DNA of 64,000 bases from Polymyxa betae A26-41 (Eukaryota > Protista > Endomyxa: Phytomyxea), in NCBI GenBank assembly GCA_003693705.1, contig RBZT01000620.1, forward strand, positions 1-64,000. The letters run 5' to 3'. Shown here in pieces: positions 1 to 64,000 of this stretch. The translations under genes and the position numbers were made by a program. The notes under the pieces are model-generated. The model saw nothing but the letters and a program-made list of their open reading frames with translations, ran no database searches and was not told the DNA's origin. Every line of letters begins with the position of its first letter. The first letter of the stretch is position 1.

Positions 1-312
1 TTATTAAAAATTACATAAAACTTCTGATTTTCCCAAAAATAGCGTACGCAGTTTGATGGAACTGCGTCCGCAATAAGACTCGAAGACTGACGCATAAATC
101 TGATGCGTACTAAAGATGCGAACATTGATGAAGTATGAAGACCTACTCTAATAATATTGGGCTCGACTCCCAGAGGTCCGTACGGACACCGTACGGACTG
201 AGCTGAATGAAGCTGGGACTCGAGCTGGAAATAAAACAGAATTGATTACGATCTGACCGAAGTGCTGCCCGATTTTGTAGTAACCTGAAATCGCGATCTG
301 AAGAATCCGCTC

Positions 313-530
313 TAGGGTTGCCATATTCGTGACTGCAATGATGCAACTTGACAAAACAGTACACAAAGGGGAGCTGAACGTAAATCCGTGCGCGGCTTAT
401 ACAGCTCAAATTATTAACCGTCGGATACAGTCGGGTAGTCGGGTCGGGTATCGACCAGCTACCCGAACCCGACCCGAACCCGACCCGACCCGGGTTTTTC
501 GGATACTACCCGAACCCGATCGGAGCCCTA
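313..530. mobile_element. hAT-like transposon terminal remnant(s) with ACCCG subterminal repeats
   Basis: Begins TAGGGTTGCCA (313) and ends GAGCCCTA (530), i.e. TAGGG...CCCTA termini typical of hAT elements. Dense CGGGT/ACCCG(A) repeats in both orientations at 431-520. No matching 8-bp TSD. Confidence 0.45.
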
Positions 531-3158
531 AGTTGATTTATTATCATGTGACAGGCTGCCAGCAGTAAGAACTGCAGTGCAAGCAGGCACCGCGCTATTG
601 AGCTGCAACGTTTGTCGGAGCTCGAATGGAGTTAGAGTCACTTCGCCTAGACCGATTGGATCTGCTCGGAATCCAAAACATACAGCTCTGATGCGTCAAA
701 AACATGGCAAACAGGTGTTGACTTTGAGCTGGATGTCATTGCATTGATGCGCTCCAGCTCCAGTCACTTTCGAGCGATTGAAGCTGGCGATAGCAGTTCC
801 TCTTCCGTTCGTGCGGGTCGTACCAATTCAAGCCGGTGCAAAGGATCTGCTTCTACAGGTGCCGGGTTAGGGTTGCCCTTAACTATGTTACGAAGGTCCG
901 CAAGATCTTTTGCAATCGAAAGTGTCTTTCTCTGCCGAGGCCTTGGCTGCCTCTATTTGTGCTTGAATTCTTAGCAAGCTTGGCTTGCCGAATTTCTAGA
1001 TCTACTTCCGGCATACCATATTGCAGCCGTTTTGCCTGCTTACCACGCTGATGGGAGGGCGTCTTAAGTTCCGCCTTACCTTCTTGTAATGGCCAGAGAA
1101 ATTCGTCTGTTCTCGGCGGCTTGTTATCAGAAGTTGCAGGCTCAAGTGTGAATTCTTCATCCGCTGGAGGATATCGTAGCAATGATCCAGCTGAGAATCC
1201 TTGCCGTTTTTGTCATGATATAGCTCTTATGTCCTTTGGTAATTTTTGACTTCGTTCCAGCCATATTGTGGGGAAAATTAGCAACTTTCAAAGCGGAAAT
1301 ATAATTATTGATGAATATTGTTTGAATTGCCTAGCAAGAACTTGTTAGTGTGCATATGCTTAGTAGAATTGCAGCCACTAACCGGAAAAACAGTTCTACA
1401 GTTGATCCTGGTTACAAATATCTTTTGATCAGAAACTGTCGCGACGTGGAACTCATGGGGCAATCATTGTCCATAAATCTTCCTTCTTTTGATTATTTAC
1501 TTCGATGGGATCTTGCGATATGTCCATCCAAGCGTTGCATAATCGTTTATCTTCATTGGAGCTGAAGTGAGGAGCCCTGGCAAGATAAGGAGGATCAAGA
1601 TATACTAGAACAGCTGGACTGCTTGCACAAAATCGAACTGTCACAGGAGCGGCAGCGGTATCCAGCACAGTACCATCTTGCCAGGGTGGACTTGGTGTAG
1701 CTTAAAACAGTGGGCAATCTCCACAGGAGTCCACAATTGATGCGAAATCGGATTCGACTGAGACCAGCGCCTTCTTTAATTCGTTTTTCAAATTCTGTTC
1801 CTTGGGGGAAACATTCCTGTTTTGCCCACGCTGTCCAGTGTTGCGTGAGATATGAGCAATATCGGTTCAAATTCTAAAAAATTGACGAGCGGATCATAAT
1901 CGTTGAAAAATTCTTCCATTGTGGTCTGATCTTGCGTTTTATCATCGTTCGATGTAAAACGAGCGATAAAACCTTTTTTTTTACAATCTTAATCGAACAC
2001 GATGGACGTGATCGCGTCCTTCGGACTGCATTTACTGACATTTGCAAGCTGACATTGAGCCGCGCGTTTGAACGCTTTTCATTCGTTTTCATCCCCTGGT
2101 TTATGGTGACAGTTGTTTAAAGCTTTGCTGATTTCGTTTCTTTCACGGCGGGTGAGCTTGTTGTTTCGCTGCGTTGAAAACCGTTTTTTAGCGGCGATTG
2201 GACGGACTGGATGTTGTTACATTGCCATTTGTTCGATCGTCTCTATATCACTGTTTATCACATTTTCAAATTTCCCAAAATCCAAATGAATTGTCGACGG
2301 CCGCCGAACTGGAGTCGGCGGCATACTTACTGAATGATTGAAAGTGGGAGGACGAAAGGTATAATTCATTAAACGACAATGTTTCTCATTCCGTTAACGA
2401 TTGAGGAGAGAATCTGCCTGTTCAAAAGGCAATCTTCCCATTGAGCACCCTTTCAAAGAAACGTAGGACTGCTTCTACTCCCCATTCCAGCTCGAGACAC
2501 GCACTGTCCAACGCCGGCAGAAATTGTTGAATTCTGCTTTTGAAGCGGAAACGAATATTCTGAAAGAATACTTGAACCAACAGAATACAGCCCAGCGTGG
2601 CTTTTGCAGGGAAGCTCTCGAGATTCTATATACGAAGGATATTATGCCCATTGGCCATTGCTGACGGTATCTGGTATTTTCGTCAGCTCCATGTCTTCGT
2701 GCTGAGCTCTCGATAATGTAGAGACGTCGATACTTGTTGGAATTGGCTCCACTACTATGTGCAGGATATGATTAAAGAGATGTTCGTCATCAGCGACGAT
2801 GTCTCTCCCATCGGTGTGGTTCGATGTCAGCGTAACATCGCGACAGTGCGTCTGCATCTAGATGGTCTTTGCCTCGCTTGTAAACGACATTGAAAGCGAA
2901 GTGTTCCAGCTCAATGACGATGCGCTGCAGTTTGATCTTTTAGAAAAACGCCAAGGAGAGATGGTCCGAAATTATAAGTGAATTCTTGTCCATACAGGAA
3001 GGGTCGCCAATTCTTGAAAGCCCACCGGAGTAGAAAACCTACCTAATAGGAACGATCAGAATTTGAAAGATTCAACAGAATCCAAAGGTGAGGTTTTATT
3101 TATACATGCATTATATGAAGCGCGCCTTGCTGAACGCCAAACGCATCCGGTTACGTAG

Positions 3159-3505
3159 TGTTAAGAACCAACAGTAACTGCGAATATATCATACACAAAA
3201 TAAATTGTAAGATAACGACGGAATCTAGAGGAACTAGAGAGAACAGGAGCGAGAAGACAAAATTTCAGACAAGGTGTTGATCCAGAAACGGCGCTAACAG
3301 AACTGAGCTATCCTCAGTCCGGCTAGAGCTGTGAATGTGTGTACCGTATTATAGGTAGAGTAAACAGTGCAAAAGCTGCATTGGCTGCGCCCTGTAATAT
3401 TATGACACGTAGTGCTATAGCTGCACAAAGAGCGTCGCAGGAATATGGAAAATCCTTTGGTGATTTCCAGGTTAAAATCTAATTATGTCCGTACATACCT
3501 TGACG
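3159..3505 (-). mobile_element. Possible solo LTR
   Basis: ~347 bp bounded by imperfect inverted termini TGTTAAG...CTTGACG. The minus strand shows a TATAA-like box followed by a pyrimidine-rich tract. No TSD or PBS seen. Confidence 0.3.
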
Positions 3506-4611
3506 AATCTAAACTGATATATCTCTCATTAGGTTGAGAAGACGCCTGGGCGCTTATCGGTAAGTTCAGGGAAACCGTAACCGTCGACGATTACAACATT
3601 GTTTGGATCATTGAGGATTGGGCAACTTTCTTTGTTTTGCTGAAAGCGGAGCAACGTTTACAATGGCTACTGAGGCTCGTGAACTTCTGTATAAGCTGTC
3701 AGTCTGTTGATCATCGCACTGGCCTGAATTCTGACTGTGTTCTGTGTTCATGGGTAATCGCCCTTAGTAGCCAACACGCGGTCATCAGATTTGATTTTCA
3801 GGAGGATTGAAACCGATCGATGTACGAGACGATCAATGAGTGCATGAACCTTAGCGGAATAACCAGTAAAGATTGAAACTTTCCTAGAAGATAAACCGTC
3901 TTGGGAAACGTCTCATTTAATCTACCGGTTAATAAGCTATGACAATAATCGTAGCAGCACAAAAGGGAAAATTGAAAAAAATCCGAAATAATCCAAATGC
4001 ACGAAGACGACGTTTTAGAATCTGTCCTTTTACTAAGCCAGATATGTTAGCCCGGCCAAATAGCCATTGCCTATTACGACTTGCAGACGTCGCAACAGAT
4101 ATGTCAGCAATAGCCCCGCCAGCCAATTATCCACATGCATGAATCCACCTCGTGACGGTCATGCTCCGGAGACAATCATGTGTTACGTCCATCCCGTACA
4201 AGTGGATGTTGACGTTACATCATGTTAGACGGGAGAGGGTTTTGAACTGGAATGTGTTTGAAGAAGTGTTTTATTTGTTAGCATGCTTTCGGGAGCAAGC
4301 AATGATTCCTTCTGAATTAGCGTGAGTCAACGCTATTGATATCTCGAGATTGATCTAACAGCGCTCATATGCTAACACATCATGAAATTGGCAGACATCA
4401 TCTAGTTGGCAGGATACCAGCTTGTGGCGCTGATCACCTGAGTTCGAGTCTCAGTGTCTGCATTAATTTTTTTGAATTTCCGGACCTTATTGCAATCGAC
4501 GCTGCCTTCTGTTTGTTGACCCAAACCTGGGCGCAACGCGAAGCGGTAGTAAAGACTTCCGAGTATAATAGTGTTGGGCGTTGACAATGTTTCGTCATTC
4601 TACCTCTGTCT

Positions 4612-6077
4612 TTAGGAAAGGCCAATGGAGACACTAACTCGTGGAGCGTTATCATTATCAACATTAGTTAAAGAGAACTTCTTATCAGTCATAAGATCAT
4701 TGGCCTTAATCTGTACAAGAAATTGCTCCCAAGCCGGTGGTGATGTACTCAGAAACCGAAACAATGAATTAGATTCCATCAGAGCGATCATTTGTGCTGC
4801 AGCTGCATCAAACATGTGTCGTTCCAACAAATCATTACTAACTGCATGACACAGATCAGCTACAGTCTTTCCAGGTAGATTCACCTGAACCCATGTTAGT
4901 AAGGGTGTGGCTCTCTCACCATTCTCAGAACCTCTAATGGAGCACTTGGTAACAGATAACACTCACAAATCGATCTCGCTGATTTACGGGCATCATCCAG
5001 AGATCTTCCATAACTACGACGATACTCTTGAACATCACGCCAGAACAGCAACGACTCAACAGCGAACTCCTTCTCCAAATGGGCGCGGAAGGCCTCGAAC
5101 CCCGCCTTCATCTTCAGAAATCTGGCGAAATCCGTGTTCATGAGGGAATAATGGTCCTGAACTGCAGCGCGATTCCAGTAGAAACGGCGAATAGGGACCA
5201 GATATGCATGTAACAGAACCCAATCACATGTTAATGATGTAGCGAATTGAGGAATACCGAGTGAGGAATTTTTGCATGACATATATACAGCAGATCCAAT
5301 AACAACTCCAATACCCACACGACGAAGCATCTGTTTCGACCCAAATGCATCTTCGATGATAAGCAGCTTGAATGTAAGGGCTATGAACATGACCTGTAAT
5401 ATGATGAACAAGATTCTAGGGTTTGGATTAGGGTCATTACCGTCGTCACCAGAGCCCGCCCGATAATGATATATTGACAATAAGGCAACGCCCATCCGGA
5501 CTCTATTTCGCTCATAGGTGTATTTAATGCTGAGATATCGATCATTGCCGCGTACAGGAAGACGGCGACCAGTATGACCAGGACATTGCCGAGGATCCAA
5601 ATCAAGGCGAATTGGTCGGTCAAGAGAAAGCTCAGAACTGCAATTGACCGACGAATCTTGACAGAATCTGCATCTGAACATGTTCCACTATTGGCCAATC
5701 TGAATATAACATAACATGTATCAATATAACTTATGTTTAGCGGTCAGTGCGTTCCCTAACCTGATCTGATCCTGTGTCTTATTGAATGCTACATATAATG
5801 ATATAGCGAATAAGAACATTCCTTCAGTGCAGATAGATAGTAATGAAGCTCCTAATACAACATCCCACCATGTACCTAATCTATATTGAAGGAGATTACG
5901 TGATATCTGATGTAGACAGAAAAATGATATAGCAACGCATGTGGCTGTTAGAAGACGGGGACGCCGATTCTTGATAGGATCCAAGTTACTACATCGCCAA
6001 TAGACGACAGGGATCAGTACGACCGGGATATGAATCAGGCCGAATATGGCAAAAATCCACCATACAGTCGGCAGCAT
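4612..6077 (-). CDS. 7-transmembrane RGS (regulator of G-protein signalling) fusion protein, multi-exon
   Basis: Spliced product has ~7 hydrophobic helices (MLPTVWWIFAIFG..., PIKNRRPRLL after TM1, DAFGSKQML before TM6). The C-terminal RGS box reads GFEAFRAHLEKEFAVESLLFWRDVQEYR...SAPLEVNL...MFDAAAAQMIALMESNSLFRFL. The start codon is inferred. Confidence 0.85.
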
Positions 6078-6314
6078 AACGGCTACAATCGCTGATGCAA
6101 TCGCTTTCCCATAATAGATATGGTACGGTCCCACCGATCGTACTGGCCCTAGCCCGCCCTTCGCCAGGCGCCCAGAAGCAATATAATTCACCTGAGCAAT
6201 AATGCGGTATACATAAGGGCAGATAGGAGCCCGTTAATATCAGCATCAGAGTGTGAGTCAGGATTATAACGATAATGTTACTATACATACGAGATGTATT
6301 ATGATATGGTATCG

Positions 6315-8080
6315 TTATTGATCCATAACAGGCTCTTGTAACCTATTAGATGTGTTTGTATCAATCATAGCGAACATAAATAAATGATCTGATGCATATA
6401 GCATATTAAATTCAGGTATCTGGCTATTAACTGACACGTTACGACCTACAACTTCACAATGTCGTTCGTATAGATCTATTCGTTACGATACATAAGTCCG
6501 ATCATGATACATATCGATACGATCACGTTACCTTTAGTAACAAAGATGTAATCGAATCGTCGTTTGGGTCGCCATGATGGAAAGGTAAAGCCAGCCTCCG
6601 AGTCCGGGGCGTCCTGATAAAAGTTCTATGGTCAGTTACAGAAATCATCAACTGAGTAACATGTGCATGTAACATTATAGACCTGATGTGTAGCAGTCCA
6701 GACATCAGTCATATTTGGGAAATAATCATCTGCTCGGATCGAGTTCATATCTCCAGCTAGTATGACGGATTCCCCCTATATAATCCATCATATATATACA
6801 GAAATCATTCCACCTATCCGACTGGACGTACCTGCTCCCAGTGTGCTTCCACAATGTCGCGAATTTCAGGCATTGTTCGAATTCGCGCCTTCTCACTCAG
6901 TGATCTACAGAATTTAGAGCATAACAGTCGGCGTGTCCATGGGGTGATGAGTGGAACCCCATCACCCCATCTTCCCTTACAAATGTGTGTTAAGAACGTG
7001 TATGATCTCAGACTTGGCCACAACACCAACATCCAGTACAATACGTTGATGGAAATCATCTACATCATCCACATCACGGGTTAAATGTGTTACAGATACA
7101 GAATCTATAGGATAACGACTAAATGTAGCCAGACCCTCCCGTACTACCCTCAGCCGAATTAGTTCCATAGATGGAGTGCTATGTCATGAGGGTTACCGAT
7201 CTCATCACCATCAGTGAACATCATAGCTGATTCATATACATACTGCATATCAGGTAACATAGCGCGTAGATCATCAATCATGAATCTATCAGTATCTTTC
7301 GTACTAACAGCACGTGAGCGTACCTGTAACGTACCACGTCTAAGTGTAACGTGACATCAAGAAACATCAAGATCAGAAATCTGACCTCTTGAAAGGCGAT
7401 TATATCGGGGTCATACTGGTCCAGGATCTGTTGTAATAGTGGAATACGTAAGTTCCAGTGATTATAATTCCATATGTTGGCTGATAATATACGTAGTCCA
7501 GTACTACCACGACTATCACAGGTACTACCAGGTAACTGAACATGTTTGTAACGTTGTAGATCACCATTATATGAACATCTATAACTGGTGATACTTGACA
7601 CATTCTGATATGTTGTAATTGTAATCTCATGATCGAATGTGATCTCGGAGTCTGTAATACGTAATATGAGATCAGCGACTTCACCAATTACCACTATATC
7701 ATCATATAAGCTACATCATACAATTTCAATGCCAAACATTGTTCAGTTGACAAACCAATCCTGAAGCATCTCCTCAACAACCAACCAAAATTCGATGTAA
7801 AATCGTAATGTTAGATTACTTGGGGGGAACGGTATTGTCAAAGTTTGTGTCTGATTAGAGATAACATCTATTAGATGAAGACGATCACGATCTCCTTTAG
7901 CCATCTCCAGGATCTTATCCATAGCCAACTGATAAACACAGCATACGCGGATCAGTACGCATTGGGGGCACCGCTTCGCACCTCGGTTTATACCTGGACA
8001 ATGGGGCTATCGGCATGGGTCAGTACGCCGGCCATTGTTGCGATGAGAATAGCGGCAGCAGAATGAATGAATTTGAGCAT
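6315..8080 (-). CDS. Secreted endonuclease/exonuclease/phosphatase (EEP) family protein, multi-exon
   Basis: Signal peptide MLKFIHSAAAILIATMAGVLTHA. EEP motifs LRILSANIWN, PDIIAFQEVR, VILAGDMN, GFTFPSWRPKRRFDYIFV and ASDH after splicing; stop at 6315-6317. Confidence 0.85.
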
Positions 8081-9590
8081 AATAGGGGGGGGACTGCGTA
8101 TTAATTGCTGATCAATATAGATATATGTAGTCTTACGTATTATTGCAGTTACGGACTTAACAGATGCGACGCATGCAAGCCCAATACGATCGAACATTCG
8201 GTCAATGTTCGATATAAATGTGGATCTGAATCCATCCACTGGACCATTAATGTAGAGGGGTCGTTCACCTCTAGACACACTGATACAATGGTGATCATGT
8301 TAATATTAGATAGAGCTACACCCATTGATCAATGAACATTGTTGTGTGGAGGATGTGGGATCATAAACTGAGATGACAGAACCGGACCTGATCATATCCA
8401 CCCAGTTCGGACTGCATCTTGATTTCAAAACATGGCAATGCCGCCGGTGCCCCCGTACTGGCTCCCTGATGTTATCTTTACCTAACTCATCGGCTGGCTC
8501 ATCGGCTACTACCTATAAACTCGATATATTTGATATAAATTTCATATATAATCTAAGAGTTGACATAGAATATGTTACAATTCAATTGGAATAAATGCAC
8601 CATGAGCTGTTTTTGTGAGTCAGTCTTTAACATGTTAATGACTGAAAGCAAACACAAATATCAGATAGGATAGATTCGATTCGAATGGTGCCAAAATCTA
8701 GTATTGAATTGTCATATGGCGAAATTTGGTATCATTTGTGAGAATTCGCAACAGATCAAATGTTCATTGTATGTTGGCACATTTACAAGGACGATGTTAT
8801 GAGCATGGCATGGCCAAACATTAAGCATGGTATGCACGGATGATAAATGCATTAATTAATCTCACGAGATATTCTCAGCTGCGCTAACTATGCTCATTAA
8901 AACTGCAAATCTGGAGAACTCAAAGTATCTATGTTGAGTGCATAAACTGTCCAATTACTACATACCAACATATAAAGAGCGCAAGTAATCGGATCCGTTA
9001 ATGATCATCGCTGAAGTCTCTGATACTGGGTATCTGCCTGTTATAATTATGATGTCATGTCGGCACAACGGAAGATCTCAATAAAATTGCTTCATGGAGA
9101 ACCCACTGTTTCTAGACATTAGGGTTTGAACACTGCAGGTCTTAACGGTTGTGCGATCATTGTAGATGGAGACCTGTTTATGGCAAGATCCGTTCTCAGA
9201 TCAGTATTTGATATCGATTGAGGTGACGATCTCCTTCCATCAGTGTTATTTACTAGTAGTAATATAACATCTCTATACTGAAACCATGTTATGCATCCAA
9301 CAACAGAAAAGGTAGAGTGTACAGAGCTGCTCATCAAACACAAGAAATGGATGTTGTTATAGAATCCATATCAAGCAATAGAGATTTCAACTTAGCCAGT
9401 ATTGAATACGTCAATAGAGGTGAATTAGTTCTGAGGTCATGTCAGTATGATATGATTTAGTGTGTCTGTATTGTAATAGATATAATCAATACTGAAGAAC
9501 TGAGAGATTATCATGACCTTCTATATATAATTAATGGATTAGATCGCGGTACCCCTAATAACTAATGAGATTAGGAAGCTTGTCTCTATC

Positions 9591-12500
9591 ATGTCGAAAT
9601 CATCATCGATTGCCGACTTACAGATAGGACATTTATATTGGATTCCAGATACAGAACAAGGATGGATTAGGGCTAGAATACATCAAATTACTGATCATGA
9701 TCTTCATCTAAAAGTTGGTGCTGATGACACATCGCTGACTTTACCAATTGATCAATATCGATCACTAATACCAGCTGGAGCTGATTGTGGTGATCTAGCT
9801 GATGTTCAAGATCTTACACAGCTCGATCGGATCTCTATTGCATCTCTATTGGCGACATTACGGGCTCGATTCTTCACAGATCGTGTTTATACATACGCTG
9901 GTCTTACATTGGTCTCTGTAAATCCGTTCAAATCAATCCCAGAGCAGTATGGTGCGACAAGTATGGCCTCGTTTATTAAAGGTGGTGATAATATGCCACC
10001 ACATATATATGCAGTAGCACAGAGATGTCGACAGAATCTCATAGAGACACACCAACCACAATCATTAATCATCTGTGGTGATTCTGGTGCTGGTAAAACA
10101 GAGGCTGCCAAATATGCTCTGCAGTATCTGGTGCTATTATCAGCACATTGTACAGAATCTGATCAGATTAGAGAGGGTATGTCAGGGTCATTATATCGAT
10201 TTCCTGAGATGAATAATTTGTTAGCTACAAATGAGATCCAAACAAGGATTATACAATGTAATCCTGTATTAGAAGCATTCGGAAATGCAGAAACCGTTCG
10301 AAACGAAAACAGGTTGGAATATTTTCGACGGTTTCGCCGAAAATCAGTTACGACTAGGGTCTAGGGTTTTGTGCAATTGAACCTTCCCACAGTTCACGAT
10401 TCGGAAAATACCTGGAGATCAGTGTCGAGAAGCAGACCGGTGTGATACGATTGGCCAGTATGACGTACTTTATGTTGGAGACGTCAAGAATAACTGGCCA
10501 TGCTAATGGTGAACGTTGCTTTCATGCATTCTATGCGATAGTGGTGGGATTGGATCCGCAACTGCTCCAAGACCAGTTCGGTCTGCAATCGACCAAATCC
10601 ACCTATAAAATTCTACAACCAGCCAATGGTAGTTCAGGCAAGCCCTCACCCCATCGACGACGTCCATCGATTCCGTCTTTAAAGGTCTCAAGTTGAAAAT
10701 GCCACAAATTTTTTTATTTAAATTTCGAAAACAAGTGCGTCTGCGTTTGTGTCGTCTTTTTAAGATTGGAGTTTTATAAATGTGAACTTGTTGAGTCTTA
10801 TTTTTTTACTTTTTTCTCATCAATGTATATGTGCAGGTAGCAAGTGCTGCTGAAGAATGGGCAGGAATTGTGTCTTCCATGAGACAGATCGGTGTGACCG
10901 ATGACGAAATTCATGCGATCTCATCGGTTCTGGCCGCCATCCTCCACGTAGGCAATATTCGTTTCGAAACCGATGACCAGAACCATGCTCGAGTTATCGA
11001 AGATCATCATTTTGATTGGTTCATTCGCCTCACCTCATTTGGTAACGATCAATTTTAGAATCTTCGAATATTCCTGAGACGTCCTCTGTTGCTTACAGAT
11101 CGCAAACGCTGTCTTGAAGCATTTACATGCCGATATCTTGGTCAGAATCCACAACATGTAGTACAGGTACCAATTGATGTTCAAGCTGCTGAATCTGGTC
11201 GCAATGCTTTAGCTAAAGAGATGTATGGACGTCTATTTCGATGGATCGTTGCCCGCATCAATGTATCACTCCAGAATATTGCTCCCGTTCAATCTGATAC
11301 TCTCACAACTATCGGCATCCTCGATGTCTTTGTATGTTTATCATTTTGACATTTTTGTGAAATTCGATGACTGTATGAATTCGAATTTATTGCTTAAAAG
11401 TGTTCTTGGCGACTGTGAATATGTTAATTTGTCTCGTAAAACCGATTGTTTCTTAGACCTGATGACCTGTAGGGATTCGAAAAATTTGATGATCGTAACG
11501 GGTTCGAGCAGATCTGCATCAATTACTGCAATGAACGCCTTCAGGCTATGTTTATTGAATCAGTATTGAGTGTTACTGAACAACAAGCATATTCTGTTGA
11601 GGGTATTCAATGGAATGCCATTTTGTTGCCGGATTGTACACCGACGTTGACGTTAATTGAAACCATCCTCAAACTGCTTGACGACGAATGCTTAATTCCT
11701 CAAGGTTCCGCTTCCCATTTATTCACGACAATCTCACAGGTTTGGAGACATAGTCGGTTCTCTCAGTCTCGGTGAACTTAGTAGTATTCAGATATCCAGC
11801 AGTGTTTTCACCGATGATAATCGGCGCTCTCCATTACATTTCACCATCTCACATTATGCCGGTCAGGTCCAGTACGATTCGTCTGAGTTTATCACCAAGA
11901 ACCGTGACCGCATTAGCGACGATATGAATGATCTGCTTGATACAGCTACATCACTTCTGATCTATGCGGTAAATGTCTTCGATCATAATCCTTCCTGGTT
12001 TTGATCGGATATCCATCTTAGATGACATCATCAACAACACCTTTCTCAATGTCTACTGAGATGCAAGTAGATGATCCAGTATCTGCTCGTCGTTCAACCA
12101 CGAAAAAGAGCAGATTTCAAGCTGGACAGTTCCGAGGTCAAGTTCAGCATCTGATGAGCACCTTGGGTCGTACTACCCCGCATTTCATTCGCTGTATCAA
12201 ACCGAACCAGGCCCAGCGACCCGGGCTGTTCCAGTTCGGCGCCGTACTGGACCAGCTCGGCAACGCCGGCGTCCTGGAATTGGTCCGCGTCCGACAGACT
12301 GGGTTCCCTATTCGATTATCTCATGAACAGTTCCGTATTCGATATCAGTTCAACGATATCGTTGAGCCTCTGGAAGTGTTTCTCTTAAGGCAGCTCAAAG
12401 AAAATCTGTTTGCTGTTGGAAATACGCTCGTCTTCTTAAAGGATGATGGATATTCCCGTCTTGAAGCGATTCGTAATCAGGTTTTGTTGATTTGCCTTTT

Positions 12501-13913
12501 TATTCGTTTGAATTGAAACATCTTTAGGCTTTGACCGTCTCGGTAATTTCCTTACAAGCATTGCTTCAAGTAATCCGTGCAAGAATCAGATTCCGAAGAT
12601 GGCGTTCATCTCTGGCTGCAATACAATCTGCTATTGCTACATATGCCGGTGTTCGGTCACATGTCAGCAAGAATATCATTGCAGCTGCAATGCTAACGCT
12701 CGTAGCAAATCGTGCTGCTAGAAGTCTGCTTCGATCCTGGTCTCAGAAAGCAAAAGATGTCGATCTGAATAAGATCGATGGTATTGATGCACTTTATGTA
12801 ACCAGTCAAGTTGTAATGTTGACGTTTACGACGAGTGACGTCACAAGTGCCATGTTAAGGCTGATTTGTCAATTACGAGATGGAGCTCCATTCCGAATCT
12901 ACAACTTATGCCTTGGTAACATTATTTTATTGGTATTTGTTGACTTAGACATCGAGTTCAGATATCGAATACGATAAGAGTGCTCTGCTTCCTGGCGAAT
13001 TGGCTCATTTCCCATCATCAGGCCATACGCCATGTCCGTTTGCAATGCTCTGCGAATTCTGCCTATCGATCTCGGAATGGATCTCAAAACCGGATTCGAT
13101 CGCCATCGTTCACAGTAAGGGTGGTCGAGGTCGATGCAGGTAATCGAACGTTACGCGATTTGAGAGAGAATAATTTATTCATGCCTGGTTGCAGCCTAAT
13201 GATAGGCGCTTATCTATTGCATCAGCGTATCTCAGTAAGCCAAGCTGATGCTATGTCTCGTGTAGCATCGCTATGTTCCGATCAGGATCCAGATAGACAT
13301 CTTGCGCCATCTCAACGTCGCTACCTCGAATATTGTACTGTTTCAATTACGAACACATTGACTGGTTCTGATTGACGTTGACTTGATAGATCATCGTTAT
13401 GTGATCGCTAGCCCACCAACCCAGCTGAATGTGACTGTCAACTTAACCCATGCAACTCTGGATAATGTGGACTCAAGCTATATGGGTCCGGATATGGAGA
13501 TCTGGTTAATGATAGCTACTCAGCAGGTTTGTCAAGACACTGCTGGTCATGATTCTCGATTTGAATGAGCTCATGTTCAGGACGATGGGAAAATGCGGCA
13601 GAAATGGATTCGATCTGTGTCCAGGACGGCAACGTCGTGTTCGTGGAAGCTGCGGAAACCTTGCTTGCTTTCAGGAGATGTAAAAATTGAAGTCCTTTCT
13701 CGTGAGAAACGCGGCAAAGTCGCCAAAGTTCTCATGTACGTCTGTACCCATTCAGCCTTCGTCCAGCCCCGATCGGTTTTCACCAAAACGGTATTGCTGA
13801 AGGATGTTGTTGGTATTTGCCTTTTCTCATCAGCTTTTTAGGAGCTCGATAAAGTATATCGCGATGCTGATAAATTTCAATTTGTAAGGTTCTCTATCGA
13901 TTTTGAGACCTGA
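9591..13913 (+). CDS. Myosin heavy chain with N-terminal SH3-like domain, motor, IQ-like neck and C-terminal PTEN-like phosphatase + C2 tail
   Basis: P-loop GDSGAGKTE, NPVLEAFGNA, switch I NSSRFGK, switch II ILDVFGFE, HFIRCIKPN. The tail has FRIYNLC, IAIVHSKGGRGRC, PSQRRYLEY and the C2-like GDVKIE...FTKTELDK. Exons join in frame across GT-AG introns; TGA at 13911-13913. Confidence 0.9.
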
Positions 13914-14049
13914 TCTTATAATGAAAGCTCATAAAATAATAGCAGAGTTAACTGCAGATTATATGCTCAGATTTACTTGTCTCCGTGCAGCATAGATATC
14001 AATTGTTTCTTCATTCTATTCTTTTCGCCCGTAACAGATTTACTGTGTC

Positions 14050-14907
14050 GAAGCGTGGCAATACGTTTAGACGTTGAGTTAAAGATGTTCGCCTTTCTCT
14101 CCAACTGGAATACTTTGAATTCCATGCCAGATTATCGAACAAACATTTGCAGACAATAATCTATCACCACAATTATTTTGTAAAACCAGCATAATCTTCG
14201 GGTCTTGGTTCTAAGAGCATACCAAGATATCAAGTCGTCCGTCCACAACAAACTCGATAAATTCTCTGGTATCTTCCACCATAACGGATTATGGATCAGA
14301 AAATTCTAAACTTCCAGCGTCAGATTTTTCCAATAGGACTTAGGAGCTACGAGATGGCTTCATCGACGAAATCGTTAAGTAATGCATTACTGTTATCAGA
14401 TGAATATCCAAAAGAATAGATAGGTAATCGTATTCGTAAAGATGCTTCAGTGTGTGACGAACATAACGTGCGAATCATCTACAACTTCTCAGTTATCAAC
14501 TCACATTTGGCATCATGATCTCAGCTCTGAGCCGGTTGCGACTGGGGTTCGAGATCTGTGTAAACTGGTTGAGAACGCTCTTTACCCTCAAAACGCTACT
14601 GTACGGCTATGTAGGCAGGCCAGACACCAACCAAGTATTGCTTTCAGGAGGATATAGTTTTTGGACTGGAAAACTGATTCTCAAATCGCAGGACATCAAT
14701 GCTAATGAAAAAGACACACAAGCGCAGGTTGAAGGCGAAGTCGAAACCGCGACTTTTGAGGACCAAGTCGAACTGGAATTAGATAACGACGATGAGCAAT
14801 TCTTGCTGGAAGGAGCATCACAGGTCCAGTTTGACTGGAATTGTTTGAAAACGCCAGTGCCCGAGAGGATTCCGGCCAATGATGTTATTGGTGAGCCAGC
14901 ATCATGA
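14050..14907 (+). pseudogene. Degenerate hAT-like transposase fragment (tentative)
   Basis: Interrupted frames contain QHNLRVLV (CxxHxLxL-like) and LGATRWL (TRW motif). There are stops and frameshifts and no clean exon structure. Confidence 0.3.
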
Positions 14908-15503
14908 CAGATTAACCATTATGCCAATAAACTGGAAGATTACAATAAAAACTCTGTGTTTTACTATATAACGCCAATATCTGAGAGGAGTTGCTCAACT
15001 GATGACTTGATAGATTTAAATAAAAACGCTTAGTGGCTTATCACAATCAGCAAGCAAGAAATGAGAAGCGAGAACAGCGTCGCGGGTCGGTTCCAGTTTC
15101 TCATCGAAATGATGAGAAAACACCGATTTGAAGGACAAAGCTGCATCCTAAGCGACGCGTTAAGTCATGTAAACTGTAAAAACGGGTAACCAGAAAGAGA
15201 ACAAATAAGAGTTAAATAATACGACCAACAATTGCAGAGAGATTCTTGACCACGCTCACATAAACCCAAGCTGGGATCATCGACGAATAGCATGAAGTGA
15301 AAACTGCAGCAGCAAGACCGGTAATGAAATTCGGAATAGGCAATCTAGGGCATCTTGAGATGGGACAATTATCTTGTGCAGTGATGTGATATAAATCAAA
15401 GCCTTCGTCTTCATTCCTGTTCTCACTGAAGAATTTACAATTCGGCATTGAAGACAGTATCAGCATTCTGAGGGAAAATCAACAAAGCATCTATTTCTGA
15501 TTG

Positions 15504-15893
15504 TTAAACACACCTCTCAAACTCAATACCCTGTATAAGGCGTTCAGCAACAGCAGCCAGGTCGCCATCGTCGACAAGCTCGTCGTCAGGGCAAAATGCG
15601 ACCAAATCGTCTTCTCTTTCCACTATTTGAATGTGGATATCTTTCTGTTTACAGCTATCACACTCGACGGAAACAAACGTCGAAGCACCAGCTGATGCCA
15701 CCCTGCCGATGGCCAGAAGAAAATTACGACAGCGACGCTTCGCGACCGAATCGATGCGAATCTGTATGAAACCATGAGACAAGCGAACAGGATGCAGATA
15801 TCCAGGTACATTATAGTGATGGTTGATTGACAGCTTGGAAAGTGTCAGATCGTCATTCCGACACCGGCTACAAGGATCCAAGTTCAAATCCAT
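15504..15893 (-). CDS. Hypothetical protein with Cys pairs (CSRC, CDSC)
   Basis: 129-aa ORF with CxxC pairs; no family recognised. Confidence 0.25.
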   Translation of the reverse strand: MDLNLDPCSRCRNDDLTLSKLSINHHYNVPGYLHPVRLSHGFIQIRIDSVAKRRCRNFLLAIGRVASAGASTFVSVECDSCKQKDIHIQIVEREDDLVAFCPDDELVDDGDLAAVAERLIQGIEFERCV

Positions 15894-16509
15894 TAACTTT
15901 GAATATTACACCGTGGGAGGCAGTCTCAAACAGGTTGTATAATGTCGGGGTGCTTATTACAGTAACTAACAACAGTAAATCATCCAACCAAAGCTGAATC
16001 TCGACTTCATTTAAAACATATGGTAAATGGAAGCCAAACATAGACAAAATTGATTGGGTCACAATAGTGTGTCATCATTAGCTCTGCTGATTATAATTAG
16101 CAGCTAGGCTCCACCAAATGGCGTTAGAGCTAATTGCTATCCAAAGAAACTATTTCTGTTCGAGTCAATTAGCTTCTAGTTGAAGCAAATTTTGCACTCA
16201 TAGGATCTGATACCTAACGTCATTTATTATTTGATTTCACGAACGATAGTCTTAACCATCAAGAAGATCTAATCTGGTGATGTCTGTCAATTTACTTTAG
16301 AAATCACGAACAAAATGATATGTTGAAGCCGCCAGCCGAAGAGTTATAAATCCTGGAAATGGGTTGGCCCATGACAGTTGAAATCGCAATCGTTAAAGGA
16401 AGGTGAAGACCGAGTTGGCGCAGCCCATCATCCATCACTGCATATATACTGCCTTTGTCTTGATTTTGCTCTTCAATATTTGTCGTCGTCGGTATTATTG
16501 CCAGTCACG

Positions 16510-17098
16510 ATGTCCAATCCCGAAGCGTATGTCGTTCCCAGAAATTTCAAGCTGCTGGAGGAGCTCGAGGCCGGCGAAAAAGGTATCTCTTCCGGTAAAC
16601 ATGCTGGCTGGGTGTCATATGGGCTTGATGGTATGTCGAATAACATCTGTTTATGTCATGATTCAACATTAGATTTATAGGCGACGATATACTCCTAACA
16701 AACGTAAGACTTGCATTCGTCAGTCCAATTATTGAAGGTTTCCTTAAGTGTGACTAACAGTGGAATGCGACGATTATTGGTCCACAGAATACCAATCTCG
16801 GTGAACGTATTTATTCTTTAAAGATTATCGCTGGATCTAGATATCCCAATGAGCCTCCTACGGTGACGTTTGTCACCAAAATCAACATGTCTCACGTTGA
16901 TGGCACCGGTTTAGTATTACCGAGTTTTCCATCCATCCATAACTGGAAACCATCCAGCTCTATGGTCGATGTACTCTGTGCCTTACGGGAAGCCATGGTC
17001 TCCGCCAGGTAAACCTTCCGATCCTTGTTACTCAATCGTGACTCTAAAACAATTTATGCAGCAAATTGCCACAGCCACCAATTGATTCTACCTATTAG
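16510..17098 (+). CDS. UEV1: Ubiquitin-conjugating enzyme E2 variant (UEV1/MMS2)
   Basis: [69 protein letters not shown]; 3 introns. Confidence 0.93.
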
Positions 17099-17405
17099 AT
17101 ATGTGGACTTTTTAAATAATAAACTTCATATTGTCATTGGCAGTTAATTTTGACTTTGCATTTCAATTATAGAAGTTTGGTTGGCGCCCTTTGCAGGAAA
17201 GCTTTACGGAGGCAGCAGCCACCCGTAGTTCGGCGATTTGCTGATAGGTATCGTAACGTAAGAGAGTAGAGAGACGCTGCTGCCTGCGTTATTGTTGCAA
17301 AGAACAGTTTGTCACAGGGTCGGAGGCAGTGAACTCTGCAACTGCTCTACCTGGGAGATTTCATCCTGGATCCTGCAGATTAGAAAGTCGGCGTCATTCG
17401 TCAGC

Positions 17406-18088
17406 ATGGTGGCCTTTGTTGAGGATCTCGTATCCAAAGTAACCAACATCGAATGGACGCGCCTGAATCAGTTAAGAGCGGCGTGGGGTGTCACAATTAC
17501 CATGACGACAGCTCTAGTCATTTCGGCAATTGTATGCATCTTTATTATGCTGGTTTTCATGGTTTTAGCTCTAGACTTTCGTTCATGGCTGTCTGATCCC
17601 ATCTGAAATTTTATTTCAGGTTGCGGCTGCTGAAGTACCCACGAAAACGCTGCAGTTTTCGCTGATCTGGTATATCCTGACGGTCGTTGTTTGGGCTACA
17701 TTTTCTTTCATCGTACTACTGGTCAATGTGCCTTGGATTCAGATCGACCCGTCGATCGGCTTTGGAGCTCTAGTTGCATCATCTGCGTTTCTACTTACAG
17801 TTGAAGTTGACCATTGTGTATTCTGGGCTTCGCTCAATGGGATTGTACGTTTGCTTGTCGATCTCTTTTGTATTTGTGCATTTCTATGCACTGCTTTTTC
17901 ATTGCAAGTTCGTCTGTATGATGTCATTGAGCTTATTTTGTTTAAAGAGCTCAGTTACGAGCGTAGCAGTATTCAGTGCCCTGACAGCCACTAGCTTGCT
18001 TGTCACCCTGGTAGGTTTCCTTCAATTCAAAGATGACCTTATTGGCGATACGGTAAAATCAGTGAAGTTATTAGTATTTAAGAACTAA
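17406..18088 (+). CDS. Hypothetical four-pass membrane protein
   Basis: Three exons join in frame to give ~4 hydrophobic helices (AWGVTITMTTALVISAIV; FSLIWYILTVVVWATFSFIVLL; IGFGALVASSAFLL; VAVFSALTATSLLVTLVGF). Confidence 0.6.
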
Positions 18089-18226
18089 ACTTTTGACAGA
18101 GTACCATGGAAGCTCCAAATGTCATGGCCGTTTCCTCGCAGAAACACATTAAACCAAAAGATTATTATGGCAATCATAACGCTGAGCAAGCGTAGACTTA
18201 AAGCATCAAATACATCTAACATATGT

Positions 18227-19054
18227 TTACAACCTAGATTGCAAGCTCCAATCTGGGGTTGGTTCAGAATTAGAAACCAATACAGGCGTCTGCAGATTCG
18301 CATCAACAATATCGCATTGAACATCAAAAAGGGCTTGGAATTCTATCAAAATCCGATCAGTAACTTCTTGTAAATCAAGCAATTCCGTCTTGCATAGCTT
18401 CTCCATGCTGGTGATATTGTATCCTTCCTCTCGACTTATTCCACAAGGAATTATATGATCAAAATGTGACAGATTGGGATTCACATTCAAAGCAAAGCCA
18501 TGCATTGTTAACCATCGTGAGCAAGAGATACCGACGGTAGCAATCTTATCGGATGCGACCCAAACGCCAGGATAGCTCTTATGACGATGTGCTTTGACGT
18601 CATACGAAGCCAAGGTATTGATAATTATTTGCTAGGAATTTTTTTAGAAGCGAAAAAAATAAACAAACAGCTTCTACACTGACTTCGAGAGTGGATACAT
18701 ACCAGCGAAGGTCCATTCGAAAACGGCGAAGATTCAGCAAAGGATAGAATACAAGTTGACCTATGATTGCATTTCGTTATTAGGCCCTGACGAAAGTTCG
18801 AAACAATATCAACCAGGAGCATGACATGTAATCTGGCCTCCACGTTCAACCCGAATGACTTCAATATTATCGGGAATCTGATCCAGCTTCGTCTTCCGAC
18901 CTCCAGTATAAACAAGATGATGTTGGCATACGATCAGAATGTTTCGCGGATCAGCGCCTGAGAGCTGCTGCTGATGCAACGCTTGCTGCAGAGACCAGAT
19001 CTGTTGATAAGATGTCGTCGACTTGTATAAGAACGTAGTGCAGCGTTTCAACAT
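18227..19054 (-). CDS. LIPT2: Mitochondrial lipoyl(octanoyl) transferase (LipB/LIPT2)
   Basis: [61 protein letters not shown]. Confidence 0.92.
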
Positions 19055-19104
19055 CGCTACATTGGAGTGTGAATTGGACCAGATGCGATATTGGATGCGA
19101 ATAT

Positions 19105-19110
19105 AAAAAA
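19105..19110 (-). terminator. Pol III oligo-T terminator of tRNA-Gln
   Basis: T6 run on the minus strand 4 nt after the tRNA 3' end. Confidence 0.7.
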
Positions 19111-19114
19111 GAAT

Positions 19115-19187
19115 AGGCCCCGCGCAGACTCGAACTGCGGTTGCAAGAATCAGAACCCTGCGTGCTAACCACCTACACTACAGAGCC
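19115..19187 (-). tRNA. tRNA-Gln (anticodon CTG)
   Basis: Minus strand GGCTCTGTAGTGTAGGTGGTTAGCACGCAGGGTTCTGATTCTTGCAACCGCAGTTCGAGTCTGCGCGGGGCCT folds to a cloverleaf: anticodon loop TT-CTG-AT, T-loop TTCGAGT. Confidence 0.93.
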
Positions 19188-19295
19188 AATCGTCACGATG
19201 AAACCGGTTGGGATTGTAGTCTCTCAGTTTCACACAACAAACACAGAACTTTGGCGTCGTGATCGCAAACGGGTCTCCGTGTGCATTCTGTTAAA

Positions 19296-21781
19296 ATGCA
19301 GGATCAGACCCAGGAAGACAGCGATGATGGTCCGGTGTATGTCCCGCTCAAGGTTCGTAGAGCGCGTGAAGCAGCGCTTCTATCCAGCCATTTGAGCTCT
19401 AAGCCTGCCCGTCGGGCTTTCGTCCCTGAGCCTGCTGTTGCTGAGCCTGTAATTCCTGAAAGGCCAAAGAAGTACGTTGCCACGCCCTGACGAGCCCCAT
19501 CTAACCTTGACAGATCTCTAGTGGAATTATCTCAGTCGATCGTTAAAACTGAGGGTATCGATAATGATGAACGAAGGCGTAAAGAGCAGGAAGATTTTCT
19601 GACTGAAAATCTCATTACTGATCGAGGTTGTTTAACCATCTGGATTTTATTTATTTTCGTTGTATGTTTCAATGGTTTGATTTCGGCGATGTTTTCTGCT
19701 GCTGTAATTGCACGATGCTTAAACGCTGCTTATAGGCCCACTGCTGTCTGCTGCCGAACGTGCAGCTGGACTACAAACCAAAGAACGACTAAAAAGTTCC
19801 TGGTCTGCACCAAGACAAATCGCTGCGATGTCTGAAGATCAATTTGCCGCCATCAGGCAGCGATATCGAATTCTGGTCGAAGGCGATGATATCGCACCAC
19901 CTATCAAATCGTTTCGTCAAATGAGTCAGAAAATAATGCTACAGTTTGTTTTATCTTTTAACGATTTCTTGTAGAGTTTCCATCAGCTATTATCGATTAT
20001 CTAAAGAGTATTGGTGTTCATCGGCCGACACCAATCCAAATGCAAGCTTTGCCTGTTGCCTTGAGTCGACGAGATCTGATTGGTATCGCTTCTACTGGAT
20101 CTGGTCAGTTGAGAATTCCATAACCTAACTGGTTTTGCTTAGTTTTTTGGCAGGGAAAACTTTGGCATTTGTTCTACCAATGGTGATGGCAGCAGTTGAA
20201 GCTGAAATGCGTCTTTCATTGATATCAGGGGAGGGGCCTGTTGGGCTTGGTATTTCGACTTTGTTGTTACTATTCGTTTGTTCTCAATTTGAGAATTCAG
20301 TTGTCTGTCCCTCTCGAGAATTGGCAGAGCAGACGTTCGGAATCGTTAGAGAGCTATTGACTATCGCTTCTCGTTGTTATCGCATGAAACTGAACAGTCT
20401 ATTGTGCATTGGCGGAATTGATATGAGAGACCAAATCGATCCTTCCAGGAATCCGATTCATGTTATTGTGGCCACACCAGGTCCGTTTTTTTGTTGTGCT
20501 CGCTTCCGAATTTTTCAGCGCTTCCAATTTTTTTTTAAACCGAGGCTTATTGTGATGTGTAGGTCGCTTGTTAGATATGCTGTCAAAAGCGAAAATCTGT
20601 TTAACTACCTGTTCGTACTTAACACTTGATGAAGCTGATCGAATGATTGATCTTGGGTTTGACGATGATATTCGTGCTCTTTTTGGCTATTTTCAATGTT
20701 CCAGGCAAACTGTATACACCTCTTAGACGGTGCTTGCCTGCGATAATTCTGAAATTTGTTTATACAGGTGATGTTTTCAGCCACGATGCCAACTAAAATC
20801 AAGCAATTTGCTGCTACTTCACTTGTAATGATTCGGTTTGTACAACCTCATACTTCAAATTCGGTATATCAGGTTGATCCTATTGTTGTTAATGTTGGTC
20901 GCGCTGGTGCTGCTAGCATGGATGTTGTTCAACACGTCGATTATGTTAAAGAAGAGAACAGGTGCGTTTGCGTTTACTGTTGGAACCCAGTTGATTGACT
21001 TTGACAGGATAGTCTATTTATTGCAATGCTTACAAAAATCAGCCCCACCTGTTTTGATATTCTGTTCAAATGTGTCCGATGTTGATGATATCGAGGTCTG
21101 ATTTGAGGATTCTCCATTCACCAGATCTCATCGATCTGACAGGTATACCTTCTGATTAAGGGTGTTGAAGCGGTTTCTATTCATGGTGGAAAGTCTCAAG
21201 AGGAACGCCAGGCAAGCTTCACCTGGATTTATGCTAAACCTTTCCGTCTGAAGACAATCCTAGGCGGCTATCAAGGCATTCAAATATGGTAAAAAGGATG
21301 TTTTAGTAGCGACAGATATTGCCTCCAAAGGCTTGGATTTTCCTGATGTGCAACATGTTATCAATTTCGATATGCCCAAGGAAATAGAAGATTATGTGCA
21401 CAGGTTTGGCAGTACTCTAATACTGATTGGTCTTGTTGAATGCATTTGTCATAGGATTGGTCGTACTGGTCGCCGAGGCAAGACTGGACTAGCTACAACC
21501 TTTATCAACCGCAGCTGTAATGAGACCACGCTTCTAGATTTGAAACATTTGCTGGTCGAAGCTGGTCAGCGCGTTCCACCTGCTTTGCAAAGTTTGCAGG
21601 ACTCATCTGTTGCTCATGATGGCTGTGCGTATTGTGGTGGTCTAGGTAAAAAACCTCCTTTGCTGTCATTGCAAAGCTCTCATATTTCATAGGCCATGGC
21701 GTAACGGATTGTCCCAAGTACATGACACACTCAAAAATGAAGGCAACTATGGGTTCCGAGGTCGATCTTGGAGGATATTAA
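19296..21781 (+). CDS. DDX41: DEAD-box RNA helicase DDX41/Abstrakt (RH35), multi-exon
   Basis: YVPLKVRR N-terminus, [57 protein letters not shown], and C-terminal zinc knuckle [14 protein letters not shown]. Confidence 0.93.
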
Positions 21782-21862
21782 TGACTTACAAACACCATTT
21801 AAATTTGAAACAGTATTTTTATCTGGAAGATGTATGATTGCTAGTATAATATCTAATTTAAT

Positions 21863-24800
21863 TCAAAACTCTTCGTCATCATCGTCGTTCTCAGCGGAGA
21901 AATTGTCCGATTCCGAACCATTTTCTTCACTGTTCTCGTCACTGTCGATAACATAAATGGCTTTCGACTTTACCGCCCGCCTTTGCCTGGAAGCAGCAAT
22001 CGGAGAATTATCGGATTTGGAGTCGGAGAGTACGATTACATCATTATTGTCATCACTGTCAAGAGCAGTCTTTGCCTTGGCTTTAGGTTTGGCAGATCTT
22101 GATACCGCAGATTTTGCGACAGGTTTCAATTTTTGAGCTGCTTTCGACGAACTTGAAGCTCTAGCCTTAGAAGCAACGGGTTTCTTGGGGGCCAAATCCT
22201 CCTCGTCGATACTGAATGGATCAGATTTGGAGTCGCTGGATGGGGAAGGCTTAGACTTCTTCTGAACAGGAGGGGCCACAGTCGAAGAAGTCATAGCTCG
22301 CTTGGATGTCGCAGCGTTTGAAATGGACTTCTGGGCAAGACGCTCAGAAAGCGAAAGTTTCTTGGTTTGCGATTTGATAATAACCAAATCATCAGATTCG
22401 TCATCTTCGCTGAGAGCTTCCAGCTTCAAAGCAGAACGGGAAGGGCCACCTTTAGTACGAGGCTTCGCATTGACCTCAGTGCTGTTAAAGCCGAGCACGT
22501 CGAGGTCGGAAAACGCATCCGAAATGATATCATCAGTCGAAGATTTGCACTTGGAACCCTTTGTTGATCGGTTTGGCTTCAGCACTTTCGACTTCGCTGC
22601 TCTGACGGTGACTGCGGATGTTGAGTTACGAGGCATATTCTCAGCGTCTGAAACGCATTCTAATTCTTGAACATTGAAGTCGCGCACGTGTATTTCGGCG
22701 CTGCAAACAGAAGCTGGCTGATATGTCAGTTTCCTGGATTTGGCAGCAGCTATAAGTGCAGTATGAGGAGATTGCCGCTTCGTTTTTTTGGCCAGCTCAG
22801 AATCGGCCTGTTTCTGTTCGGTTTCCTCAGCGGTTTCATGAATGTTGAGAATCTTGAGGAAGTTGTCAAGATCTGTAAGCCACATGTCTCGTGGACTGGT
22901 TTTTTCCAACACGTCAATCTCCTTTCGTTTGTTCTCCAGTTCCGTTACCAATTCTTCAACTTTTTCCTTGGTCAGACTGAGCAAAGGCATATTCAGCAGG
23001 TAGTCAAAGGAGGCGTTCAACGTATCTGTATCATCATCTCCATCATCAAGACGAATATTGTGCTTGAGGATAATCATCTTGGTGTCATATGAAGGACCAG
23101 GGAGGCGATCGAAGCCTTGCTTCTCAAGCATTTCTTCAATGCGAACCCGGGGAACGTTTCGAATGTGAATTTCCTCTCGGATACAGCCCAAAATAAAACG
23201 AGCCTAAACAAAGTCAGAAATTGGAAACCAAGGACAATGTAAACTGACCTTGTTGTCCAAACGCTTGCACTGACGCTGAAGCACAGACATCATGTGTTCT
23301 TTACGTAGAACGTACCTACACATTACTCACTTAGAGAAACACTGAATACTGCTCACAAGACTTACATATCATTACGGACAACGTAGTGTTCCTCCAGAAT
23401 CTGCTCAACATTATAATAGTGCTTGATCTGACCATCAGCATCGAAAAGAATCATATTCGAAGTAGCAATAGTATTACTCAGCTTGAACTTTTTGATAATT
23501 TCGGCCTCTGACGCACTGGAAAATGGGCAATCAATGCCTTCGCCGACATCAACAGTGAAATCAACGCGAATGTCGGTATGGCGAGCTTGGAATCCAAGAA
23601 TATCCTTCTTCTCGTCTTTCTCCTCCAACATTGCTTTATAAGAATCCGTTGACTTATTGACAGGAATTTCAAGAATAGAGAAAGATCGTTGATGTCTCTG
23701 AACAACACCAAACATCTCAAATCTTTTAGTTTGGTTGTTGCTCTCAATCGAGTTAATACTGCCCAGAAAGTTCTTATACCTGAAGAATGCTTAATTGCCT
23801 GACAGCATTTAATCAAATAAGTGCGAACCATGGGATCAAGACAGGGCGGTTGGGGCTATCGGTAATTCGTGATTTGACCCATTCCACCAAGTCGCGAGGA
23901 TTGTATTGCGGAATCGACGTGGACCATCCAGTTCCAATACCTTCGGCTCCGTTAACAAGCACCATCGGAATACTGGGACATATTAGACAGCCAACATTGT
24001 GTAAAAACGAATTTCCCTACATAGGAACATAATACTTGGGCTCAATCTTCATTCCATCATCGTCCAGGTAATGGAGCAGCGGGTCATCTTGTTCAGGGAA
24101 CAAAGCACGTGTAACAGGTGACAATCCAGTGAAGATATAACGGGGTGATGCAGCGTCTTTACCCAAACAATGACGAGTACCGAATTGACCATTCGGAAGC
24201 AACAAGTTAATATTGTTGCTGCCACAATAATTCTGGGCCAAGTTAATAATGGTCGCGGTAAGAGATTGCTACAGTATCATTGATAAATAAAGGGGACACA
24301 ACAGCAGGACAAACGCAAACCTCGCCATGATGATAAGCAGAATGTTCAGCTACATACCCTGCTAGTTGGGCAACTTTAATCTCGCCGGTCAATCTTTCCA
24401 CAGCTTAGCGGCAGCTCAATGAAAACTTTTCAAATTGTCATACTTTCTTTTGAAGCAACCGTAAATAATTTTACGTTGACCGGGTTTCAAACCGTCAAGC
24501 AACGAGGGAATAGAACGCACGTTGTCTGATTGAGAGAACAGAACAAGCTCACGGTCAACAAATTCCTGATACGACACCTGGCCACGGCGGTAATCAATGA
24601 AGGTCCCATCCTCAACATTTGACAGCCAGGTCTTCCGGTCTTCGACTCGCTTCTTGCTAAATGCCTAAAAGAAATGCTCAAATGGACGAGAACGATACGA
24701 TGAGTGATGTTACCTTTTCAATAGCATCGTCATTAAGCTTGCCATCCATCGATGAATCCCACTTAAACCATACTTGGTGCTAAAAGAATAATTCACGAAA

Positions 24801-27399
24801 AACGGGACAATTAAGCAAACATATGGACCTTATCGATTGCGCTGAAATAATCTTTAGCGTCTTTGCTCGTTGAAGTACCCAGACCTTTGAAGTACTTGAT
24901 TTTCCATCCTGAAGGGTGTTGCAGGCGCCATTCTTGATATTCAGGAATCGTGTAAAACGAAATTGACCGATTCCCTAAAATTCTGTATGAGCAATAGCAC
25001 GGGCACATGTCGGGAGACGACCTTTGGTAACTTTAACAATAGGTGTAATAAACTGAGACAAGAACGTATTCATTCTCAGAAGTGAGGGCCAGAAAGTGTG
25101 AAGGAAGTTGATTAGTAAACCTTTAATATGAGAACCATCTTGATCCTGATCAGTCATCTAAACGGCAAAATTTCAAAAACAAGAACAAAAGCAACATGAG
25201 AAGGAAACTGACAATCATTAAGTGGCCATATCGTAGTTTGGATGTGTCTGTATAATTAACCCCTTGCTGCAAACCAAGAATTTTCTTGATGTTGCAAATC
25301 TCTTCATTCTTCAGGATCTGCTGTCCAGTAGCCTCTCGGACGTTCAATAACTTACCTAACAATCCATCAGCAATCTTGACTGTATGTATATCGTAGTGAA
25401 AACGTTACCCTTGAGAGGAAAAACACCATACTTATCTCTTCCAATAATAGAAAGACCACTAACAGCCAAAGCTTTGGCACTGTCTCCTTCCGTTAGAATC
25501 AGAGTGCCTGAATTTGTTCATATTGAGGATTGATTCACATTAACAGCTTACATTGTTGCGAGTTCTTAGTTCCAGCCCAATTGGCATCGTCAAGCTTGGG
25601 AATGCCGAGAATCTTCGATTTCTTGCTGCCATCATTCTTTTTCAGGTCTTTTGTTTCGCGGAACTTTGACCAGGACAAAACCGCGTCCCGGATACCAACA
25701 TCGAGAACTGCAGCCATAACTCTCACATTCAAAATGTCTCGATAAAGACGACTGCTTACTCTTTTTCAGAAAATTTTCACTGATCTCGCACTTCGATCCG
25801 AATGTCTTAGTATTTGAAGTCATGTTTTCCTGTCAAGAATTACAAAGATGTTTTCGATATGAAAAGAGCCTTACCTTCGTCTGAGAATCGAAAGCTGGGT
25901 TCTCAATCAATGCGTTGACAAAAATGAAGATATGATTTTTGATATGAGAGGGTTTAAGCGTTTTTGGAGCTCCTTTCTTTTTCATTATCGCTAGCACAGC
26001 AAATCAATTTCAAAGAAACGCAGCAAGGACATGCTGACCAGCTAAAGCTCCTTTCGTGATCTGATCCGTAATATAATCAACATGCTTTCCTCCTTTGATG
26101 GTCCAGATCGAATTCACGAAAGAAACCTGCTCGAATGTACCTTCACTGGCAGCGACACAAACCTTAATGTGGAAAATTAGCAAAAAAAAGATTGCGAGAA
26201 AGCTGCATCTAGCACCTGCCATCGATCAAAGCTATCGTCATAAACACGTTTAGTGTCAGAGCCCTCAGGTAAATACATGTCAACATAATCTTTGAAGTTG
26301 CGGATCTGAAAACTATTAAGCATCTCAAATCAACACAAACGAGACACTACTTTAAGCTTAGTTCCATTCAAATAAACTTTGACAGATTTATCTGTACAGC
26401 CAGCAACATCGTAAACTCGTTTAACCTAAATCAAAACATTCTTAGCAAGAAGCAGAGAAGACTAAAAAATAACACCATCAGGTCATAAATATCGTTATCG
26501 AATTCCTCCATTCCAAATTTTGCAAAGTCTGGTCGGAATGTAATGCGAGTCCAGTCCTGTTAAAACGTCAAATGTAGGAACAATAACCACGTTATTCACT
26601 AATACACTGGAAGTGGTCGCTTTCTTGACAGTAGGTTCGCTTTTGGCTGACATATTTTTCTCGAAAATCTAAACTACATGGTGAGCAGGGAAAATCAGCA
26701 GTTTGCTTTAGCATTGACCGACCTGTTTGAAATATTTGCCAGAATGACAATCGTTAGTCTCAACGATAAATTTAGTGGAATAAATATTGGTCAACTTAGC
26801 GCCATATCCATTACGACCACCAGTGGTTTTTTTCTGGTCGTCGTCATAGTTTGAGGAGGTCAAGAGATGGCCGAAGATTAGTTCAGGGACGTAGCAATTG
26901 TGTTCAGAGTGAATCTGGACAGGAATTGCACGTCCGTTATTATAAACTGAAATTTCGCCTGCTTCGCGATTGATGTCAACCTACTTACAATTAGCGTGAA
27001 AGTACAGATTCAATGTGACAGTATCACCTTCATTGTGTCCATATTTTCAGGATCTCTCTGTTTGTTATCTGCGGCATTGACAATGATCTAATCCACTTGT
27101 TAAATTAATTTAACAATCATATACGGCAAACCTCATCAAAAATTTTGTAAAGAGCAGGAACAACAGTGATATTACGCCTCTCCATTTGGTCGCCGGCAGC
27201 ATTTAACAACCATATCTGTCGATATTCTGTGGCCTCTACTGATCCAACGTATGAATCTGGTCTCAAAAGAATATGTTCGAGTTGTGTCTAAGAGGTAGGA
27301 GGAGTACGATTAGAAACAAAACAGACAGCAGGAAAGTCGGCTTGCCTTTTTCTGATAAATCTGCTCGATCGACTTCTGATTCGACTCAGCTACAACCAT
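21863..27399 (-). CDS. TOP2: DNA topoisomerase II, multi-exon
   Basis: IYQKKTQLEHILLRPDSYVGS, GGRNGYGAKL, TEGDSAK, PLKGK, MTDQDQDGSHIKG, YFKGLGTS, YHHGE, active site ASPRYIF, and a K/S/D-rich CTD. Confidence 0.97.
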
Positions 27400-28395
27400 C
27401 GCAGTCGTAGACTTTCGAAACGACAGGCAGTATAACGATGGATTGCGACGACAGAGAGAAGATTAGGGATGAAATAGGAGCGAAGATTTGTCGCGACAGA
27501 GCCCAATTTCGGAGTGACCCAGTCCCCATAGGTCATCACTAAACGACTTAGGTCGTCTTGAAAAAACTGCGAAGGCCCGCGCGCATTAATCATTGAGATT
27601 TTAGAATGCGTTTCCCCGATTGACCGATTGGCTACAGCAATTACAGAATTCGGCACGTTGTAAAATAATCGTGAGTGGTTGTAAGTTTCTGGCAGCTTGA
27701 TAAATTCTGTGCGATACCATTTTTGGCTGAGGAAATTTGTATGGACGCAACTATTATTTTGCTAAACAGATGGTGGTCTAGCTGCGCACCAGATGAAAAA
27801 GGTTTTTAATGCGATGGTTTTGAAACGGTAGATATTCACCTATGTCCTTAAATTTCTGAAATTATTTCACAAGAGTACAGGCCCAAACCCAACACAATAA
27901 TGCAAATAATAATGCGCAACTGCGCAGAGTCATTCTTCTGCAAAGGTTCGTGACTGGAGAATCATAGATTTACGACGTATTAATAAAGTTTGTATTTGCG
28001 CGATACAAAGTTCCGTTTACCAACTGAACACGCAAATAAATATGAGAAGTGGATGACATTATAATTGAAGGAAAGCGGCCAGCCATTTGTTCATCAGAAC
28101 CCCATAACGTTATCACTCCTACATTATGTTTCTGCAAATAGGCCCTCTTTATCGGAAAATAAAAATGTACGTCATGCACATTCCACTTCCAAAGCATAAT
28201 GCTGGTTGGACCAAAAATCTAACGAGAGACTGGCATATTTGGAAGCAAAACCGCAAGTTCGGTTCGGCGGGTCATGACCTGCGGCTTCGAATGACTTGTT
28301 CGCAAAGGCAAGCTCGTTATCCTGGAGTGGCCTTCGGACTTTTAGAATTACATTAACTAGAGCGCGACCTCCCGGGGGGGGGACGTCTCCAAGTC

Positions 28396-29293
28396 ATGGA
28401 ACCTTATGTGGATGGCGACGAACGCCAAGGGGAAACTACATTTGTCTACAACCCGGCTATGCATGTTAAACAGGGGAGCGGTCAATCAAATACCGAAAAT
28501 GACGACATCGCGTGCTTGTCGGTGAATTTCTTTCCCGGAAGCGTGACCCAATTCGATTTAGAAAAGATGTTTGCCGATTTTGGCAAAGTCAAAAAGGTCA
28601 ATGTGATACGTAATCGCGAAACCAAAGCGTGTCAGGGCCATGCATTTATTATTTTCGAGGAATTCGCAGCATCATCTCGAGCTTATTCCCATTTCACAAA
28701 ACTGGCTGTGAGTCGTCCCCTTTGCAATTCTGTCAAGGTTCAATACTCAAAAAGGGCGCTTGACAAACAACAATCTTCGACTTTAGTCTTCGAAAATTTA
28801 CCTGAAGGATTTAGCATGCAGGATTTGGAAAAGATGCTTCAGCCTTGGGAGCCATTGCTTGAAATTCAGATTTCGGTGAAGGCTAATAAAGCTTTTGCAC
28901 AGCTCGATTCGCCGGAGAAGGCGCGACAGGCTTTAAAAAGTTTAAAGCAGGCGCCTTCCGCAGAAGATCCACCATGGTAAGTGTTAATCTAGAAAATGAT
29001 CGCTTAAATAACTTTTGCAAGCAGCGCCATGTCCATCCGAATTAAAGCTGATATAATCGAAGAGAAAAGGAAAGAAAAATCGTGGCGTCCTGATATGACG
29101 GCGCCACCGCCTAGTTTACAAGAACGAAGACTTCAGTACATGATGGTAAGGTTGTTGTAGTATATGTGTTTCCCAGACTAAGATGTTCTTGTGTTAGAGG
29201 CAATGGGATAAAGCTGAAGTTAAGTCCAGATATGCTACACTTGATCAAATCTTCACTTCACTTCAGAATCGGCAGCCTGCTGATTTGTTCTGA
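28396..29293 (+). CDS. Two-RRM RNA-binding protein (divergent ELAV/Sxl-like paralogue A)
   Basis: RRM1 with RNP1-like CQGHAFIIF and RRM2 (LVFENLP...AFAQLDSPEKARQAL). Two further short exons end ...TLDQIFTSLQNRQPADLF*. Confidence 0.8.
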
Positions 29294-29819
29294 CTCCCTA
29301 CTCGTTGTGTCTTGTTAAACTTCTCAATCATTTATATAAAGTATCGTTGTTATCGTTAATAAATTACTTGCTGCTAACTTTCTCAAGCCATGTTGCTGAA
29401 GCCCAATTCCAAGAAAAAGTGTAATCTTGGTCATAACTTGAATATAATCGATTAAAAGATGCATTCCTCTCCATGTCGTCAGTTCGATCTTTTCTTTGAT
29501 CGGGCGAGACAGAGCATTACTGATCAAGATAATAATTGAAATAGGAATGTCACTGTTTATGGCTGAAAAAGCTCTTGGGTTTTATTCGAGAAATAGGAGT
29601 TTTTCACATACTCCACGTCAGAATGCAAGCATAAACATCGTCATGCGAGTGTGCAACACATTTTCAGCAATATGTTCTTTGCTATGAAGATCTTCGATCA
29701 AAGCCCTCAGGTCATCCGACAAGCTTTCATCAATTTCCCATAATATTCACTGACCAGTCTTTGACTATCCCTTACCTGACATACTGATGTAAGTTTAGAC
29801 TGACAACGTTATGCAGGTT

Positions 29820-30390
29820 AGCATTTAAATTGAGAAATGGATAAGAGTTAATAGTGCCCAGTCACACAGAACAGTTAGAGAAAGCGATGCAATTGACGAA
29901 CTCGCCAAACAGGCGGCCATGAACGGAGAGCTGATTGAACATGACCCACTAGTCTCTTCATACAAACAAATATATAAACGATTGGAGAAACAGAAACTAC
30001 AAAAAGGTTGGAAATAGAGGTGAAAACAAGCCAATTCACAAACTACCCGAATTGACAGCTTTTTATAGCCAGCTATGCCAGTAGACAGAGTACTCATGGT
30101 AATGAGGAATGCCGATCATACTCTGATAGCCGCCCATAAGAACAAGACATACTGGAAGCACGAACACATTTGCACAACCTTAAGAATGGAACCCAGTGAT
30201 CAATCATCAATGTCACCATTGTGAACGAAACAGCGAAACAATTGAATTTGCTCTAATGCTCAAAGCTCAAAGAGCAACTCCTAACGAATACAGAAGGAAA
30301 TACAAACAGAGAAATCCACTAACTTTGATGAACGCACCCTATACAGACAACAAATTCTTGGCAAAAGCATATGCTCACGGCTGCATATAA
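29820..30390 (+). mobile_element. Degenerate non-LTR retrotransposon 3' remnant (RNase H end + CCHC knuckle)
   Basis: Frameshifted VPSHT...AIDELAKQAA resembles the RNase H C-terminal WVPSH..N..AD.LAK motif. It is followed by CHHCERNSETIE, like the LINE ORF2 C-terminal zinc finger. Confidence 0.55.
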
Positions 30391-30963
30391 CGAACGACAT
30401 ATCATGAACGCTGGGAAACCAGTAGGGGAGGAATAACGGGATGGATGGATGCCTACCCAATCTCTTCGGGTCGCTCTTATGTCCTGATAATAGGGCCGGT
30501 GGCGATCAAAACATATCAAGAAATGGGTGAAATGCTGAACAAACCTGAAATTGGTGTTAAGGGCTCTGCATTATTTGGTCACATTGCACGAATATCCAGT
30601 CAATGCGTTATAGACATAGCGCCTTCTATTGACCAACAATCAATCAACGGAATCCAATCCAATCCAACTTATTAATAGAATGCTCTTGTTGATGACCAAG
30701 AGCAGTTTGATATTGTGTGTTGATATCGATATTGTCAGACTTTGGCGGTGGATGAGACACGTCCTCCAACTTCTCACCGTCCCAACATCTATCAATACTA
30801 TGTCTGTTGATATCAGGTTGTCAGGTTTATGATTTGATACTGATATTCTTTGTTGTGAAAGATTGCGATGCTGATCAAGTTAACTGCTCTGAGTGTCTGC
30901 TGCAATCAAGGACGACTTGGAAAAGTCCCTGTTTAGTCAGCTGCACTATTCGTGGCGGAGCGC

Positions 30964-30971
30964 GCGCGAAA
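30964..30971 (-). promoter_or_regulatory. E2F-consensus site (TTTCGCGC) upstream of RRM paralogue B
   Basis: GCGCGAAA about 65 bp before ATG 31037, adjacent to a TTGAA (CHR-like) on the same strand. Confidence 0.3.
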
Positions 30972-31036
30972 TTCAACCGATGTAGTCACATTTAAGTTGT
31001 TTTCCGAGCATACCTGCAGGCTCTCCCTTCTTCATC

Positions 31037-32619
31037 ATGAGGTTCCTTCCTACGCCCGTTATCCAACAGCAACCGCAACATCAATTGACGCCCAGCTCTA
31101 ACTTGCTTGTTTTTTATCTACCCGAATCTGTGGAGAAACCACAGCTGGAGAACTCTTTCTCCCCGTTTGGCTGCATCGAAAATGTTAAGACCATCAAGAG
31201 CAAAGGCAAATGCCTTGGTTATGGTTTCGTCAAATTTGCTTCAATAGATTCGGCCATTCGAGCCGAACGTCATTTTACTTCCATTCCTGTTCATCTCAGC
31301 TCATTTCTAAAGGTCCAGTTTGCAAGATCTCCGGAATCTCATAAGCTTTCTCTTTTAACATTCTCAGACATTCCGCCCAAATTCTCGCATGCTGAGATCA
31401 TCAAGATTTTCGAAGCTTTCGGTCCTATCTGTCAAACAAATATCAGTTGGTCAACAGCTGGATGGAGCGGAACTATTCGACTCGAAACTCCAGCTCAGGC
31501 ACAAGCAGCTATTGGCGCTTTGAACAACTGGAAGCCCCCAGCTAGTACACGGTTAATGCATTACGACAAGTTGAGATATTACAAAGTTAATCTGTGTTTA
31601 GGCCGGTCGTGGTTAAGCTTAAAGCTATGGAGGATTCGCCATATGGATCTCCCATCAATAGTAGCAAGAAAGCTTTTGGAAAACCGTTAATGCCAATGCT
31701 CTCTGAAGGTTCAATTCATCTGCACGTAAAGTTACACGTTTGGCCTTCCCTTAAGGTTTTAATTTGAACAACAGCAAACTGCACCTAAGAGTCGTGTTCT
31801 TGGCTCGAGCCTGAATTCGCCAGGTAGCTCACCTGATTTTAGAGCGTCGAGCGCTAGCCTATCTGTATCTCGTAAAGCAGCATCTGAACATCGTCTAGAG
31901 GTACTATTGATTGAGGTCTATAATACTTCTAAACTGTATTTAAAAGTTATATCAAAACTCAGCCAAAAACTTTCAACGACAAGTCTCTCCTCGTCCGTTG
32001 AATTCTCAAAAGAGAGGTTTCCAGGACAGGCCGTCTATTGCTCCCGTTGATAAGCGGAAGATGTCGCCTCAAGAACCAAAATTTCAAAAGGATACATTTT
32101 CGACCTGGTCGAGCAACGAGGCGCGAGAGAAGCCATCCCGGCCATCTTTTGATCAGAATGCCAATTCTAACTGGTCTCGTAATTCTTTCTCTGTTGCACA
32201 GAACTCGGGCCCTTCTTCCTGCAATTTGCAAAATGATGTCTGGAAGCCACTGTCGTATGCTTCCAATGGTTCTTCTGTTCTTTCGGGAATGCCTCCAATC
32301 ACCAACACTTCTTCCTTTAGCAACTCCAGCCTTGTCTCAGCCCAATCTCATTCATTGTCGAAACCAAATGGTCCAGCCGTCGAGGTTATCTCTCAAAAAT
32401 CGGGTTTTGGGAGAAGCATTTCGTGTCTATTCGACAAGCCTGTGGAGCCAGTGATTCCATGCCGGTTTGTTAACTGCAAAGGTAGCTATTTATTGACCTA
32501 AGCTCTGGTTCTCGTCGGAAACACTGATCTTTATAGAGGAACGAGTTTCTTTGCATCTTTTGTTTAGCTCGCTACAACTTACATCGAATCGGTTGGGAGG
32601 CATACAGGAACGATACTGA
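31037..32619 (+). CDS. Two-RRM RNA-binding protein with Ser-rich tail (ELAV/Sxl-like paralogue B)
   Basis: SNLLVFYLP, CLGYGFVKF, KVQFAR, RLETPAQAQAAIGALN. Downstream exons include ORF 31998-32501 and a last exon ending ...SLHLLFSSLQ...QERY*. Confidence 0.8.
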
Positions 32620-33300
32620 AAGCGCAAACACAAGGTATAAATTCCTTATACATTCTTTCAATCAACATTTGAATCTACTGTCGCCAGGAACTACTGTCAG
32701 AATATTGTGTGGTTAATGAGAAGATGCAATTTTCAAGCTTACTGTACTGATAACAGCATATTCTATTCGAATAAATTTGTGGAAATTTTCAGCGATCCTC
32801 ATCGTGATAATAGAGATAGAAATCATAGGGACAGATGCGAAATTTCAATGAAAAAGACTAATTGTTAGACTGGAAAACAATCTGAAATCGGATTTATTCA
32901 TAATCCGCTATAAAGATACTGACCATTCATATCCAAAGAACATGAGTTGTTATGACGTATGAGTCGAGCTTAGAGAAAATTCAACAAGCCTACGTTTTCA
33001 TGTAAACGAGACTTGTTGTTCTGCGATCAGTTCCACTGATTCGTTCGCCATAAGCTCATGGTACTGTTCACTGCATTCTGAGCCAATTTTATGGTCGGGT
33101 CTAAACTATTGACGACCGGTTAATGATCCTGCCAGCTGCTTTCGTGGAGTCTAAATAGACTCACCTGTAAACGGTATTGTTCATTTTTCACATTTTGTTA
33201 GCAGCACAAGCTCTCGAGCTTTTATCATGGAGTTTTGAGTCTTCGAATGAATAACAGGCCGCGCCTCCCGTCGGGTCACAAACTGCGATCGGCGGCCAAA

Positions 33301-33308
33301 TTTCGCGC
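33301..33308 (+). promoter_or_regulatory. E2F-consensus site (TTTCGCGC) upstream of RRM paralogue C
   Basis: TTTCGCGC about 57 bp before ATG 33366. Confidence 0.3.
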
Positions 33309-33365
33309 TTTGTTGTCGTTTGAGGAGGCGTCGTTGTCTGCCATTTAGTATCTAAAGCTGGAGGC

Positions 33366-35090
33366 ATGACGGCTACAACAGAGACGACAAACGTTCCTGA
33401 AGCGTCATCCGCTGCCAGTGCTGAAGTGAAATCACCCGCAGAGGCTTCGAAAGCCTCAGGCGGCCTTGACTTAACGAAAGGATCGAACCTGCTTGTTAAC
33501 TATATTCCACGATCGATTACTACTACCGATCTTGAGCGTCTATTCTCACCATTTGGAGCTATCGAAAAGGCCCGATGCATAACAGATCGTTTAACAGGGT
33601 CGTGCCAAGGCTATGGATTTGTGCAGTTTAAAACGACACAGAGCGCTGCTGAAGCTGTTTTACATTTTACTGAGCACCCGCCCCCTGAGGGGAGTGCCAT
33701 GAAAGTATCGTTCGCTCGTCCTGCCGATTCTCACAAATTGTCGAATTTGCACGTCACTGGTTTACCGGTTGCCTATACTGAAGATGATTTCAAAAATATC
33801 TTCGAGCAATTCGGTGAAGTTTGCGAAGTCACTTTGTTGAAGACTCCCAGCGGTGAATCTCGTGGATCGGGGTTCATCCGTTTAGAGACGCCTTCGCAAG
33901 CGCAGGCTGCAGTCAATGCTTTACATGATTCTATTCCACCTAGAGGCTCCAGGTTCGTGTATTTCATTTAACAATTCCCCTTTATGTAATTTTACGTAGT
34001 CGTTTAACTGTCCGCTTTGCTTCTGGTACGAAAAGGGAAGCAATGAACCGTGTTTCAGGACGAGGCGGTCCCAGCTACGGGCACCCTTATCCACCTATTC
34101 CTCCAATTCATGCTCCACCACCTTTGCCTCCTATTGCTCCATATTACGGTAGTGACGCTTACAATCCAGCTGCAGTCTATGGCCACACCGCTGTTTCTGT
34201 TTATCCTTCTCAATCTCAGCCATATAGTAACTACTCATACGGAGGGTCCTATAACCCGCACGTAGCAGCTTTAGAGGCTCAGCTTCAAAGTGCTATAGAA
34301 TCGCAACAGGTAGATAATTATACCCCCTGATTTGTTTGTAAAGTCTTCTTAGTATGAAAAATGTGCTTCGATTCGGGACCAGATTCAAGCATTGATGGCT
34401 TCCTCAACTGCGGATCCGACATATTCTGCCTATGCCAGCCGCGTTCCTGCCACTAATGCCGGAGCTTATAGTACAAGCGCGCCATCGTCGACTGCAAGCG
34501 GCAGCATCGGCGGGTATGGGGCTTCTGCTGGAGCTAGTAGCTATCCAACTGCATCTGCTCCTGCTAACGCTTATGCAAGTTCCCCTGCAGCATCGAATGT
34601 CTATGCGGCTGGAACTTCTGTTTCCAATTCTGCTTATGCGAGCAATGCTGCTGCTGCCGCCGCATATGCAACTGGTTCGAATAGCGCTGCTGCAACTTAT
34701 TCTGGCTATGGAGCAGCATCTGCGTCAGGATACGGGCCTGAAAGATCGAAATCTTCCAGAGCTACAACTGTTTCAGCTCCGTCGCCGTATGGACAGTATG
34801 GCCAACCTGCTCCACCGCCTCCAGCCCCTGCACAACAAGGATCGTCTTCTAGCTATGTTCTGTACGTTGCAGGGTTGCCTTACGATTACGATGAACAGAC
34901 TCTGGTCATGATGTTCGGGCAGTTTGGCCAAGTTACGAACGTCAAAATCCCTCGTGATCCGGCGACTCGAATGCCGAAAGGTTATGCATTCGTCACTATG
35001 CCCACACAAGAAGCTGGCGCTGCTGCTATTATCGCGCTGAATGGGTATTCTCTTGGTTCGAGAACTTTACAGGTCAAATTCCGAACATAA
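33366..35090 (+). CDS. Three-RRM ELAV/Hu/Sxl-like RNA-binding protein with UVR domain and A/S/Y/G low-complexity hinge (paralogue C)
   Basis: SNLLVNYIP, CQGYGFVQF, MKVSFARP, NLHVTGLP, SRGSGFIR; RRM3 VLYVAGLP...KGYAFVTM...ALNGYSLGSRTLQVKF. The spliced segment LEAQLQSAIESQQYEKCASIRDQIQAL matches a UVR domain. Confidence 0.88.
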
Positions 35091-35399
35091 ATTATCAATC
35101 TTTTTTTTTCTCTTGTCGTTTTTGAACTTTTGCGAGTTTAATCGTTGAGCTTTGCAGTTTGTGGGATGCTGCACGATTTTATCGCGTCCACTCTTAATTT
35201 CGAAAAACGCTTTACTTCAGATGATCCTTGTTGTCCGGTTCATAGTTTGCGGTTTTCGGAGCTGTCCTGTAAGTTTTATTCGTCCACAGTCTAATTTGAA
35301 ACATACGGTTTAGTTAACAAGATCCTGTTATTGCACTTCTTGTTTGCTTTTTTTCGTGAGAATGCTATATGCACATAATCAAAGCTTTTTCAGCATATA

Positions 35400-36400
35400 T
35401 CTTTTGATTCACAGGGCTCTTATTCTTCGCTTCTCTAGTATGCAAGCGTCGTTTATTCGTTAGTTTCAGCATAAACCGTTTATTGATTCGAAGATGTACA
35501 TAGAATCCGGCTCAAGATTATCTTGATTTATTTGTCGCCTTTCCCAAGCCATTCCTCTCCTCTCCAGTATATGCTTATTGTTGCTGTTGATATTCAAGAT
35601 TCTATCAGATTTGATTGGCATATTGCTGATCTAGACTACCTTCTCTTCATGTATCCCAGGGGTTTTAATATGGGAGATGATATCATAGCGAACTGAGGAT
35701 GCTGTCGGCGAAATTTTCGTCATTAAGTTTGCTAATTCTGCAAATGCTCTTTCCTCTCGTTGCGCCTTCCTGTCTTTTTCTGCCTGAATCTGAGTCGTTC
35801 GTTTGTGCTCATCTAATCTGCGCGCTATCGTCATGGATTCTTGACGTTTTCTATAGGTATATTATATCGATGAAGTTCGAACGTTATTATTGCAAACCTG
35901 ATATTAGGTTTAGGATATCTAACTTCTTTACTCGTTTTCTATTACCTGTATTCTATGTCGACTGCTGGTTCCAGACTAAAACGCTCACAATTAGAAGCAT
36001 ATGCTGGCGTATTGTCGTTGGGCGGGGCTAAAGCACAGTCAATAGCCTCACGTTCCTGCTCACTTAACCCAGGGCGCTCTTTCAGGCGACCTTTCGCCAC
36101 ATGATCCTTCGAAATTAACCGAATTATTCCTGTTGGTTTTATTTGATTGACAACTTCATCTTTCAACACATACATTATCCAAGTCGTTTCAATGTTAAAA
36201 TGTTGCTTTCGCTCGCGTGCCACTGTTTTCGAGATTTTTCTTCTTTTCATGTCGCACTTCTGCTCTATAATTGCCCACTGTTTCACTGTTCTGGCGGCTT
36301 CTCGTTTTATTTCGGTTGTTAATTTGGCATTATAGTACATTTGTATGTCATTACTTACAGACCAAGCGTTCTTTGGAAATATCGCCCAATCATGCCATAA
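35400..36400 (-). pseudogene. Degenerate coding remnant, possibly LINE ORF1/endonuclease junction
   Basis: Broken basic/coiled ORFs (35942-36340, 35631-35834) are followed by RILNINSNN...LEPDSMYIFES, which loosely resembles an APE endonuclease start. Weak. Confidence 0.25.
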
Positions 36401-36544
36401 CTGAATAAACGATTGAGTTTAATTTTGAGCGCAACCTTGTTCTGTTTTCGGGATTGGCTGCTTTTAGAGAGTGACTGATTATTTTGTAGTAGTTCTGGTA
36501 AACAGTACAATCGAGGTTTATATCTGTGAACCACATTGCATTTT

Positions 36545-37237
36545 ATGTCAATGGCATCGTCGGTATGAGCTTATCGCTTACTACTAGCGTCTGCATTCAT
36601 CGTGATTGACAGCGAGGCGGATCGATTCGGTCGAAACCGGGATCCAATTTAGCGGGCGCCCCAGCAAAACCTGTCTATGAACGGCCTGGTCTATCTTCTG
36701 AGGAGATCGAAGAGCTTCATGAAGCCTTTAATCTATTCGACACTGATGGCTCCGGTGAAATTGACCCGCAGGAGTTAAAACAAGCAATGCAATCGCTTGG
36801 TTACGATGTTAAAAACCAGATGGTTTATCAGGTTAGGAGTCTGTGGATTTTATTGAGATTTCCTTGTTTGAATGCTTATCTCTTGCCGTTAAGACCACTC
36901 CAATAAGTATTCTGATTTGTTGTAATATCAGGTTCTTGAATCCCTTGACAAAGATGGAAGTAAGACCATTGATTTTAATGGATTTCTTGATATGATGACT
37001 GCTCGAATGACGTCAAAGGATTCTCGAGAAGACATCATGAAAGTTTTCCGGCTCTTCGATGACGAAAATAAGGGCAAGATATCGCTCGACAATCTACGGC
37101 GTGTCGCTCGGGAGCTTGGCGAGGATATGACAGAGGATGAGCTGAAGGAGATGATTGTGCGAGCGGATCTCGATGGGGATGGCTTTATCAACGAAGACGA
37201 ATTCTACAATATCATGACCAAAAAAATATTCCAATGA
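36545..37237 (+). CDS. Centrin (caltractin), ICL1/infraciliary-type N-terminus
   Basis: [38 protein letters not shown], four EF-hands, [25 protein letters not shown]; 2 introns. Confidence 0.92.
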
Positions 37238-37783
37238 GTATTAAAATAAAAGAGCCATGCCAAAAGTATCAATTGATTCCATTACAACAATCAGAATCGT
37301 CTGCATGTGTTAACGACCGATCCCTTCGTTAAAAAGATGTCATTATTGATGCTCCTGATCGTGCATGTGGCTGAATGTGATTTTGGTAGGAAACTAAGCT
37401 ATTTGTAGGTTGGCCTCGTGTTTACAACAATGCACTAACATAGTATTAATATGTTTAACATGGGACCCGACCATATCACAGTCAGAGTCAACCATACTGG
37501 GCGGGGCCTTCCCCGGTATCTCGCTGGCCCGATCCACGTTTCCGCTCAGGCTAGCCCACTGCTGTCGCCCTTTATGTGTCCTTTGTACCAGTATCGTAAA
37601 TGTTGGGGACCAGCATTCACCAGTATGGACTGGCCAAGCGTCACGTATTCTGGGAAGTTGCCGGCATAGATATGCATTAATGCCTCCTCTGACCTCGTTA
37701 CCAATCGTTGAGGTAACCTTCTCAACTCCATCGGGTCTCTTCATTCTGCAATTTGCCTGATTTAAACAAGTGCAAGTTTAACA

Positions 37784-38675
37784 ATGAAGGCAGTACTGTT
37801 CCTTGTGCTGGTGCTAGGAGCTTTTGCAACATATCCTGACGGCGAAGGTAATATCATACTCTGTTCAATAATGTCTATGAGCCTTATATATGGATACAAT
37901 AGAATCTAGCCGTCGGCGACAAGTCTGTCAGACTGGCCCTAAACAAGGTTGTGATGAAGTGATTATTGATAACTGTCCGCCCTGTCCAAGTCCTAATTCT
38001 TCACCTTGCACTTCTTCAAGCGATTGCAAGAAGAAACGACGAGGTTGCATAGCCGGTGCAACTGCTTGCTGCGTCACTGGATGGAGCTTATTAGGGTTGT
38101 TGGTGCTGTTTCTCATCATCTTCTGCAGCATTTATGGCAAACGCTTCCATTGGCTCTTTATTCCTCCTCTAGCATTACCCTGTGTATTACCACCAGCGCC
38201 TGCATTAACTCCTTATGCACCTCCAACTCCAATTACGCCCTACTTCCCTCCGGTCTATGGCCAACCACCACCTCATCTTCCTCCTATTAGTTACATCCCT
38301 CCCCCTTTCACGCCTTCGCCGCCTCCTAACAATCAATACGCTCCACCTCCAAAAGCACCGACGCCTCCTCCAAAAGCACCGACGCCTCCTCCTAAGGACA
38401 GCTCACCTCCTCCTCCTCCTACGGACAGCTCACCTCCTCCTCCTCCTAAGGAGAACTACTCACCTCCTTCTCCTAAGAGCTACACGCCTTCTTATCCTCC
38501 TGACAACAACTACAAGCCTCCTAAGGGCAGCTACAAACCTACTCCTAAGAGCTACACGCCTTCGTATTCTCCTGACAACAGCTACAAGCCTCCTAAGGGC
38601 AGCTACGAGCCTCCTTGCGATGACAACAACCCACCACCTCTTCCTCGTAAAGTTTCCCCTGGAACCGGATACTGA
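37784..38675 (+). CDS. Signal peptide + Cys-rich segment + TM helix + extensin-like Pro/Ser/Tyr/Lys repeat protein
   Basis: Exon 1 is MKAVLFLVLVLGAFA; intron 37848-37902. TM is WSLLGLLVLFLIIFCSIY. Repeats include SSPPPPP, PPPKAPT and SYTPSYxPDNxYKPPKGSY. Confidence 0.82.
38340..38615 (+). repeat. Coding tandem repeats (21-, 27- and 63-bp units) in the extensin-like gene
   Basis: cctccaaaagcaccgacgcct x2; ggacagctcacctcctcctcctcct x2; ctaagagctacacgccttc...ctacaagcctcctaagggcagctac x2. Confidence 0.85.
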
Positions 38676-39078
38676 AGAGTTCCAGATGATATTCACTGCT
38701 TTCCCATTTCATATTTTTCAATCCATAATCCACAATCTATAAACGGCATCATTATTTCTCAAAAATACTGTTTCATTTAATGCAATTGGTAGAAGTGTTT
38801 TTGATAAACTTCTATGAGAGAGAGTGCTTGTAGATTTTGCATATCGATTTAAATCTGTGTCAAAGGTTCAGACAGTGTTTGAAATCGCCGAACTGACATA
38901 GACCGATCTATCAATAAATGACTGATCTGGAGTCTACAAGTAAAAAAGAGCGCAACTGGGGATCAAGGCAAGAAAACCAACAGGGGACGGTCGTACACTA
39001 CCAGTATCGCGGAGAATTTTGGTTGATTATCAATTCTCTCAGGACTCAGGTGTGTCAGATCCTAATTTGGCATCTCCA

Positions 39079-39598
39079 ATGTATCTATTGTATATACTCG
39101 CGTCGGTATCGGCGACAATATTGGCCCAGATTCCATCACCAAAAACCGACTGTTCCTTTCCTTTAACAGTGCCAGTTATTTCAACGAAAGAAATTCAGTT
39201 TACAGAATTTCCACATCTACCAGGTCGGTCGCACTCGTCACAAGGATTCCCAATGCACATGTTTAGTTGTGATTGTAGGTTGCCAGAAGTCAATTATGGC
39301 GACGCCGCCTTCTATCGTGATCGACATTGATAAATGGGTGATCCCTGCTCCAGCACATTTTCTTCGTCACGAAAGAAAATATTCTGCTGTGATTCTCATA
39401 GTGATTCTTTTTATGATGGGACTCCTAATCTGGTCATTGGTTAAGATTGGATCTAGTACTAAGGCGATGATCAATGGGTTCCAGGACAATACCGATATTC
39501 GACTTTTGATCAGTGATCTTGTATCTGAAGTGAAAAGCTTTTTTCCAATGTGGCAAGGCACTTTCCAGGAGCCAGGTGATGCCTTGGTACAAACTTGA
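39079..39598 (+). CDS. Small type-I membrane protein, unknown function
   Basis: Signal peptide MYLLYILASVSATILA, one intron (~39223-39278), TM SAVILIVILFMMGLLIWSLV. Confidence 0.6.
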
Positions 39599-39996
39599 TA
39601 TCGGGCAGTAACTTTTTCTGTAATCATGTATTTAATATAGAGCCACAAAGTTGGATTTGATTTGATCATTGTCGATAGGGGCTTTGTAGCATATGGCCGA
39701 TAGTATTCAGGCATAGCCGTTAGAACTATCAGTACTATTTCTGGGCGACACATCATTTCATCACTCTTATGGTCAATTTTGATTTTATGTATTTCTTCTG
39801 ACCGCGCCGTACTCGCGTCTCATGCCTCTTTTGTGAGTATCGTCATGAGATTGACCCTTTGGTGGTTCGATGCCTTAGATAATATGGCGCGGCCCTCCCC
39901 ATTTGGGAGATTGGTGTTATTAATATATGCGCGGGCACCTCCAAACACTCTATAGGGTTACTGCGCCATATCATTTGTCATTTCCATCTTGTTATC

Positions 39997-41332
39997 ATGC
40001 AGGCCTGGATACATCCAACCTGGTCTCTAACCCGACGTCTGCTATCGACCTTCTCTCGGACCAAACCCCATCTTAATATCGGAACCATCGGTCACGTCGA
40101 TCATGGCAAGACTACTCTGACGGCGGCCTTGACAAAGGTCATGGCCGATGTCAATGGCGCAGGTGTGGCCAAGTCGTACGCCGATATCGACAAGGCCCCA
40201 GAAGAACGTGCACGTGGTATCACAATTAATTCGGCCCACGTTGAATATGAAACTGAGAACCGACACTACGCCCATGTCGATTGTCCAGGCCATGCTGATT
40301 ATGTCAAGAATATGATTACTGGCGCTGCACAGATGGAAGGTGGTATATTGGTGGTATCTGCACCTGATGGACCAATGCCTCAAACACGTGAACACATTCT
40401 CCTTGCTCGTCAGGTTTGTCTTTTCTAGCCACGTTTTGGGATATTTGGCCTCTCTTTGCAATGGCCCTGTAATATTTATCAAAATCGACTTTCGCTTAAG
40501 TCCTGTGTGTCAGGTCGGTATTCCGAATTTAGTTGTTTATCTGAACAAATGTGATCTGATGCAAGACGAAGAACTGTTAGAGCTGGTTGAGATGGAGATC
40601 CGTGAGCTTCTCGATTCCTATAAATATCCTGGAGATGAGGTTCCTATTGTTCGAGGATCAGCCCTCTCCGCTCTGAATGGCGATTCGTCGGCGCTGGGAA
40701 CACAATCGATTGTGAATTTAATGAAGACTGTTGACGAATACATTCCTGAACCTGTTCGAGAGAATGACAAGACCTTCATGATGCCTATTGAAGGTGTGTT
40801 CTCAATTGCTGGCCGAGGAACTGTATGTACTGGACGTATTGCCACCGGGAAGATTAAGACCGGTGACGAAGTTGAAGTTGTTGGTTTGTCGAATCAGACG
40901 ATTTCAACAACTTGTACTGGTGTGCAAATGTTCCACAAAGATATGGACTTTGGTCAATCTGGTGATAATGTTGGCATTCTGCTTCGTGGTGTCAAACGCG
41001 AAGATGTTCGTCGAGGCCAGGTTCTGTGCAAGCCAGGATCTCAGAAGGCTACGAAGAAGGTTAAAGCTGAGGTCTATGTCTTGACCAGGGAGGAAGGTGG
41101 ACGTCATACCGCCTTCGTCTCCAACTACAAACCGCAACTCTTCATTCGAACAGCAGATGTGACGGGGACCATTGAACTGCCGGAAGACACACCCATGGTG
41201 ATGCCCGGTGATAATGCTAACTTTACTATCTCGTTGCTGGAGCCGGTCGCCGTTGAGAAAGGAATGCGATTTGCCCTACGTGAGGGTGGACGAACTGTTG
41301 GAGCCGGTGTTATCACCGATATTCTCGATTAA
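39997..41332 (+). CDS. TUFM: Mitochondrial elongation factor Tu
   Basis: Transit-peptide-like N-terminus, [34 protein letters not shown]-terminal [10 protein letters not shown]; one intron ~40414-40513. Confidence 0.96.
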
Positions 41333-41426
41333 ACAATCGTCGTCGTAATATTCCTTCTCAAAGTCGCAATCACGTTGTAAATTCGACTATCTTTATTCAA
41401 TGATGATTGATAACGTACTAGTCCAT

Positions 41427-42008
41427 CTAAGTCCTGAATGCTGATGTGTATAAATCAAGAAGTGCCAGGGCTGTATCTTGATCTTGACAATTGTGTAGAT
41501 CGGGTTGTTCACCGACGATCGTGTCGTAATGGCCCAGTTCACCCCATGCGATTCGACCTTCCCTGAAGCCTTCAATTTCACCTCCGCCAACCATTATCAG
41601 ATCCTGATCGAACTTGCTCGTTTCGCCTTTCTGAAATTTCATCGGTTTCGGTTTATCTTCCGAATCCGAATGGGCCATATCTGGTCGTCGTGCTTCGTTA
41701 AGCCAGCGATATATGGTAGTTGTAGAGGCAACACCCGGAAAGTGGCTCAGTACGTCTACAACACGACATCTCCTTCCTTGATCAATCATAGCTGTAATAT
41801 ACGCTCTAGCCAGATTTCTATGATTAATATGACCAGGATTATCAACAGCTGCACGAGCTTGTGCTATCCAGCGATATATTGATCGGCATGTCGCAACATC
41901 GGCGAACTCTTGTTGAACTTGCTGAACTGTGATCTCTTGTCCTGTACGAATTTGTTCTGTAATGAAAGCCTTCGCAGACGCTAAGCGTTCGCCATTTCTC
42001 CGGGCCAT
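41427..42008 (-). CDS. Intronless orphan with two tandem helix-turn-helix-like repeats; putative DNA-binding protein
   Basis: Internal duplication AKAFITEQI...VATCRSIYRWIAQAR / ARAYITAMI...VASTTTIYRWLNEAR. The xTIYRW recognition helix is typical of HTH domains. Confidence 0.65.
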   Translation of the reverse strand: MARRNGERLASAKAFITEQIRTGQEITVQQVQQEFADVATCRSIYRWIAQARAAVDNPGHINHRNLARAYITAMIDQGRRCRVVDVLSHFPGVASTTTIYRWLNEARRPDMAHSDSEDKPKPMKFQKGETSKFDQDLIMVGGGEIEGFREGRIAWGELGHYDTIVGEQPDLHNCQDQDTALALLDLYTSAFRT

Positions 42009-42229
42009 TGTCGAGTCAACGACAAAAATCGCAAACGTGTTGCAACTGACGTAGATCAGTGAAGAGATCGGCCTGAGCGTACTAATGTCACAAGCGGAGA
42101 ATGCAACAGCAATTGAGCCGCGCTCGGTTGGGGAATCTCGGGTCGATCGTGATTATAGGCGGGTACCATATCGTGGGTAATGAAGTCGTTCATTTCCAAT
42201 CATATTTGCTCATGTCTTTCGACTTTTAT

Positions 42230-42814
42230 TTAACGAATCAAAAACATAGCGACAATGCTGCAAATGGTTACAAAGAAGATCACTGATTTTGAATCGGCTG
42301 ATGATCGCTGCGATTGTGGCTTCGATTTTGACAGTTTGTCCATCGATTGTTGATAGTCCTTGGCTTGAATTTTCTGACATCGAGATGGGTCGATATTGGC
42401 GAGAGCGACTCTTTGGTCGCGCGTCAGCATGTTTCTGCATACCATCGAACGAGCAAGAGCTTCTCGATATCCAGGCTGCTTGATGATTTTGTTCTTATCG
42501 GTTGCGAACTGCTTGAGTCCAGCTTCATGCTGCATCATGGCTTGTGAGTCGATATAGGCAGAACGACATTCGTCTGGACAGGCATTGCCGTCATTGGCCT
42601 GACATGTTGCTAGACGAAGGTAGAGATTGTAAATGGCGTCGGGGCAATCATATGCAGCAAGAGAACATTGATTAGAATTCCAGACACAATAATCGGTCTT
42701 CTGACAGGTCGATTGTGAATTGAATCGGCCACAATCGTCTTCAGTAACACCATCCAGGGGAATGCTGCTGACACTGACAACACACAAAACAAACGAGATG
42801 ATGATCGGTGTCAT
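42230..42814 (-). CDS. Small secreted Cys-rich protein with C-terminal GPI-anchor/TM signal
   Basis: Signal MTPIIISFVLCVVSVSS, ~10 Cys in the mature part, and C-terminal SSADSK + VIFFVTICSIVAMFLIR. Confidence 0.75.
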   Translation of the reverse strand: MTPIIISFVLCVVSVSSIPLDGVTEDDCGRFNSQSTCQKTDYCVWNSNQCSLAAYDCPDAIYNLYLRLATCQANDGNACPDECRSAYIDSQAMMQHEAGLKQFATDKNKIIKQPGYREALARSMVCRNMLTRDQRVALANIDPSRCQKIQAKDYQQSMDKLSKSKPQSQRSSADSKSVIFFVTICSIVAMFLIR

Positions 42815-42960
42815 TGTCAAGATACTTTTCGGATTGAGATGGAAGTTCAAGTTCCGATGGCCTTTGGGGGTTCGGGGAGTGAGTCACGTTTAAACATGAT
42901 TATGCAAGGGCTAATCAATCATAATGGATTAAACAAACAGTAAAATTAAATTTATTTGAA

Positions 42961-45900
42961 TCATGTCAGAATAGGGTAAACTTGTGAATGAGTCCTTGAG
43001 GTGGAAGGAACTGAATTTGTTCCTGCAACATCACGATTGGGATAGACAACATTCACACCCGATGACGATGGGTAGCCATTAGTTACTGGTGTAGATGGGT
43101 ACAAGTTCATTGTCGACGTTGATGGAAGATCATTGGCTATTCCGGTCGACGGAAAACAATTCACAATCGATATCGATGGATTATTGTTCATCGTTGCAAT
43201 CGTTGGGTTGTACTTGTTCATTGAGTTCCCAGTCGATGATTGACTGCTGATTCGATTGTCAATACCAGGAGTCGGTACAACATTCCGCGAACGACGTCCT
43301 GCAGGGAAAGTACTCACTGTTGCCACTGATGGAGTATTCGACGAGCGCTTCTTGTTGGTGCTGTATTCGCATTGACGGCACATATCGGTTGCAATGTCCT
43401 CGCTTATCGATAGAGCTTTAACATTGGCGTTATTAGGACCACCAAGACCACATGCAATAACCGTCAATAGATCATGATCATATCCATCAAGAACACTCTT
43501 AGTTAGAGCACCAATCAGATAGGAATCCAAGGCGTACTGGATCTTGTCCAATGAGTCTTTAAGCGTTATCGATGACATGTTGCATTGACATCCATAAACA
43601 GAACCGCGACCAGTTAATGGTGGAATCATTGGGGGAACAAATCCTGCAATGTAAGGCGTTGTTGTTGGTAGTGCCGGCGTCGCTGTCGGTACTGTTGGCA
43701 TCGTTGTAAACGTGGGAATGTTCACTGTTGGCCGTGAAACATTGTATGGTGGTGGCGTTAGAAGCAGGAATGGAATATCAATTGGAGCCTTGGTAATTGG
43801 AGGACGGGTCGAATTCGTTGACGATTGATCAGGGGTTTGTAATACACCCAGTGCGCTCGAACCATTATTGGTTGGCTTTGGAGTAGAAGACAATGGTGAG
43901 GGTGATGGCAGATAGGCTCCAGATGAATTGTTTGTTGAAGGTGGTGATGCTGGAGATGAAGCATTGTTAATAAGAGGAATGGTAGTAGTAGTAGTATTGG
44001 GTATTGAGGTATTAGGATTTATAGTAGGTGATGATGTAGAGTTCCCAATACCTGATGGACTATTAGGTGAGGTCGTCGGTGCATTTGATTGCAGAACACC
44101 AGCCGAGAAGTTGCTGGGCGATGTTGTGAACTGTGCTGGACGAGGGTCTGTCGTGTAGCCTGGAGAAGAAGATGTAGCAGGTTGTTGAGGTGATGAAGTC
44201 ATCTGTGTAGTAGGTGCTGATTCATTACCAGGTGTTGAGGTTGGAATAGACACGATAGGAATGGGTGAGGTTGTTATGGCTACAGCAGGAGAAGTTGGAG
44301 ACCAAGAGCCATTGGAGCCCATAGGAGGTGCTGGAGCTGATGTCATAGGCGCTGCTGTAGTATAATTGCTGGTTGGAGCTGGAGTAGGAACTGTAGGGAT
44401 TGGTGATGGAGTTCCTGCAACAAAACTGCTGGTTGGAGCTGGAGTAGGAATTGAAGGAATTGGTGATGGATTTCCTGAACCAGGTACTGAAGTTGCTGAG
44501 AATGAACTTGGTGGAGTCGTAATGGTTTTACCAAGTGTGGAATTTCCAGCAGGTGATGGTGTCTGTGGTGTCTGTGGAATTGGAGATGTCGTGGGCACCG
44601 TTGAAGACAATAATGGCGATGTTGTAGGCATTGTCGTTGTGGATTGGGGAGTATCATTACCTAACCCAGATTAATACAGGTTTCATATAAACGAATGAAT
44701 GAATTACCAGAAGGTGATGGTGTTGGGACTGGAGAAATGCTTTGTGATGGGTAGACAGAAGGAGCTGATGTCCAGTTGCCAGGTGCTGTAGTAGGTGATG
44801 AACTCGATGATGGCGTTGGCTGCTGAGTTGCTGGTAAAGCAGAACCACCAGTAGGAACAGGACTACTTGGCGGTGACGACGTCATTGGGCGTCCTGTTGC
44901 AGGCACTGGTTCAAAACCCGTTGGCACAGGCGTTGTTGGCACAGGCGTCGACATGTCGAATGACGTAAGCGGACGTGGAGTATACGAAGGGAAGTTGACG
45001 CCCTCAAAGACATCACCGACTGGTTTATAGTGATGCTCGTACAGCGGCTTGTGCGATGACACTGGCTCCATAGACGATGGCGAAGATGACGGTATTGTTG
45101 TGGCAAACGGAGACGTCGGCATCGTCGTGGAAGGCGAAGACGTCGGCATCGTGGAAGGCGAAGACGTCGGCATCGTGGAAGGCGAAGACGTCGGCATCGT
45201 GGAAGGCGAAGACGTCGGCATCGTGGAAGGCGAAGACGTCGGCAATGTGGTAGGTTGTGAAGATGCCACTGGTGATGCCGAGGGTGAATAAGTGACCAAT
45301 TGCGATAAAGGCGCCGAAGTAGAAGCTGAAGTCGGCAAAGCTGAAGACGAAGGCAAAGCTGAAGACGGGAATTCCAAATCTTGAGGAGCGCCTGTCTTCT
45401 TCTCATATAGGCTTTGTTTGGCCGGTTTCTTGTACATAGCACGGTTTTTAGCGCGATATTGGTTAGAGGAGATGCTGGATAGTTTGGTGACATCAAGGAT
45501 GGATGTTGTGTTGAGTGGATGATCCCATTCCACAGACATACAGGCAGCACAGATAATCGATGCCGGATTACGTTGTAAGGCATCGGCGGCGAGTTCCACC
45601 TTCTGCCGGTTCTCAATCACGGTCACAAACGAATCCATATTGGCCTTGGCGACAGCAGGACTGCCTCCTGATGCAATATCGTCAGCGCAGGATTCAACAT
45701 AGCCAGCAAACAGGCTGTCGGCAACCAGACGAGCATGATCGCGACCGCTGCATTCTGCAATGACAGCGTCACGAGCTTCAGGCGATGCAAAAGCTGCCAG
45801 AGGGGACATGGTGCTAGCAGCACTGGTGTAGGGAGAAACAGCAGGAATCTGAGCAGCGACTGGAGCGGATGCCATAGCGCCGCAACGACGTTGTGGTTGG

Positions 45901-46472
45901 ATAGCACGGAATGGCACGACAGCAATGGTTTCAGCTACAGGAACAGTTTGTGGACCTTGACATGAACCACAAGCTCCAGAGCATGAGGTTACATTCGAGG
46001 CAGTAATAGTTAGCGAATTCAGCGACGACTCAATAAGGATGAAACGTTCTGCGTCGCGTTGCGTAATTTCGATCGTGATGGTGTCGTCGTCGACAGCGTG
46101 GCAGGCTAGACCAAGCGCTGGGTCGACGTTGGCGGAGACAAACTCTTCAAGCGAGGTAACAGGAAGAACCTGACCCCAGATTGAGACGTGCCCAGCCTGA
46201 TTTCCATGGACAATATCGACAGCACATTGTGAATTAGTCGAACTAATTAGGAATCGGCATGATGAAATCGAAGATTGGGCAGAAGACGTTTGGTTAATGT
46301 CGCATTGAACATCGAGTCCAGTTGTGGAGAAGATGTCGGCAAGGCCGGCTCCTGTCAAAATATGGCGTGTAGTCCCATCAGTCATAAGGACGTGAGATTG
46401 GCCATGAAGCGAACAGACCAGAGGGTCAGCAGCGAAAGCGACACCCGCCAACAGGAACAGGACGACGATCAT
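42961..46472 (-). CDS. Large secreted mucin-like protein: VWD-like + C8-like N-terminus, S/T/P-rich repeats, small Cys domain
   Basis: Signal MIVVLFLLAGVAFA; CSLHGQSHVLMTDG (VWD GDPH-type start), CSGACGSC, ECSGRDH...YVESCADD, ICAACMSVEW. The intron 44661-44707 joins the two ORFs in frame. Confidence 0.8.
45112..45243 (-). repeat. 24-bp coding tandem repeat (TSSPSTMP) x~5
   Basis: gacgtcggcatcgtggaaggcgaa repeated on the + strand. Confidence 0.9.
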
Positions 46473-46889
46473 TGAATAATTAAATAATATGCTGCTTACA
46501 ATTAAATTAGAATTGTGAGGAATTGTTAGTGAGAGATAACGAACATAAATTGCCACATGGCATGGGAATGAAATGACAGTTGAGTCACAACTCCTCACGA
46601 AATAAACAATAAGATCACGCATGACTCACTTGAACCTAGCTATTGCACGATTTTGTCTTTCACAAAACCCGAAAAGATATTAGCATTTACGCATTAGCAA
46701 ATCATACAGCGAAAAATTGAGTAAATGGAGTATTTTGAATTAAATGTTAACCGCATCGATTTGCATGCGGATTGAAGAACTCCCGAATTCAAAAACGTTA
46801 AGTCTAGTGGACACATGCCACACGAGGAAATGCAGGAACAGTGAAAGAATACCCATTTCATTCCCTAGGAGTATGGCATTTTAGATATA

Positions 46890-47734
46890 TTAAGAACGCT
46901 TACATCGCACGGTAGCGCCAGCAAGTCCACAGGATTCAATAGTTGCTTCAGCATCCTTTAATGGCTTTGGGGGAAACCCCCCAACCAGTTCGAATGCTGA
47001 GGTGTCCCCAGTCTCACTGCAGTTTCAGCTTAGAACAAAGAATTAAAAGAACAGTAAAACCATACGCCATGATATGCTGATATAGGTCGAGAATAGTGTG
47101 AGTCTGCGGGTTAACGACAATTCGAAGACGTGACCCGTCCATAACGACAACTTGAACAGCAGCAGTTCTGGCAGCGTTATCAACTGTAATAGCTGTAGGC
47201 CGTGCAGAGTCGAACTGCTGCCTAGGAGCAGAAGCCGATACTGAGCTAAGCGAATGCCCTTGGCCAGTGAAAGCTCTGAAAGGAGGGACATAAGTTTCCG
47301 ATCGCTTATCGATCAGATCAACGCCAACATCTACAGTACTCGAACTGCTTCTAACTTGCTCTTCCAACTCCTCTGGTACAACGCCCTGTGACAAAGACTG
47401 CATAAACGCTTGATTAGCAGGATCTTGCATATCCCTCCATTGCTCCCGACCAGACTCCGATATCAAGAATCCATTAGCATAAACAGTGATCATCATTAAA
47501 GGTTCTGAAACTCTGCCTCTTCTGCAGAGATGTATTAGCCATTGCTGCGGTGGTCTCAAGTACTAACCCATCCTGTGCCTGCGCAGCTCCTCGGCGAATC
47601 ACTTCATCAGCAATGTTTTGTGAGACGGGACGAAGAACAGCAGTGCCGCTTTGGGCGCCTCCTTGTTGGAACTCTTCAACCTTCTGATCGTCCTGTTTTT
47701 TCTTGTTCTCGTCAAATAGTGTCTTGAACCCCAT
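46890..47734 (-). CDS. SEP-SHP-UBX p97/Cdc48 cofactor (p47/Shp1/UBXN2 family)
   Basis: GGAQSGTAV, SEP domain ITVYANGF...DPANQAFMQSLSQGVVPEEL, SHP box FRAFTGQGHSL, UBX with GGFPPKPL; 2 introns. Confidence 0.88.
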
Positions 47735-47964
47735 GTTGAATGTTGAAGACAATTTTGAGAATAAGATTTGCGCAGCCAAGATGATGTTATTAAGAACGAG
47801 CGCAGCCCTTGTAGTTTCTTGCCTGTCGTGTGGGTAACGTTATCGTAATGATTTGTGGACATGGAATTACCGGTATCCTCGTTGGATATATATTACAGCT
47901 GAGATTTTTCGTTGTACAAAATTGATAGAATGGGGCACACGAATGACTCTAATTATCTAACATC

Positions 47965-48649
47965 ATGACAGAGCCGGACAGCACCATTTTAGCGACTAGC
48001 GGGCCCCCTCTAGATTATTCTTTTCAGGAGCTGAGATCGCTCAAAGGCAACAAACCGCTTCTGCTTAATGCCATCAGAAAATTAATACGATGCAGATTTA
48101 GGTTCCCATGAACCGATAATGGGAACTCGAATCCGGAAACCGAAATCCCCCCGTGCTAATGAGAAAATTGGGGCAAGGCCATCCGAACGGCTTCATGTTG
48201 TCAAGATACGCGAGATTACTACTGCAATTCGTCTAGCGTATAATTCCCTGCAATCACTGGAGGGGCTTGCTGAAGAAGCATCCATTGTCATAGAGGACTG
48301 CTCTATGATATCCTGGGTTGATCTATCGCATAATCAGCTCGAGTCTATCGGGAATGTTTTAGGTTGTTTTCCCAATCTTCGGGCCCTTTATCTACATGGA
48401 AATCGCATCAGTCGCTTAGCTCCTTTTCTTGAACAAGTGTCGCTTTCCTGTCCTAACTTGAGAAAGTTGACATTGTTCGGGAACCCTGTTGAAGAGAAGA
48501 AGTTCTATCGGTGGAATGTCGTTCATGCTTTCCCGCAGCTACAATCTTTGGACTTCATTCGCGTAACTAAATCTGACAGAATTCTCGCTGAAATATGGTC
48601 GCACACTCACAAGCGAAAAACCGAGACAAAGTCCAATAGTCCAAACTGA
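47965..48649 (+). CDS. LRRC51: Leucine-rich repeat protein 51-like (cilium-associated)
   Basis: GPPLDYSFQ, WVDLSHNQL, LRALYLHGNRI, LRKLTLFGNPVEE, LQSLDFIRVTKSDR; GC-AG intron 48047-48095. Confidence 0.85.
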
Positions 48650-48732
48650 AGAAATAACAAATCAACAGCAAAACATCAGCATCTGAAATGACTAAATCAT
48701 CATCTGTATTACGCAGGTTGCCAGGGTTAGAA

Positions 48733-50160
48733 CTAGTAGGGCTCGCAAGGCTTTCGGTAGTTATTGCCAGCATAAGCTAAACTGCCAAGTTCTTCTTCGA
48801 TACGAAGGAGCTGGTTGTACTTAGCGATACGTTCAGAGCGACATGGAGCACCAGTCTTAATCTGGCCACAGTTCAGGCCGACAGCCAAATCGGCAATGAA
48901 GCTGTCCTCAGTTTCACCTGAACGATGGGAAGCCATCACTCCCCAGCCGGCTTGCTTGGCTTTCTTGACAGCGGCAATCGATTCCGAAACAGTGCCAATC
49001 TGGTTGACCTTCAAAAGAAGTGCATTACATGACTTCTCCTTAATTGCCTTGTCAATGCGAGTAGGATTGGTAACGAGCAGATCATCTCCGACAATCTGAG
49101 TCCCAGATAGAGTAGAAGTGACACTAGCCCAGGCAGTCCAATCATCTTGATCAAATGGATCTTCAATGCTGACCATAGGATGATTCTTGACAAAATTCTG
49201 GTACACCTTATTAAGCTCAGAAGCTGGCATTTTGCCCTTCCCATCATTGGGTTGTTTCTTAAAACCAATGTCGTAAACCTTCTCTTTATCGTTGTAGAAC
49301 TCAGATGCAGCGACATCCATTGCGAATGCGATCTTTCCTTTATATCCAGCTTTGTCAATAGCTTTTTCGATGAGCGCCAAAGCATCGTCAGAGTTAGCAA
49401 TGTTAGGAGCGAAGCCACCTTCGTCACCAACATTGACAGCATTCTGACCATACTCAGCTTGAATGACTTTCTTCAAGTGATGGTAAACTTCAGTTCCCAT
49501 TTTCATGGCTTCAGCAAATGACTTGGCACCGATTGGGGCAATCATGAATTCCTGCATAGCAAGCTGATTGCCAGCATGCTCACCGCCGTTGATAACATTG
49601 AAAAAAGGGACTGGCATGACCAGAGATCCATTATTTCCAGCTATCTTGGCAATGTAGCGGTAAAGCGGTAACCCAGATGCAGCTGCTCCAGCGCGACACA
49701 CAGATAGAGATACACCAAGAATGGCATTAGCACCTAATTTCTTCTTGCACCAGCCCCATTCATTTTTGGTCCCATCCAGGCTTTCAACCATCTTCGAATA
49801 ATTTAGGAAGGAGAAATACCAAGACAATCTAGCTCACCTTGGTATCAATGCAATTTTGGTCAGTGACGTCCATGCCAATAATGGCCGGGGCGATGATCTT
49901 GTTCACGTTGTCAACTGCTGTTTGAACCCCCTTGCCGTGATAATCTTTGCCACCATCACGAAGCTCCAAAGCCTCATAGATACCGGTGGATGCTCCTGAA
50001 GGAACATCACTGCGAAAGACGCCGTTGTCTGTTGTGATTTCAACTTCAACAGTCTGTTAGATAATGTTGAGTGATTGAGATTGCAAAGACATAGCTGCCA
50101 TACCGGATTGCCTCGGCTGTCAAAGATCTGTCGCGCATGAACACGGATAATGGATGGCAT
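48733..50160 (-). CDS. ENO: Enolase (phosphopyruvate hydratase)
   Basis: [79 protein letters not shown]. Confidence 0.98.
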
Positions 50161-50937
50161 GATAGTTGATATATAGGTTTGAGTTGAAGCAAGGAAATGA
50201 CGTGACTGATGAGACTATGGCGGAGATATATGATCAATTATGTTCTAATAGCTTCTCTGGGAAACACCAACTCGGGCGTTTTTTTGCGACATTCCACCAT
50301 CTGCGAGCAGTGCTCTCGTTCAGAACCTGTCCCTCTGAATTTAAGAGAAAAGCACCCCGCTTCATAACAATCTAACTTGAATTTTTGTTTCTCAAAAGTG
50401 CTGTAAACTTATGACGTGCATTTTGTCATGCTACGATGGCGCAACTAACTTTGGAATTGCCATTTTGTAGCAAAACACATTCCATATCCGTTTTAATTCA
50501 AAGATATTTGCAATGCTTATTGTTAGGTCAAATACAGTTGAAACATATTGTATGGGGTCTCATGAAGCAAGGTCTGGAATTTGTGAATAGGAGCGTTTGA
50601 AGTCTATGATTCACCAGCATTCTCGGATGAATTTGCCGCCAAGCCCCCGGTGGCTGTGACCACATGTTGCCAGAGCAACAATCTAGATCGCGACCCTGAG
50701 TCTTGAAGCGAAATCAGAAACCAAGCAGACACGTCTTAGTTTAGTGTCTGTATGAATGACAGATCAATCTCTAGGGATTAATTTAGGTCATTGACTGCGA
50801 CTTGTATCATTCTCTCCTTATATTGACTCAATATCACATTTGCAATAGCAACGACCTGATTGACCCAGTAGAGTCTCTCGACCCGGCTTGCCGACCCTGT
50901 TTTGGCCTCATTTCATAAGGGAACTTCTCTGGTTGCT

Positions 50938-51728
50938 ATGCGGCTTTTGCTTTCTGTTGTTCGAGGCCGGCCTTGGGTTGCTTATGGCTTGGCTGGACCC
51001 CTAATCGCTCTGATCTTCTTCGGGAAACATGGCTTTCTTGGTGCAATTATATCATTCTGGATGTATGAAACTTTATCAGCGCCGGCTGCCGGCGAGCGTA
51101 ACCGTATCGAGAGATATTTAGGTCTGGATAGTGTTTTTTTTAAATCAAGCATATTTATGTATGTTAGGTGGTATTTCTGTCTCAATTCGCTTCAGAGTTG
51201 GAAGGCTAATGATCCATTTACATCATTGGCTTATGATGATTGTTCTACTCTTTACCATTCTTGCTGTGGAAGAATTTCTGTCGGAAATCATGACGAGGAG
51301 TCTCCTGAAAGCTTTATGTGGTGGCTGTGTTGGTGGAACGGCTCAAGGCCTGCGATACTCTGACCGATTTCTTGTAATTCGCAGACGGCAGCTGAGTCTC
51401 TCTATGGCCAGGTCTGATGATGTCATTATATTTTACGTTTGCTTAAATGTTTTCTAGAAGTGTTAGTAATGCAGAACTGGCATCTGATGTCGAAGAGCTT
51501 ATCATGGTTGATAATAATCAAGAGGACTTCATAGATATAGAGCTGTTCAGCGACGATGATGAGCCTTCGGAATCTACTGAATTCGTTAAGGATGGTGTTC
51601 AATTTCACGTTGACCTTTTTGGAGAGGCTTCTGCTGATGTCACAATTGGCCACCATAATCCCCATCCTATCCGAAGCTTTTCTCAATTGCAATCGGAACC
51701 TTCTTTAGTCGCCAAAATCGAAGGTTAA
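50938..51728 (+). CDS. Hypothetical multi-pass membrane protein with HLHHW motif and acidic tail
   Basis: Three exons give TM segments, SIRFRVGRLMIHLHHWL, GGCVGGTAQGLRYSDRF and an acidic C-terminus. The start is uncertain (an upstream exon is possible). Confidence 0.65.
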
Positions 51729-52178
51729 TTACTGCTTTTCGTCTTTATATTTATGGAAGATGCGCTTTGAACCTGTGAGCCTATTTGTTATGTATCTAAG
51801 GCTAGAGCTATTTGGCTCTGTTCCGTATCATTGTCTTAATCTCAATAAATAATTACTGAATCGTGACATGCCTTGTTGACAATGAATTCCTTTTGTTCAT
51901 GAAGTGCATTGAAGACAACGGTGATACTCTTAATGTGTGCTCCCATTACAGCAGCGTCTGTGGCTACAGAACGTGTTTGATGCAGGTTTTGTCGATGGTC
52001 CTTTCTGGGTAACGACACCAAAAAAATTGCAATAGCGCCTCTCATATAGAGGCGCCCATCGTCAGCGTTCTAAAAATCTGTGATATTAAAAAGGATCGTT
52101 TGGAGAGTCATCAGGAATCTTAATGATTCACTCAACTGGATCTAAGCACAGAGGCCGCCACTCACTTAACCTGAAAAA

Positions 52179-52439
52179 TTGTGGGAAACAGGCAATGGAA
52201 TTGATAAAATGATCTTTACCAAAATTTGTTCACATGTATTAGAATGTTTGAACTTTTTATTTAGAGGTCCTTCTTGTATTGGGTCTACTTACAACAAAGA
52301 CCAACGTTTGTGAGAAACAGGCAATGGAATTGATAAAATGGTCTTTTACCAAAACTGGTTCACATGTATTAGAATGTTTGAACTTTTTATCTAGTGGACC
52401 TTCTTGTACTGGGTCTACTTACAACAAAGACCAACGTTT
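52179..52439. repeat. Direct tandem duplication, ~130-bp unit x2
   Basis: ttgtg(g/a)gaaacaggcaatggaattgataaaatg...gggtctacttacaacaaagaccaacgtt occurs at ~52179-52308 and ~52308-52439 with few substitutions. Confidence 0.9.
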
Positions 52440-53102
52440 AGCAATATTTGTCGTTGCTACAAACCGGCGACATTCAGTATGCTTCTGAAATATCAAATGC
52501 ATCACAGTGAACAGATCCCTTCCGCGTTCAATACTGAACGAAAACTTGCTGCTCAATTTGATCAGCGATTGGCAATCGTGTCGAACTCGTCTAGAGTCCA
52601 ACCTATTACACACGGCTACAGGTTATTTGTAAAACGATGGCCCTCGCCAAAGACTGGTTTAGCACAAAAAGATTTTCTATGAAAAATATAAATTCAAAAG
52701 CAGCTATCCAAGACTTGCATATCAATTAGTTACCTGTTTACCATTCCGTACCCAGTATATTTTGACATTTTGTTTCTACATTACTGTACTCCAACACAGA
52801 CGAGCAGCGACCTCGATTCATAGGTGCGGAACTTTATCAAGTTGATAGGTACGTTTTCTGAGAGATTAGACGGAGAATGATAGATGTAGTGAACCCTGGA
52901 AATTTCAATAGATATGGATATACATTGAATCAGTTGACTCGCTATCTGTAGACAGCTGACTCGTACATGGGATGACGCCTGTCCTTCATGCATCTCTTGA
53001 TGACTCAACTAGATTTCAGATTGTCATGAGGTTATGCTCTCACTCACTGGTCATATTTACATCTAATCTCTAATCTTAACTACTTCTAAACCCAAGACAT
53101 CC

Positions 53103-55546
53103 ATGTCATTACCCCTTCAGCTTATCGTCCTATTACTTCTTCTACCGTTATATCAAGCTACAATCCACTGCTCTGTTCATGGTGACACTCACGTTCTTAT
53201 GTCAGATGGTGCTACCAAATATCAGCATCATAGTGCTGGGCTTTTTCGAGCTTTTGCCACTTCCATGAACACAAAACGGCTCGAAGTTCAATGTGAATTC
53301 ACTGACCGGACTACCATTCAATCTCAGATCGTCGATCCACAGATGTCATCATGCCGTTTGAAAGTCGTTGATACTACTCTGGGCTGTGGTATCGATGTTC
53401 GTCATGGTGGTATTGAACAGCCTGGCGTTGGATCTATTATGGGTCGTGATATGCCATTATCGGCTATGAGCCAGGTCCCATTGAATCCTGCTCTTGGTAT
53501 TTCGATCATCCCATTAACCAACAATGGACTTTCGGTTGAAGTCAATTGGAACGGAACCTTGATTCAAGTTATCATGGGAGACCGATTACTACAAGTTCAT
53601 TCGAATATGATTCAGCAATGTCAAGGCTTATGTGGAACATGCTCTGGATCTCAACAACTTCCAAGCATGGACCCAACAGTCCTCACCAACTTCATTGCTC
53701 AATACGCTGTTCAAGCCAACGCTGCTATTCAACCCGATCAGTCTTGCTCGTCTGCCGCTTCATTCTCTGGAAGATTGCTGTCGGGATCATCGCCGCAGCT
53801 GTTCTTGCAGACATCACAGCAATCGCAACAGTACCCGGTTCCAGGATATCGCCCTTCATCTATCAGCGATGCTCTTTATCAGGCACAGTTTGAATCGCGG
53901 CAAGTTTTAATGCAAGTCTTTCAACAATGCAGCAATAACGACCAAGAACGCCTTCAAGTTGATCCTTGGTTTAACAGCTTCGTTGAGGACTGCATGTACG
54001 ACAAATCTCTTGGTCCAGGTTATGAACCAGCAGCGAAAGCTTCAATGGATGCATATGTGACCTGGACTGAATCATTACTTCGTTGGACCCGTCTTAGCAA
54101 AGCTTTAAGCCAAGCTCCTCTCCTACAAGTCTGTGCAGCTTGTATTCCGGTTGTCTGGACAAACTCTATTCAAACCAACTTAATCCTGACTCCAACTGTC
54201 ACTCAGCGACGAGGATCAATGACGTTCCCATTGCGATATTCCAGTACAGCATCTCAGTATTTGGTCCCAGGGAGATTCGTGCAATCTTATTTTGGTCAAA
54301 ACTCCCTGAACTCCGCTTGGAACTCGCCCATCACTCTATCGCCTTTATCGCAGCTTAACTTGCTTCCATTACCTCAGCAGCTGATCTCCAGCCCGATTGT
54401 TGTTGGCCCCGACAGCAATGATCTTACCGCTGGGCAGCTATCATTCAACCCAATGCCAACCCTATCATCCGGTACATGCTCTGTGTTCGACCAGCAGTCC
54501 TTAATGTCGTATGAACAAATGGCTGGGCAGTATGTCAGCAGTGGTCAACTACAGCAACTTCTTCAATCGGTTCAGCAAGGACGTTATCCCTATCTGGCCT
54601 GTGCATTGACTTGTATGGCTGGACCTATGACATCAACATTCTCATCTATGTCATCGCTGGCTTCATCTATTCAACTGCCCGAGGCTGCTATGTTGTGCCC
54701 ATCTCAACAGTATGCTAACGGGTTCGGTAATGGTGTCATGAACAATGGCCTCTCATCGCCTTTCAACTCGTTTAATGGCATCAACCCTTTGATGAATGGC
54801 ATGAACCTGATTAATGGTATCAACTCGCAGAACTTGCTCAACCCGTTCAACAACCTGAATGGCATTTCAAGTTTTAGTGGCCTCAACGGTCTCAATCTTC
54901 CAAATGGCATTAACAGCTTGCCTCTTAGTAACCAGCCATTGAGCAACATTAATGGTCTGAGTCCTTATATGAACAGTAATGGCATGATTCCGAGTCCTTT
55001 ATTGAACAGTAATGGCATGATCCCGNNNNNNNNNNNNNNNNNNNNNNNNNNNNNNNNNNNNNNNNNNNNNNNNNNNNNNNNNNNNNNNNNNNNNNNNNNN
55101 NNNNNNNNNNNNNNNNNNNNNNNNNNNNNNNNTTACTGAACAGTAATGGCATGATTCCGAGTCCTTTACTGAACAGTAATGGCATGATTCCGAGTCCTTT
55201 ATTGAACAGTAATGGCATGAACCCGCTGATGAACAACATCAATGGAATTAATGGTCTGAACGGCATCAACAATTTGAACTCGATTAACGCCCTGAACCCC
55301 ATCAATATGTTAAATGGAGGTAACAGCCTGAATGGCATCAATGGCTTCAATGGCCTCAACAACCTGAATGGCATCAACACTTTGAATGGAAATGGCCTCA
55401 ACAACCTCAACGGCGTCAACAGTTTGAATGGAATCAATGGCGTCAACAGCCTTACTGCTATCAATGGTATCAACAGCATTACTGGCCAGACATCTGGATT
55501 GCAGGTTCTAGGACAGTCTCCAACACAAAGCTCCTTCATCTTCTAA
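53103..55546 (+). CDS. Secreted VWD-like + C8-like protein with Q/S-rich middle and Asn/Gly/Leu repeat tail (paralogue of 42961-46472); spans an assembly gap
   Basis: Signal MSLPLQLIVLLLLLPLYQA; CSVHGDTHVLMSDG, CQGLCGTC, QCSNND...VDPWFNSFVEDCMYD, VCAACIPVVW; NGIN/NGLN repeats run to the stop at 55546. Confidence 0.8.
54971..55220 (+). repeat. 33-bp coding tandem repeat (NSNGMIPSPLL) flanking N-gap 55026-55132
   Basis: aacagtaatggcatgattccgagtcctttattg units occur on both sides of the gap. Confidence 0.85.
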
Positions 55547-56640
55547 GATGAACTTCTTTATTATTTTTCATTGCATGGATGTAATTTAAATAAAAATCGG
55601 TTAATACCAATTCTTGAGTCTTTCCGAAGAATTAAAATTGTCACTAATACAACTTTGTTGAAAAATAGACGCCTTTAGGACAGTCGTTTATCTTGTCATT
55701 ATCTGCACAAAACTGAGATTTATTGGCTAAAAATGCCACATTTCAGCAGTAATACTAGAAATGGCATTCGGAATGTCGATAAAGTTCAACAAGTATAGAG
55801 TAAGTTCATAGCAGTTGGAATATTTATGTCATCGAAGTTGATTAACATCAGGATATGCGACCTTCATAGTTGGAATTTGCAGCTGTAAAAACTTAAAGGA
55901 AATAGCAAAAGTCTTGCTAATATCAATGGTATAAACACATGTACACAACAGAACCTAGGAATTAGAAAACCGCCTGATTTGGTGCTATTTGCCAGACTGA
56001 TTCTAAAACAACAAAATATTTGATTGTTGCTACAATCCAGTCTAACCAGAGAACAAGCACTCTGACTGTCCCAATGCTGCAATTGCCTTCTAAACATTTG
56101 GTCCTGAATGAGACAACACTGCCAGCTAATAAAAAGACGTCAATTCATGAAAACTGTTGCTGAGCGACATATAAAGAAATGGAGATTGGACATGCCTTAC
56201 CAACGTGCGCCGAAGTATTGAGATAATTGGAGTGCAAAGGCGGTTAGATCATGATAGAGTACAAACAGGATTGTTTGCAATTGCACTATTAAGTACTGTA
56301 GCTAGCGCCTAGCAGCTTCACAAACATCTCTTCTCATAATGACCTTTATGGATTGGATTGTAAACTGGCTTTGACAGAATGTATCCAGAAAGTATCCTGT
56401 CCATTACCTGGTAAACAATCCTTCTCTGCTGATAGACACAAGGTAGTTTCAGCCTGGATACAGCCGACAGCGTCCATTGTATGCCTTATTAGATGAATAT
56501 TGAAAGTAGGTTATGGGCAATATTGCAAATACATTACTGTACTTATAAACATGAATAGATAGAGGTAGAAAGAGAAACGAGTCTTATTTATATTCATAGG
56601 AGTAAAGCATCTAATACCGGACATTAGAGAGAGAAGGACA

Positions 56641-56666
56641 AGAGAGAGAGAGAGAGAGAGAGAGAG
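56641..56666. repeat. (AG)n microsatellite
   Basis: agagagagag... about 13 units upstream of TTC38. Confidence 0.9.
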
Positions 56667-56720
56667 TCTTATTGATATTGTTATCGGTCTTCATATTCAC
56701 ATCAATGCGTTTATATCAAA

Positions 56721-58607
56721 ATGTTGCCATGCTATTGCTCTGATGATCGATTTCAGCATTCTCTTCTGCTGCAGTTTTGTACAACACTGTATCTCAATTT
56801 CGATATCGCTCAAGCAATTAAACATGCTCATCCCCTTAAATTTCAATGCCCTATGATGGCTGTTTTCGTATCTGTAAGCTATATCTTTGTTATGGGCATT
56901 CGAAATATTTTCTCTTTAATTTGCTGCAGTACAATTGACGTATTCTATATTTCTATAACTTTTTGGAGTCGTTTTCCACACACCACTTTACGTTCATGCT
57001 TAATTAGGCACTAACGATCTATTTCGAAGCAAGAGATACTAATGTAATAATAATCTGATAAACAGGGCATATGTGCTCTGGGTGGTCAGCAACTAGATTC
57101 AAATTCTGATCTGACAGCAATCCTTCATTCTACATCCGAATCTGACATCCATCCCATCATCGAGCATCATAAAAGAGCCATAGACCATTATCGTCAACAT
57201 CGACGTCGGCTTGCCATTCAGTCCTGGCTAGAAGTGCTGGCTCACAACCCTGCTGATCTACTGGCTCTGAAATTCCTCACCACAGCTTGCTTCTTCATTG
57301 GAGATGCTGATACGATGGTTGAAGTATGCCAGTCTTCAGTAGAATATATTCCAAGTTCAGATAGACATCATGTATGGGCTATGTTAGCCTTTGCCCTGGT
57401 TGAGAAAGGCGACGCCACCACGGCTGAGAAATATGCTTCTCGTGCATTAAATCGATGTTGTCATTCACCATGGTCTGTTCATGCTCTATGTCATGTTTAT
57501 TTAGAGCAGGGTCGTATTACAGGTTTGTTCTTTCTGAATACTTGCTCTCACACTTTTTTTCGATTCTCGCTTCAATCCTAAACTACTTCATCTTGAGATG
57601 AATTCTGCCTAGCCTGTGAAAGTGCCAGGTTTAACGAGTTTGAACAATTTTCTTCATTGATGTTTCAGCAATTAATTTACACAGATTTGCTGCCTTAATT
57701 GAGACAATGTTTGAAACAAGTCAGACGTGGAATTTTGCTTAGTCATTTCTTTAGATTAATTGCACGGTTGAATGGAGTTTAGGTTTTTGCAATAAAGTTT
57801 TGAGCGGCTCCACCTCGTCTAGCTTTTAATGCTGACTGTTTTCTAACAGAAGGCTTGGAATTATTAACTGGAAATGATCAACAATGGCGCCATCATGAAG
57901 ATCTATCATGTCATATATATTGGCATTGGGCTATATTTAGTTTATATTATGATAATTTTACTGAAGCTCTTGCCATTTATGATCAGGAAGTATTTCCTCG
58001 TGTACTGAAGTCTGCTGGATTCCCGATGGATGTTTCCGATGCTGTTTCTCTACTAATTCGTTTCGATATGGTCGATGTGAACATGGGAGCTCGCTGGACA
58101 GCCTTGAAAGAAGCCATTGGTCATGAAATACCCCATTTCTTGACCTATCCGTTCACTGCATCACATTTCTTCATTCTATCGTATCGAATCTGTGCCCAAT
58201 CTACCGTTGAAAATTTACCCACAGCACTTGATCAAGAACCAAGCAACATATTGACATTGTTTTATTCGGGATTGCAGGCATACATGCACAGGAATTTTGA
58301 AGCAGCGTTTGATAATTTGTTTGCTGTCTTGTCCAGATTACGATGTGTTGGAGGCAGTAATGCACAACGAGACGTCTTTGTGTTGATTTGTATTGATGCG
58401 GCAATGAAATGTGAGAAAGAGCATCTGGCGTTAAGGTTGTTAACTATTCGTACCCCAATCTCAGTTCAGAACAAACTACGAGCTTCTGCATCTTCACGTC
58501 TTAGGCATGACCCCCATCTGGATTATCTTATAATTCCGCCGTCTTCTTCATCTATTGAAGTTGGTGCATTTCGATATAAACTCTCGCAGGACCTTTCAGA
58601 AGAATAG
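56721..58607 (+). CDS. TTC38: Tetratricopeptide repeat protein 38-like
   Basis: HNPADLLALK, AMLAFALVEKGD..AE..A.RAL, PWSVHALCHV, CHIYWHWAIF, DAVSLLIR, VGGSNAQRDVF; start uncertain. Confidence 0.85.
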
Positions 58608-58735
58608 ATTGATTCGCTATACGACGGGACATTTCTTTCTTGATCATCTGTGTCGCATTGCATCCTGTTGGCTTCGTTTACACGCTGTAATGTCTTTAAT
58701 TAAATTAGATTGATGTATTAAATATATTACAAAAT

Positions 58736-60258
58736 TTAGACAGTCATTATGAAGCAAGCGATTGAGAGCGCTGCAAAAGTCCATGTTGATAATGATGAGG
58801 TCATAAATGCATGAGATGTGACATCTTGACATTTCGTTGAGCTCGCATCATCTCCTACATTCTGTAATGTCAATGCATTGCCAATCGATTCCACAATTTT
58901 ATCATGTCCAGCATCATCAACACCGCAGATCTTATCTGGGAAAATAGCTCCAAGGCAGACATCATACAGGATTAGACTAACATCAGCCAAACAGCCGGAT
59001 TGAACAACATCGCTGATGAGAGAGTTGTAGAATAGAACCAGATAAGCATTGACATCGGCCATGCGATCAGTAGGTAGACCACGAGATAACAGATTCAGGG
59101 CCAGCTGTATTGTAATACGAGCACGATCGGCATCGCTGAAAACGGCATAAAACTGGGTCAGGTTTGCTGTTCGAATCTCGATCGCCGCTATGAGAACAGA
59201 TCAGATCACAGTCATCAATATATAGAAAGAAACTCGAAACTAAAACCGCATAACCAGATAATGAATGTGATATTACCGAGAAGGAATGCGATTTGTCTGG
59301 TATTGAGCTGATCAATACCGTTTATCATTAGAGCACCAATAAGTCCATCATAATTAGCATCAACTATTGACAGGTTTACAGTAGAGAAATATGATCGGAA
59401 TAGGTCCCGGCTCAGAGCTCCGAATAAATCCACACTAATCGCCTCCGTAACATTACTCAAGTTGGAAATTTCGGTAGCGTTAGTCGAGATCATGTTACTG
59501 CTAGTAGGGATAGTCGAGTTCACGTTACTGCTAGTAACTGGACATGAAATATCACTGGGAACCTGAACATTGGTGACATTCAAGGCATCCAAAGCCCCAT
59601 TGACGGCAATGAGAAGATCACGACGGTCGTTCTGGCCATCATGGCTACATAGCCATGGGTTCAGGATATTCACACATGTTGGAAATTGATCCAGATTGTC
59701 ACTGGTCAGCGACATACATTCGGTATTGGTCCATGCAACAACTGAAGCTAAGTACGAATATAGGAGGCGATCAGCAATTAGATCAGGTTCAACCTCAATA
59801 GATCTCAAACATGGCAATGATGAACGTAGGACTGAGTCCACATCCGCGTAATTACATTGATAGGCGATCATCAGCGCCGATCGTGGATAGAAATGTCGGG
59901 TATCGTTCTGGGTCCGATTACTGCACAATTGATCATATTGGTTGGAGCAGGTTCCAGTATCAGCACATCGTGCTTGATGACGACGTAAGTTCTCAGTGTT
60001 GTGGCGGACGATGCCGAGAAAAGCGGCCAGCTGAGTTCGTGTGAACGTGACATTGAGAAGAGAGATCGCACGGTTCAGGGCAGCGTAGTTGGCATCGATA
60101 TCGGCCGGGGAGTCGGTGAAGACAGCCATGAAGTCGTCATGATCGATGCCAATAGAGTTATTAGATGGAATAAGACAATTGCAGTCAGCAGTAGCTGATA
60201 GCATCATAATAACGAGTATAGATGTAATCAATGTAAGCATTGATCGCATCACGATCAT
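58736..60258 (-). CDS. Secreted, probably GPI-anchored protein with two GH19 chitinase/lysozyme-like domains, catalytic Glu absent
   Basis: Signal peptide; QLAAFLGIVRHNT (GH19 AAFL..xxHET), FYPRSALMIAYQCNY (YYGRGxIQLxxxxNY). A second repeat DANYDGL...NTRQIAFLLA follows. Intron 59188-59276; hydrophobic C-terminus WTFAALSIACFIMTV. Confidence 0.7.
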
Positions 60259-60373
60259 CAGGGGTTTAGATATAATTTAGAGTTTTGAAGATAGACATAA
60301 GACAATGAGAGTAGAGCATGACCTGAGAACATATTGAGTCAACTGGGATGTATGTTGATGGGTCAGCATGACG

Positions 60374-61725
60374 TCATGATGTAGATAGTGATGTCTTAAC
60401 CAGATCATAGACAGTAAAGCTGAGTCCAGTAGCAATTGGTCCTTTGATCCAGTTCATAGATAGACCTTTATATAAACCTCGTATTAATCCCTCAGTACGA
60501 TAGATCTCTAATGCCAATGATAATATTGATTGATTTGAACTCGACATCACCTAACATCCGATATATTAACATGATGATAACGTAGGAAATGACATAATTA
60601 ACCTGCATACGTCTACGAATAGTCTCTAATGGATATGAAGCAGATTGGGCCAATAAACCAGCACAAGCACCCATCAAGAATCTATCTGCAGGATGTAGAT
60701 CATGAACCCGTCCTTGAAACAATCTAGACTTCAATGTTTCGAATGTCCAGAAACTAATACCTGCATATGGAACTATACCCTAATTATAACATATTACACA
60801 TTGATAAACATTGATAGAAATGAATAAATGAACATACAAGTAGAGTTGGTAACATTCCTCTATACAGACCCAATATACCACGATCAGTAATGATCTTAGC
60901 TGTGATCTTCTTCAAATGGCCCAGACGACGAACTGGGTGATGCTGGTCCACAGCCATACGTGTTCGTAACAGATCTGAACAGAGATATATGGAAATATTA
61001 TTAGAGAATGGGACTATGATTATATACCTAATGGGTAAGTAGCAATAACAGAAGTAGCACCAGCAGCAGATCCTGATATAAACCTTTCTATACCAGATAT
61101 ATCTCCATTTATATCTCCTCCATATAATTCTATCCATAACTACACATATTCAATATCCATTTCTATCCAATGTCAGAATACAACTCGGAGCTCTTACTCG
61201 TTGAAAACGCTCGAAAGATGAATACCTACGTGATTGAATCAGCAATTAGAAGTGAAGCTGTGTTGGTAAAAGTCCTACTGAATAGCAGCATATGGTATAA
61301 TACGAAGTAAGGTAGCTATATTGCCTTTCCAAAGACCCAATATACCTTCACTTTGAATAATTCTACTAGCTGATCTATATGCAGCTATAAAGCTGAATCT
61401 CTCCAAGTTTGATACCTTTTCTAAAGATTCAGAGGAAGCATAGAGAGTCATGATATTAAAAAGAACGAAGAATGCCTGTTAGAAACTGTAATAATGATTG
61501 AATAAAGATATGCAAATATATGGTATCTATTGCGATAGTAAATAGAATGAGACTAATAGATAAATGCAGAAATATGTTTGATTGTGAATATAAACGAACC
61601 TGATATAATATCTTTACTCTATCAAGTGGTGCTACAGTTGTCTTAGCAATAGCACCAGCTATACCACCAGCTACAAATGATCTCATTCCAGATCCATGAT
61701 CTTTATGGTTGGATTCACCTCCCAT
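60374..61725 (-). CDS. Mitochondrial carrier, CoA-transporter type (SLC25A42/SLC25A16/Leu5-like)
   Basis: [81 protein letters not shown]. Confidence 0.88.
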
Positions 61726-61812
61726 TACCAACACCAATAATTAGATCAATGAGTAGATTAACCAATATCTATAATACACAAGAACGAGATGGCATGTATA
61801 ACAAGATCAGCG

Positions 61813-61843
<31 letters not shown>

Positions 61844-61906
61844 GCTTTACCTGCGCATTCCGATCTATTCGTTGAATAATCGTCATAAAACCCATCAAAT
61901 CGAAAT

Positions 61907-62655
61907 ATGATACAGGACCTACAGTTGAGTCTGGAACTAGAATCGATCACACAAGTCCAGTTCGATGCCGATTATCTCTGGCACGTACTGGCCCAGTGCA
62001 GCAACTGCCAGGAGAAGATTGAGGATCTGTACTGTCGGGTATCGGTATGATATGTTCTCCATTAACTTTATTGTTTTGGCGCTCACCTTTAGTACGTTTT
62101 CAAGATTTTTTTTTTACATTTTTGGACTTACAGTAAGGCCATTGGTACAATTCAGTTAGAAACTGACCAATTAACATCCCAACTTTTTTTTATGGAATCG
62201 TCAGCAAACTGTCATGAATTATCGTCTCATGTTTCATATCGGTTAACAGATATTCATGTCAGGAAGTTCAACCCATTCCGAATAGTCGTGGTGAAGCAAA
62301 TTGTGTAGTCAAATGTAAATTGTGTGAACGTCATGCTTATATAAAGATTCGGTCTAGCTCCGACCCGATTATTTACACATCAGAACAATCAGGTTGTGTT
62401 ATTTGTACTTGATCTTATCGTATTTTTTCTAATCTGATCTCAGGGAACTATGTGACAGTAGCATCATTTGATTGTCGTGGAGTGATATTAACACGTTGGA
62501 TACCTGAATCTAATCAGCTATCAGCTCAGGGGGTATCTTCTAACGCTGTCTATCACAATCTCGACCTGAACGACGAATTTTTCGAGTACGACGAAGGTGC
62601 TGGAGTCCCAGTATCTATCACTGAAATACGACACCAATTTGTTCCAGGTAAATAA
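61907..62655 (+). CDS. CZIB: CXXC zinc-binding protein CZIB / DUF866 (UPF0587)
   Basis: LQLSLELESIT...CSNCQE, SRGEANCVVKCKLCER, ASFDCRG, EFFEYDEGAGVPVSITE; 2 introns. Confidence 0.85.
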
Positions 62656-62712
62656 TAAACAGGCATTGAATGTGCTCAAGGGGTTGTTAGGGCGTTAATA
62701 ATCATCTGTGTA

Positions 62713-64000
<1,288 letters not shown>

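What the first reader, a model, noticed from the sequence alone, without database searches (positions are those of the whole stretch)
12528..13913. Myosin motor fused to a catalytically dead PTEN phosphatase-C2 tail
Seen in sequence: after the motor and two IQ-like motifs, in-frame spliced exons read DALYVTSQVVMLTF..FRIYNLCLDIEYD..AHFPSSGHTP..EFCLSISEWISKPDSIAIVHSKGGRGRCSLMIGAYLL..PSQRRYLEY..GDVKIE..FTKTELDK. This is co-linear with PTEN (DLTYI, YKIYNLC, YPFEDHNPP, HCKAGKGRTG, PSQRRYV, C2 domain). The catalytic Cys of HCxxGxxR is Ser (AGT, 13114-13116) and the general-acid Asp loop FEDH is SSGH. Established: dead PTEN-like domains act as phosphoinositide-binding modules in plant class II formins, tensin and auxilin/GAK. 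Inference: this is a myosin that grips specific phosphoinositide membranes directly, i.e. a lipid-addressed actin motor. I do not recall this architecture among described myosin classes. It is the best candidate for an undescribed system in this window.
Basis: partly seen in the sequence, partly recalled or inferred. Interest (0 to 1): 0.88.

Follow-up and report, generated by a model that had tools for sequence, protein, structure and literature searches.

The report
Myosin with dead PTEN-like tail
Root-parasitic protists of the clubroot family carry a conserved actin motor whose cargo end is a switched-off copy of the PTEN lipid phosphatase; I found no description of this combination, and it probably anchors the motor to membranes.

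Summary
Confirmed. Window 9591-13913 reads as one 14-exon gene (1143 aa, 13 GT-AG introns): SH3-like N-terminus, myosin motor with intact ATPase motifs, 2-3 degenerate IQ motifs, and a whole PTEN phosphatase+C2 unit. The genome matches Polymyxa betae. A syntenic Plasmodiophora brassicae orthologue shares five introns and encodes motor end, IQs and PTEN start in one exon, so the fusion is not a splicing guess. A third sequence (UniParc, tail only, species unknown) forms a clade with both. All three have Cys124>Ser and Asp92>Gly but keep His93, Lys125, Lys/Arg128 and Arg130. The basic CBR3 loop is kept; the PIP2-binding N-motif and basic TI loop are lost. The C2 core (66% identical) is better conserved than the motor (53%). 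The motor falls outside classes I, II, IV and V/XI; other myosins are at most 36% identical. No myosin-PTEN fusion turned up in other lineages or in three myosin surveys. Best reading: a single-headed motor tethered to anionic or phosphoinositide membranes (0.6; binding inferred). Lipid-binding myosin tails are known; this module is new. The scan noted it only on this same DNA.

The parts
9591..13913 (+). Myosin-PTEN gene, 14 exons, 1143 aa. Introns: 10177-10224, 10313-10392, 10685-10836, 11042-11098, 11332-11472, 11740-11791, 11969-12021, 12481-12527, 12916-12961, 13140-13194, 13335-13389, 13527-13580, 13791-13841
   Evidence: five introns shared in position and phase with P. brassicae
9633..9755 (+). 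N-terminal SH3-like domain
   Evidence: Pfam Myosin_N E 6.8e-5, below the cut-off
9804..12441 (+). Myosin motor: P-loop GDSGAGKTE 10077, switch I NENSSRFGK 10302, switch II DVFGFE 11323, relay, FIRCIKPN 12184, converter
   Evidence: orthologue Myosin_head 82-783, E 6.5e-181
12481..12527 (+). 47-nt phase-0 intron between converter and lever; absent in P. brassicae, where one exon runs from the motor into the PTEN domain
12552..12758 (+). Lever arm: two degenerate IQ motifs 23 aa apart plus a third very degenerate repeat; helical; no coiled-coil or SAH composition
   Evidence: helical at low confidence in the orthologue model; no Pfam IQ hit
12774..13400 (+). PTEN-type phosphatase-fold domain (pseudophosphatase)
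13009..13026 (+). WPD-loop equivalent FPSSGH; general acid Asp92 replaced by Gly, His93 kept
13111..13134 (+). P-loop HSKGGRGR; nucleophile Cys124 replaced by Ser (AGT 13114-13116); Lys125, Arg at 128 and Arg130 kept
13425..13910 (+). PTEN-type C2 domain, the best-conserved part of the protein
13521..13616 (+). Family-specific conserved C2 beta-hairpin QQDDGK.RQKWIR (spans intron 13527-13580)
13698..13727 (+). Basic CBR3-equivalent loop SREKRGKVAK

Best explanation
A plasmodiophorid-specific, probably single-headed, short-lever myosin whose cargo-binding tail is a duplicated PTEN that lost catalysis. Shown: one open frame, intact motor motifs, PTEN phosphatase+C2 fold, nucleophile and general acid lost in three orthologues, three canonical PTENs elsewhere in the genome. 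Inferred: the unit docks on anionic membranes through the basic CBR3 loop, and the Cys>Ser pocket (H93, K125, K/R128, R130 kept) holds a phosphoinositide head group without hydrolysing it. The motor then couples that membrane to actin as a tether, tension generator or short-range transporter, as class I myosins do through TH1. Lipid specificity is unknown and may differ from PTEN's.
For: Single frame. The P. brassicae orthologue is 45% identical over 1193 columns, syntenic, shares five introns, and has the motor-IQ-PTEN junction inside one exon. Third tail P0185. All three read HSK.G.GR and FP.SGH, whereas the canonical PTEN rows with a matching P-loop all read HCKAGKGR. AlphaFold model of the orthologue tail: pLDDT 90.6, TM 0.82-0.84 to PTEN crystal structures. 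Basic CBR3 in all three, C2 net charge +3 to +7. Precedent: the inactive PTEN domain of moss class II formin binds PI(3,5)P2, and a Cys>Ser MTM1 keeps lipid binding and can replace it (PMC3410418).
Against: No binding or expression data. The PIP2-binding N-terminal motif (VSxxKxR, found in 34 of 49 PTEN-family proteins scanned) is absent. The TI-loop segment has charge -1 to +1 against a median of +3 in canonical PTENs. The phosphatase-fold half (42% identical) is less conserved than the C2 core (66%). The most invariant stretch is a C2 hairpin that, by PTEN topology (own knowledge), points away from the CBR loops. C2 net charge is within the canonical range, not unusually basic. The AlphaFold alignment was built mostly from PTENs, so the fold match is not independent of the sequence match.
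Confidence: 0.6

Rival explanations
1. The PTEN unit is mainly a protein-binding cargo adaptor or an autoinhibitory module that folds back on the motor, using the conserved C2 hairpin; lipid binding is minor.
For: C2 core 66% identical against 53% for the motor and 42% for the phosphatase fold; invariant DDGK.RQKWIR hairpin; PBM and TI basic residues lost; tensin PTEN-C2 units bind proteins (own knowledge).
Against: The CBR3 loop and all P-loop basic residues are retained in three sequences. The hairpin's second strand is itself basic and could be a polybasic lipid groove as in other C2 domains (own knowledge).
Confidence: 0.22
2. The Cys>Ser, Asp>Gly pocket is a natural substrate trap: it binds a phosphoprotein or 3-phosphoinositide and shields it from, or competes with, the organism's active PTENs while the motor moves it.
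For: The changes are the residues mutated in laboratory trapping mutants, with Arg130 kept (own knowledge for C124S). Three active PTENs coexist in the genome.
Against: The TI loop has diverged and there is no direct evidence. It overlaps with the best explanation if the ligand is a lipid.
Confidence: 0.1
3. The motor and the PTEN-like part are separate neighbouring genes or alternative products, as two public P. brassicae annotations suggest (PBRA_003545/003546; XXQ36820/XXQ36819).
For: Split annotations exist. No RNA reads could be examined. P0185 covers the tail only.
Against: The split models break inside the phosphatase domain by retaining a 62-nt GT-AG intron that P. betae shares. Motor end and PTEN start lie in one P. 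brassicae exon. The P. betae junction intron is 47 nt and phase 0. A third annotation, SPQ99898, is fused.
Confidence: 0.05
4. The tail keeps some phosphatase activity (Ser or a nearby Cys as nucleophile), making a motorised lipid phosphatase.
For: Arg130 and the P-loop geometry are kept; Cys957 follows the Arg in two of three sequences.
Against: Nucleophile and general acid are both lost, and the downstream Cys is Ser in P. brassicae.
Confidence: 0.03

Closest known systems
Plant class II formins (PTEN-like domain + FH1-FH2)
   Same: Inactive PTEN phosphatase+C2 unit fused to an actin machine; binds PI(3,5)P2 and targets the cortex (PMC3410418)
   Different: Formin PTEN domains lack the catalytic Arg; here Arg is kept and Cys and Asp are lost. 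The partner is a motor, and the unit is C-terminal.
Class I myosins (TH1/PH-like tail), Myo10 (PH), oomycete FYVE myosins
   Same: Motor + IQ lever + tail that binds or is predicted to bind phosphoinositides; single-headed layout as in class I
   Different: No TH1, PH or FYVE domain; the motor lies outside the class I clade; identity only 33-36%.
PTEN / TPTE / Ci-VSP
   Same: Closest sequence and structure matches (E 5e-22; TM 0.82-0.84), closer than auxilin (E 1e-5, TM 0.71)
   Different: C124S and D92G, no PIP2-binding N-motif, diverged TI loop, own long-stemmed clade.
Auxilin/GAK and tensin PTEN-like domains
   Same: Pseudophosphatase+C2 used as a targeting or binding module (own knowledge)
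   Different: Different partner domains and different inactivating changes (own knowledge); no motor.
Choanoflagellate myosin III-like proteins with Y_phosphatase
   Same: A myosin carrying a Cys-type phosphatase-family domain (PMC3942036)
   Different: Classical tyrosine phosphatase PF00102, no C2 domain, different motor class and lineage.

Membership tests
Myosin superfamily | Motor domain with P-loop, switch I, switch II, relay, converter | tested here: met
   P-loop is GDSG(A/S)GKT in both species
Myosin superfamily | IQ lever arm | tested here: inconclusive
   23-aa spaced degenerate repeats, helical at low pLDDT; no Pfam IQ hit
Myosin superfamily | Actin-activated ATPase and movement | not testable with these tools
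   needs biochemistry
Myosin class I | Motor inside the class I clade; TH1 domain | tested here: not met
   outside the 100/99 class I clade, at best a weak sister (83/88); no TH1
Myosin class IV / XXXV | Motor inside the class IV clade; MyTH4 tail | tested here: not met
   outside the 95/96 clade; no MyTH4; the genome has a separate class IV gene (L019)
Myosin classes II, V/XI, oomycete FYVE/ANK | Motor clade and tail | tested here: not met
Rhizarian classes XXXVI/XXXVII (PMC5455982) and Kollmar orphans | Motor clade with named references; domain architecture | tested here: inconclusive
   No labelled references available. The exhaustive search with the N-terminal 240 aa shows only the P. brassicae orthologue standing out. 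Figures with domain keys are not held.
Active PTEN phosphatases | HCxxGxxR nucleophile Cys | tested here: not met
   Ser in all three
Active PTEN phosphatases | WPD-loop Asp92 | tested here: not met
   Gly in all three
Active PTEN phosphatases | N-terminal PIP2-binding motif | tested here: not met
PTEN-like unit (phosphatase fold + C2) | Tandem DSP fold and PTEN_C2 | tested here: met
PTEN-like unit (phosphatase fold + C2) | Basic CBR3 membrane loop | tested here: met
Phosphoinositide-binding pseudophosphatase modules | Measured lipid binding | not testable with these tools
   needs a liposome assay

The most novel reading that the evidence does not exclude
An unnamed plasmodiophorid myosin class whose tail is a natural substrate-trap PTEN (Cys>Ser, Asp>Gly, Arg kept) that reads a specific phosphoinositide and drives a parasite-specific membrane process, such as intracellular phagotrophy, plasmodial cleavage or host penetration; an independent recruitment of dead PTEN to the actin cytoskeleton, alongside formins and tensin.
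Probability: 0.4. Interest if true: 0.72.

Novelty: new variant of a known kind. Interest (0 to 1): 0.56.

Why it matters
It adds a PTEN pseudophosphatase-C2 unit to the list of myosin cargo domains and defines a candidate new class shared by crop parasites (clubroot, and the rhizomania vector). It is a natural, conserved version of the C124S/D92 trapping mutant, so it tests directly what a PTEN fold binds once catalysis is removed. Public P. brassicae models split or over-fuse the gene, which explains why it was easy to miss. Caution: myosin surveys expect well over a hundred further lineage-specific types (PMC5583752), so a new tail alone is moderately, not extremely, surprising.

Tried and rejected
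It did not call the stretch human-like and said to go on with other tools. The joined spliced protein was never sent to a search tool: searches were exon by exon or used the P. brassicae orthologue P0152. The joined model existed only inside scripts, for frame checks, local alignments against fetched proteins, and trees. Two metagenome scans for further orthologues found nothing. The length-matched search with the tail region found only long insect PTENs and no other myosin fusion (word-index search, and it missed even P0152 because its cluster representative is a fragment, so this is weak evidence of absence). Atlas feature searches were uninformative. A full-length alignment misplaced the PTEN rows, so no full-length model was made. 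P. brassicae copies were identical, so no polymorphism-based selection test was possible. An extra intron near 13617-13674 was rejected: the frame is open and aligns without it. A 28-nt alternative for intron 6 also keeps the frame but is less plausible. The 1506-aa length of SPQ99898 is probably over-fusion; the natural stop gives 1251 aa. No PTEN-like sequence lies beside the nine other P. betae myosin loci within the fetched 8-9 kb. The origin of P0185 could not be traced.

Full report
Source. The assembly has 27,085,814 bases in 1001 contigs. Polymyxa betae is published as 1,001 contigs and 27,085,946 bp (PMC6328671). With the Plasmodiophora brassicae orthologue and synteny described below, I take the window to be P. 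betae (Phytomyxea, Rhizaria). This is an inference from matching numbers and relatives.

Observation. Thirteen GT-AG introns of 46-152 nt join 14 exons from ATG 9591 to TGA 13911-13913 into a 1143-aa frame with no internal stop. Seven of the eight motor exons (all that were scanned) hit Myosin_head, and exon 1 also hits Myosin_N weakly. The P-loop, switch I, switch II, relay and RCIKPN motifs are intact. The tail exons are short, but 12964-13137 has human PTEN as its best PDB match and 13581-13790 passes the PTEN_C2 cut-off. The catalytic Cys position is Ser950 (AGT 13114-13116) and the Asp92 position is Gly919.

Is it one gene? Comparative evidence fills most of the gap. The exhaustive search with the N-terminal 240 aa gave one outstanding hit, P0001, whose cluster is P. 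brassicae. Its locus shows motor, DSPc and PTEN_C2 frames in tandem. Neighbouring genes, including a ubiquitin-conjugating enzyme and a GTP_EFTU-family elongation factor, are shared with this window. The orthologue aligns at 45% over 1193 columns and has six introns, five of them at the same position and phase as here. The other eight P. betae introns have no counterpart there (seven map into continuous P. brassicae exon, one lies in an unaligned loop), which supports my splice model. P. brassicae exon L007:10402-11100 encodes residues 714-946, from inside the motor (Pfam end 783) through the IQs into the PTEN domain, with no intron. Public annotation is inconsistent: CEP03938/XXQ36820 retain the intron after IYNLCL and split the gene, while SPQ99898 is fused but runs on to 1506 aa; the natural stop gives 1251 aa. 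A third protein, UniParc UPI0006B2D76C (P0185), covers the whole tail without intron gaps and without a start Met, at 44-49% identity. It may be a partial transcript from another plasmodiophorid such as Spongospora, but I could not trace it, and it does not itself show a motor.

The tail. The orthologue tail hits PTEN_C2 (E 3.8e-13) and DSPc weakly and PTEN by sequence (E 5e-22). It folds with pLDDT 90.6 onto PTEN (TM 0.82-0.84), Ci-VSP (about 0.81) and auxilin (0.71); the alignment used was PTEN-rich, so the fold match is not independent evidence. The three tails form a 100-support clade on a long stem. All read HSK(A/G)G(K/R)GR and FP(F/S)SGH, while the other rows with a matching P-loop read HCKAGKGR. 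The genome keeps three canonical PTENs (C839, C846, C462) and one divergent copy (C686), so this tail is a repurposed duplicate. Kept: H93, H123, K125, K/R128, R130 and a basic CBR3 loop between strands 5 and 6 of the C2 domain. Lost: the N-terminal PIP2-binding motif and the basic TI loop. Identity between the two species is 53% for the motor, 30% for the lever, 42% for the phosphatase fold and 66% for the C2 core, so the tail, above all C2, is strongly constrained. The most invariant stretch is a family-specific hairpin, QQDDGK.RQKWIR.

The motor and lever. Outside the orthologue, the best myosins are 31-36% identical and come from many classes; none of the top 120 carries PTEN_C2. Among 275 fetched myosins, only the P. 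brassicae models also match a PTEN profile. In two trees the pair is a 100-support clade on a stem of about 0.8. It lies weakly beside class IV-like sequences in one tree and beside class I in the other (83/88), and outside both well-supported clades. The lever has IQ-like repeats 23 aa apart (two clear here, three in P. brassicae). It is helical at low confidence and, in the orthologue, followed by a flexible linker. Its E/K/R content is low, which argues against a coiled coil or SAH; a single-headed motor is inferred.

Mechanism. Shown: architecture, loss of both catalytic residues, conservation. Inferred (0.6): the dead PTEN-C2 unit docks the motor on anionic or phosphoinositide membranes through CBR3 and the retained pocket. 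The best precedent is moss class II formin, whose inactive PTEN domain binds PI(3,5)P2 and can be replaced by a Cys>Ser MTM1 (PMC3410418); formins lost the Arg, whereas this family kept it. Rivals are a protein adaptor or autoinhibitory role for C2 (0.22), a substrate trap that competes with active PTENs (0.1), separate genes (0.05) and residual catalysis (0.03). Phytomyxids feed by phagocytosis inside host cells (PMC10953367), which offers a plausible setting, but that paper does not mention myosin or PTEN; the cellular role is a guess.

Novelty. PTEN is absent from the text and held supplements of Sebe-Pedros 2014 and Kollmar and Muhlhausen 2017, and from the main text of Krabberod 2017 (no supplement held). 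Keyword searches found no description. Limits: figure domain keys are not held, P. brassicae was in Kollmar's qualitative set and might sit unnamed among the orphans, and most subscription papers are not searched. Lipid-binding myosin tails and dead PTEN modules are each known; their union appears new. Kollmar expects about 160 further types from orphans. Verdict: a real, conserved, apparently undescribed myosin architecture; new variant of a known kind; interest 0.56.

Noticed in passing
G000:C232:7033-7799 (L021:3034-3800): Decayed partial copy (88% nucleotide identity) of window 11246-11953, part of this myosin's motor, with stops and frameshifts.
   Followed up: partly
window ~16900-18170, ~40075-41345, ~50960-51410: Neighbouring genes (ubiquitin-conjugating enzyme, GTP_EFTU-family elongation factor and others) are shared with the P. 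brassicae locus L007, though spread over about 35 kb here against about 6 kb there.
   Followed up: partly
L010 (G000:C686, about 67900-68800): Divergent PTEN-like gene with an HCITGR-type loop, no Asp in the acid loop and a long branch; possibly another altered PTEN unit.
   Followed up: no
L013-L020 (C617, C455, C535, C675, C830, C596, C663, C709): At least eight other myosin loci: two class I-like, one class IV, the rest unplaced and divergent.
   Followed up: partly
L007 / L026 (P. brassicae): Public models of the orthologue are either split (PBRA_003545/003546; XXQ36820/36819) or over-fused (SPQ99898, 1506 aa); the likely true length is 1251 aa.
   Followed up: yes
window 11130-11215: The cardiomyopathy loop is slightly longer than usual, and the TEDS-rule position by count is His in both species; the regulatory meaning is unclear.
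   Followed up: no
window 15212-15466 (-): Weak PAC1 (proteasome assembly chaperone) Pfam hit in the downstream gene.
   Followed up: no
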